64,000 bases of DNA from Limnothrix sp. BL-A-16 (GTDB lineage: Bacteria > Cyanobacteriota > Cyanobacteriia > CACIAM-69d). The position numbers and the translations under genes are program-made. The notes below the pieces were generated by a model, which was given only the letters and a program-made list of their open reading frames with translations, did no database searches and was not told the DNA's origin. The stretch lies in NCBI GenBank assembly GCA_041937175.2, contig CP166615.1, forward strand, positions 1,472,001 to 1,536,000, read 5' to 3'. Within the stretch, counting starts at the first letter, position 1. Every line of letters starts with the position of its first letter. This document shows positions 1-64,000 of this stretch, in pieces.

Positions 1-114
1 CAGGGCCACCGTCAACAGCATTGCTTGGCCATAACGCCGAGCCAGGTGGACTGAGCGAGTCCGAAGACCGAAAAGTGACTGATCCATAGGAAAAATCTGC
101 AACACAGCAAGCAT
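1..114 (-). CDS. 5' end of a gene running off the left edge (possible N-terminal signal or membrane segment)
   Basis: Read by hand: ATG at 114 (alternative at 87) opens MLAVLQIFPMDQSLFGLRTRSVHLARRYGQAMLLTVAL, with no stop before base 1. Confidence 0.45.
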   Translation of the reverse strand, partial: MLAVLQIFPMDQSLFGLRTRSVHLARRYGQAMLLTVAL

Positions 115-322
115 GGTGATTCGTCCTGAAGCTGGATCCCTGCGCTGGTTATAGAGCGAAGGAGGCAGGTTTGCAGGAGTTGCTCCCATTCTGGTCGAGC
201 GGTTGAGCGATCACCCAGGATTTGGATCGATCGGTCAATTGACCATTTCGAGCCGCCTCGATCGAGGGGCGATCGAGCAAGATTTTGCCCCCATGCGACG
301 ATGCTGCTGAGAACCCCGCAGG

Positions 323-1636
323 CTACAAGTCCCGATGGGTAAAGGGTTTAGCATCGGCTCCGGCATAGGTGGCCGCCACATGCCCCTGGCCCGTTAGGCG
401 ATACTTATAGGTCACTAGACCTTCTAGCCCAACGGGGCCACGCGGTGGGAGGCGATTGGTGCTAATCCCCACCTCTGCTCCGAATCCATAGCGGAAGCCA
501 TCGGCAAAGCGCGTGGAGCAGTTGCGATAGACCCCGGCCGCGTCCACTTCGGCCAGGAAGCGATCGGCGGCGGCATTGTCTTCCGTCACAATGGCTTCCG
601 TATGGCCCGATCCATAGGTGGTGATGTGGTCGATCGCCTCGTCCAAGTCCGCCACGATTTTGATCGACAAAATCAAATCGCTATATTCCGTTGCCCAATC
701 GGTTTCCGTGGCCGGGGCGATCGCGCAAATGCCTTGCAATAATTCACAGGTGGCCGCATCCCCGCGTAATTCCACCCCCTTGGCCACCAGGGCCCGGGCC
801 AGCTCCGGCAACCCCTGCGGGGCGATCGCCCGGTGAATCAACAGGGTCTCGATCGCATTGCAAGCGGACGGATATTGGGTTTTAGCATCCACCGCGATCG
901 GCACTGCTTTGGTTAAGTCCGCGGCCTCATCTACATAGAGATGGCAAATGCCGTCCGCATGGCCCAGCACCGGAATCCGCGTGTTGTTTTGCACAAACTG
1001 CACAAAGGCATTGGATCCCCGAGGAATAATCAAATCCACGTAGCGATCGAGTCGTAGCAGTTCCAAGGTTTCCTCCCGCGTGGTCAGCAGTCGCACGGCC
1101 GCCGGATCCACCGCTGAGTTTGCCAAGCCCCCGTGAATCGCCTCAATCAGCGCTTGGCAGGAGCGCACCGCCTCCTTGCCCCCTTTCAGGATCACCCCAT
1201 TCCCGGAGGCGATCGCCAGGGCCGCAATTTGCACCACCGCATCGGGGCGAGCTTCAAAAATCACCCCCAACACCCCCAGCGGACAGGTCACCCGCTCCAA
1301 AACCAGCCCTTGATCCAGTTCCCGGTGAATTTGCCGATCGCCCAAGGGATCCGGCAACTGGGCCAAGTCGCGCACTCCAGCGATCGCCCCCGCCAGCTTC
1401 ACCGCATCCAGCTTGAGCCGGCCATAAAGTGCCGAAGAAATTCCCTCCGCTTGGGCCGCTGTGCAATCTGCTTCATTGGCCGCCACAATCGCCGCCGCCC
1501 GATCGCTCAAAGATTGGGCCACCGCTTCCAAGGCCGCCCGTCGATCGGCCGTCGGCAGCAGCGCCAAAGCGCGGGCCGCCTGGCGGGTTTGGCGCGCAAG
1601 ATCAACCAACGTGGTCGCAGATGAAGCAACAGTCAT
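323..1636 (-). CDS. proA: Gamma-glutamyl phosphate reductase (glutamate-5-semialdehyde dehydrogenase)
   Basis: Motifs [57 protein letters not shown]. Likely start MTVASS at 1636; the ORF extends to 1684. Confidence 0.95.
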
Positions 1637-2096
1637 GATCGCAACAGCACAGGGAGCAAAAGGGGTAAAAGACAGTATAGGCAAGGACGGCCCATCCCAT
1701 GGGCCATGACTCCGTTTGGGATCGGGCGGGGTTGGTTAACGGGGTTTGAAGGTTGACGGGGTGGCGATGCATCCCGATCGGGAGGGTTTATGAAGATGGT
1801 TTATAAAATTTTGTAACAACACCCAAACCGGGTCTCAGGGGGGCAAAAGGTATCTAGGCGGGCGATCGCAACGATTTTTGATCCTTAATGTCCAATCGTT
1901 ACTCAGTCCCACAGAACCGAGAAAGGCTTGTGAAATAAAGGCTTTCGCCATTGTCAACCGCGATTTAACGGACTGCCATTGGGTCACGCGCTGTCTTGGA
2001 ACTGGCTCAAACCCGCGAAGTTGCTACAAAACTTTCACTTCACATCGAAAATTGTCGGGCTAGAATCGCTGGAAATACCGAACTTGAGGCGTTTCC

Positions 2097-2372
2097 ATGA
2101 ACAAGGGCGAACTGATTGACCAAATTGCAGCAAAGGTCAATACCACCAAAAAGGAAGCAGATGCCATCTTGACCGCTGCCATTGAAGTGATCATGGATGC
2201 CGTGGCAGAGGGCGAAAAGGTGACCCTGGTGGGGTTTGGTACGTTTGAGCGCCGCGAGCGCCAGGCCCGCGAGGGGCGCAACCCGAAGACCGGCACGAAA
2301 CTGAAAATCCCCGCTACCAAGGTTCCGGCCTTTTCAGCGGGCAAACAGTTCAAGGAGTCGGTTGCTCCTTAA
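2097..2372 (+). CDS. hup: HU family DNA-binding protein
   Basis: MNKGELID...VTLVGFGTFERRERQAREGRNPKTG...PAFSAGKQFKE. Confidence 0.96.
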   Translation: MNKGELIDQIAAKVNTTKKEADAILTAAIEVIMDAVAEGEKVTLVGFGTFERRERQAREGRNPKTGTKLKIPATKVPAFSAGKQFKESVAP

Positions 2373-2470
2373 TTGTCGGCGCAAATTCTAGGCGCAAATT
2401 CCAACTCCCAGGCTCAACCCCCTAACCATTGTTCGATGGTTAAATTGTTCAATTTCTGTTGGCAAAGGAA

Positions 2471-2511
2471 AGCCCCGAGCTGGTTTCGCCAGGCCCAGGG
2501 CTGTTTTTTTT
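2471..2511 (+). terminator. Probable rho-independent terminator between convergent hup and dacB
   Basis: Imperfect GC stem AGCCC...CTGG-TTTCG-CCAG...GGGCT followed by a T8 run. Confidence 0.6.
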
Positions 2512-2513
2512 AC

Positions 2514-3743
2514 CTAGGGGGTGAGTTCCGATGAACTGGGGGCATTGGGCCGGGGCACACCCGGTCGCCACCAAGGCAGCAGGGGCCGCAATGTGCCGTC
2601 GGGTTCGGTGGGCTGATTCAGCATGGGGTTGGCTTCGGTGTCCCACCCATCACAGGGCCGCATCTGAGCGAGGGTCAACACCACTCGATCGACCGCTGCA
2701 ACCAAGGTGTCGCCATCTTGACCCGGTTGATTGACCAACACGCTAAAAACCAAGGTGTTGTAAAGCGGGTGTTCCATGTAGCCCGATAGGGCCCGGACTC
2801 CCCGGAGCGTGCCGGTTTTGGCGGAAACACGACCTTGAACCGGTGTGTTGCGGAAACGACGGCGCAGCGTGCCGGTTTGGCCCGCGATCGGGAGGGAGCT
2901 GCGGAAAATGTCGCTTCCCTTGGCTTCGGTCATGGATTCCAATAAATGGACAAAGGCACGGGGCTGCACGGCATTGCTGCGAGACAGGCCAGACCCGTCA
3001 CTCATGCGATATTCACCACGATTAACGCCCAAGGGAGCCAGGGCCCGCTGCACGGCCCCGGAGCCGCCAATCGATCGAAACAGGGAATCGGCGTAGCCAT
3101 TGTCGCTGTTGACGTTAATGGTGCGCACCAAGGTGCCCAAGTTGGAGTTTTTGAGTGGGGTTTGACCGTCATAGAGTTGCAGGGCCGCCGCCGTCACAAA
3201 CAATTTCATGTTGGAGGCGGGAATCAACGCTTGGATGCTGTTGCGATCGAACAGGACGTTATTCCCGGCCAGGGTTTCTACCCGAATCCCCCAGCGGGCC
3301 GATCGAAAAGCAGGGGCATCAATAATGCGGCTTAAGGCTCCGGCCAGTTGGTTGCTGCAAACCCGAGGCGTTTGGGCCAGCAGGGACTTGCCTTCCACGG
3401 TTTCGATCGGCTCCTGCTTGGCGGTTTCCGGTTCGATCGAGTCCGGCTCAATCAATTCGGTTTCGCTAACTGGCTTGCGAGTGATGGTGGTTCCGGGAAC
3501 CAACTCCGTTGCAGAAGTCGGATTCAGCGCCTTAGACAGCGGTTTTGGAGCGCGCGCGGGATCCGTCGTGGGGTTGGGCGCGGAGGCCGCTGACGGCGAG
3601 ATCGCCTCGGTTTGTGAAACGCTAGTCGGTTCAACGGCTGGGGTTGCTTGGGCGTTGGCCAGGGCTGGTTCAGTCAGCAAACCACCACCCAACGCCAAAC
3701 CCAAACCAGCCAAACCAGCGATCCATCGGGGTTGCTCAGACAT
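2514..3743 (-). CDS. dacB: D-alanyl-D-alanine carboxypeptidase/endopeptidase (peptidase S13, PBP4-like), compact form
   Basis: SxxK (PASNMK), SxN (NSDN), DGSGLSR and KTGTL motifs; N-terminal signal peptide followed by a Pro/Glu-rich linker. Start 3743 or 3782. Confidence 0.88.
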   Translation of the reverse strand: MSEQPRWIAGLAGLGLALGGGLLTEPALANAQATPAVEPTSVSQTEAISPSAASAPNPTTDPARAPKPLSKALNPTSATELVPGTTITRKPVSETELIEPDSIEPETAKQEPIETVEGKSLLAQTPRVCSNQLAGALSRIIDAPAFRSARWGIRVETLAGNNVLFDRNSIQALIPASNMKLFVTAAALQLYDGQTPLKNSNLGTLVRTINVNSDNGYADSLFRSIGGSGAVQRALAPLGVNRGEYRMSDGSGLSRSNAVQPRAFVHLLESMTEAKGSDIFRSSLPIAGQTGTLRRRFRNTPVQGRVSAKTGTLRGVRALSGYMEHPLYNTLVFSVLVNQPGQDGDTLVAAVDRVVLTLAQMRPCDGWDTEANPMLNQPTEPDGTLRPLLPWWRPGVPRPNAPSSSELTP

Positions 3744-4310
3744 CTGTTGGATTTTCCTTAAAGGCACGACCGTTCTGCACATCCCTGCGAGTCAGTCCAA
3801 TCCTCAGGATTAGGACGGGACACCTGAACCAGTTCCACAAGGCCCCAACCGGTGATAGGCGGCCGTGTTCAGCGGCTGCCCCCTTTGGCGGTGGGAGAGG
3901 AACGGCGCGATCGAGCAGGATCGGTGACCCCAAGCATTGATCGCACTCAGAACCAGCCCATTGACTCGGATGGCAACTCCGAGGACTTAGCGACTAGGGC
4001 GATCGCAAAAACGGGTGTGAGTCGCGGCGATCGTCCAACGGCCTTGGCCGAATGGCGCTAACCCTCAGCAAATCTGAGGTCATCAGGCTCGTGATGGCCC
4101 ATCAGCACAAATTGCCCTCAAGAATATCAGACCTCGGCCAGTGGCCTAGCTGGATCAACCGGCCGGCGATCCCCGTCCAAACCAGTTCTTCACCATCCGA
4201 AAACTCCCATCATCACTAGCTTTTTCCCGATTCTGGTTTGGGGATCGCTGCTGCGGCTGTTCGTCAGCAAATCCTGAACTATCGGAAAAATTTGGGCGAT
4301 CAATTTGGGC

Positions 4311-4333
4311 GTAGGGGTGGGGTCTCCCCGCCT
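4311..4333 (+). repeat. GTAG-type REP-like hairpin
   Basis: GTAG-GGGTGGGG-TCT-CCCCGCCT imperfect palindrome in an intergenic region. Confidence 0.45.
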
Positions 4334-4393
4334 AGCCCCCGTGATCTATACAACTCAATGCAATTGGCGTGCAATGGTAGGATGGCTTCTGGT

Positions 4394-4416
4394 TTATTGC
4401 AAGTTATTCTCAGGTT
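4394..4416. promoter_or_regulatory. Putative Fur box upstream of futB
   Basis: TTATTGCAAGTTATTCTCAGGTT resembles the cyanobacterial Fur consensus TTATTGAGAATnATTCTCAATAA and sits directly before an iron permease start. Confidence 0.6.
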
Positions 4417-4422
4417 TTGGGC

Positions 4423-6144
4423 ATGACCGTCGCCGATCGCCGCTGGCCGCCGCTGAATTTTAATCGCTTCCGTTTGCACCCCTTCAGCTTCACGGAAGGG
4501 TTGTGGATCTGTGCAACGGTGTTGGCGGCGGTGGCGGTGGGCGTGCCGCTCCTGGCCTCAATTGCAGCCGCCCTAAGCGCCAGTGGCCAAACCTGGAACC
4601 ACCTGACCCGAACCGTGCTGGGGGAATATGTGTCGGCTTCGGTGGGGTTGGCCATCGGGACGGCGGGCCTGGCGATCGGTCTGGGGGTGGCTACGGCTTG
4701 GCTGGTGGCGGCCACCCAGTTTCCCGGGCGGCGATGGTTTGAATGGCTGTTGCTGTTGCCCTTGGCCTTCCCGGCCTATCTGTTGGCCTATGTCTACACG
4801 GATTTGCTGGATTTTTATGGGCCCATTCAGTCTTGGGTGCGATCGCTTACGGGCTGGAAATTCGGTGAATATTGGTTTCCCCCCATTCGATCGCTGCCCG
4901 GGGCCATTTTGATGATGGGCCTAGTGCTCTATCCCTACGTCTACATGCTGGCGCGGGTGGCCTTTCTGGAGGGGGCAGCCAGCCTGCTGGAGGCGGGCCG
5001 CACCTTGGGTCTGAATCCCTGGCAGGGGTTTTGGCGGGTGGCTTTGCCCATGGCCCGGCCCGCGATCGCGGGAGGCGCAGCCCTGGTGATGATGGAAGCC
5101 CTGGGCGATTACGGCACGGTGGAATTTTTTAGCGTTAACACCTTTGCGGTCGGTATTTATCGAACCTGGTTTGCCATGGGCGATCGCCCGGCGGCCTGTC
5201 AACTGTCGGCCCTGCTGTTGGGGACGGTTCTGTTGTTGGTGTGGGTGGAGCAACGATCGCGCGGCGGGGCTGGCTATCGATCGGGCGGGGCCTATGCGGT
5301 GCAAGCACCCTACTCCCTCAGGGGTGCGCGGGCGATCGGGGCCTGGGTGGTTTGTGGGTTGCCGCTGTTTTTGGGCTTTGGGTTGCCGGCCCTGCTTCTG
5401 GCCAGCATGGCAATTCGCAATCCCAATAGTCTTCTTGATCCCAGCTTCTTGCTCTACGTGCGCAACACCGCCGTAGTGGCTAGCTTGGCGGCAGTCACGG
5501 CGGCGATCATTGCCGGAACTGCCGTGTATGGGGTGCGGGTGGTTTCGGGCCCCCTGATGCGGTTCCTGTTGAAAATCATGGCGCTGGGCTATGCGATTCC
5601 CGGATCCGTGGCCGCCGTGGGCGTTTTGATTTCAGTCGGTTGGGTTGATCAACAGTTGGCGACTCAACCCTTGGCGATCGCCCCGGAAGCGGGAGCCGCA
5701 TCTTCGGGTTTGTTGTTGAGCGGCACGATCGGGGCCTTGATTTTTGCCTATTGGGTCAGGTTTTTAGCCCTGGCCCTGAACCCGATTGAAGCGAGCCTCG
5801 ATCGAATTGTGCCCAACCTGGATGGGGCGGCCAGAATTGCCGGATTGTCGCCGGGGGGCGTTTTGTGGCGTGTCCATGTGCCCATGCTGCGCGGGGGGCT
5901 GCTGACGGCCTTGCTGTTGGTGTTTGTGGATACGGTGAAGGAGTTACCGGCCACGCTGATTGTGCGCCCGTTTAATTTCGATACCCTGGCCGTGCGGGCC
6001 TATCAATTGGCCTCCGATGAACGGATTGTGGATGCGGCGGGGCCCGCTTTGGCGATTGTGGCGGTGGGGATTGTGCCGGTGGCGCTGTTGAGTTGGCAAA
6101 TTTCCCGATCGCGCCCCCGTCGCCTCCCCAACGAGTTTAGGTAG
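4423..6144 (+). CDS. futB: Iron(III) ABC transporter permease (FutB/FbpB)
   Basis: FPGRRWFEWLLLLPLAFPAYLLAYVYT, LYPYVYMLAR, KELPATLIVRPFNFDTLAVRAY; two ABC permease halves. Confidence 0.92.
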   Translation: MTVADRRWPPLNFNRFRLHPFSFTEGLWICATVLAAVAVGVPLLASIAAALSASGQTWNHLTRTVLGEYVSASVGLAIGTAGLAIGLGVATAWLVAATQFPGRRWFEWLLLLPLAFPAYLLAYVYTDLLDFYGPIQSWVRSLTGWKFGEYWFPPIRSLPGAILMMGLVLYPYVYMLARVAFLEGAASLLEAGRTLGLNPWQGFWRVALPMARPAIAGGAALVMMEALGDYGTVEFFSVNTFAVGIYRTWFAMGDRPAACQLSALLLGTVLLLVWVEQRSRGGAGYRSGGAYAVQAPYSLRGARAIGAWVVCGLPLFLGFGLPALLLASMAIRNPNSLLDPSFLLYVRNTAVVASLAAVTAAIIAGTAVYGVRVVSGPLMRFLLKIMALGYAIPGSVAAVGVLISVGWVDQQLATQPLAIAPEAGAASSGLLLSGTIGALIFAYWVRFLALALNPIEASLDRIVPNLDGAARIAGLSPGGVLWRVHVPMLRGGLLTALLLVFVDTVKELPATLIVRPFNFDTLAVRAYQLASDERIVDAAGPALAIVAVGIVPVALLSWQISRSRPRRLPNEFR

Positions 6145-9100
6145 ACTCATTCCACTCGGGCTGCTCGATCGGGATTTCGATCAAGAACTCCGTGCCGCCT
6201 CCCTCTGCGGGGCGACAATCAAGGGTTCCGCGATGTTTTTCCACCACAATTTGATAGGAAATGGACAGGCCCAGCCCCGTACCTTGGCCCACGGGCTTGG
6301 TGGTGAAGAACGGATCGAATAGCTTAGAGCGCACTTCATCGCTCATGCCGTTGCCATTGTCGGCAATCAGAATTTGTACCCGTTCTCCAACCATCAATTC
6401 CGTGGTGATCGTCAGCCGGGGCATCACGAGCGAGGTTGCAATGGGCCGCTCCTCAGGGTTTTCACTAATCCAAACCTTGCTGTTGTTGCTGCTGCCGGCC
6501 ACGAGAGAGGCTTCTTCTACCTGGGCCGATCGCAAGGCTTGGGCTCGCAAATTGCGCGATCGCCCATACCGGTCTTCCAAGGCATCGATCGCATTGCTAA
6601 TCACATTCATAAACACCTGGTTCAATTGCCCCGCGTAGCAAACCACCAGGGGCAGATCACCATAGTGTTTTTCCACTTCAATTCCAGGGAAATTGCTATT
6701 GGCTTTGAAGCGATGTTGCAAAATCAGCAGCGTATTTTCGATTCCCTCGTGGATATTCACCGGCTTCATTTCCGCCTGATCCAAGCGCGAGAAGTTCCGC
6801 AAAGAGGCGACAATTTGCCGAATTCGTTCCGCTCCTAACTGCATGGATTGCAGGGTTTTGGGCAAATCATCACAGAGGAAGTCCACGTCAATGTCCCGCG
6901 AGAAATTGGCCACCGCTTCCGTCGGCACAGGATAGCTATCCCGGTAATGCTGAATGAGCGAAAGCAACTCTTGCGTGTAACGGCGGGCATAGGTCAGGTT
7001 GCCATGGATGAAGGTGGTGGGGTTGTTGATTTCATGGGCAATCCCGGCCACCATCTGCCCCAGACTGGACATTTTCTCGTTCTGAATGAGCTGGGTTTGG
7101 GCGGTTTTCAGCTCCTGGAGGGCGGCGCTCAGGCGCTTGGCTTGATCTTGGGCCTGCACAGCGGTGACCTGGGCCTTGGCATAGAGTTCCGCTTGGTCGA
7201 TCGCGGTGGATAGCTGGTCGGTCACAGCGCGCAACAGCTCCACTTCCCGCTCACTCCACGTGCGCACCTGGGCACTTTGGCCGCATTCAATCACCCCGAT
7301 CGCCCCGGAGCGGGTTTGCACCGGCAAGGCTAGCAGGGAACGATAGCCCCGATCCTCCATCGTTTGCCGCAGGGTGGGATTATCCAACCGCGACACATCA
7401 TCGGCCCGCACACACTTGCTCCACATCAACTGCTGGAGGAAGTAGCTGGCGTGGATATGGTGATAGGGGCCGAGGGCACTGGGCACGGCCGGGGTGCGGG
7501 ACTCGTTCACCACATCCCAAGCCGGAATGCCACCGCCCGCATCGGTGATATACCAAGCGAAAAGACAGCGATCGGTATCCAACAGGTTACGGATACCTTG
7601 GACGGCCGATTCCAGCACCGTATCCAAATCCAGGGAGTTGCGAATTTGGGCTGCCAACTGAAACAACAGGGCCTCGCGGCGAGTGGTCAGTTCCTGGCGG
7701 GCTTGGGCGCGGTCAATCCCCACGGCGATCGCGCTGGCCAACCAACCCAGGGCATCCTGAACCGCTTCCGCGAAGGGTTCCACACGATAGAGCGCCAACG
7801 CGCCCACCAGCCGATCCTCCACCACCAACGGGAAGCCCGCAAAATGCACTTCTGTGCGGGATTTGCCTTGATGGGGAATCAGGGCGCATTCACTGCGGAA
7901 CAGGGGATTGCGCGATCGAGCCACGGCCGCCACCGTGGACAACTCCGGAGTGCTCAGGCTGATTTTGTCTCGCAGGGCATCATCCAGCAGGGGAATATCC
8001 AGGTGCAGTGTGTTGTTGGTATTGCGATTGACCTGGGCTTGCAGGGTCAAGTAGGTGGGGTCTAAGTCCACCGTCCAGACGCGGGCCAGGTTGCAATCCA
8101 GTTGGCCGGCCATCATTTCGGCACAGGTTTGCAAAATTTCCGAGAGTTCGCCCCGTTGACAAAGGGCCACACCCACTTCCGCTTCCAAAATCGAAAGGCG
8201 CGATCGCTCCATCAGGGTTTCCTGGGCCCGTTTGCGATCGGTGATGTCCTCAACGGTTCCTTCATAACAAACCAGCCGCCCAGCTTCGTCGAGCAGGGCG
8301 GAGGCATTTTCCGAGATCCAGATATGTTGCCCATCCGCTCGGTACACTTCCGATTCAAACCCGGAAACGCTGCCGCTGGTCTCCAGCATGTTCAGCAGTT
8401 CCCGCGCCCGATCAATCTGGACGTAGGGCGGCCCACCCATCCGATCGAACGCTTCGATCAGCGCGGCTGGTGACTCATAGCCATAAAGGCGAGCCATGGC
8501 CGGGTTTGCACTCAGGTAGCGACCATCGGGCAAGGCTTGGTAAATACCCTCGATCGCGTTTTCAAAAATGCTGCGGAACCGTTCTTCGGCTTCGCGCACG
8601 GCCCGTTCTGCTTCCTTGCGCTCGGTGATGTCGATCCCCAGCACAAAGGCCGCTTGGTCGTTGTTGTATTTTTGGGCCACCACCAAATAGCTTTCGATGC
8701 GATCGCCCACCGGTCGCGACACTTCGCGCGTGGCCTCTTGGATCGGAGAAGCAAAAAATTCCGCCACAAATTCTCGGAATTCTTGGCCATACCCCAAAAA
8801 GCCGATGTCTTGGCCAATAAACTCTTCTGGGGCGCGGCCGAAGCTTTCGGCCAAGTGGTGGTTGACTTCCAGATAACGCAAATCACGGCCCACTCGCGAC
8901 ACCGTGCCGGGCACAGCGGCCAAAATCGCTTCCAATCGATCCTTCAGGGTGCGCAGGCTGGCTTCCGATCGGCGGCGCTCCGTGATGTCTTCAACCGTGC
9001 CTTCGTAATAGAGCAATTCGCCGTCTTCGTCGTAAACCGCCCGGGCCGATTCGGAAATCCAAATTCGGCGACCATCGGCCCGGTAAACCTCCGACTCAAA

Positions 9101-10774
9101 ATTGGAGAGAGATCCCTTTTGACGAATTTGTTCAACGAATTCCTTGCGTCGGTTGGGATTGACGTAGAGATTTTGGGTGGCATTCAGGGCCAGCAGCAGC
9201 ACATCGGGCCCGCTGTAGCCATAGATGCGGGCCAAGGCCGGGTTTGCACTCAGGTAGCGACCATCGGGGGTGGTTTGGAAAATGCCCTCGATCGCGTTTT
9301 CAAAGATGCTGCGGTATTGGGCTTCGGCGGCGCAAACGGCCGATTGGGACACTTGCAGGCGATCGAGCGTGGCGTTCAAAATAGCCGCCAACTCCGACAA
9401 CTCATCGGTTCCGGGCATCACCTCCACCCGCTGAGTGGGGTTGCCGCTGGTACCGATCGCGCTGACTTGTTCACTCAGCCGCATCAACCGCGCCAACACC
9501 AAGCGCTCCAGCAGCAGCAGGGTAATGGCCCCAAAAATTAAGCCCCCCAACACCAACAGCACCAGGGTGTAGCGAAGGCTAATTAGCCCTCGGTTATAGA
9601 TGGCGCGATCGAGTTCAACCCGCACCAACCAAGCCGGCTGTCCATACAAATCATCCAACAGGGCATAGCTGGCCAGACGATTATCGGAAAGGGTTTCGAT
9701 CGCCACCGTTTCTGTGCCCAACAGCAGGGCCTTCACCGCCCGATGGCGCAAAACCTCCGGCCCCTCAGTTCCCGAGTTCGATCGGGAATCGTCGATGGCC
9801 GGGGGCATTGTCGCGGCGGAAATTCTGGCAACTTTGGGCGACTGAGGTGATTGGGGTTGGGTAGATTCGGGTTGAACGGATTCTGGGGGCGTAGAACTCA
9901 GCCGGGTTGATTGCGGTTGAATCTGTTCAGTGGGCTGAACCAGTGCTGATGGCTTCGATCGCTCAGGTGTTGATGTAGGGGGGGTTGGTGTGGACTGTTG
10001 CGGTGTGGACTGTTGTGGCGCTGGCGTAACGTCAGGAGCCGATCGGGCAACGAGGGGCAACTTGGTAAGGGCTGAAGGTAGCAAAGACCGGCGACCGGAA
10101 CTGGCCGGGAGCTTGGCCCAAGCACCTGAGGGTTGTACGATCCCATGCAAACTTTGCAGGCTCAGGTTGAGTTGAGTTAAGCGGCTGACCCGTTCAATTT
10201 CCGGCCCAGCCAGAAACCGCCCCAGTAACAAGGTTCCGCGAATTGGCCCCTCCGCCTCGCTGGTGACGATCGGGCGGGCCGCCACCATCATCGGCCCCTC
10301 GGGCAACTGCAACAGGCCATGAACGGCACTGGTGGTTGATGAGTGGGTGAGCAGCGGGCTGCCCGGTTGCAAGTGTTCCCAAAGGCTGCGGGGAATCGGT
10401 GCGCGCTGCCGGCTTTCCAGGTTGTAGCCCTGTTGCAGGAGGGGCTTTCCCGATCGATCCAGCAAAATCAGAGCATTCAGCCGCAAGTAGTCGAAGGTGC
10501 GATCGACAAAGTTCGATCGCTCATAGGCAGGATCATGGGTTTCCACAAAGCTGTAGGTGGTGTCCCATTCGGAATAGTCCCGCGCCGTCGCATCCAGATC
10601 CGTGGCGTTGTCCATCAAGACGCTGATGGCCCGCTGCACATCGCGCTCCACCTCACGCCGCTCAAGCTGGCTATAGCCATCTAGCAGGAGGTTGGAGGAT
10701 GTTGTGAACATCACCAAGTTTAAGCAGAGCAGCGCTAGTCCAACAATGACCAGCGTTTTGAGCCGTAATTTCAA
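6137..10774 (-). CDS. Membrane sensor histidine kinase: CHASE4-like, HAMP, 3 PAS, 2 GAF, HisKA, HATPase
   Basis: DYSEWDTTY (CHASE4); two near-duplicate PAS (SIFENAIEGI) flanking a third; H-box GIAHEINNP; QLNQVFMN; PFFTTKPVGQGTGLGL. Confidence 0.92.
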   Translation of the reverse strand: MKLRLKTLVIVGLALLCLNLVMFTTSSNLLLDGYSQLERREVERDVQRAISVLMDNATDLDATARDYSEWDTTYSFVETHDPAYERSNFVDRTFDYLRLNALILLDRSGKPLLQQGYNLESRQRAPIPRSLWEHLQPGSPLLTHSSTTSAVHGLLQLPEGPMMVAARPIVTSEAEGPIRGTLLLGRFLAGPEIERVSRLTQLNLSLQSLHGIVQPSGAWAKLPASSGRRSLLPSALTKLPLVARSAPDVTPAPQQSTPQQSTPTPPTSTPERSKPSALVQPTEQIQPQSTRLSSTPPESVQPESTQPQSPQSPKVARISAATMPPAIDDSRSNSGTEGPEVLRHRAVKALLLGTETVAIETLSDNRLASYALLDDLYGQPAWLVRVELDRAIYNRGLISLRYTLVLLVLGGLIFGAITLLLLERLVLARLMRLSEQVSAIGTSGNPTQRVEVMPGTDELSELAAILNATLDRLQVSQSAVCAAEAQYRSIFENAIEGIFQTTPDGRYLSANPALARIYGYSGPDVLLLALNATQNLYVNPNRRKEFVEQIRQKGSLSNFESEVYRADGRRIWISESARAVYDEDGELLYYEGTVEDITERRRSEASLRTLKDRLEAILAAVPGTVSRVGRDLRYLEVNHHLAESFGRAPEEFIGQDIGFLGYGQEFREFVAEFFASPIQEATREVSRPVGDRIESYLVVAQKYNNDQAAFVLGIDITERKEAERAVREAEERFRSIFENAIEGIYQALPDGRYLSANPAMARLYGYESPAALIEAFDRMGGPPYVQIDRARELLNMLETSGSVSGFESEVYRADGQHIWISENASALLDEAGRLVCYEGTVEDITDRKRAQETLMERSRLSILEAEVGVALCQRGELSEILQTCAEMMAGQLDCNLARVWTVDLDPTYLTLQAQVNRNTNNTLHLDIPLLDDALRDKISLSTPELSTVAAVARSRNPLFRSECALIPHQGKSRTEVHFAGFPLVVEDRLVGALALYRVEPFAEAVQDALGWLASAIAVGIDRAQARQELTTRREALLFQLAAQIRNSLDLDTVLESAVQGIRNLLDTDRCLFAWYITDAGGGIPAWDVVNESRTPAVPSALGPYHHIHASYFLQQLMWSKCVRADDVSRLDNPTLRQTMEDRGYRSLLALPVQTRSGAIGVIECGQSAQVRTWSEREVELLRAVTDQLSTAIDQAELYAKAQVTAVQAQDQAKRLSAALQELKTAQTQLIQNEKMSSLGQMVAGIAHEINNPTTFIHGNLTYARRYTQELLSLIQHYRDSYPVPTEAVANFSRDIDVDFLCDDLPKTLQSMQLGAERIRQIVASLRNFSRLDQAEMKPVNIHEGIENTLLILQHRFKANSNFPGIEVEKHYGDLPLVVCYAGQLNQVFMNVISNAIDALEDRYGRSRNLRAQALRSAQVEEASLVAGSSNNSKVWISENPEERPIATSLVMPRLTITTELMVGERVQILIADNGNGMSDEVRSKLFDPFFTTKPVGQGTGLGLSISYQIVVEKHRGTLDCRPAEGGGTEFLIEIPIEQPEWNEST

Positions 10775-10889
10775 ATTTGCTACCTCCTACTCAAACCCCT
10801 GGATGCGTCCCTGAATGACCGGCCCGAATTTGGGTTTGGGTCTTGGCCGCGATCGGGCGATGTGTCTCTGTGCCTTGATGGGAACCGCC

Positions 10890-11043
10890 ACAGATTGTCC
10901 GTTGCAGATTGTCCACTGGAAACCATCTGTTGCTGACTGCCAATCGCAGACTATCTACCGCAGGCTACCCATTGAAAACCGTCTGTTGCAGACTGTCTAT
11001 CGCAGGCTACCCATCGCAGACAAGCCATCACAGACAAATCATT
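10890..11043. repeat. Degenerate tandem array, 11 x 14 bp (consensus about GCAGACTRTCYAYY)
   Basis: acagattgtccgtt/gcagattgtccact/ggaaaccatctgtt/gctgactgccaatc/gcagactatctacc/gcaggctacccatt/gaaaaccgtctgtt/gcagactgtctatc/gcaggctacccatc/gcagacaagccatc/acagacaaatcatt. Confidence 0.85.
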
Positions 11044-11548
11044 GACGAGCTGCCTCGCGCTGGCCGACTCGGCTGGGCAGTGTCTGAATGATGGTGACCC
11101 ATGGGGGCTGCCGTTTCTTGTTTCAGTGATCGCAGCCCAAAGTCGGGACTGAAATCGAGTAGCGCCCTATTCCCTATTCTGGATCGAATTGATCAAATCT
11201 TAAGGAAATTGGATCCCAGCCGGGGCCACCCTGAGTCTAAATAACCGCCTAATCGCACCCTAGCCAATCCCCGACGAAGCGTTTTGATTAAATGAGGCTC
11301 GTCTGCGATTTTGATGCACCGATGGAATGGTCTTTGGGGGGTAGCACCCCAGAGCTGTCGAGCTGCCAACTCCAATTGTTAGCCTAATCCAATCGTCGAA
11401 TAGCCGTCGGTTATTCTAGCGACTTGTGGATGGGGATGTTGTCATCAAACAAACAGGTTGAGGAGTTCAAGTCAGAAATTCCAGGGTGGGCATGTGGGGC
11501 GATCGCCGTTGCGGAGCCTGCAGACCCCCTCTAAACTTCGGGTTCTTG

Positions 11549-12670
11549 CTAAGTTTCAAGGGCGGCACTAATGGCCTGGGCGATGGTTTCATTGCCATCC
11601 AAGGTAAACCGTTGGCCGGGCTGGGAAGGCGTGGGCGCTGCTTGTAGAAAAGACCAATCTCCTTCAAAAAATTCGATCGGTTGCAAAATTTGGTGGGAGG
11701 TTTGGGCTTGAATTTGGTCTAGCAAAATGGGGGCTTCGGCAAATCCATCGCGGGTGAGGGTCGCCACGGTTGGGCCTGTGCGGCAGGCTTCGGCAAAGGT
11801 TCCGTAGCCGGGTTTGGAAACGATGCGCCCACAAAGGGGCATGAAGTCCACGGGCCGAAAGGGGCGATCGCTCGCGTGGTGTTCGATCGGGTCGAGCACT
11901 TGGTACAGGTTGGGCAAGTCCGGGGCCGATCGGTCAAAGGTGATGAAGAGCCAGTCGGGAAATTGCCGCAGCCGTTCATAGGGAATTTGTTGCAGCCCCA
12001 GACCGCCAAAGGTGAGCAAAACGGTGCGATCGCGTGGGACATCTGGTAAACCCAGCTTATCGCGCAATTCCGCCGCGCCGTAGCGGGGTGCGCCGCCCGT
12101 TAAGCCCACATCGGTTTGCTGGGGAAAGCTGGCCATGGGTTCGTGAAACGGCAACCGAAAGAGGCGATCACACCGACGGAAGCGATCGGCAATCCAGTCC
12201 GCCTCTTGCTCAAATTCGCCACCCCAATCTCGGTAAATGAAATCCCAGCCGAAGTTACCGACCGCCCAGCAGGGCAGACCCGCCGCTTGGGCAATGTCGA
12301 TCGCCAGGGGGGGCAAATCGGCCAAAACCAAAGCCACACGCCCATTTTTGACGGACATTTGCCGAATGAAGTCCACCTCTGCCGCCACAATGGCCGCCGC
12401 CCGCGATCGCAGAGCCTGGAGTTGCTCCAGAGTTGTTTGCCGGTCAATTTGCAAACTATCTTGCTGCACCACACCCACATCCAGCGCCCTGGGCCGGTAA
12501 AGAAATTCACCGCTGATATAGGAGCCGAGGAGCCAACGGGGGGCGGTGGTGACCAAAATGGGCAACAGGTCGGGCCGCAGCCGTTGCAGGGTATCAACTA
12601 AAGCAGCCGCTCGGGTGGCATGGCCAAATCCATGGGCAGTAATGGCAACGTAAAGAATGGGACGGGTCAT
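11549..12670 (-). CDS. Glycosyltransferase (GT-B fold; resembles the arabinokinase N-terminal domain)
   Basis: AHGFGHATR, NFGWDFIY, LLTFGGLG, VSKPGYGTFAEA. Confidence 0.8.
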   Translation of the reverse strand: MTRPILYVAITAHGFGHATRAAALVDTLQRLRPDLLPILVTTAPRWLLGSYISGEFLYRPRALDVGVVQQDSLQIDRQTTLEQLQALRSRAAAIVAAEVDFIRQMSVKNGRVALVLADLPPLAIDIAQAAGLPCWAVGNFGWDFIYRDWGGEFEQEADWIADRFRRCDRLFRLPFHEPMASFPQQTDVGLTGGAPRYGAAELRDKLGLPDVPRDRTVLLTFGGLGLQQIPYERLRQFPDWLFITFDRSAPDLPNLYQVLDPIEHHASDRPFRPVDFMPLCGRIVSKPGYGTFAEACRTGPTVATLTRDGFAEAPILLDQIQAQTSHQILQPIEFFEGDWSFLQAAPTPSQPGQRFTLDGNETIAQAISAALET

Positions 12671-12700
12671 GCGGCTGGGGGGTGGGCCATGAAATCCGGT

Positions 12701-13447
12701 CTAGAGGTCTCGAAACAGGGTTTGCACTTTTTCCCAGGCATCGGCGGCGGCCGCTGGATGGTAGCTCGATCGACGATCGCAGAAGAATCCATGGTCTGCG
12801 TCGCGGTAACGGAAGATGCGGAAGTTGCGCCCGTGGGTCACGAGGGCCGCTTCTAGGCGATCGAGCTGGTCAATGGGAATCAGCGGATCGGCCAAGCCTG
12901 CGAAAAACCAGAGCTTACCGTGAATTTGGGAAGTGCGGGTGACAGTTGGCTCGCCGCCCCCGGGGCAAAAGGTGGTGATCCCCGCGCCATAGAACGCAGC
13001 GGTGACGGCGACTTGGGGCAGGGTGGCCGCCAAATAGGCCACGTGGCCCCCAAAACAAAAGCCGATGCAGCCCACAGCTCCGGCTTTGGCATTGGGTTGT
13101 TTTTGGGCAAAGGCGATCGCGGCTTGGATATCTGCCAGCAGTTGATCCGCCTTGGTTAAATCCTTGTGTTGTCGGCCGAGGGCAAGATCTTCGGCGCTGT
13201 AACCCACGGCAAAGCCCGGAGCGGTGCGCTGAAACAGGGCTGGGGCGATCGCCACATAGCCGCACCCTGCCAGGCGATCGCACAGATCTCGAATGTGATC
13301 ATTCACTCCAAACACTTCTTGAAGAACCACAATCACCGGATAGGAACCGGCGGCTCGGGGGCGGGCTAGGTAGCCCTGGAGGTCAATCCCTAAGCCAGGC
13401 TCCTGGGCGGGAATGATAGTAACTTCGCGGCAAATTTCAAGAACCAT
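12701..13447 (-). CDS. Dienelactone hydrolase family protein
   Basis: QEVFGVNDHIRD, nucleophile motif GFCFGG, DPLIP, ADHGFFCD. Confidence 0.92.
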   Translation of the reverse strand: MVLEICREVTIIPAQEPGLGIDLQGYLARPRAAGSYPVIVVLQEVFGVNDHIRDLCDRLAGCGYVAIAPALFQRTAPGFAVGYSAEDLALGRQHKDLTKADQLLADIQAAIAFAQKQPNAKAGAVGCIGFCFGGHVAYLAATLPQVAVTAAFYGAGITTFCPGGGEPTVTRTSQIHGKLWFFAGLADPLIPIDQLDRLEAALVTHGRNFRIFRYRDADHGFFCDRRSSYHPAAAADAWEKVQTLFRDL

Positions 13448-13568
13448 AGGCGCAACCTGGCAACGGAGTCATTACATCGCCGCGATCGTTTGCGATTGTT
13501 ACTGCGATCGTGACTGCGATCATCGATGCGATGAACTTCCGCGAACTTCCATGAACTTCCGTTTCAGT

Positions 13569-14753
13569 CTACCGGGTTCGGCGAATTTCGCCGTAAGCGG
13601 CGATTAACTGCTGGGCAATGGCTGACCAACTGTAGCGATCGCCCGCACAGCGTCGGGCGTTTTGGCCGCGCTGTTGTCGTTCGGCGGGTTGGGTCAAGGC
13701 CTCGCGCACGGCCCCGGCAAAGGAAGACACATCACAAGTGCAAACCCAGCCCGATCGGGTGTCGGCCACATCGGGCCAAATATGTACCTGATCAGAAATC
13801 ACCACCGGCACTCCGGCGGCCATCGCTTCAGCCACCGCAATTCCGAAGTTTTCATAGTATGACGGCAACACAAACAAATCGGCTTGGGCCAGGAGCGATC
13901 GCTTCTGTTCCCCGGTCACGAAGCCCACAATTTCCGTGCGATCGCTCAGGTGCGATCGAGTCAAATAATCTGAAATCGATTGTTCATAATCGGGATCCTG
14001 CACATTGGCCCCCGCCAATACAAACCGAAAGGGCAGCCCCGACACGGCCAACGTTTCCAGCGCAGGAATCACAATATCCAATCCTTTTTTGCGATCGAGC
14101 CGTGACATAAACAGCACCATCGGCCCCACTTCCTTGGCCGGTCGTGCCGTGGGTTGCTCACGGAGCGGCGGCAATGGAACCCCCAAAGGAATCACCCAAT
14201 CGCGGGAAATGGCCCCAAACCGTTCAGAGATTTTGCACTCCTCCGCACTGGTGAAGTGAACAGCGGCAGCCTTGGCTAAATTTCGCCGCTCCAGTAGTCG
14301 CCCATACCACCATTTCAACCTGGCCTTTTTCCGCAAATCCAGCGGATCCAGCGTGCCCAGGGGCCGCAGCACGTAGGGCAACTTGCGCCACCGACAGACA
14401 ATCGCTGCCATGGTGCTGATGGGCGAAAACAGGGCATGGATGTGGGCCACGTCGTATTCCGGTGCGTGTCGCCAGAGCCACCACAACAGCCCGATCGAGA
14501 ACTTATAGCGTCGCCAGGGGGCGCAGCGAAAGTAATAAATCCTATAGTCCTTTTCCAACACGGGCTGGGCGATCGGCACATCCAACGGAGCCTGCCCCGC
14601 ATCCCCATTGCTGTCGGTGGTTAGCAGCGTCACCTGCGCCCCCGCTGCGCCCAGGGCCTGACTTAGCCCCAACACCATCTGGCTCGGCCCGCCATAAACC
14701 AAGGACACGGATGGCACAATTTGCAACAGGCGCAAGGGGCTTGATTCGGTCAT
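13569..14753 (-). CDS. hpsP: GT4 glycosyltransferase, similar to hormogonium polysaccharide biosynthesis HpsP
   Basis: LQIVPSVSLVYGGPSQMVLGL, HIHALFSP, RPLGTLDP, PSYYENFGIAVAEAMAAG. Confidence 0.8.
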   Translation of the reverse strand: MTESSPLRLLQIVPSVSLVYGGPSQMVLGLSQALGAAGAQVTLLTTDSNGDAGQAPLDVPIAQPVLEKDYRIYYFRCAPWRRYKFSIGLLWWLWRHAPEYDVAHIHALFSPISTMAAIVCRWRKLPYVLRPLGTLDPLDLRKKARLKWWYGRLLERRNLAKAAAVHFTSAEECKISERFGAISRDWVIPLGVPLPPLREQPTARPAKEVGPMVLFMSRLDRKKGLDIVIPALETLAVSGLPFRFVLAGANVQDPDYEQSISDYLTRSHLSDRTEIVGFVTGEQKRSLLAQADLFVLPSYYENFGIAVAEAMAAGVPVVISDQVHIWPDVADTRSGWVCTCDVSSFAGAVREALTQPAERQQRGQNARRCAGDRYSWSAIAQQLIAAYGEIRRTR

Positions 14754-15665
14754 GAGAGGCGGACTCCAGCAAGAGGCGATTAGAGCGGGGGGATGAATGT
14801 GATTGCCGGGGTCGCACGGCCTGGGTGCGTCGCGCCCGTGGATTAACGATCCTGAATGATCCCGATCGAAGGGGGGATCTGAATCATGATGATCTCAATC
14901 ATTCATCCAGTTCTTTACCCGTGTTCAGCACCCGTTTTCAGCAAGATTGGCCAAAACCGGGTTTTCCAACCCTAGCCTACCGAAGTCCAACTGGGAGCGG
15001 GCACTGCTAATCGGCCGTCCAGACCCATGATCGTGTTGCGGTTCTTAATCAGTCATTGATGCCGGCATTGATGCCGATATTGATGCCGAAAATACCCCCC
15101 AGTCTATTCAATTGCCGTTTGGCGTTCGATGAGTTTGATTGCAATCAGACCTATTTCAACCCCATTCGTAGCCTAGATAACTGATCTAAACTATGGTTAA
15201 TGACATCTTCGTCAAGATTCTCTAAAAGTCAGCGATTCAAATCAGTTTCCATGGCTCAGTTTTCATGGCTCAGTTGCTGATGCTAACGGCACAATTTGCC
15301 CACAAGATGGGTGTGTGCCAAGGGCAAGGCTGAAACCCCCTGAAAACTGCTGATCTTTGCTTCCTTGACCCACTTCGATCGCCCCTGGGTCGCCCTAGAC
15401 AGTCGGTGAGCAGGAGTTTTTACTCACCACTTTCTTAAAAAATGCTGCGTAATAAGACCGAATATGCTGACAAAGTTACCTTCGTTGATGTAACACTTTG
15501 AGTCAGCATGATGATACAGGCGAAATAACGAGCGATTCCCCCCATAACTTCGCTGCAATTCAGCAAAAATCACTAAGTAAAAATACACATTGCCCATTTT
15601 GAATGGTGCATTCTGATTTTGTTGATCATGCGGGCTAGCTAGCAAGTCATTTTGAGGCGTAAGCC

Positions 15666-16178
15666 ATGTCTCTTGGGTTTTTGGTGCCGACTTTGATCTG
15701 TGTGGCTGCGGTTTATCTGGCTCCAAGATGGCAAGATGAACCGTCGCTGATCCTGAATGGTGTGGCGATTTTGAGCTTTCTGGTGGCCTTGGTCTTGGCT
15801 CCCTGGGAAGTTCAGGTGTTGCTGTTGCTGTCGGTGTGGTGGGTGGCGCGGTATGGCCTTCGGTCTCCGGAGCCGGTGGAGGTGCTGGAGTCGGAGGCCT
15901 TGGCCGATCGGGCGGAGTTGGCGGATGAGGCGGAATCTATGGCGGCCCATACGGCGACCAATGCAGCGAATGATTCGATTTTGGGACATCCCCATTTGGC
16001 GGTAACCGATCGGGTGTATCGCGGTGTAATTTGGCATATGCCCGATCGCGGAGGGCTGAGAATGCCGAAAAAACGGCAAGAGGTCACTTCCGAAACCATC
16101 GAAGCCCCAGAAGTTGAAGCAGCTAACCAAACGATCGAGCTGAAATATCGCGGGGCCACGTTCCGCCGCCAGGTCTGA
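15666..16178 (+). CDS. Membrane-anchored hypothetical protein with C-terminal DUF4278-like YRG motifs
   Basis: Hydrophobic N-terminus; VYRGVIW and LKYRGATF motifs. Confidence 0.65.
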   Translation: MSLGFLVPTLICVAAVYLAPRWQDEPSLILNGVAILSFLVALVLAPWEVQVLLLLSVWWVARYGLRSPEPVEVLESEALADRAELADEAESMAAHTATNAANDSILGHPHLAVTDRVYRGVIWHMPDRGGLRMPKKRQEVTSETIEAPEVEAANQTIELKYRGATFRRQV

Positions 16179-16290
16179 CCCAAGGTTTAACCCAAGGCTT
16201 AACCCAAGGTTTAACCAACGATCGAGCTGAAATATCGCGGGGCCACGTTCCGCCGCCAGGTCTGACCCAAGGCTTAACCCAAGGCTTAAC
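16124..16290 (+). repeat. Direct duplication (about 87-bp period) of the gene 3' end plus 12-bp ACCCAAGGYTTA tandem units
   Basis: ACGATCGAGCTGAAATATCGCGGGGCCACGTTCCGCCGCCAGGTCTGACCCAAGG occurs at 16131 and 16218; 3 and 2 copies of the 12-mer follow. Confidence 0.92.
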
Positions 16291-16385
16291 TGCTGCTGGA
16301 CTCAAGCTAGCGGTTCCCCTCAAATTCCGCTGAGGTTTGCCATTTCGATTTTGGCCAAGCGGATGCCATTGCTAATATCAACGGC

Positions 16386-17567
16386 ATGGCGATTATTTCT
16401 TCCAAGTCAACCGGTGGCGGCAACCCTGATCCCCAGCCTCCCCGCAAGCCAGCTCGACGATCGAATTCCCCGCGATCGTCCGTTTCGCCGTCGCTGTTGG
16501 ATCCGGCGGCTACCCCCGAGGAAGCTCACCAAGATGCGGCCAAGCCCGCCAGCCAGTCTCCTCAGGGCGATCGGCCCGATGAGCGTGTGCGCCCCCAACG
16601 ACTGGCGGACTATGTGGGTCAGCAGGATTTGAAAGACGTGCTGACCATTGCGATTCAAGCGGCCCAGGGTCGCCGGGAGCCGCTGGATCACCTGTTGCTC
16701 TATGGGCCGCCAGGCCTGGGCAAAACCACGATGGCGCTGATTCTGGCCGGCGAGATGGGTGTGTCTTGCAAAATTACGACCGCACCGGCCCTGGAGCGCC
16801 CTCGGGATATTGCCGGGCTGCTGGTAAATTTGCAGCCGGGGGATTTGTTGTTTGTGGATGAAATTCACCGGTTGCCCCGGGTCACGGAAGAAATTTTGTA
16901 TCCAGCAATGGAAGATTTTCGGCTGGATGTGACGGTGGGCAAGGGTCAGAGCGCCCGCACCCGATCGATCCCGTTGCCCAAGTTCACCCTCGTGGGTGCA
17001 ACAACCCAGGTGGGGGCCCTCAGTTCGCCCCTGCGCGATCGCTTTGGCCTGATCCAGCGGTTGCGGTTCTATGAACCCGAAGAGCTGGCCCGGATTGTGT
17101 TGCGGACGGCGACGATCTTGCAGGTGGCGATCGAGCCGGACGGGGCCGCAGAAATTGCCCGGCGATCGCGCGGAACCCCCCGGATCGCCAACCGCCTGTT
17201 GCGGCGTGTGCGGGACTACGCACAGGTGAAAGGGGCGGAAACCCAGGGCAAAACAACCATTGACGGGGCGATCGCGGCGGCGGCCTTGGAGCTGTTCAAT
17301 GTGGATCCTCGGGGGCTGGATTGGACCGATCGCCGACTCTTGAGCGCCATCATTGAGCAGTTCAACGGCGGCCCCGTGGGTCTGGAAACCTTGGCAGCCG
17401 CCACCGGGGAAGATGCCCAGACGATCGAAGAGGTCTATGAACCCTATCTGATGCAAATTGGCTATCTTCAGCGCACTCCTCGCGGCCGCGTTGCCACCCC
17501 CGCCGCTTGGAAACACCTGGGCTACTCTAAATTTCTCCCCACGTCTCTTGACTCTCTACTGGACTAG
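16386..17567 (+). CDS. ruvB: Holliday junction branch migration helicase RuvB
   Basis: [51 protein letters not shown]. Confidence 0.97.
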
Positions 17568-17764
17568 AGAATAGAGAATGGATGTGCTGCCCAGCCCTAG
17601 ATCCCAAGATCCTGTCAGTACAATCTTGTGGGCAGCTTTTTTCAGTCTTTTTGATCGTTTCGATCGGCCGGCTCCCAACGCTACAGGTAGACTCTCTGGG
17701 CTGCCCCGGCTGATCGCAGGCGTAATCGTATCCTCAAAACGCCCCACCGCAGTGCTGGCAGCCG

Positions 17765-18220
17765 TTAGGGATTCAGGAGACCAAATTCTTGAACCGCTGG
17801 CAAAAAGTTGCGGTTTTCGTGGCCGGGTTGGCTGAGCTTAATGAGCGCAAATCGCTGCAAGTCACTGAGCGATCGCCACTGTTGCTCGCTCACGGTGACT
17901 CCAACCCGCGCTGCTTGTGCTGCGACTGAATCGGGCAAGTCGGCACTCAGCCAAGGAAACGGGTTTTCCAGGGGCAAATCTTTGGGAATTTCACCCGATC
18001 GGGCTGCCACCAACTCACATAGCTCCTGGCGATAGGTTTCCTGCTCGGGCAAGGTGTCGCAAGGAGCCAAAACTAACTGCAAGCGATCGGCCTCGGACAG
18101 TTGGTTCCAGTGGTGCAGTTTGAGTTTAATGCCGACTCGATCGAGTCGGTAGCGAACCACCATGGGGATGCACCGTAACCCAGTGATGAAGTCTTGCTCA
18201 AACCGAAAGAAAGGTGACAT
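17765..18220 (-). CDS. Nitrate reductase-associated protein (NarM-like)
   Basis: FRFEQDF...LRCIPMVVRYRLD.VGIKLKLHHW...LQRFALIKLSQPGHENRNF. Start 18220, 18250 or 18349. Confidence 0.85.
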   Translation of the reverse strand: MSPFFRFEQDFITGLRCIPMVVRYRLDRVGIKLKLHHWNQLSEADRLQLVLAPCDTLPEQETYRQELCELVAARSGEIPKDLPLENPFPWLSADLPDSVAAQAARVGVTVSEQQWRSLSDLQRFALIKLSQPGHENRNFLPAVQEFGLLNP

Positions 18221-19208
18221 TTCCGAAACAATTTTTGGGCGATCGGCCATTGTGAGTGAATTGGTTGCTGAATGTTTCGTGACTGACTCAAAACCCATAG
18301 GAACCCTGAATACTCTGCTCTTGATGTTCTCAAGAGAGTTCTGAACCATGGAATCATAAATTGCAGCTTGCTATTTTTGACGATCTTTCTCTGAAATTTC
18401 TGACCAAGGACTGCAATTTTAGGCTTGTTTGGATTTAATCAGCGATGGGTGATTGCTGCGAAGTTTTGCGCTAGCATTGCCTTAACTAAATATTAACCAA
18501 TCTCAAGGGATCACCGAAAATGCTCCTAAAAAACTAAATCCAAGATGCAATCATTCACCAGGACTGCCAACCTGGGACTTGAATTTCTTGGAATTTTCAG
18601 CCAGTCTCTAACCATCCTGATCCACCTTGACGATGACTAAGTAATCCGATCGCCCGATCAATCCCGCCAATTCATCAACTCACCCCTGCTAAACATCCAA
18701 CGAAACAGCAGCTCTGAGAACCATACAGAGAAGCCTGTATTAAATCATTCCTGATTCGTAGATAAAATTACGGACTCAACGGGTGAGTTCACCGCTCTGT
18801 CTTCATTTTGACCGGGTTGAATTGATGGCTGTTGTATGACTGACCAGGTGATCGTTGATCGGTTCAGGTCTGCCACTCCCCCCGCCAGGAGTCGCTTTTG
18901 GGACTTGTTCCAAACATTCAAAGTAACCTTTAAATCGGTCACTAACCGATCTAATGACAACTGCTGTTTATGTCAGATCATGACTTGAAAGATAGCGCGA
19001 TTCAATGAGGCAGCGGCATCCGTTACCTTCGGCTGAAAACCTTTGGGAAGCGTATCAACCTGCCAATCAATAGTCTGTTTAATTTCTTCAGAAGCCCCCA
19101 AGTTAACTGAAGAATAGGACTAAACCTATGCTTTAAAGCAATTGATTCCACTGCATCCTTACAACAGGCCAAGCCTGCCACTGAAATTCCAGATCAGGAC
19201 ATCAACAT

Positions 19209-21059
19209 ATGGCGATTGATCTCAAGCAAATGGCGCAGGAGTTGCGACGTGCTCCTATTCTTGCCGATTGTTCTGTGCAAGAACTGGCAAGAGTTGTGCC
19301 CTATGCCGTGGAACATTTTCTGGAAAATGGCCAACCCTTATTTCAGTCAGGTAATCCTGCTTTAACCCTCTATTTTGTGCGCCGAGGTAAAGTGCAACTT
19401 TGGGCTGGGGGGCGCGTCATTGCGGAGGTGGAACATGGTTTTGTGGGCGAAGAGGCGGCCGTTGCCTCCGACTACTACATGGCTGATGCGATCGCGGTTG
19501 ACAACACGGAAGTGATTGCCTTGCCTCGCGAGGCTATTACCAAAGTGGCCGGTGTTGGCACTCCAACCATCGATCGATTCTACGCTTCCCTGCTCAGTCA
19601 TTACAGCGGGCAGCCTAACCGAGAACTGGAGAGTCGATCGCCCATTAATCAGCTCAAACGGAATGACTGGGTGCAATCCTGTGGCTGGATTTTATCAGTG
19701 CTGATCCCCGGTATTTTGTACTTAGCTTTGAGGGAAACTGCGGAATTTGACTGGAATTCCCAGATGTTTTTGATCGTACTCACATCCACGATCGTGATGT
19801 GGGTTTTTGGGATGGTTCCTGAATTTATTCCTGGTCTTTTTTGCATTCTGTCATTGCTAATTTTAGATATTGCTCCCAGTGAAGTCATTCTTTCTGGCTT
19901 TGCATCGGGCAGCTTTTTTATGGCACTCAGCCTCTTTGGGCTGGGAGCCGTTTTGATGGGGTCTGGATTAACCTATCGTCTAGTTTTGTGGCTCTCCCGA
20001 TTCATTCCCAAAACAGAAAGTTGGTATGCCACTGCTTTGTTTTTAACCGGATTGGCCATGACCCCAATTCTGCCTTCGGCGAATGGTCGAATTGGTCTGT
20101 TATCGCCTATTCTAACGGACACCATTGATGCCACAGGAGCCAAACCAGGTGGCAAAGCTGCCAGCCATCTAGCCTTTGCTGCCTTTAGTGGGGCGAGCTT
20201 GCTTTCCCATGTATTTCTGAGTAGTAAATCCGCCAATTTTGTGGTTTATGGTCTCTTGCCTTTACAGGTTCAACAACAATTTAGTTGGGTCTATTGGTTG
20301 CAAGCGAGCTTAGTGGTGGGGATCGTGACCCTAGTGCTGTACTTTATTTCCACAAAATTCCTATTTAGCAATAATCAAGCCTTTGAAATTTCCCAACAAC
20401 AGGTGGAAGCTCAGGTGGAAACCCTGGGCCCCTTGAGCAGCCAAGAGTGGATTTCGCTGGTCAGCACGATCGTGTTGTTGCTGGGAATCGTCACCGCATC
20501 CATTCACAAAATCCAATTGCCCTGGATTGGTTTGGGGGTTCTATTTCTGGTGCTATCGCTGGGGATTTTGAAAAAAAATGAATTTCGCACTCAAATTGAC
20601 TGGCCATTTTTGATTCTACTGGGCAGTTTGGTCGGAATTGCAGAAGCCATGTCCTACTTAGGTCTTGATACTCACTTTGGTGGGTATTTGACTTGGCTTA
20701 GCGATTCTATGAACTCCAATTTTCCTCTTTTTATCTTTTTATTGAGCCTGACAATTCTGGTTGTACGATTTGTGATCCCCAACACGACTGCCGTTGCAAT
20801 TTTTGCCACAATATTAATCCCGATGGCGGAAAGCAATGGAGTGAATCCTTGGATTGTGGGAGCGATTATCCTGAATATCAGCGATGCTTGGTTTTTTCCT
20901 TACCAATGTTCTTACTATCTACAATTTCAGGAGCTATTGGACAAACAGCAACTTTTTAATGAGCGTTTAATTTTACGAGGCAACTTACTGACAACGCTGA
21001 TTCGCTTCTTTTCAATCTATCTATCATTAGGATATTTTCGTACCCTTGGAATTCTCTAG
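19209..21059 (+). CDS. cNMP-binding (CAP-type) domain fused to a DASS/SLC13-family anion permease
   Basis: N-terminal LFQSGNPALTLYFVRRGKVQL...GFVGEE. C-terminal multi-pass membrane domain with LSGFAS, PILPSANGR, IDWPFLILLG, IPNTTA. Confidence 0.85.
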   Translation: MAIDLKQMAQELRRAPILADCSVQELARVVPYAVEHFLENGQPLFQSGNPALTLYFVRRGKVQLWAGGRVIAEVEHGFVGEEAAVASDYYMADAIAVDNTEVIALPREAITKVAGVGTPTIDRFYASLLSHYSGQPNRELESRSPINQLKRNDWVQSCGWILSVLIPGILYLALRETAEFDWNSQMFLIVLTSTIVMWVFGMVPEFIPGLFCILSLLILDIAPSEVILSGFASGSFFMALSLFGLGAVLMGSGLTYRLVLWLSRFIPKTESWYATALFLTGLAMTPILPSANGRIGLLSPILTDTIDATGAKPGGKAASHLAFAAFSGASLLSHVFLSSKSANFVVYGLLPLQVQQQFSWVYWLQASLVVGIVTLVLYFISTKFLFSNNQAFEISQQQVEAQVETLGPLSSQEWISLVSTIVLLLGIVTASIHKIQLPWIGLGVLFLVLSLGILKKNEFRTQIDWPFLILLGSLVGIAEAMSYLGLDTHFGGYLTWLSDSMNSNFPLFIFLLSLTILVVRFVIPNTTAVAIFATILIPMAESNGVNPWIVGAIILNISDAWFFPYQCSYYLQFQELLDKQQLFNERLILRGNLLTTLIRFFSIYLSLGYFRTLGIL

Positions 21060-21179
21060 ATCATTGCTGAAGACCATGAAATCAACTTTGAGAGACTCCT
21101 CAACGAGCATTCATCTGATCTTTGCGTTTCAAGCGATGGCAGCTTAAGGCCGATCCACTTCTCCACTCACTCTCTAGCC

Positions 21180-22238
21180 ATGTCACGATTTACCTGGAAG
21201 CTTTCTAACGTTAACCGCTGGGGCAAGCAGCTTCAAAAATTGCCAATTATTTTCTTTCTGATTTGTGCCTTGGTGTTCTTTGCCTTCAGCAACTCTAGTA
21301 AGCCGCGTGTATTGGTGCTGAGCAGTTATGCCACGGACTTTGCTTGGACGAAGGACATCAATGTGGGGCTGAGCTGGATTCTGGATAAGAAGCCCTACTC
21401 GATTCAGTATCACTACATGGATACGAAGCGGAATCCTGGTGCGGCTTACAAGGAAAAGGCAGGTCAATTGGCGAGGCGGCTAATTGAGCGCTGGGAACCC
21501 AATGTGATTATTTCGATCGATGACAACGCTCAAGAGTTTGTCGCCAAGCATTTCAACAATCACCCCAAGATTGATATTGTCTACAGCGGGGTGAATGCAG
21601 AAGCCAGCGCCTACGGATTTGACAAAGCCAGCAATGTGACGGGCATTTTGGAGCGGATTCCCTTCCTTTCTCTGAAGGAGATTTTTCTGCAAATTTTGCC
21701 GCCCGATCGCCGTCGCATTGTTCACTATTCCGATGACTCAGAAACATCGGAAGCCATTCACCAAGAAATGGCAAATTTTGACTGGCGGCCGATCGACCTA
21801 ATCGAACACCGAAAAGTAGCTACCTTTGAAGAGTGGAAGCAATTTATCAAGAATTCCGGCAAAATTGCTGACTTTTTGCTGATCACGCACTATCACACGC
21901 TGCGCCGTTCCAGTACCGATGATACGGTGGTGTCGCCGAAGGAAGTGATGAAGTGGACGATCGAGAACTCACCGATCCCTGATATTGGATGCTGGGGATT
22001 TTATGTGGATGATGGCGGCATGTTAGCGGTTGGAATTTCGCCCTATGAAATGGGAGAAGTGGCCGGCAAAATGACGACGGAAATCTTGGAAAATCATCGC
22101 CGCCCCAGCGAAATTCCCAACACGAAAAGCCAGAATTTTGTGATGTATATGCGGGAGTCGCGGCTCAAGCAATATGGCGTTGATCTCCCCAAGGTGTATA
22201 AGGACTTCGCCCACGCCACCAACCACTACTACCAATAG
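21180..22238 (+). CDS. Membrane-anchored solute-binding protein (ABC_sub_bind-like)
   Basis: N-terminal TM, RVLVLSSY...W, YMDTKRN, IISIDDNAQ, YSGVN, NVTGILER, PYEMGEVAG. Confidence 0.8.
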   Translation: MSRFTWKLSNVNRWGKQLQKLPIIFFLICALVFFAFSNSSKPRVLVLSSYATDFAWTKDINVGLSWILDKKPYSIQYHYMDTKRNPGAAYKEKAGQLARRLIERWEPNVIISIDDNAQEFVAKHFNNHPKIDIVYSGVNAEASAYGFDKASNVTGILERIPFLSLKEIFLQILPPDRRRIVHYSDDSETSEAIHQEMANFDWRPIDLIEHRKVATFEEWKQFIKNSGKIADFLLITHYHTLRRSSTDDTVVSPKEVMKWTIENSPIPDIGCWGFYVDDGGMLAVGISPYEMGEVAGKMTTEILENHRRPSEIPNTKSQNFVMYMRESRLKQYGVDLPKVYKDFAHATNHYYQ

Positions 22239-22266
22239 GCTGGCTGAGCAATCCAGAGATTCAGTT

Positions 22267-22311
22267 GGGGTTTAGGGGATCCGAGCCACGGCCCCTGAAC
22301 CCCTTTAATTT
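22267..22311 (+). terminator. Rho-independent terminator after the binding-protein gene
   Basis: Stem GGGGTTTAGGGG...CCCCTGAACCCC followed by TTTAATTT. Confidence 0.7.
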
Positions 22312-22476
22312 GTAATTTTGGGTGTTTTGTCGAACCTTGGGCAGATATTCAGGCTGGCGATGTGGGCTGACATGAGGATCTGCTCGGGTTCTGGCAACGG
22401 GTTCTTGTTCGGTTTGCTGGGTTGGCTCGACTGGCTGAGTTGCGTTCAGTTGTGCTCAGACTTGCTCATGCTAGCA

Positions 22477-22540
22477 GCGTGACCCATTCAGCGTGATCTA
22501 TTCAGGGCGACCCATTTAGGGCGACCCATTTAGGGCAACC
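22477..22540. repeat. Tandem array, about 4.5 x 14 bp
   Basis: gcgtgacccattca/gcgtgatctattca/gggcgacccattta/gggcgacccattta/gggcaacc. Confidence 0.85.
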
Positions 22541-23097
22541 AACGAGGAATTTATGTTCAATCGAAGGGGTTTCTACGTAGAGGGTTGGTGATCGATTTTA
22601 CTTGAATTGATCTGGTTGGCTTTGCTCTTCTTGAGTGGCAATGGCTTAGCCAGAATATGTTTAGGGCACTCTTTTGAATATCGCTCTTGGAATCTCAAGC
22701 TTAATGTCAGTGTAATTTGATGCGCTTGAGTCAAGATCTTTCGGTCTGAGACTAGGTTCGATCATAAAAGCCTATTGAAATTGAGTAGATCTTGTTAGAA
22801 CTTTAAAGATTGTTGTCAATTGCGATTTTGAAATTCCATGAAGAGTAATAGACCATTTTTTGTGAAATCTTGATGATGTTGTTTGATTTTTCTGCGGATT
22901 TTGAAGCAGGAAGATTGAACAGTCAAGGGAAGGCGATCGCGAATTTGAGAATAGGAGACTGAGCATCTTTTGCTATCTCGCTGGGCGGAGCTTGGAGCGA
23001 TTGACCAGCACCCATGACTCTGTTCCTGGATCATGAGCGCTGGGTAAGATGAAGGTGGGGGTAAACACTCGCATCGCATCTCGCTAGCTGCGGATTC

Positions 23098-25218
23098 ATG
23101 GCTGAAGACGAATCAAAGTCATGGTGGCCGCTGCTAAACCTACATTTTGAGTGTGTCTCTCTGAGGTTGTTTGTGAACCGCTGGCGTTGGAGTTGGAATC
23201 CGGCTCGCTGGAAAATTGCGCCCAAGCTGTCGGCGGCTTTGTTGGCTGCGTCGCTGCTGCCAATGAGTCTGACGGCGTTTTATAACCTTCGCCAAAGCCT
23301 GTATACGGTCAAAATGGCGGAGTATAAAAATCTGGAGCTGTTGGCAAAAAGTGTAGCGGCTCGACTGGATCAGTTGCTGATTGACACGCAACGGGTGGGG
23401 ATTCAGGTGGCTAGTGCCCGGGACATTGTGCAATTTGCGGGTTCGGTGGCGGCGAAAGAACCTCAGGAAAAACAGAATTATTGGCGAATTTTGGCGGCTG
23501 AAGCGATCGCGAATGTTCGCAACTCCAATCCTGATTATTTTTCAGTGTTTCTGCTCGATCGCACGGGACGTTGTTTGGTTTCAACGAATCCCAGCAACAT
23601 TGGCAAGTCCTACGCCTTTCGCAATTATTTCCAAGAAGCGCGCCAAGGCAAACTCTACATTTCGGAATGGACGGTGGGATCCACAACGGGTCAGCCGGGG
23701 ATTTTCCTTTCGGTGCCGGTGGTAGCTAAGGGCACGCGCAATCTGCTGGGCGTGGTGGTGATTAAGCTGCGATCGGAGGCAGTGGGCCGCTTGCTCACCA
23801 GCTTGAACCAAAAGGAAGGCGGCTCTGCTTTCTTGGTCGATCAAAACGGAATTGTGATTGCCCACACGGATCGGCGTTGGGTCTATCGCAGCTTGTTGCC
23901 TCTGTCGCCTATGCAGTTGCGCACGATCGACCCGAAAGTCCAGTTTGGTCTCGATCGAATTGAAAGTTTGAATTTGCCGGTGTTGGCGCGATCGCTGCAA
24001 TTGCCCTCCGCTCCCACGGCTGCATCCTCGGCGGTTCCACTGCCCTCCATTACGCCCGCCGCCACCGCCACCCCCAACCAGTCAACGATAGGCCTAGGCC
24101 CGTCATCCTTCGGCAACATTGCCTATCGATCGCCCTTTACGGGCAAAACGGAAATCGTGGGTATGTCGGCTTTGGATATGCGGCCCTGGCGTTTGGCTAT
24201 CACGGAGCCAGAGTCGGTTTTTGTCACGCCGCTGAATGCACTGGCCCATCGCACCACGGCCAGTGTGTTCCTGGTGGGGGGAGCGGTGGCCCTGCTGGCG
24301 CTGGCCCTGGCCCGGAGTATTGTGCGGCCCTTGCACTTGCTCACCCGTGCGGCTCAGGAATTGCGGATGGGGCAGTTTGACCGGGCCCATGTGGACATTC
24401 AGGGCACTGATGAGCTGGGTTTGTTGGCGGCCACCTTTAACCAAATGGTTTCCGGTTTGCGGGAACGGGAACGGGAGCTGAATATTTTTGGGCGAATGGT
24501 GTCGCCTGTGGTGCGCGAACAACTATTACGGGGTGGGGTGGAGCTAGGCGGGCAAACCTGCTGGGTTTCGGTGCTGTTTTCCGATATTCGGGGATTTTCG
24601 ACCCTTTCTGAGCAATTAGATCCCCAAGGGGTGGTGGAATTTTTAAATGAATATATGACGGCGATGACGGAGGCCGTTGCGCCTTGGGGTGGCTATATCA
24701 ATAACTTCATTGGCGATGCGATCGTGGTGGTCTTTGGCGCGCCCGTACCCCAGCCGGATGCGGAGTGGTGTGCGGTGTCGGCGGCGTTGGCCATGCGCGA
24801 TCGCCTGGCGGAGTTGAATGAACATCGGCGCGCCCGTGGCCAAGTACCGATCCAAAGCGGCATCGGCATTGGCACCGGTCAGGCGGTGGCGGGTCAAATT
24901 GGCTCGCTCGATCGCCTGATTTACACCGTGATTGGGGACGCGGTGAACATTGCCGCCCGCCTGGAAACCCTGACCAAACAGTTCCCGGACTATCCCATTT
25001 TGATTAATGAAACCACTGCCCAAGCCCTGCGTGACTATCCAGAGGTGGTGCTCCATTCTCTTGGCCCACAGCGCCTGAAAGGTCGCCATGAGCCGGTGGA
25101 GGTCTATGCACCAATGCGGGCCGAAAGTGTTGTGGGCAGCGGTTCGGCGCGATCGATTGATTTGGCAAGTGATCTGGCGGTCGATCGGCAACAACATCGC
25201 CAATCCGCCACCAGTTAA
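23098..25218 (+). CDS. Class III nucleotide cyclase with periplasmic dCache and HAMP domains
   Basis: TM, Cache (YAFRNYFQEA), TM, HAMP (DELGLLAATFNQM), cyclase (LFSDIRGFS, FIGDA, YTVIGDAVNIAARLE). Start may be GTG at 23173. Confidence 0.92.
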   Translation: MAEDESKSWWPLLNLHFECVSLRLFVNRWRWSWNPARWKIAPKLSAALLAASLLPMSLTAFYNLRQSLYTVKMAEYKNLELLAKSVAARLDQLLIDTQRVGIQVASARDIVQFAGSVAAKEPQEKQNYWRILAAEAIANVRNSNPDYFSVFLLDRTGRCLVSTNPSNIGKSYAFRNYFQEARQGKLYISEWTVGSTTGQPGIFLSVPVVAKGTRNLLGVVVIKLRSEAVGRLLTSLNQKEGGSAFLVDQNGIVIAHTDRRWVYRSLLPLSPMQLRTIDPKVQFGLDRIESLNLPVLARSLQLPSAPTAASSAVPLPSITPAATATPNQSTIGLGPSSFGNIAYRSPFTGKTEIVGMSALDMRPWRLAITEPESVFVTPLNALAHRTTASVFLVGGAVALLALALARSIVRPLHLLTRAAQELRMGQFDRAHVDIQGTDELGLLAATFNQMVSGLRERERELNIFGRMVSPVVREQLLRGGVELGGQTCWVSVLFSDIRGFSTLSEQLDPQGVVEFLNEYMTAMTEAVAPWGGYINNFIGDAIVVVFGAPVPQPDAEWCAVSAALAMRDRLAELNEHRRARGQVPIQSGIGIGTGQAVAGQIGSLDRLIYTVIGDAVNIAARLETLTKQFPDYPILINETTAQALRDYPEVVLHSLGPQRLKGRHEPVEVYAPMRAESVVGSGSARSIDLASDLAVDRQQHRQSATS

Positions 25219-25440
25219 CCCAGAAGAACCATCCAGGCGATCGGCCACACGATTTAGGGCAATAGCGGCCAGCGTTTCCCTTGCCAGAGTCGCCCCTAGA
25301 CCGGGTGGCTGCCTTAATTCGCTGGGTTAAATGACATGGCTGTTACCGTCACCTGATCGTTAAGCAGCAAGATGCTCAAGCCCCTTGTTACCACGACTGG
25401 CTCCGCAACTTTGACCCAATGTATTGAGCCTGTCATGCTA

Positions 25441-26220
25441 CTAGACCGGGTGGCGCAAAACGCGGATCAGCGTGCCCTGGGGTGGCAGATTCTCTGGCCG
25501 CAGGGTCATGGTTTCCGTGTTCAAGGTTTTGATGTCGTAGCCGCTCATCAAGTTCAAGAAAGCCTCTAGACCATCCAGATCACATTGGCTATCGGCGGCC
25601 GCCGTGCGGTACTGGCTGGGGATCACCACCTTGGGTTGCAACGACTCGATCGCCCGTTTTGCTTCCTCAGCGTTATAGGCCTTCGATCCGCCGCCCACCG
25701 GCACAATCGCCACATCGGGCCGCCCCATCAGAATTTTTTCTTCCACGCCCAAAGGAGCCGCAATGCCGCCCAAGTGCAGGACGGAGATGCCCCCCTGCTT
25801 CCAGCGCCAAACCACATTGTCGCCAAATCGCCGCCCCCCAAATCGATCGTGGGCGGTGCGAATGCCTTGGAATTGGTTACCGCGAAACTCAAATGTCCCC
25901 GGCTCAAACAGCAAACTGGGATTGCCCGGCAGGTTGCTGACAAATCCCTCATCAAGCAGTTGGCTGCTGATGGTTACGAGATCGGCGGTGAAGTTGGGCG
26001 ATCGATAACCGGCGGTGCAACCCAGCGTGTTGAAAGGATTACTCAGGATCCGTAGACCACCCCCGGTGAAGGCAAAGCAAGTGTGGCCCAAGGCCTGAAT
26101 CGTTAAGCCATCGGCGGCTTGGGCTGAAGTTGCATGGCTCCCGATCGCACTGGCCAGGGCGGCCCCTGCACCCATCAGGCCATATCGCAGAATTTGCCGC
26201 CGATTGATCCACCGATCCAT
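25441..26220 (-). CDS. Tat-exported MBL-fold metallo-hydrolase-like protein
   Basis: NRRQIL twin-arginine signal; LGHTCF, HLGG, VPVGG; metal-binding motif degenerate. Confidence 0.8.
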   Translation of the reverse strand: MDRWINRRQILRYGLMGAGAALASAIGSHATSAQAADGLTIQALGHTCFAFTGGGLRILSNPFNTLGCTAGYRSPNFTADLVTISSQLLDEGFVSNLPGNPSLLFEPGTFEFRGNQFQGIRTAHDRFGGRRFGDNVVWRWKQGGISVLHLGGIAAPLGVEEKILMGRPDVAIVPVGGGSKAYNAEEAKRAIESLQPKVVIPSQYRTAAADSQCDLDGLEAFLNLMSGYDIKTLNTETMTLRPENLPPQGTLIRVLRHPV

Positions 26221-26491
26221 AAAATTCCTCGCACCGTTTGAGATTGATTAGGGATTGAATTGATTAGAGACTGAGTTGATCTGAATTTGGATGGGAACTT
26301 CAGGGACGCTTTGGGATCTCGCGTTGAAAACTCCCTTTGGGAAACGCTCTGAAAACTCTTTGGATGAACTCTTTGCGTAAACTTTTGAGGTGAACTTTCT
26401 TGGGAACGCTTTGCGCACTCATCAACACGATCGAATCAACGTGATTGACCCGATCGACCGCAGAAACCAGGAGCCAGGATGCTCAGGATTC

Positions 26492-27112
26492 TTAGACCAA
26501 AGCGGCAGATTGGTGGAACTGGGCCACCGCCGTCAGCCAATTCGAGAGCAGTTGCTTACCGGCATTGGTCAGAATACTTTCGGGATGAAACTGAACCCCT
26601 TCAATGTGGGGATAGTCCCGATGGCGCACGCCCATAATGGTTCCGTCAGCCACCCAAGCGGTAATTTCTAACTGTTCCGGGCAGCTTTCGCGCTCAATGA
26701 CCAAACTATGATACCGAGTCGCGGTCATGGGGGATTCAATGCCTTGAAAGACTCCCATATTACGATGCTCGATCGGGGAGGTTTTGCCATGCATCAGTTC
26801 CGGCGCACGTACCACCTTGCCCCCAAATACTTGGCCGATACTTTGGTGACCCAAACAAACCCCAAACACCGGCAGAGTTGGCCCCAACTCCCGAATGATG
26901 TCTAGGGAAATTCCCGCTTCGTCCGGTGTGCCGGGGCCGGGCGAAATGGTGATGCCATCGGGCTTCAGTTCCCGAATTTGATCCAGGGTGATCTTATCGT
27001 TGCGAAAAACCTGAATATCCCGAGCGATCGGGTGGGTTTGGCCCAACTCGCCAAAGTATTGAACGAGGTTGTAGGTGAAACTGTCGTAGTTGTCGATGAC
27101 AAGGACGGTCAT
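26492..27112 (-). CDS. trpG: Anthranilate/aminodeoxychorismate synthase component II (glutamine amidotransferase)
   Basis: [36 protein letters not shown]. Confidence 0.93.
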
Positions 27113-27320
27113 GGCGGGCGATCGGGAAAGGATGCAGTGCCAGAAGCGATCGGGCGATCGCCATTCTGAACCTAGGGTTTAACTATACCGGCATCGGCTT
27201 CGATCGACACGGACTCTTTGGCCAGCGGCTCCGTAGATAAGGGCCCATCGCCCCCAGCGCCCAACCCTCCCGAACATCCGAGGCAATTGGTTTCCAGCCA
27301 GCCACCCACAGACGATCTGA

Positions 27321-27451
27321 GAGGATGTCTGAAAAGTATCTTTCGGCCCGAACTAAGCACCAATAGTCGTGGCAGCAAGGGGCTTAAGCCCCTTGTTTCC
27401 GTCGATCGCTGGAGCAAGCATTGTATTAATTTTGGCTTTTCAGACATCCTC
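27321..27451 (+). mobile_element. 131-bp MITE, copy 1
   Basis: Perfect 16-bp TIR GAGGATGTCTGAAAAG/CTTTTCAGACATCCTC, TGA target duplication, central palindrome CAAGGGGCTTAAGCCCCTTG. Confidence 0.9.
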
Positions 27452-27554
27452 TGAGATTGACACCAATTTCACGCCCCTCCTATTGCTTTGAATGCCTTGC
27501 CCAAAAACTTTGGCCATTCTCTTGCCAACAGTTCTCCTCGCCACCGTTTCAACG

Positions 27555-28022
27555 TCAGCGGCGACCTCCTGACGGCCACAATTTCCCGATCAACAAACCA
27601 ATCACAAACACTGCCAATTCATAACCACCGACCAGGCCCAACAACACCAGAAAAACCGCAAAAACACCCACAGCCGGATAGTCAACAACCATCTTTTTAG
27701 ATAAAAGTTGGGCGCGATATCGCTCATAGGATTGTGAATAGGCCTCCGGGGTGAGGGTTAAACCCTTTTGATAATCCTGTTGGCTCACCTTCAGAAATAA
27801 CTGGCTGAATCCTCCTGTCACGAGCAACAACACAATCAGCTTGGCCAAGAGCCGATTCCTAGTCGATGTTTGAAAAGTAATGGTGTTGGTGGCTGCAACC
27901 GTAACTGAATGATTGGCTGAATTGCTTGATGGATTATTTCCTGGATAATTTGTAGTATTTTCAGGAATGTTTTCGGGAGTATTTTCGGGCTGAGTCTCTG
28001 CGTTTGAGCGGTCATTCGTCAT
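27555..28022 (-). CDS. Hypothetical membrane protein (2 TM) with Asn/Pro-rich repeat N-terminus
   Basis: PENT-PENI-PENT repeats and two hydrophobic segments. Start 28022 or 28085. Confidence 0.6.
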   Translation of the reverse strand: MTNDRSNAETQPENTPENIPENTTNYPGNNPSSNSANHSVTVAATNTITFQTSTRNRLLAKLIVLLLVTGGFSQLFLKVSQQDYQKGLTLTPEAYSQSYERYRAQLLSKKMVVDYPAVGVFAVFLVLLGLVGGYELAVFVIGLLIGKLWPSGGRR

Positions 28023-28178
28023 CGATCGATCCCCCCATCTTGATTCAACTGAGCGGTGAGCTGCTGAGTTGTCACATCGAGTCATCCTCTACGGTTATCC
28101 CCTGACCGCACAAAATTGGCCAAGCTTTTTAGAATGGGAGATGGTTCCCGCTCATCCTTGCCTCCTTGAAACAGTGCT

Positions 28179-28943
28179 ATGACCCTTGCCCTGCCTAATC
28201 CTCAGCCCCGATCGCCCATTTCCGATCGCCCGCCAGTTATTCAACTCTCCGAGATCTACAAAATCTATGGCAGCGACAACACCGAAGTGCGCGCCTTGAA
28301 TGGGGTCAACTTGGTGGTGGACAGTGGTGAATATTGCTCAATTATGGGCGCATCGGGTTCCGGCAAATCCACCATGATGAATGTGATTGGTTGCCTCGAT
28401 CGCCCCAGTTCCGGGCGCTATCGGCTTGATGGCATTGACGTGGCCGAACTGAACGAAAAAGACCTGGCCACGGTTCGCAATCGAAAGCTGGGGTTTGTGT
28501 TTCAGCAATTTCACCTGCTGCCCCAACTGAGTGCCCTGGAAAATGTCATGTTGCCGATGGTCTACGCGGGGGTGTCCAGTGGGGAGCGACGACAGCGGGC
28601 CTTGGACGCTTTGGGCCGAGTGGGTTTGGGGAATCGGGTGAATAATCGACCCAACCAACTGTCTGGGGGGCAGCAACAGCGGGTGGCCATTGCGCGCGCG
28701 ATTGTGAACCGCCCGATCGTACTGTTGGCCGACGAACCAACCGGCGCACTGGACACCAAAACCACCCAAGAAGTGCTGGATATTTTTGAAGAATTAAACC
28801 AAAGCGGCATGACCGTGGTGATGGTGACCCACGAACCGGAGGTGGCCCGTCGTACCCATCGTGTGGTTTGGTTTCGGGATGGGCAGGTTTTGCACGATCG
28901 CCTCCATCCCGAAGATTTGGGACAAGTGACCTCTGTTGCCTAA
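28179..28943 (+). CDS. ABC transporter ATP-binding protein (LolD/MacB-like)
   Basis: GASGSGKS, GFVFQQFHL, LSGGQQQR, LLADEPTGALD, VTH. Confidence 0.93.
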   Translation: MTLALPNPQPRSPISDRPPVIQLSEIYKIYGSDNTEVRALNGVNLVVDSGEYCSIMGASGSGKSTMMNVIGCLDRPSSGRYRLDGIDVAELNEKDLATVRNRKLGFVFQQFHLLPQLSALENVMLPMVYAGVSSGERRQRALDALGRVGLGNRVNNRPNQLSGGQQQRVAIARAIVNRPIVLLADEPTGALDTKTTQEVLDIFEELNQSGMTVVMVTHEPEVARRTHRVVWFRDGQVLHDRLHPEDLGQVTSVA

Positions 28944-29018
28944 ACGTTTGAAAAGTCTGAAATCATCAGCGATCATCGGGACTCATCAAATCACGAAAAT
29001 CCCAAGAATCAACCTTCC

Positions 29019-29453
29019 CTAAATCTGAGGCTGAGGCTCCTCAAAAAGCTTTAGCCAAACTGCCAGTTCTGGAGGCATTACGCGCCGTTTTCGAGTCTCT
29101 TGGTCAATGCAAACATGGCGCGTGAATGCCTGGGCTGTGTGAAAGTCCCGCTGCGATCCTTCAAAGAAGAATTCATATTCACACCGAAATTCGCTTTCCT
29201 GGATCGCATAAACCCGCATCACAATTTCCAGGCGATCGCCACAGGACATGGGCTGAAAAAATTTCGCTCCCGTTTCCACGATCGGCATTACCCAAGGCTG
29301 CGATCGGCTGAAAAAATGTTTGGCATTAACCCCCGAAGCCATCAGCGAGGTTTCATAGACCTCGTGGGCCCATTCCAATAGCCGCGAAAAATACATTACC
29401 CCTGCGGCATCGGTTTCGCCAAAGCGAACGGTACGATGATAGGTAAAAGCCAT
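29019..29453 (-). CDS. Hotdog-fold acyl-CoA thioesterase (probable 1,4-dihydroxy-2-naphthoyl-CoA hydrolase)
   Basis: RTVRFGETDAAGVMYF...HEVYE, TRHVCID. Confidence 0.82.
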   Translation of the reverse strand: MAFTYHRTVRFGETDAAGVMYFSRLLEWAHEVYETSLMASGVNAKHFFSRSQPWVMPIVETGAKFFQPMSCGDRLEIVMRVYAIQESEFRCEYEFFFEGSQRDFHTAQAFTRHVCIDQETRKRRVMPPELAVWLKLFEEPQPQI

Positions 29454-29887
29454 GAATGATAGTTTGAATTGATCAACATGAATAATAAATTGAACTGCTT
29501 AAATTAAACGTCAACCTGAGTTGCTGTGGGATGACTAATGTTTAAGGGTGCGATCGCTGGGAGACTCGGATGGTTCGATCGGGGTGGCGGTCATGGAATT
29601 CACTCCGGATTTAACTGGCGAGGAAATTGGTTGAGCCAAGGGAATAGCCGCTGAGGAACAACAACTTCGGTGCGATCGCGCCCTTGTCCCTCATCGTATC
29701 GGCACTTTAGCGGCCTTAGGGGTTGACATTCCGTGGGTTTAGTATTGCTCAACTCATAAACTGCTACAGACTATAGAAAATCAGATTTTGAAGAAAGCAT
29801 AAGATATCTATCATTGCTTGAAACTGCATGATATGGTATTCAGAGCTAGCACTTCAAAAGTGTGTGTAAAAATGCAGGTAAGTAAGC

Positions 29888-30082
29888 ATGAATGAACTGC
29901 CAGAGCAAGACGCTGAAGATCTATATTCTCAATATCTACAGCAACAGCCGGTAGAAACGCAACAGGAAGGAGATGATCTAAAAGAATACCTTCTTGAAAT
30001 AGAAGAGCGATTGGATAAATTGGAAAATCAATTTGAAAAACTAGAAAATATAGTCAGGAAGATTGCTGGCAAGTTGAAATAG
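29888..30082 (+). CDS. Small acidic coiled-coil hypothetical protein
   Basis: 64-aa ATG ORF in AT-rich DNA with heptads LLEIEERLDKLENQFEKLE. Confidence 0.5.
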   Translation: MNELPEQDAEDLYSQYLQQQPVETQQEGDDLKEYLLEIEERLDKLENQFEKLENIVRKIAGKLK

Positions 30083-30130
30083 TTCTTGTGAAGCAATTCA
30101 TGATTTTGCGGGACAAGTATTGCCTAACTA

Positions 30131-30154
30131 GTAGGGTGGGCAATGTACACCTAC
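30131..30154 (+). repeat. Degenerate GTAG-type REP-like palindrome
   Basis: GTAGGGTGGGCAATGTACACCTAC. Confidence 0.45.
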
Positions 30155-30250
30155 AGTCCATACTGAAGCAGTTTGATCATGTTTCGGGAACGGGTGATTA
30201 TTGTTTTGAGGATGATTGCTGCCCTGTTTGACCGATACCCTATTGTTACC

Positions 30251-30862
30251 CTACGATAAAACGCCGACCAGAATTGGCAATAGTGCCCCTAAATCGGCTG
30301 GGACTCGATATAGATTTAAATCTTGAATAACCTGGCTATTGATTCGATCGAACCGGCCAAATTGCCAAATCGTTCCCGTTGAAACAGCTCCGTAGAGCAG
30401 CGGTGCATCCGACTCTAGCCACCGATCGAGTGCAATCATCTCGATCGCCAATTGCAAAAATCCTCGCTCTAAATCTTCATTCTTCGCTTCAATTACCAAA
30501 AATCTCGTCTGAGTTTCTAATAAATAATCCAGTGATCCTTTCAGTTGTGGACTCACCACGATCGGGTATTCCACATTTAATGTCGCTTCGGTATAGTGCA
30601 ACACCTCCATCAATACCGGCGCAATCAAGAATTCCCGCCGTGCCATTTCGCTATTCAAGCTGATACGCGGCAAGCTTTCTAGGATGCGTGACTTTAAATC
30701 CCCCAGGCGATCGAGTTCTCCTGAATAGCAAGGAAGCGTTAGCAGTTGTCGATCGAGCGCCACATTAAAATAGCTCAAGATATCTTGAGGCGCAAAATTC
30801 AGCTTGAAATAATCCGCAAAGCTATAGGCGCGATCGGGCTGAATAATTGGTAGTTTGGGCAT
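30251..30862 (-). CDS. PD-(D/E)XK nuclease-like hypothetical protein
   Basis: EMARREFLIAPVL, NVEY, GSLDYLL, VIEAK, QLAIEM, YGAVSTGTIWQF. Confidence 0.7.
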   Translation of the reverse strand: MPKLPIIQPDRAYSFADYFKLNFAPQDILSYFNVALDRQLLTLPCYSGELDRLGDLKSRILESLPRISLNSEMARREFLIAPVLMEVLHYTEATLNVEYPIVVSPQLKGSLDYLLETQTRFLVIEAKNEDLERGFLQLAIEMIALDRWLESDAPLLYGAVSTGTIWQFGRFDRINSQVIQDLNLYRVPADLGALLPILVGVLS

Positions 30863-30918
30863 AATCTTGGGCGATTGACACTGGGGGCATTGATTTAAGG
30901 ATAGCCAGTTTCACCCAA

Positions 30919-31068
30919 CGATCGCCCCTTGCACCCTTGCTGTCGCTTTAAGCACCGTCCGCTGGACTTCCTAGAATAGAAGATAAGCACCGGAACGCTT
31001 TGAGAGGCTCGCACACCGTGGTTGCAACTGTCCCCAATCCTTACGAAGACCGCACCCAGTCGATCGCC
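30919..31068 (+). repeat. 150-bp direct repeat, copy A (duplicate of the putA promoter and 5' end)
   Basis: Near-identical to 31895-32044 (a few substitutions); begins and ends with CGATCGCC. Confidence 0.93.
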
Positions 31069-31086
31069 TCATAAGCTACGGTTAAA

Positions 31087-31446
31087 ATGGCGCTGGACTT
31101 GCATGGGATGCGATTGCCTATGATTTCGCTACCGATCGAGTGGCCGACTGAGGCGATCGCGGCCTGGGGCGATCGCTGGTTGGTGTCTGAGTTATCGCTG
31201 TTTGGATCGATTTTGCGTCAGGATTTTCGTGCGGATAGTGATATCGATTGTCTTGTCTCGTTCAGACCCGAGGCAGATTGGAGCCTACTCGACCATTTGC
31301 AAATGCAGCAGGAGTTAATCGAGATTTTGAGACGAGATGTGGATCTGGTGAGTAAACGGGCGATCGATCGTAGTCAGAACTGGCTCCGCCGCCAGGAAAT
31401 TCTTTCTACTGCCCAAGTCATTTACACAGGGCCGGTTTATGCCTAG
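31087..31446 (+). CDS. MNT (minimal nucleotidyltransferase) antitoxin, MntA-like
   Basis: GSx10DxD motif LFGSILRQDFRADSDID; VDLV. Start may be 31120. Confidence 0.9.
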   Translation: MALDLHGMRLPMISLPIEWPTEAIAAWGDRWLVSELSLFGSILRQDFRADSDIDCLVSFRPEADWSLLDHLQMQQELIEILRRDVDLVSKRAIDRSQNWLRRQEILSTAQVIYTGPVYA

Positions 31447-31771
31447 CCAGCGTGATCAACAAGTGCTTCTAGATATTGTTCGATCGGCAAATAAAATCAT
31501 CGAGTTTATCCAGGGACTTGATCGATCTAGCTTCCTAGCTGATGAAAAGACACAATCCGCTGTTATCTTTCAACTGCTGATTATCGGAGAAGCAACTAAG
31601 CGCCTATCTAGGGAATTTAGAGAGGAGTCTCAGCAAGTTCCTTGGGGATTAATGGCAGGAATGCGAGACAAGTTAATCCATGACTATGATGATATTGATA
31701 GCGAGGAAGTTTGGAGAACGGCGAGCCATGATATTCCAAATTTATTGCCCTTAATTGAATCACTAAATTAA
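31439..31771 (+). CDS. HEPN (DUF86/HepT-like) RNase toxin
   Basis: IIGEA, Rx4H motif MRDKLIHDY; start overlaps the MNT stop. Confidence 0.9.
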   Translation: MPSQRDQQVLLDIVRSANKIIEFIQGLDRSSFLADEKTQSAVIFQLLIIGEATKRLSREFREESQQVPWGLMAGMRDKLIHDYDDIDSEEVWRTASHDIPNLLPLIESLN

Positions 31772-31894
31772 ACTCTATGGCTTTTAAAATCCTGCAATTC
31801 AGTAATTCAGTGATTTTCTGGGCCTGGCAACGGGTCAAATGATTGGGTGCTGCATTAGGAGTTCTAGCCATTCGGACATCGCGATCGTCTCAAT

Positions 31895-32044
31895 CGATCG
31901 CCCCTTGCCCCCTTGCTGTCGCTTTAAGCACCGTGCGTTGGACTTCCTAGAATGGAAGATAAGCACCGGAACGCTTTGAGAGGCTCGCACACCGTGGTTG
32001 CAACTGTCCCCAATCCCTACGAAGACCGCACCCAGTCGATCGCC
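31895..32044 (+). repeat. 150-bp direct repeat, copy B (native putA promoter and 5' end)
   Basis: Partner of 30919-31068; contains a TAGAAT -10-like box and the first putA codons. Confidence 0.93.
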
Positions 32045-34960
32045 CGGGAATTAATCCAGGCGACCCAAACCAAAAAAGGCTTCCTGGCCCAAATGCGCGA
32101 CCAGATGAAGCTCGACGACAAGCTGATGGATTGGACCATGAGCAATCCCGGCTTGAAGGTGCAATTGTTTCGGTTCATCGACTGCCTGCCTGCATTGCAA
32201 TCGAACCCCGAAATTGCCGCCCACCTGCGGGAATATTTAACGACTGAAGAGGTGGAACTGCCCGACCTGCTCAAGAACTTGCTGAATTTTTCTGACCCGC
32301 GATCGATGCCCGGCCAGGTGGCGGCAACGACCGTGAGTACGGCAGTGAAGACGCTGGCCCAGAAGTACATTTCCGGCGAGACGATCGAGCAGGCGATTCG
32401 GACGATCGAGCGGCTGCGCAAGGACAAAATGGCCTTCACCGTCGATTTGCTCGGCGAGGCGGTGATCACGGAGGTGGAGGCGCAACAGTACCTCGATCGC
32501 TACCTGGATTTGATGGAGCAGTTGGCGACGGCGGCCCAGCGCTGGCCAACGATCGCCCAAATCGATGAGGCGGACGGTCAGCCCCTGCCCAAGGTGCAAG
32601 TGTCCGTGAAGCTGACGGCGTTCTATTCCCAGTTTGACCCGCTGGATGTGGCGGGATCCCAGGCGAAAACGGCCGATCGGGCGCGGGTGTTGCTGCGGCG
32701 GGCTAAGGAATTGGGCGCGGCGGTGCACTTCGACATGGAGCAATACAAATATAAGGATGCGACGCTGGCGGCGTTGAAAGCGGTGTTGATGGAGCCGGAG
32801 TTCCGCGATCGCACGGATATCGGTCTGACGCTGCAAGCCTATTTGCGCGATTCCTACGCCGATTTGCAAGGCGTGGTGGCCTGGGCGAAGGAGCGCGGCA
32901 CACCCGTGACCGTGCGGCTCGTGAAGGGAGCCTATTGGGATCAGGAAACAATCCAATCGGTGCAAAAGGATTGGCCCCAGCCGGTGTTTAACGACAAGGC
33001 GGCGACGGATGCGAACTACGAAGCGATGACCCAACTGCTGCTGGAGAGCCATGCTCACTTGTATGCGGCGCTGGGAACCCACAATGCCCGATCGGCCGCG
33101 AAGGCGATCGCCGTGGCAGAAAAGGTGGGCGCACCCCGGCGGGCTTTTGAGCTGCAAGTGCTCTACGGCATGGCGGACAAACTGGGCAAAACCCTGGCGG
33201 ACAAGGGCTATCGGGTGCGGGTCTATTGCCCCTACGGCGACTTGATCCCCGGCATGGCCTACCTGATTCGGCGGCTGCTGGAGAACACGGCCAACTCGTC
33301 GTTCTTGCGCCAAAGCAGCCTGGGTGAGCGGGAACTGAACGAACTGGCCGCCGCGCCGCAACCGAATGATGCGGCCTATGAAACGGCGGTTCCCTTTGAC
33401 AATGCGCCGGACACGGACTATTCGCGGCAGAATTTGCGGGATCCAGCCCTGGCGGCGATCGCCCAGGTGCGATCGCAGTTGGGACAGCTTTACCGGCCGC
33501 TGATTGCCGGTCGGCGGGTGGAAACCAGTGAAACGATCGCCTCGGAAAATCCCTCAAAACCCCAGGAGCTGATCGGCAAGGTGGGTCTCGCCAGTATTGA
33601 GCAGGCCGACGAGGCGATCGCGGCGGCCAAGGCGGCCTTCCCGGCCTGGAAAGCCACCTCAGCCAAGGAACGGGCGGCGATCCTGCGGAAGGCGGCCGAC
33701 CTGATGGAAGCGCGGCGGGCAGAGTTGTCGGCTTGGACTTGTTTGGAAGTGGGCAAAGCCTTGCGCCAAGCGGATCCCGAAGTGTCCGAGGCGATCGACT
33801 TTTGCCGCTACTACGCCGACGAAATGGAGCGGCTGGATGCGGGCGTGGCCTACGACTACCCCGGCGAAACCAACCGCTACGCCTACCAACCGAAGGGGAT
33901 CACGTTGGTGATTTCGCCCTGGAATTTCCCCCTGGCGATTCCGGTGGGCATGACCGTGGCTTCGCTGGTGACGGGCAATTGCACGATCCTGAAACCCGCC
34001 GAAACCTCCTCGGTGATTGCCGCCAAATTCATTGAAATCCTGGTAGAAGCGGGCATTCCCGAGGGCGTGCTGCAATACGTTCCGGCGCGTGGCTCGACGG
34101 CGGGGGCGCATATGGTCAAGCACCCGGATGTGCATACGATCGTCTTCACCGGCTCCCAGGAAGTGGGCTGCTGGATCTATGCCAACGCGGCGATTTTACA
34201 ACCGGGTCAGAAGCACCTGAAGCGGGTGATCGCGGAGATGGGCGGCAAAAATGCGATCGTCGTGGATGAGAGCGCCGACCTGGATCAGGCGGTGCAGGGC
34301 GTGGTGGATTCGGCCTTTGGCTACAGCGGCCAAAAGTGTTCCGCTTGCTCCCGGGCGATCGTGCTTGCGCCGATTTACGAGGCGTTTGTGGAGCGGCTGG
34401 TGGAGGCGGTGAAGTCCCTGAACATTGGCCCGGCGGACGATCCGAGCGTCAAGGTGGGGCCGGTGATTGATGGCACGTCCCAGGCTCGCATCCGCGACTA
34501 CATCGCCAAGGGCAAGGCAGAATCGACCCTGGCGATCGAGCTGCCGGCCCCCGAGGGTGGTTATTTTGTGGGGCCGACGGTGTTCCGCGATGTGCCCCCG
34601 ACGGCGGCGATCGCCCAGGAGGAGATCTTTGGGCCGGTGTTGGCGGTGATCAAAGCAGAGAATTTCGATCAGGCTTTGGCGATCGCCAACGGGACGCAAT
34701 TTGCGCTGACGGGGGGGCTTTATTCCCGCACGCCGTCGCACATCGATCGGGCGGCCTGGGAGTTCGAGGTGGGTAACTTATATATCAACCGGAACATTAC
34801 GGGGGCGATCGTGGCGCGGCAACCGTTCGGCGGGTTCAAGCTCTCGGGGGTTGGCTCGAAGGCGGGCGGCCCGGACTATCTGTTGCAATTCCTGGAGCCG
34901 CGTGTGGTGACGGAAAACGTCCAGCGCCAAGGCTTCGCGCCAGTCGAGGGGTTTGAATAG
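31994..34960 (+). CDS. putA: Bifunctional proline dehydrogenase / glutamate-semialdehyde dehydrogenase
   Basis: DLLGE, VRLVKGAYWD, YLIRRLLENTAN, SPWNFP, AEMGGKN, GQKCSACS, EEIFGP. Start GTG 31994; the ORF track gives 31952. Confidence 0.96.
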   Translation: MVATVPNPYEDRTQSIARELIQATQTKKGFLAQMRDQMKLDDKLMDWTMSNPGLKVQLFRFIDCLPALQSNPEIAAHLREYLTTEEVELPDLLKNLLNFSDPRSMPGQVAATTVSTAVKTLAQKYISGETIEQAIRTIERLRKDKMAFTVDLLGEAVITEVEAQQYLDRYLDLMEQLATAAQRWPTIAQIDEADGQPLPKVQVSVKLTAFYSQFDPLDVAGSQAKTADRARVLLRRAKELGAAVHFDMEQYKYKDATLAALKAVLMEPEFRDRTDIGLTLQAYLRDSYADLQGVVAWAKERGTPVTVRLVKGAYWDQETIQSVQKDWPQPVFNDKAATDANYEAMTQLLLESHAHLYAALGTHNARSAAKAIAVAEKVGAPRRAFELQVLYGMADKLGKTLADKGYRVRVYCPYGDLIPGMAYLIRRLLENTANSSFLRQSSLGERELNELAAAPQPNDAAYETAVPFDNAPDTDYSRQNLRDPALAAIAQVRSQLGQLYRPLIAGRRVETSETIASENPSKPQELIGKVGLASIEQADEAIAAAKAAFPAWKATSAKERAAILRKAADLMEARRAELSAWTCLEVGKALRQADPEVSEAIDFCRYYADEMERLDAGVAYDYPGETNRYAYQPKGITLVISPWNFPLAIPVGMTVASLVTGNCTILKPAETSSVIAAKFIEILVEAGIPEGVLQYVPARGSTAGAHMVKHPDVHTIVFTGSQEVGCWIYANAAILQPGQKHLKRVIAEMGGKNAIVVDESADLDQAVQGVVDSAFGYSGQKCSACSRAIVLAPIYEAFVERLVEAVKSLNIGPADDPSVKVGPVIDGTSQARIRDYIAKGKAESTLAIELPAPEGGYFVGPTVFRDVPPTAAIAQEEIFGPVLAVIKAENFDQALAIANGTQFALTGGLYSRTPSHIDRAAWEFEVGNLYINRNITGAIVARQPFGGFKLSGVGSKAGGPDYLLQFLEPRVVTENVQRQGFAPVEGFE

Positions 34961-35299
34961 GGGCGATCGGTAAGAATCAGGAGAGGGTGCGCGGCCGAGG
35001 TGCGATCGGTCGTGCGCCCTCTGATGGATTGTTGGAAAGCTATTGCTAGCCAATCTGACCCAACTCCAGGAACTCATCTTCCGTACTGGCAGTTTCCATA
35101 AGTTGTAAAATATGAAACTTCTGACCAAAACTCAACACTCCTCTTGTTACTGTAGTACACTATCTAAGCGAAGTAGGCTTGGGCAAAAGATCATAATTTT
35201 TGTCTGATGTCTAAGACAGAATGAACCAGCAGAAAATTCTCTTCATGTCTGGTAAATCTCTAAACTGAACGACAAAGATAAAAAAGAGTCAAAATACCG

Positions 35300-37801
35300 A
35301 TGATAATGAAAGAAGGATATATAGCAGACTTTGTTAGCGGACTGTCTGTCCGCGCCACACCCGAAGAAATAGAAGCTGTGCAAGTATTTTCAAAGATGCT
35401 TGTTGATGACTATGGCTATCCTAAAGAACTAATTCAAACTCGACCGCAGTGGCGAGTAAAAGCTCGTCCGTCAGATACGCGAAAAGAGTATCCAGTTGAT
35501 ATTGCAGTTTTCAATTCACAAGATCATAAAGAAGACAATATTGAAATTATTGTTGAATGTAAAAAAGCCAACCGAAAAGATGGTCGTACACAACTGGAAG
35601 ACTATCTCCGCTTTTCTACTTCTCAATTGGGTGTATGGTTTAACGGAGAGGAGAAGCTTTTCTTAAAAAAGACTGAGACAAAAGGGAAGGTGATATTTGA
35701 AGAGATTCCTAATATACCGAAGTTTGGAGAACGGCTTGAAGATATCGGTCTTTACAAGCGAAAAGACTTGAAGCCAGCACATAATCTGAAAAGTGTATTT
35801 CGGACTATCCGCAATTATCTCGCGGCTAATGCAGTTGGCATCACGCGCGATGAAGTTTTTGCGCAGCAGATAATTAATTTGATTTTTTGCAAGATCTACG
35901 ACGAACGATTCACAAAGCCAGAGGATACGGTCAAGTTTCGTGCTGGTATTGGTGAAAAGACATCCACAGTAAAGGATCGAATTCAACAGATTTTTGACCA
36001 CGTAAAGACAAAATATTCAGATGTGGTTGACAAAGCGGATGAGATTCTTCTTGATAACAATTCTCTCACTTATGTAGTTGGCGAATTACAGCTCTTCTGT
36101 TTAATTGATAGTGAACGCGATGCAATAGCAGATGCATTTGAAACTTTCATTGGTCCTTCACTGAAAGGTGGGCAGGGACAATTCTTTACTCCTCGTAACG
36201 TTGTCAAGCTGATCATTGAAATGGTCAATCCGACTACTGACGAGAAAGTGATTGACCCTGCATGTGGCAGCGGAGGTTTTCTAGTAGAAACAATACGGAA
36301 TGTATGGAAACATGTTGAGGAAAAAGGGATTTTGTTCGGTTGGCCGGAGTCAGAAATAGCTTCGGAGAAGCAAGAAGTAGCAATCAAGAACTTCCGGGGT
36401 ATCGATAAAGATAACTTTTTAAGCAAGGTTGCTAAGGCATACATGGCTATTGTTGGAGATGGCCGAGGGGGTGTTTATTGTGAAAACAGTCTCGATACTC
36501 CCAATCATTGGAAGCCCCTTGCTCGTGAAAACGTTCCCATTGGCTCATTCGATGTTGTTGTGACCAATCCTCCATTCGGGAAAAAACTCAAGATTGATGA
36601 CAAAACAATTCTTGAGTCTTATAAGTTGGGCCATAAATGGTCTTCCAACAAGGCGACCGGAGAGTTTGAACAACAGAATACACTGCACGCAGGACAAGCA
36701 CCACAAATCTTATTCATTGAGCGTTGCTTAGAGCTTCTGAAGGAGGGAGGACGACTTGGGATTATTGCCCCAGAAAGCATGTTCTGTAATCCATCGCACC
36801 GATACATTGTTCAATACATCAAATCAGTAGCTCGAATCAAAGCAATCGTTTCACTTCCTGAAGAATTATTTCAGCCCCACACACATGCAAAAACATGTGC
36901 GGTCGTCATTGAAAAGATTCCGACTGCTCACGATACTGGGCATGAAATATTTATGGCTATCGCAAAGTGGTGTGGTCATGACTCACGAGGACTACCCATA
37001 CCACATGATGACCTACCAAGAATACTAGAGAAGTATCTTGACTATACAGAGCAAGGAAGCCTGACCTATGATAATTGGGGTTTCATTATCAATGAAACCG
37101 ATATTCGGGATAATGTCTACCTCCCGAAATACTACAACCCAGAGATTCCGAAGAAATTGCAAACGCTAGAGGATACACATAATCTCTTGGTATTTGGCGA
37201 TTTGGTTGAACAAGGAGTCATAACAATTTCAACCGGCCACGAGGTTAGAAAATTATCCTATGGAACTGGAAACATTCCCTTTATACGTACATCAGATATT
37301 GCAAACTGGGAGATAAAGCTTGATCCCAAACAAGGCTTATCTGAAGACATCTATGAAGACTATAAGGATAGACAAGACGTTCAGGAAAATGACATCTTAA
37401 TGGTTCGTGACGGTACTTACCTTGTTGGAACCTGCGCACTAATCACGCAATATGACACTAAGATTGTTTATCAGAGCCATATCTACAAGATACGGTCTAA
37501 TAATCATGACATTCTTCATCCATATCTATTGCTTGCAGTCCTCACTAGCCCAATCGTGAAGGAACAGATATTCGCCAAACGGTTTACGCAAGATATCATT
37601 GATACTCTTGGTAGTCGAATTCATGAGCTTATCCTACCGATACCAAGGACGGCTCATCAGAGACAGGCAATTATAGAGAATGTGGGGACAGTGATTAGCC
37701 ATAAGAACGCTGCCCGAGAACTGGCGAGAAAAACTATTCTTGGCGTAGCGCCGGTTGGAGACAATTCGGATGTAACTGAGTTTTTAACAATGTCTAAATA
37801 G
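35300..37801 (+). CDS. Single-polypeptide restriction-modification enzyme (type IIG / type I-like fusion): nuclease, N6-adenine MTase, TRD
   Basis: PVDIAVF...IVECKK; GQFFTPR, IDPACGSGGFL, NPPF; C-terminal specificity domain IPFIRTSDI...DILMVRDG. Confidence 0.87.
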   Translation: MIMKEGYIADFVSGLSVRATPEEIEAVQVFSKMLVDDYGYPKELIQTRPQWRVKARPSDTRKEYPVDIAVFNSQDHKEDNIEIIVECKKANRKDGRTQLEDYLRFSTSQLGVWFNGEEKLFLKKTETKGKVIFEEIPNIPKFGERLEDIGLYKRKDLKPAHNLKSVFRTIRNYLAANAVGITRDEVFAQQIINLIFCKIYDERFTKPEDTVKFRAGIGEKTSTVKDRIQQIFDHVKTKYSDVVDKADEILLDNNSLTYVVGELQLFCLIDSERDAIADAFETFIGPSLKGGQGQFFTPRNVVKLIIEMVNPTTDEKVIDPACGSGGFLVETIRNVWKHVEEKGILFGWPESEIASEKQEVAIKNFRGIDKDNFLSKVAKAYMAIVGDGRGGVYCENSLDTPNHWKPLARENVPIGSFDVVVTNPPFGKKLKIDDKTILESYKLGHKWSSNKATGEFEQQNTLHAGQAPQILFIERCLELLKEGGRLGIIAPESMFCNPSHRYIVQYIKSVARIKAIVSLPEELFQPHTHAKTCAVVIEKIPTAHDTGHEIFMAIAKWCGHDSRGLPIPHDDLPRILEKYLDYTEQGSLTYDNWGFIINETDIRDNVYLPKYYNPEIPKKLQTLEDTHNLLVFGDLVEQGVITISTGHEVRKLSYGTGNIPFIRTSDIANWEIKLDPKQGLSEDIYEDYKDRQDVQENDILMVRDGTYLVGTCALITQYDTKIVYQSHIYKIRSNNHDILHPYLLLAVLTSPIVKEQIFAKRFTQDIIDTLGSRIHELILPIPRTAHQRQAIIENVGTVISHKNAARELARKTILGVAPVGDNSDVTEFLTMSK

Positions 37802-37816
37802 CCAACGATACTGAGA

Positions 37817-38068
37817 TTTGCCCTGTTTGGCTCAGTATTGCGCGACGACTTTCGCCCCGACAGCGACATTGATGTTTTAGTCAGCTTCGCCCCCACCGCC
37901 CAACGAGGACTCACGGAAACCCTGCAAATTCGTGATGAACTCGGAGCACTATTCGGCCGTTCCGTTGACTCGTTGGTAAAAGCCGCGATCGAGCGGAGCG
38001 ACAACTGGTTACGCCGCCAAAACATCCTCAACACTGCCCGAGTGATTTACCCTTCACCCCAATCTTGA
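37817..38068 (+). pseudogene. Second MNT gene with its N-terminus missing
   Basis: FALFGSVLRDDFRPDSDIDVLV...NWLRRQNIL; the upstream frame hits the R-M stop with no proper start, and no HEPN partner follows. Confidence 0.75.
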
Positions 38069-38100
38069 GGGTTGACCATGCCAGCTTCCCCGATCGCCCA
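38062..38100 (+). repeat. 39-bp direct repeat, copy A (partner 38894-38932)
   Basis: ATCTTG[A/C]GGGTTGACCATGCCA[G/A]C[T/C]TCCCCGATCGCCCA, 36 of 39 identical. Confidence 0.88.
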
Positions 38101-38175
38101 AAGCTAAAATAATTAAAGTACGACTCTCATCAGAAATAATCCTTATCCCACGCCCAATATTGGGAGTCCAACACA

Positions 38176-38859
38176 ATGCCCCAATCAACCATTCAGCTAG
38201 AGTCTGTCCACCATTCATCCAACGTCATTCTTGATCATTGGCAGCGCGGAACCTGGGAAGAATTCATCGCGATCGCGGGAGAGACTGAAACCAATAGTCG
38301 CGATGATCTACGCAGTTATTATCAAGATGGTTGGATGCGCTTTGAAATGACACCCCTCGGCCCCGAACACGCTCGAAATAATGCAATTCCGCTGGATGTT
38401 GCCAACCTATACGCAGCCTTCCAGAGGCGCAAAATTGTGCGCTACATCAATCCCTCAATGCGGAAACGTGGCGAAAAAGAGTCACAACCCGACCTAGCGT
38501 TTTATATCGATCGCGATCTCAAAGACCTGCCAACCGGGAATGCACCGATCGACCTCGATCGCTTTGATCCACCCTCTCTCGTCGTCGAAGTCGGCGCAAG
38601 CAGTTTTGCGGATGACGTGGGTATGAAACGGCTGCTATACGAGCGGCTTGGCGTGGCGGAATATTGGGTGGTTAACGTCGAAGCGCGATCGGTCATTGGA
38701 TTCGCGATCGCCGATCGGGGCAGCCGAGAAATTCAAGTCTCGCAAGTGTTGCCGGGTTTAGAATTGTCGATTATTACCGAAGCACTGCAACGGCTCGATC
38801 GCGAAGATGACGGACAAATCACCCGCTGGCTAATCGATCAGTTCCAGGAGAAATCTTGA
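38176..38859 (+). CDS. Uma2 family endonuclease (DUF820)
   Basis: EMTPLGPEH, QPDLAFY, PSLVVEV, LYERLGVAEYWVVN. Confidence 0.92.
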   Translation: MPQSTIQLESVHHSSNVILDHWQRGTWEEFIAIAGETETNSRDDLRSYYQDGWMRFEMTPLGPEHARNNAIPLDVANLYAAFQRRKIVRYINPSMRKRGEKESQPDLAFYIDRDLKDLPTGNAPIDLDRFDPPSLVVEVGASSFADDVGMKRLLYERLGVAEYWVVNVEARSVIGFAIADRGSREIQVSQVLPGLELSIITEALQRLDREDDGQITRWLIDQFQEKS

Positions 38860-38893
38860 GTCAAAATGCCAAAGTTATCGATTCCTTACGCTG

Positions 38894-38932
38894 ATCTTGC
38901 GGGTTGACCATGCCAACCTCCCCGATCGCCCA
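38894..38932 (+). repeat. 39-bp direct repeat, copy B
   Basis: Partner of 38062-38100; preceded by a stub reading MPKLSIPYADL from 38866. Confidence 0.88.
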
Positions 38933-39012
38933 GAAACTTACCGATTAAAATACTAAGTAGATTAGCCGTCAGGAAAAATGACGATTACAGCCAGCACAGC
39001 CAGAAATCGATC

Positions 39013-39432
39013 ATGCCCGCCAAAGATATTTTCCATGATTGTGTCAAAAATTCTCTAGTCAAAGCAGGCTGGACAATCACCCATGATCCCTTTCGGATTC
39101 GACTAACGCGCAAAAACCTCTTTGTTGATCTCGGTGCCGAGCGATTAATTGCAGCCGATCGGGATACAGAAAAAATTGCCGTTGAAATCAAAAGCTTCAC
39201 CCGTGCCTCCGACATCAAAGATTTAGAAGATGCCCTCGGTCAATTTATTCTCTATGAACGACTTCTCTTACGCTACGCTCCCGAAAGAACCCTTTATTTA
39301 GCCGTCACCCATTCAGTCTACAAGACTGTTTTTGAAGAAGAAGCTGGCCAAATACTGCTGGAAGATAAGTTAATTCGCTTGCTGACATTCGACCCTAAGC
39401 AGGAGGTTATTAAGCAATGGATTTCAACTTAG
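39013..39432 (+). CDS. xisH: XisH family protein
   Basis: MPAKDIFH, GWTITHDP, DLGAE, IAVEIKSF, ALGQF, R.LYLAV. Confidence 0.92.
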   Translation: MPAKDIFHDCVKNSLVKAGWTITHDPFRIRLTRKNLFVDLGAERLIAADRDTEKIAVEIKSFTRASDIKDLEDALGQFILYERLLLRYAPERTLYLAVTHSVYKTVFEEEAGQILLEDKLIRLLTFDPKQEVIKQWIST

Positions 39433-39755
39433 AAACCGGCCAATCAATCATTCGGAAAATTTTCAACAGTTATATTGAATTCTTAGGGACAAGTGATGAT
39501 GTCCAGCTAGAAGCAATCATCGACACCCAAAATCACCATTATCTGTTGGTCGAAGTTGGCTGGCACAATGGACGACGCATCTATGGCACGCTTCTACACA
39601 TTGACATCATTAATCAGAAGCTTTGGATTCAACAAGATGGGACAGAAGAAGGAATCGCCGATGAACTAGTTGCTTTAGGAATTCCCAAACATCACATTGT
39701 TCTGGGGTTTAAACCCAGCGATCGCCGTCAACTCACTGAATTTTCGGTTTCCTAA
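39417..39755 (+). CDS. xisI: XisI family protein
   Basis: HYLL..VGW...RIYG..LHIDI...KLWIQQDGTEEGIADELV.LGIPK..IVLGF. Confidence 0.92.
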   Translation: MDFNLETGQSIIRKIFNSYIEFLGTSDDVQLEAIIDTQNHHYLLVEVGWHNGRRIYGTLLHIDIINQKLWIQQDGTEEGIADELVALGIPKHHIVLGFKPSDRRQLTEFSVS

Positions 39756-39794
39756 ACCCCTAATCAGAACCATCTGCCTAGTCAAGCGGAATGC

Positions 39795-39832
39795 AAAGCC
39801 TAAAATATTAGTAAAAGCCTAAAATATTCGTA
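39795..39832 (+). repeat. 19-bp tandem duplication just upstream of the GST gene
   Basis: AAAGCCTAAAATATTAGTA / AAAGCCTAAAATATTCGTA, each containing a TAAAAT -10-like hexamer. Confidence 0.8.
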
Positions 39833-39846
39833 GAGGTGCAGGCTCT

Positions 39847-40488
39847 ATGTTGAAGTTTTATTTCAATCCAATTTCAGTCAACGCTCGCCGAGTTTGGGTT
39901 GCACTGCTCGAAAAACAAATTCCCTTTGAGCCAATTTTGGTGAACTTAGATGGAGATCAATTTCACGATGATTTCACAGCAATTAATCCACTTCAGCGAG
40001 TTCCTGTAATCGTTGATGATGGATTTCGGGTGGTCGAGTCCTTGGCAATTTTAGACTACCTAGAGGCAAAGCATCCCACGCCATCGTTAATGCCTAGTGC
40101 CCCCGAGGAGATCGCAATTGTGCGAATGGTTGAAACGATTACCGTGGTTGAAGTTCAACCAGCCACAATTCCCCTAACCCTACCAAGGGTCGGGTTAGAC
40201 GTTGAGCCTTGGAAGCTAGAAGCCGCTCAACAGCGAATCGCGATCGCATTGCAGTTCTTGGAAGAACTACTCAATGGAAAAACCTACTTTGTCAACGAAG
40301 AATTGACACTCGCAGATGTTGTAGCTGGAACCTTAATTCCTTCCCTACCTCTCGAGAACTATCCACACTTAAAAGCTTGGTCAGAACGATTAGCTCAACG
40401 AGAAAGCTGGCAACAAACTGTTGCTGATCCAGAGGTAATTAAGGCAGCCCTTCCCAATATTCAAAAAATCCTTGAGCGTCGGTTCTAG
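39847..40488 (+). CDS. Glutathione S-transferase family protein
   Basis: SVNARRV, INPLQRVPV, ESLAILDYL, LTLADV. Confidence 0.93.
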   Translation: MLKFYFNPISVNARRVWVALLEKQIPFEPILVNLDGDQFHDDFTAINPLQRVPVIVDDGFRVVESLAILDYLEAKHPTPSLMPSAPEEIAIVRMVETITVVEVQPATIPLTLPRVGLDVEPWKLEAAQQRIAIALQFLEELLNGKTYFVNEELTLADVVAGTLIPSLPLENYPHLKAWSERLAQRESWQQTVADPEVIKAALPNIQKILERRF

Positions 40489-40630
40489 CGATCGCAGCCC
40501 AACCCAGCATCCTGAGTGATGGAATCGGTTACCAGTCGCTCTTGGGATAACGGAGACATAAACCAAGGTGTTTCAAGCTAAGGCTCGACCTACAGCGATC
40601 GATACTCAGTTCAAATTTGACCCCAGAGCC

Positions 40631-42115
40631 TTAGTCCTGTCCAGCAGGAACCCATACCGAAACAGAGCCGCCTTCACAACGAAATTCGCCCCAGCCTTCG
40701 TCATTCGTTAGCACTGGCTCGCTAATATGCTCAGTCAAATCAATATAGGTACAGTTCTTTTGCCCAACTTCCATGGACTTAGTGCCCGCATCTCCATTGC
40801 TCAAAAGAACAGCCATTCCTCCTGGATGTTCTGCATCCCCTAGCCTTGTCCATCCAATGGTATTGGCGTGATCAAAGTAGTCAAACTGCTCGCCATAGGC
40901 ATAGGTTTGACGCGCCCATAGGAACTTGTCAATCAACCATTGATGGCTATCCAGCCAAATTTCATATTCCCCACCATCTTGGCCATTGTCGGTGTAATGA
41001 GCACCATAATAATCAGCATAAAAAATGCAAGGATACCCATCACGCCTCAGCAGAATCAAGGCATAAGCTAAGGGTTTAAACCAAGCTTCAACCACTGACT
41101 CTAGCGATTGCAGCGGCTGAGAATCATGATTGTCAACGAGCGTCACCGCTAACGATGGTTGCTGCTGAACTAGGGTATTGTCAAAAATTTGCCGTAAATC
41201 GTAGTCGTTTCCCGCAACACTGGCTGCACTAAAGTTGTAGTGCAGCGGGGCATCAAACAGCGTAATATCGCCGCCGGTCACTTCAATAAAATGATTCAGC
41301 GCCTCTACTTCATAGGACCAGTATTCACCAACTGCAAACAATCGACGACCGGTTTCTTTTCTCAGGTAGTTTAACCACTCAGAAAAGAAGTTTGCCTTGA
41401 TATGTTTGACAGCATCAAACCGAAAACCATCGACATTGGTTAAGTCAACATACCAAGTGCCCCAACGATTTAGCTCATCGCGCACTTCTGGATTGTCCAT
41501 ATCCAGATCACAACCCATCAAATAGTCAAAGTTACCCTTTTCTAGGTCAACCTCGTTCTCAAAGGACTTGTCTTTAAATAGATAAATGGCATGTTCAGAT
41601 TCATTATCGGCATTGTAATCCACAGCATCAAAATGCCACCAATGCCATTCCATTGCGGAATACATTCCATTACGGCCGGGAAATGTAAAATGCGTCCAGG
41701 CTTTAATGGTTTGATAATCACCGATCGGGTGGTTGCGATCGTCTGGATTCAGGGGAATGGCCTCTGCATCCTCAGCATGATCGGCTCCCAGTTTATGGTT
41801 TAGAACAACGTCCGCATAGACTTGTATTCCAGCACGCTGAACAGCAGCGATCGCCTTGAGATATTCATCTTTTGTGCCATATTTGGTGCGAACTGATCCT
41901 TTTTGATCAAACTCACCCAAATCAAAAATGTCATAGACACCATAGCCCACATCGTAGCCACCACCTGCGCATTTATAAGCAGGAGGCAACCACAGGGAAG
42001 TAATACCAACCTTGGCTAGGGCCTCAGCATTTTCTGCTAACTGATTCCACAGATTGCCATCGGGGGGCAAATACCAGTGGAAGTACTGCATCATCACGCC
42101 ATTGAGATCAGACAT
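40631..42115 (-). CDS. amyA: Cytoplasmic alpha-amylase (GH13, AmyA type)
   Basis: MMQYFHW, DVVLNH, GFRFDAVKH, GEYW, DNHD catalytic motifs; no signal peptide. Confidence 0.93.
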   Translation of the reverse strand: MSDLNGVMMQYFHWYLPPDGNLWNQLAENAEALAKVGITSLWLPPAYKCAGGGYDVGYGVYDIFDLGEFDQKGSVRTKYGTKDEYLKAIAAVQRAGIQVYADVVLNHKLGADHAEDAEAIPLNPDDRNHPIGDYQTIKAWTHFTFPGRNGMYSAMEWHWWHFDAVDYNADNESEHAIYLFKDKSFENEVDLEKGNFDYLMGCDLDMDNPEVRDELNRWGTWYVDLTNVDGFRFDAVKHIKANFFSEWLNYLRKETGRRLFAVGEYWSYEVEALNHFIEVTGGDITLFDAPLHYNFSAASVAGNDYDLRQIFDNTLVQQQPSLAVTLVDNHDSQPLQSLESVVEAWFKPLAYALILLRRDGYPCIFYADYYGAHYTDNGQDGGEYEIWLDSHQWLIDKFLWARQTYAYGEQFDYFDHANTIGWTRLGDAEHPGGMAVLLSNGDAGTKSMEVGQKNCTYIDLTEHISEPVLTNDEGWGEFRCEGGSVSVWVPAGQD

Positions 42116-42392
42116 TGCACAAGCTCCCTAGCGAATAGCTAAAGTTTTTGGGGAACCATCATCAGCTCAGTTACCCCATGCATGAGTTCATTGCAAGAAA
42201 GCAAAATCTTGGGTTTTATTCAAAAGAATTTGATGTGATATTCATTTAGAATCAATTCAGCATCATTAACGTATTAAAAGCCGACCGAAAAATTTAATAT
42301 GACACATCAAATGAAAAACGGTCTTTGCGTGAATGAATTTAGACATAAAAATATAAAGACCGTATTTTTCACAACCCATCACAATAATTGCC

Positions 42393-42939
42393 ATGTCACC
42401 TCGGATGCTGGAACTCACTGATCGCCTCTATGACTACCTGTTAGCGGTTTCCCTCCGCGAGCCAGCTATCTTGCAGGAGCTACGCGCAGTAACAACCTGC
42501 CATTCAGCAAATTGCGCCGGAGCAAGGGCAATTCATGGCTTTGCTGGTGCAACTATTGGGGGCGCAACGGGCGATCGAAATTGGCACTTTCACCGGCTAC
42601 AGCACCCTTTGTGTGGCCCTGGCTATGCCAGAGCAAGGGGAAATCATTGCCTGCGACATCAACGCCAACGACACCGCGATCGCCCAAGAATTTTGGCAGC
42701 AGGCCGGCATTGATCACAAAATTACCCTGAAAATTGCCCCAGCCCTGACCACGCTCGATCGCCTCTTGACCGAAGGGCGCGCCGATGAGTTTGACTTTGC
42801 CTTCATCGATGCGGACAAGAAAAACTACATCAACTATTTCGATTGCTGCCGTGAACTCGGGCGGCCCGGCGGGCTAATTGCGCCCTGTGCGATTGGCTAC
42901 TCAATATCCACGGCGATCAAATTTCACATAGTTAAGTAA
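42393..42939 (+). pseudogene. Caffeoyl-CoA-type O-methyltransferase, frameshifted and C-terminally truncated
   Basis: N-terminus LYDYLLAVSLREP is in one frame; QIAPEQGQFM...EIGTFTGYS...FIDADK is in another (shift near 42505). Homology ends at RPGGLIA, and the DNVLW motif is missing. Confidence 0.85.
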
Positions 42940-43065
42940 AAATAGTGAATGTTGTTAGACGTAAACAATTCATTGATTTGCTATTGATTTCAGATAAAAT
43001 CAAGAAGAGCTGCGTCACTCTGCCACACAACAAACTTTTGCCAAAATCAATTATTTGAAAAGTCA

Positions 43066-43956
43066 ATGCGAAAATTTCTTGATTTTGCCCCCGGCATCGA
43101 ATTCTATATCAAGATCGCAATTGCTTGCACACTACTTCAGCAAATATTTTTTTATTTTTTGGGAAATACTGGAATTTCCTTTCTGAATCAAGTTCTACTT
43201 TACTGGGCGGTTGGTTCTATTTCCTTTTATGGAATTGGCATCCTAATTGAAAAAGTCATCAAGAAAAATGATGTCTTGAAAGGAAAACTCATTGCAAGAG
43301 TTGTCAAGGTCAAGGAACAGCCATTTCCTGTTTTTACGGCAAAATCAGTTATTTTTGGCGAGCTGAAATCTTTGATTGCAGCATTTATCATTCTCTACCT
43401 AGCTCCGGAAGTTCACAGGGGTAACAGCCTAATGCTGAACGTTGGATGGTTCCTAATGAGAATTGTTATTGCAGACCTTTGTTTCTATATTTCGCACTGG
43501 CTACTTCACAGAAAGCCTTTTATAAGAATTCATCTGAAACATCATGAATTTCGTGATGCTTCTAGCTTTGTTGCTGGACATAAAAGTTTTCTTGAATACA
43601 TCATCACCACTTTGATAGATCTTCTGCCTATTTTTATATTTGGGTATGACATCACTCAACTCTGTGCATGGACGATTATAGGTAACATCTACAATCTAGA
43701 AGGCCATAGTTCATTGTCGATTTTCTTTATTTCATCTGATTTTCACGATCTTCATCATACTGGCTTCAATGGAAATTACGGTATTCAAGACTTTTGGGAT
43801 CGTGTATTCAACACTTTAAAACCAATAACAAAACAGCTGCGGCCCGTTTTTCCAGCGAATTATCTCCAACTGGGCAATCAGCACTTATCTTCTAAATTAC
43901 AAGAATCCGCTCAATCGACTACTGATTACGTAGTTGGAGAAGGAATAAACAAGTAA
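43066..43956 (+). CDS. Sterol desaturase / fatty-acid hydroxylase family protein
   Basis: His boxes HWLLH, HLKHH, HDLHH, then NYG...WDRVFNT; AT-rich. Confidence 0.87.
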   Translation: MRKFLDFAPGIEFYIKIAIACTLLQQIFFYFLGNTGISFLNQVLLYWAVGSISFYGIGILIEKVIKKNDVLKGKLIARVVKVKEQPFPVFTAKSVIFGELKSLIAAFIILYLAPEVHRGNSLMLNVGWFLMRIVIADLCFYISHWLLHRKPFIRIHLKHHEFRDASSFVAGHKSFLEYIITTLIDLLPIFIFGYDITQLCAWTIIGNIYNLEGHSSLSIFFISSDFHDLHHTGFNGNYGIQDFWDRVFNTLKPITKQLRPVFPANYLQLGNQHLSSKLQESAQSTTDYVVGEGINK

Positions 43957-44031
43957 CAGAATTGAATAGGTGAAAGTGATGGGCTACATTGAAATCCGGA
44001 ATTAAGAATCCTTAATTGATATCAGCATCGA

Positions 44032-44077
44032 TCATTGGATTCGCGATCGCCGATCGGGGTAGCCGAGGAGTTCAAGT
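44032..44077 (+). repeat. 46-bp copy of an internal Uma2 segment (38693-38738) containing HIP1
   Basis: TCATTGGATTCGCGATCGCCGATCGGGG[C/T]AGCCGAG[AAA/GAG]TTCAAGT, 43 of 46 identical. Confidence 0.85.
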
Positions 44078-44100
44078 TTAGCTTTTTACGCATTCCCTAA

Positions 44101-44231
44101 GAGGATGCCTGAAAAGCCAAAATTAATACAATGCTTGTTCCAGCGATCGACGGAAATAAGGGGCTTAAGCCCCTTGCTGCCACGACTATTGGCGCTTAGT
44201 TCGGGCCGAAAGATACTTTTCAGACATCCTC
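44101..44231 (-). mobile_element. 131-bp MITE, copy 2 (inverted; close to copy 1)
   Basis: TIRs with one mismatch, TAA target duplication, central palindrome. Confidence 0.9.
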
Positions 44232-44821
44232 TAAGGTGCATTTTCCCAATCGGGAGAGAGGGCACGGAAATTAAAGAAGTCAGCGCGGGGATGGCAACGA
44301 ATGCAGGTGCTGAGTTGAACGGGGTCTGGTAGCTGGACGCGAGGGTGCAAAGCCTTGAAGGTGGTGGTTCTGCCAACGCGGTAGTTAATTTGTTCGTTAT
44401 TTTCGGCGGGGCGTGAATATTCTTTCAAATAGTTCCAAATGATTTGGAGGCTGGGATCTCGGGGTGTCTCAATGGTGGTTCCGTAGTGGTCGCGATCGCG
44501 AATTAGATTTCGCCAAACCTGACTGGGCATTAATCCTGGGGGCACGCCGATATGGCAGGAGGCACAATTTTCCAGGTACAGTTCTCGCCCCAGCGTGAAA
44601 GAGGGCGCAACGCGATCGATGTCGCCGTTGGGGTCGATTAACACCGATCGTTCGGCTTGGGCGATGACCGATCGATCAGAATCCGCGATCGGGAGCGAAC
44701 TAGGCGCGATCGCCCGGGCCAGCCCGACCCCAAACAGCATGGCCAGCAGTGCCAGCAGGAGCGCAATCCCCCAGGATGCACGCCGCGATCGGATGAGATG
44801 CCCAAATTTGCTGTCTGCCAT
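44231..44821 (-). CDS. Dihaem cytochrome c family protein
   Basis: Two CxxCH motifs (CASCH, CIRCH); N-terminal TM or signal. Confidence 0.85.
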   Translation of the reverse strand: MADSKFGHLIRSRRASWGIALLLALLAMLFGVGLARAIAPSSLPIADSDRSVIAQAERSVLIDPNGDIDRVAPSFTLGRELYLENCASCHIGVPPGLMPSQVWRNLIRDRDHYGTTIETPRDPSLQIIWNYLKEYSRPAENNEQINYRVGRTTTFKALHPRVQLPDPVQLSTCIRCHPRADFFNFRALSPDWENAP

Positions 44822-44868
44822 GCCCGATGGTTGCCGTGAAGGATTTAGAGGAAAGGAATGGGTGGGAG

Positions 44869-45807
44869 CTAGTCTACGGAAATCGTTTGCAAGAGCCGAT
44901 CGACCACAGTACGGGCGTTTTTGCCCCCAGCGGGAATCAAGCGGTGTGCCAAAACCGAGAGCGCCAATTGTTTCACGTCATCGGGCAAAATATAATCCCG
45001 ATTTTGCAAGAAGGCGAGGGCCTGGGCGGAACGTTGCATGGCAACCGCGCCCCGGGGACTGACTCCAAGGGTGATTTCATCATCTTGGCGGGTCGATCGC
45101 ACCAGGCGCAGGATATAGTCCTGGACTGCGGCGGAAACCTGCACTTGGCGACAGGCTTTTTGCAGTTCCCGCACCGACTCCAGCGTAATGCAGGGTTGCA
45201 AATCTTGGTCGATCGCCCCCATCTGGTGTCGCTGCAACATCCGCAGTTCATCTTCCGCCGACGGATAGCCTAGGGAAAAGGACAGGGCAAAGCGATCCAT
45301 TTGGGCTTCCGGAAGCGGAAACGTTCCTTGATACTCGATCGGGTTTTGGGTCGCAATCACAAAAAACGGCTCCGGCACGGGCCGCGACAACCCATCCAAG
45401 GTCACCTGTCGCTCTTCCATCACTTCCAACAACGCCGCTTGAGTGCGCGGTGTGGCCCGGTTAATTTCATCGGCCAACAACACATTGCTGAAAGCGGGCC
45501 CCGCCACAAACTCGAATTGCCCCTTTTGGGGGTTCCAAATATTGGTACCGGTCACGTCAGCGGGCAACAGGTCGGGGGTGCATTGCAAGCGCTGGAACTT
45601 GCCATCAATCGATCGCGCCAGGGACTTGGCCAACAGCGTTTTGCCCACTCCGGGCACATCCTCTAGCAGCGCATGGCCGCCCCCCAGCAGCGCCACCAAC
45701 ACAAGCTGGATCGCTTCATCTTTGCCAACGATCGCCCGTTGGAGATTGTTCTGAAGTGCTTGCAGCGCCTGTTTATGCGATTCGAGCGTTGGCGAACTTT
45801 CACCCAT
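44869..45807 (-). CDS. MoxR family AAA+ ATPase
   Basis: LEDVPGVGKT, LADEINR, ATQNPIE, PLPEAQMDRF, SPR. Confidence 0.94.
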   Translation of the reverse strand: MGESSPTLESHKQALQALQNNLQRAIVGKDEAIQLVLVALLGGGHALLEDVPGVGKTLLAKSLARSIDGKFQRLQCTPDLLPADVTGTNIWNPQKGQFEFVAGPAFSNVLLADEINRATPRTQAALLEVMEERQVTLDGLSRPVPEPFFVIATQNPIEYQGTFPLPEAQMDRFALSFSLGYPSAEDELRMLQRHQMGAIDQDLQPCITLESVRELQKACRQVQVSAAVQDYILRLVRSTRQDDEITLGVSPRGAVAMQRSAQALAFLQNRDYILPDDVKQLALSVLAHRLIPAGGKNARTVVDRLLQTISVD

Positions 45808-45961
45808 GATTCAATCCTAAAATTTGGCCTGACTTGGCAAAGCCAGCTCCATCACTTCAGCTCCAAGGGTGCAGCCCCAAGGGTGCGGCCCCAAGCCATC
45901 TGCCAGCCATGGAACGGTTTGTCTGAATTCATCGGAGGGACTGGGAAAACCTCCCGTCAGC

Positions 45962-46927
45962 TTAACTTAAGGGAACAGCAGTGAGGCGATCGCGGGCCTG
46001 TTCACGATCCTGCTCAATTTGAGTTTTCAGGTCTGCCAAAGAGGCAAACCGCTGCTCTGGGCGCAGAAAATCCACTAACTCGATCGTCACCCATTGTCCA
46101 TACAAATCCCCTGACCAGTCCAGCAGATGCACCTCCACGGTTACCGCCGCTTGTTCTCCCACCGTCGGCCGCCGACCAACATTCGTGACCCCCGGCCCCA
46201 CGGAACCATCGGCCAAGGTGACCCGCACCGCATAGACCCCCAATCGGGGCAGTAGTTTTTCGGGGGAAATGGCTAGGTTGGCCGTTGGGAAGCCCAATTG
46301 CCGCCCCAGTTGTTGACCCGCTTCCACCCGTCCAGTAATCGCGTAGGGCCGACCCAGGAGTTCTTGGGCCTTGTACAAATCCCCATCCAAGAGAGCGGCC
46401 CGAATTCGGGAACTGCTGATGCGGCCCTCTTGGTCGGACATCAGCGACACGATTTTGACCGGCACGCCAAATTCGGCGGCAATTTCCCGCAGGCGATCGG
46501 CCGTTCCCGATCGCCCCCGGCCAAAATGAAAATCTGCCCCCACGGCGATCGCCCGGGCCTGCAAGCCCCGAATCAGGATCTCAACCGTAAAATCCTCAGG
46601 GGTCAAATCCGCCAGCGATCGCCCAAAGGGCAGAATCACAAATTGCTCAATTCCCAGCCGATCGAGCACCTGCGCCTTCTCATCCATCGGCGTGAGCAAA
46701 GGGTGCGATCGCCCACTGAAAAACGCCTTGGGGTGGGGCGAAAAGGAAACCACCGTACTCACCGGCATCGAACCTGGCTCAGCGGCAGAATCACTTGGGT
46801 CGATCGCCGGGCCATTCAAAATTGGCGCAATTACCCGTTGGTGACCCCGATGCACACCATCAAAATTACCAAGCGCGATCGTGGTCGGCGACAGTACCGA
46901 ATCCAGTGCAGACGTGATCCAGACCAA
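45962..46927 (-). CDS. ribF: Bifunctional riboflavin kinase / FAD synthetase
   Basis: GNFDGVHRGH, ISSSRIR, GRQLGFPTAN, EVHLLD, LRPEQRF. Confidence 0.96.
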   Translation of the reverse strand: MVWITSALDSVLSPTTIALGNFDGVHRGHQRVIAPILNGPAIDPSDSAAEPGSMPVSTVVSFSPHPKAFFSGRSHPLLTPMDEKAQVLDRLGIEQFVILPFGRSLADLTPEDFTVEILIRGLQARAIAVGADFHFGRGRSGTADRLREIAAEFGVPVKIVSLMSDQEGRISSSRIRAALLDGDLYKAQELLGRPYAITGRVEAGQQLGRQLGFPTANLAISPEKLLPRLGVYAVRVTLADGSVGPGVTNVGRRPTVGEQAAVTVEVHLLDWSGDLYGQWVTIELVDFLRPEQRFASLADLKTQIEQDREQARDRLTAVPLS

Positions 46928-47045
46928 TAGGACTCTCTAAGCTCCCCGAACAACAAACTCCTGCGAGCTGCGCCCTCTCAATCGATCGACAACCTAGAGC
47001 GATGACCTAGACCTAGATCCAGGTTCATGACTCCGATGCATCACC

Positions 47046-47120
47046 TAGCTCAAGACCTGCTAGCTCAAGACTGGCCAGATCAAAGACCCATCAGCTCAAG
47101 ACTTCCTAGCTCAAGACCCG
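47046..47120. repeat. Tandem array, about 5 x 15 bp (AGCTCAAGAC core)
   Basis: tagctcaagacctgc/tagctcaagactggc/cagatcaaagacccat/cagctcaagacttcc/tagctcaagacccg. Confidence 0.8.
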
Positions 47121-47176
47121 ATCGGGGCAATTTCAGCTTAATCCAGGTATGCAATCTAGGGATGGCTGTCAGTCAT

Positions 47177-48076
47177 CTAGGCGAGCACCGTCACCTCTGG
47201 GCGAATGGTCGGTTGTTCTGGTCGTCGGGGGGTCAGTTGAATTGTCATCCCCTCCATCGCAATCAACGCATGGGGGAAAGCCGCCGCCGCCTGCCGACCC
47301 ATCTCATCCAAGAAGGCATCCGTGTGCAGAGGATCATGATGGAAAATGACCAACTGGTCAACATTGGCCGCCTTCGCCACCTTCACCGCCTCTTGCCAGG
47401 TGGAATGGCCCCAGCCCACCTTGCTGGTCTTAGGCGAATGGTATTCATCGTCGGTGTAGGTGGCATCGTAAATCAGCACATCCGCATCCTTGGCCAGGTG
47501 CAGCACGTTCTCGTCCAGGCGATCGGAAAAATGTTCCGTATCGGTGACGTAAGCCACAACCCGCCCTTGCCAGGTGATGCGATAGCCCACCGCTTCGCCG
47601 GGGTGATTGAGAGACGCATTTTCCACATGCAGATCATCGATTGAGATCGTGTCTCCCACCTGCATGTCATAGAACGCCAAATCCGCCCCCATCACTTGCA
47701 GAGGAACCGGGAAGTTGGGATGCAACATTTGGTCATTCATGCGCTGCTTAATCGTCGCCCCATTGGGCGCGGGCGCTCCATAGATGTGGAAGCGATTGCC
47801 CTTGATAAAAGCAGGCACGAAGAACGGGAAGCCTTGAATGTGGTCCCAATGACTGTGGGTGAAGAACATGTGGGCTTCAACGGGCATCTCGGCTAGCATG
47901 GATTGCCCCAAGACCCTTAACCCCGTACCACCATCAAAAATCAACCGACGATCGCCCACGCGCATTTCGACACAGGGGGTGTTACCGCCGTATTTAACCG
48001 TCTCAGGGCCCGGGCAGGGAATACTGCCACGAACACCCCAAAAGCGGATCTGGAACTGGCTGTTCGGACTGGACAT
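47177..48076 (-). CDS. MBL-fold metallo-hydrolase (RNase Z / phosphodiesterase-like)
   Basis: FWGVRGS, YGGNT, DGGTG, THSHWDH, TDTEH, GHS, FHHDP. Confidence 0.88.
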   Translation of the reverse strand: MSSPNSQFQIRFWGVRGSIPCPGPETVKYGGNTPCVEMRVGDRRLIFDGGTGLRVLGQSMLAEMPVEAHMFFTHSHWDHIQGFPFFVPAFIKGNRFHIYGAPAPNGATIKQRMNDQMLHPNFPVPLQVMGADLAFYDMQVGDTISIDDLHVENASLNHPGEAVGYRITWQGRVVAYVTDTEHFSDRLDENVLHLAKDADVLIYDATYTDDEYHSPKTSKVGWGHSTWQEAVKVAKAANVDQLVIFHHDPLHTDAFLDEMGRQAAAAFPHALIAMEGMTIQLTPRRPEQPTIRPEVTVLA

Positions 48077-49325
48077 GGGTAAGCGGATAAGCCAAATTTC
48101 AGTGCAGAGTGACGCTCCCCGATGCCATACAGCCTAGCGCGATCGGTCGCATGACTGGGGAAAACATTGCGGTGGGTCAGCAGATGGAGATTCAGGCGGA
48201 ATTCATACAGAGCATGACCAACGATGTTTGCCGAAAGCATTGCCGAAAACAACCGACGGTCGCAGCTCGGCCCTGGGCATAGATTGCATTGCTGAAGAAT
48301 GCATCTCTAGAATTTTCAGCAAGAATTCCCAGTGAGGAATCTCGGCTTGAAGCTCTAGATTGACTTTGCGTTAGGCCAATTGATGCACAGGGATTCGCAA
48401 GATGCAAGGTGGTTGGACTGTCACCCAGGTAGAGTTTGGTTAAACCAAAACTAGAGTAAAGCCGCATTCGCACAGGCGAGGTGATTTAAATCAAAGCTTG
48501 TCCCGATTGCCGTCAGATTTGTAGTCTGGGATAGCATTTGGGCAATTCTAAAATTTTCATCGACCTGGAGCTTTGACCCAGATCCTCGACCCAGATCCTC
48601 GCCTCAGATGCCAAAGCCAGCGTCGGGCCCTGAGCGGCTCCGCACCCCCTGGATCCAGATCCTGAATTCGGATAACGGATTGATTCAGACCGATCGATCA
48701 GCAAGCGTGAAATTCCAGCAGCGCTGGGTGACTTCGATTTTGACCCGTTGGGCCCCGATCGTGCCAGGTTATGACCCGACAACTATATTGACCTAATCTG
48801 ACTCAATTGGGCACTAACTGTTTTTGACGAATCGGAACCGATGGCAGGTGGGGGTTGCCCAAGGAAGCGATCAAACCTGAACCTGTTGAACCTCCCAGAA
48901 TCTTAGCTGACATTCTCTGCCGGCCTGTGAGGGAGAACACAGGCGATCGGGGCAATTTCAGCAAGGATTTAGGGTAGGTTATCCCTCGTTTCGCAGATTG
49001 GGGAACAGCGTCCGGAATCCTTAAGGCTTCCAGAGCAATTCCGGCCCAGATGATTCGGGCCAAGCGCCATCGCCAAACGCCATGGCCCAGACTTGGCTAG
49101 GATCCCTGTGGTCAAGATCTGCCGCTAGACATCGGAGCCGTCTTTGATTCATTCTGGGTCTGATCTGACCGGTCTTGATTGGATTTGAAGACAAGCGGAT
49201 ACTAGCCCCTACCATTGGCTTGGGCTGAGTCCGCCGATCGGGGGTCACCCTGGAGTCATTGCCTGAGAGTGATGACTGGGGAGTGATGAACTTGGGGAGA
49301 ACTGCTGGGGCGTGGGTCTGCCTGA

Positions 49326-49456
49326 GAGGATGTCTGAGAAGCATCTTTCAGTACGGGCCAAGCATCAATTATCGTGGGGGCAAGGGGCTTAAGCCCCTTG
49401 TTTGCGTTGATCGCTGGAGCATACAGAGTAGCAATTTTGGCTTTTCAGACATCCTC
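49326..49456 (+). mobile_element. 131-bp MITE, copy 3 (diverged interior)
   Basis: GAGGATGTCTGAGAAG...CTTTTCAGACATCCTC, TGA target duplication, perfect central palindrome. Confidence 0.9.
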
Positions 49457-49609
49457 TGAGCTGTGCCTCTGTTTAAGCTTTCCTGGAGATCTCCATCTTT
49501 TATCCCTGCGCTGTTGACTACTGTTGACTACTGGTGTGGCTGATCGTGATCCAACTGCTACTTAGTCTATTGAATTGCTCTAACCAGTGCCATTAGGAGA
49601 CCATTTACC

Positions 49610-50869
49610 ATGCGATCGCGCACTGTCCGAGAGGGGGCCGTTGGTCTGCTGGTGCTATTGGGACTGGGGCTGGTTGCGGTGCTGAGTCTGTGGCTCAGTG
49701 AAACCTATTTGGGTCGTCGTCCCTATCGTTTAATTGTTGAGTTTGCCAATGCTGATGGGCTAAAGGTTGGCTCGCCGGTTTTGTTCCGTGGCGTACCGGT
49801 TGGCAAGGTGACAGACATTCGGGCGGCTTCCAACTCGGTTGATGTGGTGATTGAGGTTGAAAATCCGGAGTTACGGATGCCTCGCCAATCCTCGGCGGAA
49901 GTCGATCGCACCGGGTTGATTGGCGAAGCCTCGTTGGCCATTCGCCCCCTCAACGACAACCACCCAGTGCCCACGGTGGGGCCGGGGCCAACCCAAGGGG
50001 ACTGTGATTCCCAGTTGTTGCTTTGTGGGGGCGATCGCCTGGTGGGCAGCCCGCCGATTAACTACGGATCGTTGATTCGGGCGATCGTCAAAATTGCGGA
50101 TTTGATTACGGATCCGACGTTTCAAGGCAAGGTCGATCGAGCCATGGGTAACCTCAACGCCACCACGGTCGAAATTCGCCAGCTCAGTCGGGATGCAGCC
50201 AGTTTGGCACGAACCCTTCAGCAGGAGGTGCGCACCTTTGGCAACACGGCCCGTTCCATTACCCGCACCTCGGACACCATTAATCGCGCCACGGGCAACA
50301 CCACCACGGCCATTGTTCGCACCGCCAATTCCCTGGAGCAAACCAGTACGAGCGTTAATGGGCTAATTGTCAGTAACCGGGGGAATTTGAGCCGAACATT
50401 AACCAGCTTGGCGGAAACCAGCGCGAGTCTGCGCAACGCGTTGGGAGAGGTTGCGCCGGCCATGCGTCAGTTACGCGGCAGCAACCTCTTGCAGAATTTG
50501 GATGCGCTGACGGAAAATGCGGCCCAAACGGCGGCCAATTTGCGGGACATCACGGGGGCGATTAAGAGTCCCCAAAGTCTGTTGATGTTGCAGCAAACGG
50601 TGAATTCCGCGCGATCGACCCTCCAAAATCTTGAAAAAATCACCAGTGATTTGGATGAGCTGACGGGCGATCCACAATTTCGCAGCAGCTTGCGGGTGAT
50701 TATTACAGCGCTGGGGCAATTTCTGGCCACTACGCAACAGCTTGAGGAACAGGTGCAAGCTCCGGGCCCGGGGCCGGAACGGGCAACCCCGCCGACCAAT
50801 CGACCTGCTAACCGGCCCGCTAACCGATCCGAAAGTGAACCGGATGTGGATGTGCGGTTTGAGCGTTAG
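49610..50869 (+). CDS. mlaD: MlaD/MCE family lipid-transport protein (Ycf22/TGD2-like)
   Basis: MRSRTVREGAVGL, ADGLKVGSPVLFRGVPVGKV, GLIGE, long helical tail. Confidence 0.9.
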   Translation: MRSRTVREGAVGLLVLLGLGLVAVLSLWLSETYLGRRPYRLIVEFANADGLKVGSPVLFRGVPVGKVTDIRAASNSVDVVIEVENPELRMPRQSSAEVDRTGLIGEASLAIRPLNDNHPVPTVGPGPTQGDCDSQLLLCGGDRLVGSPPINYGSLIRAIVKIADLITDPTFQGKVDRAMGNLNATTVEIRQLSRDAASLARTLQQEVRTFGNTARSITRTSDTINRATGNTTTAIVRTANSLEQTSTSVNGLIVSNRGNLSRTLTSLAETSASLRNALGEVAPAMRQLRGSNLLQNLDALTENAAQTAANLRDITGAIKSPQSLLMLQQTVNSARSTLQNLEKITSDLDELTGDPQFRSSLRVIITALGQFLATTQQLEEQVQAPGPGPERATPPTNRPANRPANRSESEPDVDVRFER

Positions 50870-50945
50870 TGGTTTGAGTGTTCGTGGCTTGAGCGTTAAG
50901 AATTTGGGCGCTAGTGGTTTGAGTGTTAGGGATTTGAGTGTTTGT
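50856..50945. repeat. Tandem array, 6 x 15 bp, starting in the last codons of mlaD
   Basis: ggtttgagcgttagt/ggtttgagtgttcgt/ggcttgagcgttaag/aatttgggcgctagt/ggtttgagtgttagg/gatttgagtgtttgt. Confidence 0.88.
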
Positions 50946-50965
50946 GCAGGCAGCCGATCGCCCGC

Positions 50966-51274
50966 TTAATCTGCTTCGGGAGCCTCGTAATCCGGAGGAA
51001 AATCCGCTGCGGGCCACAGCAGTCGCAAACCCATGACTGCAAACCCGATCGCGGCGGCGGCCTTCACCAAGCGGGTGGGCAACAGTTGGGCCGTGCCCTC
51101 GCCAATCACAACCCCAATCAGGCTGGCGAACACCAGGGCGGCTGCCGTGCCCGCAAATATGGCGCGGGGCGATCGGGAACCACCGCTGAGGGCGATCGCC
51201 GCCAGTTGGCTCTTGTCGCCCAATTCCGCCAAAAACACGGTGATAAAACTCAGACCCAATAATTGCCAGTTCAT
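50966..51274 (-). CDS. UPF0016 (TMEM165/GDT1) half-size cation exchanger, second half
   Basis: FLAELGDKSQ motif; 3 TM. Confidence 0.9.
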   Translation of the reverse strand: MNWQLLGLSFITVFLAELGDKSQLAAIALSGGSRSPRAIFAGTAAALVFASLIGVVIGEGTAQLLPTRLVKAAAAIGFAVMGLRLLWPAADFPPDYEAPEAD

Positions 51275-51277
51275 TGC

Positions 51278-51658
51278 CTATCCTCCAACCATGGCTTCCC
51301 ACAACAGGGAGACGGATACCATCAACAAAATCGCGCCCACGATGGTTTCCAAGGTTTTGATCGATACCCAACGGGCCAAGAGCTGGCCCAACAGCACACC
51401 GACCAAACTGGTGGAAATCAGGGCGATCGTGGCTCCCAAAAACACCACCCAAGGTTGATGGGACTCGGCGGCCATCAGCAGAACAGCCACTTGCGTTTTG
51501 TCCCCAAATTCCGCCAAAAAGATGGCGATGAAGGTGGAGGCAAAGGCGCTGAGGAAACTACTGCGGGCGCTGGCGGTGGAGGGTTGGGCCGCTGGTGGGC
51601 GATCGGGTTGAGCCTCGGACTGGGCCGGGGTGAGGGCAGAAGGATCAGACAAGTTCAC
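51278..51658 (-). CDS. UPF0016 (TMEM165/GDT1) half-size cation exchanger, first half
   Basis: FLAEFGDKTQ motif; 3 TM. Start GTG 51658 or 51706. Confidence 0.88.
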   Translation of the reverse strand: MNLSDPSALTPAQSEAQPDRPPAAQPSTASARSSFLSAFASTFIAIFLAEFGDKTQVAVLLMAAESHQPWVVFLGATIALISTSLVGVLLGQLLARWVSIKTLETIVGAILLMVSVSLLWEAMVGG

Positions 51659-52047
51659 GGGATCTCGTAACGGCGGCGGGAAACGGCGAAAACAAGGCGA
51701 AAACAAACGGAATCAGCGAGAATTAGTGCTGATTTTCACAGTGCTTTCATTTTTGATGACCCTATTCTATCGCTGATGTTGCGGATGGTTTGGGGAATTG
51801 CAGTGCAGGAATTCCGGCGAGCTTGGAACTGGATCAATGGGAGCAGGGCCATGGCCAACTGGCCCTTCAGAAGTGATCGATGCGGCCAGTTCCGCCAGTT
51901 CCGTCACAGCGGTGAGTTGGGTGAGTTTGCGGGATGGGTGCGCTATGGTTGGGGCGATCGAGAGTTGCCGGAATTGCCGAAACCGGACGGCGGCGATCGA
52001 TCCAACGGGCCAACGGCCCCACAGTGGTGTGAAGGAGACAATCGAAC

Positions 52048-53223
52048 ATGTTAGTGCAGCAACAGCCGTCCCTGACTTGGTTGCAGCGCGAGCGGGCCTG
52101 GGTGGAAATTGACCTGGCGGCCCTGCGCCACAATGTGCGCCACCTGAAAACCTGGGTGGGCGATCGGGTGGAATTGTTGGCGGTGGTCAAGGCCGATGCC
52201 TATGGCCACGGGGCGGCCACCATTGCCCGATCGGCCCTGGCGGCGGGGGCCCAATGGCTGGCGGTGGCCACAATCGAGGAAGGTGGCCAACTCCGAGAAG
52301 CCAACATTGATGCACCCATTTTGGTGTTAGGCGCAGCTCACACCGCTGATCAGATCAAGGCGCTGCTGCATTGGAAACTGCAACCCACCCTCTGCACCCT
52401 GCAACAGAGTTTTACCTTTGCGGAGGTGCTGAAATCCTTAGGGCGATCGCTGCCGGTACACCTCAACATCGACACCGGCATGGCCCGGCTGGGAACCCGC
52501 TGGACGGAAGCTGCGGACTGGGCCCAATGGGTTGCCCAAGCCCCCTCCCTGCACCTGGCCAGTCTGTATTCCCACTTCGCTACGGCCGATGAACCGGATC
52601 CCACGGTGATGCGGCTGCAATATCAGCGATTTCAGGAATTTTTGCAGGATTTTTCCCAACGGGCCCGATCGAGCGGCCTGACCCTGCCCAAAATTCACAT
52701 GGCCAATTCCGCCGCCCTGTTGGCCGATCAGGCTTACCACTTCGATTGGGTGCGGGCTGGCCTGGCGCTTTATGGCCTGGCCCCCGCGCCACACCTAGCC
52801 GGCATCTTGCCCCTGCAACCGGTCATGAGCATCCGCGCCCGCATCACCCAGCTCAAGACGATCGAACCCGGCGAGGGGGTGAGCTATGGCCATCGTTACG
52901 TGGCCCAGCGGCCCACCCGGGTGGCCGTGGTCGGAATTGGCTATGCCGATGGCGTGCCGCGCAACCTGTCTAACCAAATGCAGGTTTTGATTCGTGGGCG
53001 ATCGGTTCCGCAGATTGGGTCAATCACCATGGATCAGTTGATGTTGGATGTGACGGACTTCCCCGGCGATCTGATGCCGGGTGAGGTGGTCACCCTGTTG
53101 GGAGAGGATGCCGGCCAGCAAATTCGGGCAGAAGATTGGGCCGATCGCCTGGGAACCATTTCTTGGGAAATCCTTTGCGGCTTTAAGCATCGCCTTCCTA
53201 GGATTACGGTTAATGATGAATAG
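52048..53223 (+). CDS. alr: Alanine racemase
   Basis: AVVKADAYGHG, DTGMARLG, SHF, GYADG, ITMDQ; AGGAGA RBS. Confidence 0.96.
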   Translation: MLVQQQPSLTWLQRERAWVEIDLAALRHNVRHLKTWVGDRVELLAVVKADAYGHGAATIARSALAAGAQWLAVATIEEGGQLREANIDAPILVLGAAHTADQIKALLHWKLQPTLCTLQQSFTFAEVLKSLGRSLPVHLNIDTGMARLGTRWTEAADWAQWVAQAPSLHLASLYSHFATADEPDPTVMRLQYQRFQEFLQDFSQRARSSGLTLPKIHMANSAALLADQAYHFDWVRAGLALYGLAPAPHLAGILPLQPVMSIRARITQLKTIEPGEGVSYGHRYVAQRPTRVAVVGIGYADGVPRNLSNQMQVLIRGRSVPQIGSITMDQLMLDVTDFPGDLMPGEVVTLLGEDAGQQIRAEDWADRLGTISWEILCGFKHRLPRITVNDE

Positions 53224-53263
53224 AGGGCTGAATTGAGCTGATGGAGGCAATTGCGGGGTTTTA

Positions 53264-53394
53264 GAGGATGTCTGAGAAGTGACTGGGGAACTTGCAAAGG
53301 TGCTAGTAGCCTTAGGGGCAAGGGGCTTAAGCCTCTTGTCTGCGTTGATCGATGCGACTCACAAGGTGACAGTTTTAGCTTTTCAGACATCCTT
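53264..53394 (+). mobile_element. 131-bp MITE, copy 4 (most diverged), followed by a degenerate extra TIR at 53398-53413
   Basis: GAGGATGTCTGAGAAG...CTTTTCAGACATCCTT; palindrome has one mismatch; then CTA and GAGGATTTTAGAGAAG. Confidence 0.82.
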
Positions 53395-53465
53395 CTAGAG
53401 GATTTTAGAGAAGCTTTCGCAGATACTAAAGAAATCCCGCTTAACCCTGCGACTCATCCCGCTCA

Positions 53466-56066
53466 ATGACCTTTCGGGTAAAACTCTCGCTTCATGGTTG
53501 CCTGGCAACGGAGGGACTGTTAGCCCGTTTGGACTTGTGGCGCAGTCCCTATCACCAACAAACTTGCGATACTCGCCTGCCGCCTGCGCCGGAATTGGCC
53601 CAGGTGGCCACGGAATTTTGGGACTTGTGGGCGAGTTATCCCAACTTGCGAATTAAGGTGAAGGGCGTTCAGCGACAGTTGCCCCTTCCTCTGCATCGTC
53701 AACAGTGCCAAATCGCGGCCGATCGCCTGCAAACCCTGTTTAACAACTGGTTGGGGGGGGAAAGCTTTCGGGAAATGACCCATGAAATTCTGCGATTTAG
53801 CCATCCCAGTGATGATTTGTGGCTGTCGATCGCCACGGACGATCGCCATGTGCAAAGGTTGCCTTGGGACGAATGGAAGCCCTTGAAAGGTCACCGGTTT
53901 GCCTGGGGCTGTTGTTCAACCAGTGGCAAGACACCACCGATTCAGGTGAGATCGACCCCCGGAGTTGTGGTTCGGATTTTGGCGGTTTTGGGCGATCGGG
54001 TGGATTTAAACCTGGATCCCGATTATCAGGCTCTTCAACAATTGAGCAACGAGGGGTTGGCGGATGTGCAGTTGCTGGACGCGCCGACTCCTGAACAGTT
54101 TTTTGATGCGCTGCGAGATCAACAACCGCAAGTGCTGGTCTTTGCGGGCCATGGCTATCCCGAAACCAAAAGCCGATCGAGTCAGATTGGCCTTAACTTT
54201 CAGAACAACATTTCCGTAGAAAACTTCAGCCATGCCCTTGAAGGCGCGGTTCAACAGGGTTTGCAACTGGCGATTTTTAACTGTTGCCACAGTGTGGACT
54301 TGGCGGAAGCACTGCATCGATCGCACCTACCGGCCGCCATTGTGATGCGGGCTTCGGTGCCCGATCTGGTCGCTCAACATTTCCTCAAGGATTTTCTAAC
54401 TCACTACGCCCAATCGCGGTCGCTGCCCCTATCTCTGTACGAAGCCCGTCGATCGCTCCAACGCTCCAGCGCCGAATTTCCCAGGGCCGATTGGTTGCCG
54501 CTGGTGTTTCACCATCCCCTGTTAGATTTGCCCACTTGGCCCGATCGCGCCCACGCGGAAACCGATTTCCAAAGCTGGATTGAACCCGTTGGCCCCAGTG
54601 CAGCTCGGCCCGGCAGCGATCGGGCACTGAGGCAGGATCCAATCCAGAAATTTAGTCAGGAAGCCGGTCAAGAAATCAGTCAAAAATCAAGCCAGGAATT
54701 AGATCAGGAATCAAATCAGAAATTAGATCAGGAATCAAATCAGGCACTGAGTCCAGAAAACAATCAGCAAATTAGCTCGAAAATTAGCCTGAAAATTAGT
54801 CCGAAATCATTGCAACTGGGTGTGCAGGCACTTTTGGCCACGGGAATCACCATTGGCCTAGGCGGCATGATCCAGACCCCGGAGTTTTGGGTTTATGACG
54901 CAATGGTGCAGCGGCGGCCGTTGGAATTACAAGATCAACGCATTTTGCTGGTGACGATTGATGAAAATGACGTGGCTTATCAAGATCGTCAAGGTTGGCA
55001 ACGAATTCCAACGGCCGATGGCGGGTTAAATTCCGTGGCTCCGGAGGCCTTGGCCAAGCTTCAGGAGCGACTGGCCACCCTGAAACCCAGCGTCATTGGA
55101 GTGGATATTTATTACCCCTGGCCGCTGACATCCGCTTGGCAAAAGCGCCTTTGGTCGAATCCTCGGGTGGTGGGTTTGTGCAAATTAGCCGATCCAACGG
55201 AGTCTGTTGTGGAAATTCCGGCCCCAGTGGGCTTGAAGCGCGATCGGGTGGCTTTTTCTGACCAAGCCGACGATTCAGAAGGGGTGGTGCGACGGCAGCT
55301 CTTGGCCATGGCGGCTCCCAAGTCTAGCCAAACTTGTCACACTACCTATGGATTGAGCGGCCTGGTGGTGGATGAGTACCTCAAGCAACGGGGCGTGGCA
55401 AGTTTGACCGTTGGCAATCGCTGGCAGTATGGTTCCGTCACAATTCCCCAAATTACCGCCGGAGCAGGGGGGTATGGGTGGTTTGATGACCAAGGCAATC
55501 AACTGCTGTTGGCTCCTCGGCGGGCGGATTGGGTTCGTTTGCCGCTGCGGGAGGTGTTGCAAAGTACCGATCGAATTCCTTGGACTGGTCAACCCAACCC
55601 GATCGTTTTAATTGGCAATATTCAAGCCAGCTCCGGCGATTGGTGGAAACTGCCGGGTGGGCAGGAGATTCCGGGCTTGGAGATTCAGGCTCACGGCATC
55701 AGTCAACTGATTAGCGCGGTGCTGGACAATCGCCCCTTGCTTCAGGCGATCGCCTGGCCGCAGAAGGCGTTGTGGATTTTGCTCTGGGCAGTTCTGGGAG
55801 CAGGGCTGTTGGCGGTTTGGCAGGCACGATCCCCGCAGCCTCGTTGGTACGATCGGCTCTGGGTTTGGGCTTTTGGCTCGCTGATGGTGGGGGCGATCGG
55901 GATGATTAGCTTTTTTTGGGCGGCCTGGTGGTTACCGGTGGTTTCGCCCATGGTGGCGATCGGGCTGGTGTTGTTGCCATTGCCCGGGAGAAAGGGCCGT
56001 TCCCAGTTCTCCCGATGGCTAGGCCTGGTGCGGCGACTCCCTAGGCGATTGCTGAAGTCTTCTTGA
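53466..56066 (+). CDS. CHAT (caspase-like) domain, TM, CHASE2, 3 TM membrane protein
   Basis: RLPWDEW, FAGHG, IFNCC, DWLPLV (CHAT); RILLVTIDE, IGVDIY, DSEGVVRRQL, PGLEIQAH..SQL (CHASE2). Confidence 0.85.
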   Translation: MTFRVKLSLHGCLATEGLLARLDLWRSPYHQQTCDTRLPPAPELAQVATEFWDLWASYPNLRIKVKGVQRQLPLPLHRQQCQIAADRLQTLFNNWLGGESFREMTHEILRFSHPSDDLWLSIATDDRHVQRLPWDEWKPLKGHRFAWGCCSTSGKTPPIQVRSTPGVVVRILAVLGDRVDLNLDPDYQALQQLSNEGLADVQLLDAPTPEQFFDALRDQQPQVLVFAGHGYPETKSRSSQIGLNFQNNISVENFSHALEGAVQQGLQLAIFNCCHSVDLAEALHRSHLPAAIVMRASVPDLVAQHFLKDFLTHYAQSRSLPLSLYEARRSLQRSSAEFPRADWLPLVFHHPLLDLPTWPDRAHAETDFQSWIEPVGPSAARPGSDRALRQDPIQKFSQEAGQEISQKSSQELDQESNQKLDQESNQALSPENNQQISSKISLKISPKSLQLGVQALLATGITIGLGGMIQTPEFWVYDAMVQRRPLELQDQRILLVTIDENDVAYQDRQGWQRIPTADGGLNSVAPEALAKLQERLATLKPSVIGVDIYYPWPLTSAWQKRLWSNPRVVGLCKLADPTESVVEIPAPVGLKRDRVAFSDQADDSEGVVRRQLLAMAAPKSSQTCHTTYGLSGLVVDEYLKQRGVASLTVGNRWQYGSVTIPQITAGAGGYGWFDDQGNQLLLAPRRADWVRLPLREVLQSTDRIPWTGQPNPIVLIGNIQASSGDWWKLPGGQEIPGLEIQAHGISQLISAVLDNRPLLQAIAWPQKALWILLWAVLGAGLLAVWQARSPQPRWYDRLWVWAFGSLMVGAIGMISFFWAAWWLPVVSPMVAIGLVLLPLPGRKGRSQFSRWLGLVRRLPRRLLKSS

Positions 56067-56829
56067 GAGGTATGGCCAGGCGATCGCCCGGTTTGGGTTC
56101 CAGGATTTGGGCTGCCAATCCTGCTCTTTGCAATTGGGTTTGCAGTTCAGCGGCATTGCCCTTCGCCCGCAACAGGGACACCAGCAGGCCTTCGTATTGC
56201 ACATCGCCCGCCGCCGCCGTGGGCAACATCACTTGGGGCCGCAGCAGGGTTGCCAGTTTCAAGGCGCTGTTGGTTCCCTGAATGATCGGCAGGAACCCCC
56301 CGATCGACAGATCCATCAGCGGGCAAAGGGTTACATCCACCGGCCCCAACTCGCTCAACTCCGCCGGGTGATAACCGTGGGGTTCATAGTACAGACTTTC
56401 GCCGGTTTCGGGCCCCGCGATCGCCCGCAGAATATAGCCGTTTTCTAGGGTTTTGGGCCCCGTGGGGGAGCCGGTGGTGGCGCGGATGGCCACCTGTTGA
56501 TCCAGCGTCCAAGTTTGGCCATGATCGAGGGCGATCGCCGTTTGGAAACCCAACTGTTCGGCAACCTTGGCCGCGCTGGGCGATCCCAACACCGGCACGG
56601 TGCGATCGATCTGTTCCAGGGTGGGGCGATGGGCATGATCTTCCAGCCCTTGGGACAGCAAAACCAAATCCAAATTGGCGGGGATTGGCCGGGGGTTGGG
56701 ATGGGTGGCCTTAAAAAACCAAGCGGCATTCCCAAACATCAGCGGCCCCACAAACCAGGGATCAAGCAAAATTCGCTTGCCCGCCAGTTCAATCAACCAG
56801 CTATTGCTATCAAACCAAGTGAGGTGCAT
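56041..56829 (-). CDS. MBL-fold hydrolase-like protein (Lactamase_B_3 type)
   Basis: LTWFDSNSWL, LLDPW, LSQGLEDHAH, ENGY, YYEPHG. Confidence 0.82.
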   Translation of the reverse strand: MHLTWFDSNSWLIELAGKRILLDPWFVGPLMFGNAAWFFKATHPNPRPIPANLDLVLLSQGLEDHAHRPTLEQIDRTVPVLGSPSAAKVAEQLGFQTAIALDHGQTWTLDQQVAIRATTGSPTGPKTLENGYILRAIAGPETGESLYYEPHGYHPAELSELGPVDVTLCPLMDLSIGGFLPIIQGTNSALKLATLLRPQVMLPTAAAGDVQYEGLLVSLLRAKGNAAELQTQLQRAGLAAQILEPKPGDRLAIPLKKTSAIA

Positions 56830-56925
56830 GGGTGCGATCGGGAAGTTTGCGAGTGGATCTGCCTTGTATCGTAGCGCTGGATTTTGATTCTCGATCCCGT
56901 CCCGCAACGCTCGCCAACCCGATTC

Positions 56926-57762
56926 CTAACTGGCGCGATCGGCCAACGTTCGATCGTCCTGCCCACCGCGATCGAGCAAACCGCGCAGGGCCCGCCGACA
57001 GATATAGGCCGTGGCTCGGGTGGTAGATTCCCGCTGCCAACGCTGGCAACAGTCCCAAACAAACTGTGGCTGTGATTTGGCCGCATCGTTCAGCCAATTG
57101 GCAACGCTGTTTTGCACATAACGCACAGGATCCGCCCGCAGGGGTTCCAACAAGGGCAACCCCAAAGATGGCTCGCGCTTTAGGGCTTGAATATGCGCAC
57201 ACCACACGCCCCGCGGCCGGGTTAACTCCGTGGCAAACCGGCGCAAATTTGGCGATGGGTGCAGCGTCCAGGGAATTAACTGAGCGATCGCCAGCTCCAA
57301 TTGATGGGCCGCATGGGGCCGCAACGCCATCCAAGCCCACTCCCGCACGTTGGCGTTGGGATCGTCCGCTAAGTTGGCGATTTGGACCAGGCGATCGGGA
57401 AACGACAGCCCCGGAGCCAAGCCCACCATCATCGCAGCCCAACTGCGGGCCGTGTCGCTGCGGTGGGTGGCAAAGCGTTCCGAACCGGTCAAGCCATACC
57501 GATCGAGCAGCAGTTGCCCCACGATTTGCATCCGAGCCTTAATTTTCAAGTGGCCATGGGCGCTTACCTGTTCCAAAATCGGCGCTCCCAGGTCAGGGGC
57601 GATCGCCCGGAGCAGTTGCCCATGGTCGATCGCCAGCACTTCCGCAAGGGTCACAGCCTCCAGCGTGCCGTGATTCAGTTGCTGCAAAAGATCCGGGGCA
57701 ATTTCTGCGATCGACTTCGCACCGGTACGGGCCGGAGCGGGGGAAACGGGACAAGTTTTCAT
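56926..57762 (-). CDS. DNA alkylation repair protein (AlkC/AlkD-like HEAT repeat)
   Basis: VREWAWMALR, RRFATELTRPRGVW, YVQNSVANWLNDAAK. Confidence 0.82.
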   Translation of the reverse strand: MKTCPVSPAPARTGAKSIAEIAPDLLQQLNHGTLEAVTLAEVLAIDHGQLLRAIAPDLGAPILEQVSAHGHLKIKARMQIVGQLLLDRYGLTGSERFATHRSDTARSWAAMMVGLAPGLSFPDRLVQIANLADDPNANVREWAWMALRPHAAHQLELAIAQLIPWTLHPSPNLRRFATELTRPRGVWCAHIQALKREPSLGLPLLEPLRADPVRYVQNSVANWLNDAAKSQPQFVWDCCQRWQRESTTRATAYICRRALRGLLDRGGQDDRTLADRAS

Positions 57763-58817
57763 GCCAGACACCAATGGGTTCAGTCAGCCAGGCAGGTCAG
57801 GCTGAGATCCAGCAGCCGATGCGACCACCTGCACCAGATCCTAGTGAGGCGATCGCCCAAAAACAAATTTCCGTCAGAAATGGGTTGAACATCACGCCAA
57901 TGGCTGATTAACCCCAAGAGCTTTCGCTAAGGAACCCATGTAATGAACTGACCGATGAATCATGAGTTCAATCAGCACCAATTCGGGATGAATCATCAGG
58001 TTATTTCAGATGCTTTAAACACCTTTTTTTCAAAGAATGTTTTAAAACAACATCAAAGTCAAAAATGATTGCGATCGGGCCACCATTCCGCTAAAACTAG
58101 TGACTGTCGTGGGCAGTGACACCGATCAAAGTTGATGAAACCGGCTGAGTTGATCAAACTGGCTGGAGAATTCAACCGATCGAATCGCTGCCAACTCCCG
58201 ATCGCCCGGGGAGCCTTGGCCCAAGACTTTGTTCTGCATGGCCATCGCGTACCCCATCCCTGGCCCGATCGCCCGATGGTCGAAACTCAAACCGACCATT
58301 TCTAGATGCCCGAACACTAATGAATTCTTCAATCTCTCAAGGCTTCAATTGCCCAATATTTCAACAATCAATGATTGAATAATTGGATGATTAGAAATTT
58401 TGAGAAATTCTAGTCAGGCTTCATTAGTCCTGCGTAGTGCCCCTAAATATCTAACCTGACTCAACAATTCATCTAAGATTTCTTGGATTCAATTGCATGA
58501 ATTCAATTCGTCCATGCTTGTTCATGAACTGAGGGTAATTGACCAAAGTTTGTGAACTTGATCGCCAATCATTCTGTTTTTCTGGGTGAAGTCTCTAGCC
58601 AGTTTTCGAGAGAGTCAGAGGTGTAATTAACTTCCGGCTTGCTTGGGCTGCTGCGAACTGGAAAAACTGAAAACTCGCGATTACCCATTGTGATGATGGG
58701 TGAACATGGGCTGATGATTGATTCTCGATGAATCTTTGGATTGTTGTGAGATATGGCGGCAATCTGCGTTGGGCAAGGGTGATTTTTGCTGTTTTGCTGC
58801 CTGGAATAATTACTACG

Positions 58818-59237
58818 ATGACTAAAGTCGAGTGGAGCGATCATTTCTGTATTGGTGACGATCGAGTGGATCAGGAGCACCAAGACATTTTTGAATTAGT
58901 GAATGAATTGCAGAGTGCCATCGATCGTCAGGAATCGATGGACAAGCTGGCAATGATGCTGGAACAGTTGGCTGAACACACGATCGCCCATTTTCAGCAT
59001 GAAGAATCACTCATGCAACATCATGCTTACCCGGGACTCGATCGCCATAAGCATTGCCATGATCGCCTAATTCAGAAAGTGACTAAACTGATGCAGCAGT
59101 TTCAAACGGGTGAAACCGGTGCTATTCAGAATTTGATGAATTTCTTAGCCGATTGGTTGCGCCACCACATCAAGGGCGAAGATCAAAAAATGATCCAGTT
59201 TATGCAACAGAAGCACCACCAACTTGCGACGGTTTGA
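58818..59237 (+). CDS. Bacteriohemerythrin
   Basis: W...F.IG...VDQEH, HFQHEE, HKHCH, WLRHHIKGED. Confidence 0.92.
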   Translation: MTKVEWSDHFCIGDDRVDQEHQDIFELVNELQSAIDRQESMDKLAMMLEQLAEHTIAHFQHEESLMQHHAYPGLDRHKHCHDRLIQKVTKLMQQFQTGETGAIQNLMNFLADWLRHHIKGEDQKMIQFMQQKHHQLATV

Positions 59238-59276
59238 GGGGCTGTTTCGACAGATTGAGAATTCATTGGGATCTGA

Positions 59277-60461
59277 TCAGGAATTTGCCTGGAAATTTGC
59301 CAAAGATTCCACAATGACCCGAGCAGCGGTTTCCGTTGAAAAGTGCTCCATGGTGGTGGCGTATCGATCGAACTGTCGATCGATACCCATCACCTGTTGA
59401 ATCGCGGTTGCCAGGGCCGTTGCGTCCCCGATCGGGATTGTTTGCACTGCGGGTAATTCACCAAAATCCACCGTAGAACCCACCGCTTCCGTGGCAATGA
59501 AGGGTAAGCCCGCTTGCAAACCTTCATTAATCACCAATCCCCAGGTTTCTCCTGCCCGATTGGAGGGCAAAATTAGCACATCTGCCGCTAAGTAAAAGGG
59601 GGGTAATTCCTGCTGATTCCGAAACCCTAAAAACTTGACCGCCAAGTCCGGCATGGTTTCCGCTTGGGCTTCCAGTTGTGGTTGCAATTCCCCAGCGCCC
59701 AGATACAGAACCGCTAATTGGGCTTGCAAGGCCGGGGGTAACTGGGCGATCGCCTGAAGAATTAAACCGGGATTTTTTTTGGGAATTAATTTACCGCTAA
59801 AGAGCAAAACAGTTCGCTCTGGATTGAGCCAAAGGGCGGCACGGGTTTTAGCCCGAATCGTTTGTTTTTTTTCAGGAGATAAATCTGCGAATCGATCGGG
59901 CACGCAGTAGTAAGCCATGGCAATTCGGCGGGCGGGAATTCCGTGACGAATCAGGTGCTCGCGGTTCAGGGAGCCGATCGCCACGGCCGAATCAAACAAC
60001 CCATACAGCAACCGATAAACCAGCGATCGCACGAGGCTTTTCCAGCCCTGGCGTGGCACTGCCTGATCATTGGTTTCCACCCGCAAGCTGCAAGGAATTT
60101 TCCGAAATTTGGCGGAAATGGCAGCGGTGACAGCTCCCTTATAAATCAAGCTGTGAATCAGCAGGCGATCGGGTTTTTCTTGGCGCAATAGGGCCGGAAA
60201 ACCGGTGGCTCGCAAACTCCAAAAACCCTTGGGTTGCTTTGTTTGGTTGGGATTCAAAACGACCGATCGATAGCCATTGAGTAGGGGTTCATCCCAAGCA
60301 ATACTTTGGCCAAACTCCCGATCACGATAGCCTTGAATTGAAAAATCCGAGAGATAAACCACCAACAATTCATCACCTCTGGCGGCCAATTCTTGGGCCA
60401 TGCACCGAAATACCGGAGCGTGATATTGCACCGGATGGGAAGCCAAAACCAAAAGCTTCAT
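59277..60461 (-). CDS. GT4 glycosyltransferase
   Basis: SHPVQY, FSGKLIPKK, GFRNQQEL, ETWGLVINEG. Confidence 0.88.
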   Translation of the reverse strand: MKLLVLASHPVQYHAPVFRCMAQELAARGDELLVVYLSDFSIQGYRDREFGQSIAWDEPLLNGYRSVVLNPNQTKQPKGFWSLRATGFPALLRQEKPDRLLIHSLIYKGAVTAAISAKFRKIPCSLRVETNDQAVPRQGWKSLVRSLVYRLLYGLFDSAVAIGSLNREHLIRHGIPARRIAMAYYCVPDRFADLSPEKKQTIRAKTRAALWLNPERTVLLFSGKLIPKKNPGLILQAIAQLPPALQAQLAVLYLGAGELQPQLEAQAETMPDLAVKFLGFRNQQELPPFYLAADVLILPSNRAGETWGLVINEGLQAGLPFIATEAVGSTVDFGELPAVQTIPIGDATALATAIQQVMGIDRQFDRYATTMEHFSTETAARVIVESLANFQANS

Positions 60462-60482
60462 TGTTAGACCTGTGAGACCTAT

Positions 60483-62018
60483 CTATTGCATTCGATCGAC
60501 AATGCGATATTGCACCGCTTCAGCCACGTGGCCCGGTTCAATTGTCTCGCTTTGTTCTAAATCCGCGATCGTTCGGGCCACTTTCAGGATCCGATCAGTC
60601 GCCCTTGCCGATAATCCTAACCGTCGAATTGCGTTTTCCAATAGCGATCGGGTCTGATCCGTCAGGGCACACCAGCGGCGAATCTGGCGGCTTTGCATTT
60701 CCGCATTGCATTGCACGGGCGATTGCGATTCCTCTTGGGCAAAGCGAGACTGGGCCACCTGCCGCGCCGCCAACACCCGATCGCGCACGGCCGCCGAGGG
60801 TTCCCCACCGCTCGATCGGGTCACCTCCTCCGGTTGCAGCCGATTCACCACCACCTGCAAATCAATCCGATCCATCAGCGGCCCCGACAGCTTGGCCCAA
60901 TAGCGTTGACGCTGCATGGGCGAGCAGGTACAGGCCTGCACCGAATCGCCATAATAGCCACAGGGACAAGGGTTGGTGCTGGCCACCAGGGTAAACCGCG
61001 CCGGAAATCGCACCGTTTGCCGGGCCCGGGAAATGGTCACGCAGCCTTCTTCGAGGGGTTGGCGCAAAAACTCCAGCACGTCCCGTTTAAATTCCGTTAG
61101 CTCATCCAAAAACAACACCCCTCGATGGGACAGGGAAATTTCTCCCGGTCGCGGAAAGCTGCCACCACCCACCAGCGAGGGGCCAGAGGCGGAATGGTGC
61201 GGACTGCGAAAGGGGCGATCGCGCACCAAGGTTCCCCGCTCTTTCAGCAAGCCAGCCACCGAATGAATGCGCGTCACCTCCAGGGCCTCCGCAAAGGTCA
61301 ACCGGGGCAAGATACCCGGCAGCCGCTGAGCCAGCATGGTTTTGCCACTCCCCGGCGGCCCCACAAAAATCAAATTATGACCACCAGCGGCGGCAATTTC
61401 CAACGCTCGCCGGGCCTGGGTTTGGCCCTTCACATCGGCCAAGTCCAACAACGCCAAGGGGTCGGGCGATCGCCCTTCTGGGGGCGGTTGATGCGGCGCG
61501 ATCGTTTGCGGTTGGTTCAAAAACCGCGCCACCTCCGACAAATGCTCAAACCCATAAACCTGTAGCTCCCGCACGATCGCCGCTTCGTCCGCATTGGTCG
61601 CCGGTAACACCAAGCCCACAATGCCCAATTGAGCCGCCGCCGCCGCGATCGCTAACACGCCCGTCACTGGCCGCAAGGCTCCATCCAGCGCCACTTCTCC
61701 CACAAACAAGTGATCCCCCAACAGGGCCGCGCTCACTTGTCCAGAGGCGGCCAAAATTCCCACCCCGATCGCCAGGTCAAAACTCGGCCCCTCTTTCCGC
61801 AAATCGGCCGGAGCCAAATTCACCACGATTTTGCGCATGGGATAGGTAAATCCGGCATTTTTCAGGGCGGCTTTCACCCGTTCGCGAGATTCTTGCACCG
61901 CCGTATCCGGTAGCCCCACGATCGCAATTCCCGGCATCCCATTGGAGACATCCACCTCCACCCCCACCTTCACCGGGTCGATGCCCACCAAGGCCGCACT
62001 CCATACTCGGGCTAACAT
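60483..62018 (-). CDS. comM: YifB/ComM Mg-chelatase-like AAA+ ATPase
   Basis: VGLPD..VQESRER, NLAPADLRK, GPPGSGKT, RSPHH, LFLDE, NPCPCG, GPLMDRID. Confidence 0.93.
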   Translation of the reverse strand: MLARVWSAALVGIDPVKVGVEVDVSNGMPGIAIVGLPDTAVQESRERVKAALKNAGFTYPMRKIVVNLAPADLRKEGPSFDLAIGVGILAASGQVSAALLGDHLFVGEVALDGALRPVTGVLAIAAAAAQLGIVGLVLPATNADEAAIVRELQVYGFEHLSEVARFLNQPQTIAPHQPPPEGRSPDPLALLDLADVKGQTQARRALEIAAAGGHNLIFVGPPGSGKTMLAQRLPGILPRLTFAEALEVTRIHSVAGLLKERGTLVRDRPFRSPHHSASGPSLVGGGSFPRPGEISLSHRGVLFLDELTEFKRDVLEFLRQPLEEGCVTISRARQTVRFPARFTLVASTNPCPCGYYGDSVQACTCSPMQRQRYWAKLSGPLMDRIDLQVVVNRLQPEEVTRSSGGEPSAAVRDRVLAARQVAQSRFAQEESQSPVQCNAEMQSRQIRRWCALTDQTRSLLENAIRRLGLSARATDRILKVARTIADLEQSETIEPGHVAEAVQYRIVDRMQ

Positions 62019-62653
62019 CGATTCCCGATCGCCTCACATTTTTGTGCAAAATCCAGGCTTTAGTGTATCAGCAGCGCCGGTCTCTCGCGAAACGATCTAA
62101 TTCACTTGTTGGTTCATGATCAGTTGGTTTCTATCTTTAAATACTCAAAGAGCGTTTGCCGAATAACTCACGCTGAGTATCTTTATTGCCCAATTTGACT
62201 ATTAATTTGACTACTAGTTTGATTGCTAATTTAGTAATTGATTTTTGCTTCAATTCTTGTCAATTCATTTTACTGAATCAAGTTACTGATCAAATGAAGA
62301 AATAACTCGATGAATAAACCAATCATTACTCAATTATGGTTCGCTGGTCGCAATCATGGGTCAGTAATTCAGTAATCAAGGATTTTTTCAGGTATCAAAA
62401 CGCACCCAGTATTAATATTTCTTGACACAATCGAATTGAACTGATGGCCACAGGAATTCGCTGGATTGATTCCTTCAGCATGGCCCCCTTGATAGACGGA
62501 ATCTTTCGCCATTTCCAGGAACTTGGATTACCGTAAAGCGAAGACGCAATCTTTCCTGTGGCAGTTTCGTTCCCGTCCTGGGCCACAGATCCGAATTCTG
62601 CAACCTTGAGCTTTGAACACCAAAGCCATCCTGGCGATCGCGAATCAGTTCCT

Positions 62654-64000
62654 ATGGTCAGCTCAGAAATTCCACTGACACAAGTTTCATCTCAGTCCCT
62701 ACCCTTACCCGTGCGCCGCAAGTTTCGTCTCCGTACCACCCTGGTTTTGCCCTTTTTAGTCGAATTAGTAACCGCCGTGGGGTTGGTGGGTTGGCTGTCG
62801 TTTCGGAGCGGCCAAGAAGCAGTACGAGATTTAGCCAGTCAATTGCGCAATGAAGTGACTGCCAGGGTGAGCGATCGGGTGCGATCGTATGTGGAAACTC
62901 CCCAGTTAGTGAATCAGGTTAATCGCGACGCGATCGAACTGGGTATTATTGATCTGCAAAAAATTGCCGAAGCAAGAACTTATTTTTGGCGACAAACCAT
63001 CACCTACAAAAATATTGGCTATGTGGGGTTTGCCAATCAACAGGGACAATATTTACGGGTGGGTTGGATCAATCGCCTGTCCGCAACCGAAACGCCCCAA
63101 ATTGCTGAGCAACTCATTCCCGGTGGCGGCAACTTAAACTATTACGAAATTGACGACAAAGGACAACGAGCTAAGTTAGCCAAAAGCGTGCCTAACTATG
63201 ATGTGCGCAAACGGCCCTTTTACGAAGTGGCTTTCAAGGCTGGGAAACCCACCTGGAGCAAAATTTATCTCAACTTCGGAAATCCCCTGTTGCAGATTAA
63301 TGCCAGCCTGCCCATTTACGATCGCAATGGGCAGCCTGCGGGTATCTTAACCAGTCAATTTGGCACGGATCAGATTCGCGGCTTTTTGCAGACTTTGCAA
63401 GTTGGTAAAACGGGTCAGGTTTTTATTGTTGAACCCAGCGGCGAACTGGTGGCCACTTCCTTGAAAAATCAACCCCTTTGGGTTGAACAATCCCAGAAAG
63501 CCAAAAAAGAACTACAACGGGTTCATGCGCTCCAAAGTAATAATCAGCTTTTGCGATCGAGCGCTGAATTCCTATACGGTCAATTTGATCAACTCTCCAA
63601 TATTCATCGCGATCATCAGTTTGAATTTTGGCTGAATAATGAACGTCAATTCCTGCAAATTTCGCCCTTCAAGGATGCCTATGGCTTGAATTGGCTGATT
63701 GTGGTGGTGGTTCCCGAATCGGATTTCATGGCCAAAATTAATGAAAACACCAGAAACACGATCGCCCTTTGCTTTTTGGCGCTTTTAGTTTCGGTTCCAA
63801 TCGGAATTTTAACGGCCCGTTGGATTACCCAGCCCATTTGCCGAATTGCCCAAGCTTCGGGAGAGATGGCCAAGGGCAATTTAGAGCAAACCGTTGCCAG
63901 CAGCCCGATCATTGAAGTCGATCGCCTGGCGGATGCTTTCAACAGCATGGCCACCCAACTTCAGCAGTCCTTTGAAGAATTGGAGCAGCGGGTGGAACGG
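62654..64000 (+). CDS. Cache-HAMP membrane sensor, 5' part; the output domain lies beyond the window
   Basis: Read by hand: MVSSEIP...LVLPFLVELVTAVGLVGWLSF...YDVRKRPFY...WLIVVVVPESDFM...LADAFNSMATQL; open to the window end. Confidence 0.85.
   Translation, partial: MVSSEIPLTQVSSQSLPLPVRRKFRLRTTLVLPFLVELVTAVGLVGWLSFRSGQEAVRDLASQLRNEVTARVSDRVRSYVETPQLVNQVNRDAIELGIIDLQKIAEARTYFWRQTITYKNIGYVGFANQQGQYLRVGWINRLSATETPQIAEQLIPGGGNLNYYEIDDKGQRAKLAKSVPNYDVRKRPFYEVAFKAGKPTWSKIYLNFGNPLLQINASLPIYDRNGQPAGILTSQFGTDQIRGFLQTLQVGKTGQVFIVEPSGELVATSLKNQPLWVEQSQKAKKELQRVHALQSNNQLLRSSAEFLYGQFDQLSNIHRDHQFEFWLNNERQFLQISPFKDAYGLNWLIVVVVPESDFMAKINENTRNTIALCFLALLVSVPIGILTARWITQPICRIAQASGEMAKGNLEQTVASSPIIEVDRLADAFNSMATQLQQSFEELEQRVER

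Follow-up and report, generated by a model that had tools for sequence, protein, structure and literature searches.

Do the three co-oriented genes of this Limnothrix locus form a self-contained circuit, in which a binding protein and a Cache receptor detect an external solute and the cyclase product gates the carrier, as a sequence-only reading had proposed? The window analyzed here, a stretch of 64,000 nucleotides (contig CP166615.1, positions 1,472,001 to 1,536,000), does contain the three genes as open reading frames in one orientation:

19209..21059, + strand: fusion carrier gene, ORF of 616 aa; a CNB-homology domain (about residues 5-133, with Tyr90 replacing the cassette Arg) precedes an exchanger-type DASS membrane part of 11 helices, with a disordered linker in between.
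21180..22238, + strand: binding-protein gene, ORF of 352 aa; PF04392, class I fold, membrane-anchored.
22267..22303, + strand: terminator-like hairpin with a U-rich tail, closing the two-gene unit.
23098..25218, + strand: cyclase gene, ORF of 706 aa; dCache_1-HAMP class III nucleotidyl cyclase.

Pfam matches were cNMP_binding (37-113) and Na_sulph_symp (177-557) on the carrier, ABC_sub_bind (PF04392) on the binding protein, and dCache_1, HAMP and Guanylate_cyc on the third product, confirming a class III cyclase with a periplasmic sensor. The first two genes lie 120 bp apart with no overlap, and the terminator and roughly 860 bp described before the cyclase were recovered as a gap of 859 bp, which holds the hairpin at 22267-22303 and then the U-rich tail. 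This hairpin (z -4.2) was matched by none of 200 shuffles; it was not among the predictions of a simple terminator scan of the window. The same hairpin, with changes, was found at locus L024, and a different strong hairpin at the equivalent place at L104. The cyclase gene is probably its own transcription unit; a promoter scan performed no better than chance (7 found, 7.9 expected). Contigs of the metatranscriptomes X2, X4 and X6 carried parts of all three genes of close relatives with low depth at the 22316-22917 gap, bearing in mind that contigs cannot show transcripts, and the raw reads of X20 yielded a single read.

Across 10 phyla, 147 of 159 loci had the PF04392 binding protein beside the cNMP-like/DASS fusion, and 10 of the 12 loci with no adjacent binding protein ended at a contig boundary, leaving 147 of 149 informative loci paired. 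A search started from the binding protein found the carrier upstream in 17/17 matches, and stop/start overlap of the paired genes was frequent across loci. This two-way linkage backs the proposed functional unit of binding protein and fusion carrier; the conserved unit is of two genes, a carrier and an anchored binding protein, not three. The pair probably represents a transporter or sensor that depends on its binding protein and has no earlier description. The reading we prefer, with about an even chance of being right, is a DASS carrier of exchanger type that receives its solute from a tethered binding protein, bears a regulatory domain of non-canonical kind and is often tied to signalling enzymes; the 120 bp separating the two non-overlapping genes in the window speak against it.

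Co-regulation alone, with the binding protein serving receptors elsewhere in the cell and the carrier being an ordinary, stand-alone DASS exchanger, is very unlikely. It is established, to our knowledge, that characterized DASS carriers function alone, and the carriers of L066 and L176 had no PF04392 partner, but the L066 carrier is a second copy with a full pair on the same contig. Moreover, a linkage nearly complete both ways, which survives swaps of gene order (binding protein upstream of the carrier in 8 loci) and holds at loci with no nearby receptor, argues against it. In favour of our preferred reading, the pair persisted after loss of the CNB domain (L023, L170, L172 and L181). Evolutionary distances of the two proteins correlated (r 0.85), which for adjacent, co-inherited genes is no evidence of contact, and the complex prediction from 95-row alignments (score 0.25; mark 0.32) carried no weight either way. 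The family comprised 656 clusters at 50% identity (E up to 1e-30), some of which may be other DASS proteins; Limnothrix and Pseudoalteromonas are culturable hosts. No published description of a DASS-carrier/PF04392 system was found in the literature, with supplements, subscription journals and TCDB outside the coverage.

The binding protein had been called an orphan, and no ABC permease gene is indeed adjacent; the nearest ABC ATPase gene lies 5.9 kb downstream (28179-28943), with no permease beside it. Among the flanking genes scanned, neither an ABC permease nor an ATPase was a conserved neighbour, and the TrpX model scored 39.8 bits vs 390; the missing ABC neighbours and the low TrpX score tell against a TrpX-type PF04392 ABC importer. 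The N-terminal helix of the binding protein (H11-39 in the model) has an invariant Phe26 and, in relatives, looks like an anchor that is not cleaved off; no lipobox Cys was seen.

Of 29 loci with stand-alone, weaker relatives of the binding protein, 24 had a Cache/CHASE/PAS/HAMP receptor directly downstream of the relative. That the nearest such relatives serve receptors, not carriers, tells against the exchanger reading, agrees with the sensing role first proposed and with co-regulation alone, and favours the main rival to the exchanger reading, a transceptor. Here the DASS-fold protein would replace the Cache receptor, the loaded binding protein would dock on it, and the CNB-homology domain would relay its elevator motion to the signalling enzyme attached in a given lineage (a cyclase, kinase or phosphatase), net transport being small or absent. 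We consider this possible but doubtful.

As to the carrier, its model showed the two hairpins and scaffold of the DASS fold (TC 2.A.47/SLC13), which was complete in the alignment with NaCT (Z 38.7, rmsd 2.9, 442 residues); NaCT, NaDC3, VcINDY and DiT2.1 together gave Z 35-39 and rmsd about 3 over 435-460 residues. PF00939 scored 101 bits (cut-off 27), while the 110 bits of TIGR00785 fell below the curated 198.6, indicating a divergent DASS subfamily; DctM reached a sub-cut-off 22.9 bits. The nearest sequences were DiT1, DiT2.1 and LaINDY (E 3e-18 to 5e-15), with VcINDY at 1e-7, and a single-sequence PDB search using the membrane part as query returned no match.

The DASS assignment of the sequence-only reading was thus upheld, but the carrier bears the exchanger signature and not that of the Na+-coupled carriers, such as VcINDY, to which the reading referred. 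Arg294, equivalent to LaINDY Arg159 at the Na1 site, was present in 95/95 and 147/150 sequences, which is the Arg of exchangers (DASS-E) and not the Na1 site without a basic side chain of VcINDY-type Na+ symporters (DASS-C); the LaINDY source describes Arg159 as absent from cotransporters (PMC7553777). Arg520 (92/95) falls at the position of LaINDY His392 (Na2) or one residue off, and is conserved together with Lys340, Asp559 and Gln566. Na1 would be filled by Arg294, just as exchangers have it, and Na2 probably by Arg520 together with Asp559; with both sites filled by its own side chains the carrier would act as an exchanger, and it is predicted to be probably Na+-independent.

The substrate-site residues are strongly conserved, in favour of the exchanger reading, and the transport core is kept whole, which argues against a transceptor. 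On the other hand, the two SNT motifs are remodelled, as a transceptor would allow: they read S-A-N and P-N-T in the window, and Ser/Thr-Ala/Ile-Asn and Pro-Ile/Asn-Asn/Ser/Thr in the family. Because both motifs are altered and LaINDY Glu146 aligns with the invariant Gly281, the site may bind without transporting.

The N-terminal domain has a CNB fold (PF00027 41 bits; Z 17-18 and rmsd about 2 to the PKA, PKG and MloK1 domains), so that the CAP-type domain proposed earlier stands as a fold, but lacks the Arg that anchors cAMP. At the position of this phosphate-binding-cassette residue (PKA Arg209), Tyr90 was found in 90/95 sequences and Arg in 0/95; a wider sample of 121 aligned representatives had Tyr in 93 and Arg in 3. 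The ribose-binding Glu81 is present in the window carrier and in 88/95 sequences, but in only 55/121 diverse representatives. A canonical cAMP cassette was seen in four distant relatives, which tells against the non-canonical part of our preferred reading. Tyr90 was fixed whatever stood beside the pair, be it a cyclase with the canonical Lys, a kinase or nothing. In this clade the domain most likely lacks the usual cAMP/cGMP binding, judging from these residues, and it may be a cytoplasmic regulatory or docking slot. It is also the least conserved part of the carrier (mean identity 31% vs 46% for the membrane part) and was lost in several lineages, a difficulty for a transceptor, of which it would be the obvious relay.

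The cyclase keeps its catalytic residues, Asp496 and Asp540 (metal) and Asn617 and Arg621 (transition state). Class III adenylyl cyclases have an adenine-specifying Lys and guanylyl cyclases a Glu (PMC4215837); here Asn536 replaces the Lys, as in 62/62 subfamily members with the domain, so the product is not predictable. Among 45 dereplicated loci, a cyclase lay within two genes of the pair in 13, well above chance, and directly adjacent in 10 (chance expectation roughly 0.3-1%); in the binding-protein-first sample it was next to the pair in 4/15. A true orthologue adjoined the pair in 8/8 pair-carrying genomes having it (50 searched), and a cyclase-first search added two genomes, with the orthologue beside the pair in one. 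The cyclases of G619 and G091, whose match was limited to the HAMP/catalytic part, were dropped as orthologues. Class III cyclases (PF00211) were not matched in 4/5 tested carrier genomes, which may be incomplete, and were hardly enriched in carrier genomes (11/17 vs 77/141 of the family).

The cyclase is therefore a frequent but optional neighbour, linked to the pair beyond chance. The neighbourhood survey did not bear out joint conservation of all three genes, which fails for the cyclase, nor a self-contained three-gene circuit; what survives of the sensing, signalling and transport proposal is the pair and its linkage to this cyclase. Gating by a cNMP was not supported either, given a cassette Arg absent in 95/95, lineages devoid of the domain and partners that make no cNMP. 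A loop in which the binding protein and Cache domain sense the solute and a cyclase product, perhaps unusual, gates the carrier via its N-terminal domain is unlikely as first written. The adjacency of the cyclase and its orthologues, the departures from canon at both ends (Asn for Lys, Tyr for Arg), the retention of Glu81 in 88/95 sequences and the four canonical cassettes favour it, while the constancy of Tyr90 regardless of the partner, the patchier Glu81 of the diverse sample, the cyclase counts and the hairpin before the cyclase gene point the other way. A switch of the carrier by this cyclase through ordinary cAMP is improbable; as an optional partner, the cyclase probably reports the same outside signal or the carrier state rather than making a gating messenger.

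Signalling genes were within two genes of the pair in 23/45 loci, kinases or phosphatases occupying the cyclase's place at some, and PF04392 paralogues fused to cyclase, histidine kinase or SpoIIE outputs were found right behind the pair; no constant metabolic neighbour pointing to a substrate was seen in the 45 loci. These observations weigh for a transceptor, although about half of the loci had no signalling neighbour; the signalling genes and the lack of a constant metabolic neighbour also weigh against the exchanger reading. By hand count, extracytoplasmic phosphatases or phosphate/phosphonate-type binding proteins lay within two genes in 11/45, which speaks for the exchanger reading. A hint at aromatic amino acids from HPPD and Lrp neighbours was set aside, this signal being confined to one clade, and Sel1, Tad pilus, secretin, pentapeptide and NarM genes, whose presence is lineage-bound, were not counted as parts. 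In the exchanger reading, the anchored PF04392 protein would capture an outside solute and pass it to the DASS-fold carrier, which would move it through an elevator mechanism; our guess is an anion, and we rank phosphate or a phosphoester product a little above aromatic amino acids and other carboxylates.

Like TRAP (DctPQM, SiaPQM) and TTT systems, the pair joins a binding protein to a membrane unit whose fold is DASS-like; the carrier model matched TRAP chains at Z 19-24 and true DASS proteins more closely at Z 35-39. TRAP transporters are Na+-driven. Unlike TRAP, TTT and TAXI-GltS, the pair lacks a binding protein of DctP, TAXI or TctC type, a DctQ-like subunit, and the membrane parts DctQM, TctAB or GltS; its cross-phylum linkage to an elevator-type carrier is nonetheless that of a binding-protein-dependent secondary transporter. 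LuxP-LuxQ, in which a class I binding protein accompanies a signalling enzyme of the membrane, fits the sister subfamily well, and NspS-MbaA is another system of accessory binding protein and Cache receptor; here, in contrast, it is the carrier that stays constant while the enzyme changes.

The N-terminal domain shares the fold and Gly-Glu cassette start of CAP/PKA-type CNB domains, with Tyr for Arg, a replacement also tabulated in the consensus motifs of CBS, NnR and ARSR (PMC2246266). CNB families without this Arg bind heme, chlorophenol acetate or nucleosides (PMC2246266; PMC10959531). The non-canonical specificity residues of the domain and of the cyclase subfamily are conserved, and ligand screening of both is inexpensive. 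LaINDY, AtDiT1 and AtDiT2.1, the best sequence and Foldseek matches of the carrier, share the Arg at Na1 (PMC7553777) but are not known to have a binding protein or regulatory domain; identity to these exchangers is <20%, and their SNT motifs, Glu146 and His392 are not found as such in our carrier.

A close parallel is TAXI-GltS of Bordetella pertussis, which was established by a genomic argument of this kind and in which a tethered binding protein is genetically and translationally coupled to a normally autonomous elevator-type carrier. TRAP, TTT and TAXI-GltS are the only secondary transporters named there as using binding proteins, and the authors ask for more classes with which to test if it is the elevator mechanism that allows such use (PMC12344293). 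Compared with that system as described there, our carrier is an exchanger-type DASS protein with a cytoplasmic CNB-fold domain, and its binding protein a class I PF04392 protein with a transmembrane anchor instead of a TAXI lipoprotein. If the exchanger reading is true, this DASS carrier and the class I binding protein paired with it would provide such a test, and would be the first binding-protein-dependent system to have ion sites of the exchanger type and a cytoplasmic regulatory domain built into the carrier.

The placement of the three open reading frames and the domains assigned to them from the sequence alone were borne out by the ORF coordinates and by a domain search, respectively. 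The features of the window are as follows.

17765-18349 (-), narM (nitrate reductase maturation), divergent from the carrier, a linkage seen only in Limnothrix-like genomes
19209-21059 (+), carrier, a cNMP-like (CNB) domain fused to a DASS carrier, 616 aa
21180-22238 (+), membrane-anchored PF04392 binding protein, 352 aa
22475-22530, imperfect short tandem repeat (period 14 bases), in the gap ahead of the cyclase
23098-25218 (+), dCache_1-HAMP class III cyclase, 706 aa
25296-25454, element of ~145 bp between 14-base direct repeats
28179-28943 (+), single ABC ATPase gene without a permease, presumably like the LolD/MacB exporter type
31087-31771, nucleotidyltransferase and HepT-like pair, toxin-antitoxin type
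35300-37801, fused restriction-modification gene
53466-56066, CHAT-CHASE2 protein
from about 63700, another cyclase-like gene, extending past the window end

The terminator and gap noticed before the cyclase were also recovered, as a hairpin (22267-22303) with a U-rich tail behind the binding-protein gene, followed by ~790 bp more to the cyclase. The host is a cyanobacterium whose closest named record is Limnothrix redekei (96% identity), and its genome holds one fusion, one binding protein and about 18 class III cyclase loci. The carrier and binding-protein genes were low in G+C (46% and 48%, vs 55% for the genome; at third positions 48% and 60%, vs 69-78% in ruvB and putA), and were detected in both same-genus genomes and in none of five other genomes of the host's family that were searched, which suggests that these two genes were acquired laterally. 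The ~145-bp element was missing from a contig of metatranscriptome run X4 and had high read depth over it, and is therefore probably a small dispersed repeat.

Using a 47-sequence alignment as query, the best 79 of 234 genome candidates and the best 80 of 206 metagenome candidates were fetched. The binding protein adjoined the carrier in 147 of these 159 partly redundant loci, upstream of it in eight, and by our own gene calling many pairs overlapped by 1 or 4 bases. Ten of the 12 misses had less than 300 bp of downstream sequence; the others were an extra carrier copy with the full pair on the same contig (L066) and a carrier with a binding protein of a different family (L176). At <90% identity, 95 full-length pairs remained, spanning 10 phyla. 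A reverse search with the binding-protein profile matched 17 of 301 genomes, all of one betaproteobacterial family, and the carrier lay directly upstream in every one (17/17). That the two genes are merely co-regulated is the least probable of the readings considered here. At L033, L106, L248, L029 and L094, the carrier, the binding protein or the entire pair was duplicated in tandem.

Of the three-gene co-occurrence under survey, the binding protein thus stood, and the cyclase did not stand as a constant part. In a set of 45 loci, dereplicated at 70% and flanked by 3 kb or more on each side, neighbours were labelled from scanned cluster representatives (three long neighbours excluded). A class III cyclase was the immediate neighbour in 10 of these loci and lay no more than two genes away in 13; any signalling gene lay within two genes in 23. 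Chance adjacency was ~0.3-1%, from 316 cyclase-like matches, a lower bound, in 50 carrier genomes. The neighbouring cyclases differed in architecture, with at least three kinds: some had the Cache-HAMP layout seen in the window, some were PF04392-cyclase fusions, and others were unrelated. The slot was otherwise occupied by PF04392-kinase, PF04392-SpoIIE, Cache-SpoIIE, Cache-PAS-kinase or Cache-cNMP genes. A true orthologue of the window cyclase was found in eight of the 50 carrier genomes, which were hand-picked from the 79 loci with long flanks preferred, and neighboured the pair in all eight. Cyclase-first searches (301, 401 and 301 genomes) added two full-length orthologues, one in a complete triad (G249) and one without the pair (G797), the latter fused C-terminally to an alpha/beta hydrolase domain (L194:8985-11744). 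In the unbiased set of 17 betaproteobacterial family genomes, the cyclase was adjacent in 4 of the 15 with flanks examined, and 6 of 14 gave no match to it at 1e-20. A PF00211 search of five retested carrier genomes (completeness not given) had no match in four, two of them of 5.7 and 6.0 Mb. Adjacency above chance, together with loci and genomes that gave no cyclase match, indicates that the cyclase link is genuine but optional. In the carrier tree (FastTree; monophyly not tested), triad loci fell in Limnothrix and in four places inside a betaproteobacterial clade.

The window cyclase keeps both catalytic Asp residues and the Asn/Arg pair, and Asn536 was conserved in 62/62 subfamily cyclases; this position is Lys in adenylyl and Glu in guanylyl cyclases, according to PMC4215837. 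Lys was found there in the nine PF04392-fused cyclases. The mycobacterial cyclase Rv1900c has Asn at that position and still produces cAMP.

The structures closest to the binding protein were 3LKV, 3LFT and 6HNI (identity at most 20%), and the ligands reported for solved PF04392 proteins in PMC10443332 are Trp, Tyr and Phe. The binding protein shared 27% identity with the sensor domain found in a fused cyclase (L026). From another sample of 301 genomes, 29 weaker relatives were fetched, all without a carrier; in 24 the next gene downstream encoded a Cache, CHASE, PAS, HAMP or MCP receptor, from which it follows that the binding-protein lineage is sensory in origin. This descent is the main support for a transceptor, in which the DASS-fold protein would act as a receptor, and it also backs part of the sequence-only reading; we regard a transceptor as a possible but rather unlikely second choice. 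These relatives (L217-L245, phylum of G079) form a widespread stand-alone PF04392 subfamily, and the pairing with receptors is apparently a little-described accessory-sensor arrangement. A second arrangement of elevator carrier, binding protein and cyclase was seen in a cyanobacterium (G619, L193:6167-10981), where the gene for a Cache-HAMP cyclase and those for an SBP_bac_3/peptidoglycan-binding protein and a DAACS (SDF) carrier are arranged head to head.

For the carrier, the top matches in profile and Foldseek searches were the exchangers DiT1, DiT2.1 and LaINDY, and a distance-based structure aligner gave inward-facing DASS structures similar ranks whichever of the two clades they came from. 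Arg294 aligned with LaINDY Arg159, which Sauer et al. (PMC7553777) describe as a Na+ surrogate confined to exchangers; its partner Glu146 is Gly281 in the carrier. By alignment, Arg520 falls on the Na2 helix, with a possible counter-ion at position 559, which is Asp or Glu in 95/95. The SNT motifs were altered and position 340 was Lys in 86 and Arg in 6 of 95 sequences, adding positive charge to the substrate loop; from these residues, the carrier would probably take an anion, though not a C4-dicarboxylate. By hand count, 11/45 loci had within two genes a secreted phosphatase (four families were represented) or a binding protein of the phosphate/phosphonate type, and at L252 the pair is followed by an alkaline phosphatase.

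The N-terminal domain adopts the CNB fold and was found in 131/137 loci with upstream sequence, being genuinely missing from L124, L170, L172, L181 and L023; it went undetected in 25 of 150 representatives (50% identity), some of them fragments, and is the least conserved part (mean identity 31% vs 46% and 45%). Its cassette is Gly80-Glu81-Glu82 ... Tyr90, with the PKG Arg aligned to Tyr90. Position 90 was Tyr in 90, His in 3, Phe in 1, Asn in 1 and Arg in none of the 95 sequences, and Tyr in 93 and Arg in 3 of the 121 aligned representatives. According to Kannan et al. (PMC2246266), the cassette Arg anchors the cAMP phosphate, and the listed CNB families without it bind other ligands; Ober et al. 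(PMC10959531) show nucleoside binding through a Glu after loss of the Arg, whereas the position of this Glu is Ala here. Counting against a non-canonical domain, and in favour of the proposed loop in which binding protein and Cache domain sense a solute and the cyclase product gates the carrier, a canonical Arg cassette was present in four distant representatives on two separate branches; in three of these a long insert precedes the carrier. The N-terminal slot can thus, judging from sequence, serve as a possible cNMP input in those relatives; for the loop itself we see a slim chance, slightly above that of mere co-regulation. Two other representatives have N-terminally fused GAF and four-helix-bundle domains, and the slot is modular across the family. 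Canonical cassettes, long helical inserts, or added CstA, GAF or four-helix-bundle domains were noted in P0277, P0298, P0330, P0321, P0202 and P0219.

Taken together, the observation behind the sequence-only reading held and its interpretation was partly supported. The most likely reading, which we hold with about even confidence, is an undescribed binding-protein-dependent DASS carrier of the exchanger type whose regulatory domain is non-canonical and whose signalling partner is optional, followed by the transceptor, the cNMP-gated loop and mere co-regulation. No description of such a carrier and binding-protein system was found in the open literature searched. Upstream of the pair in Proteobacteria, genes for a TAXI-type binding protein, a TPR-secretin and pentapeptide repeats recur (L044, L045, L120, L122, L152, L154, L164), and none of the neighbours scanned at those loci was a TRAP membrane gene. 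The pair resembles both the TAXI-GltS and the TRAP systems in gene logic, but belongs to neither.
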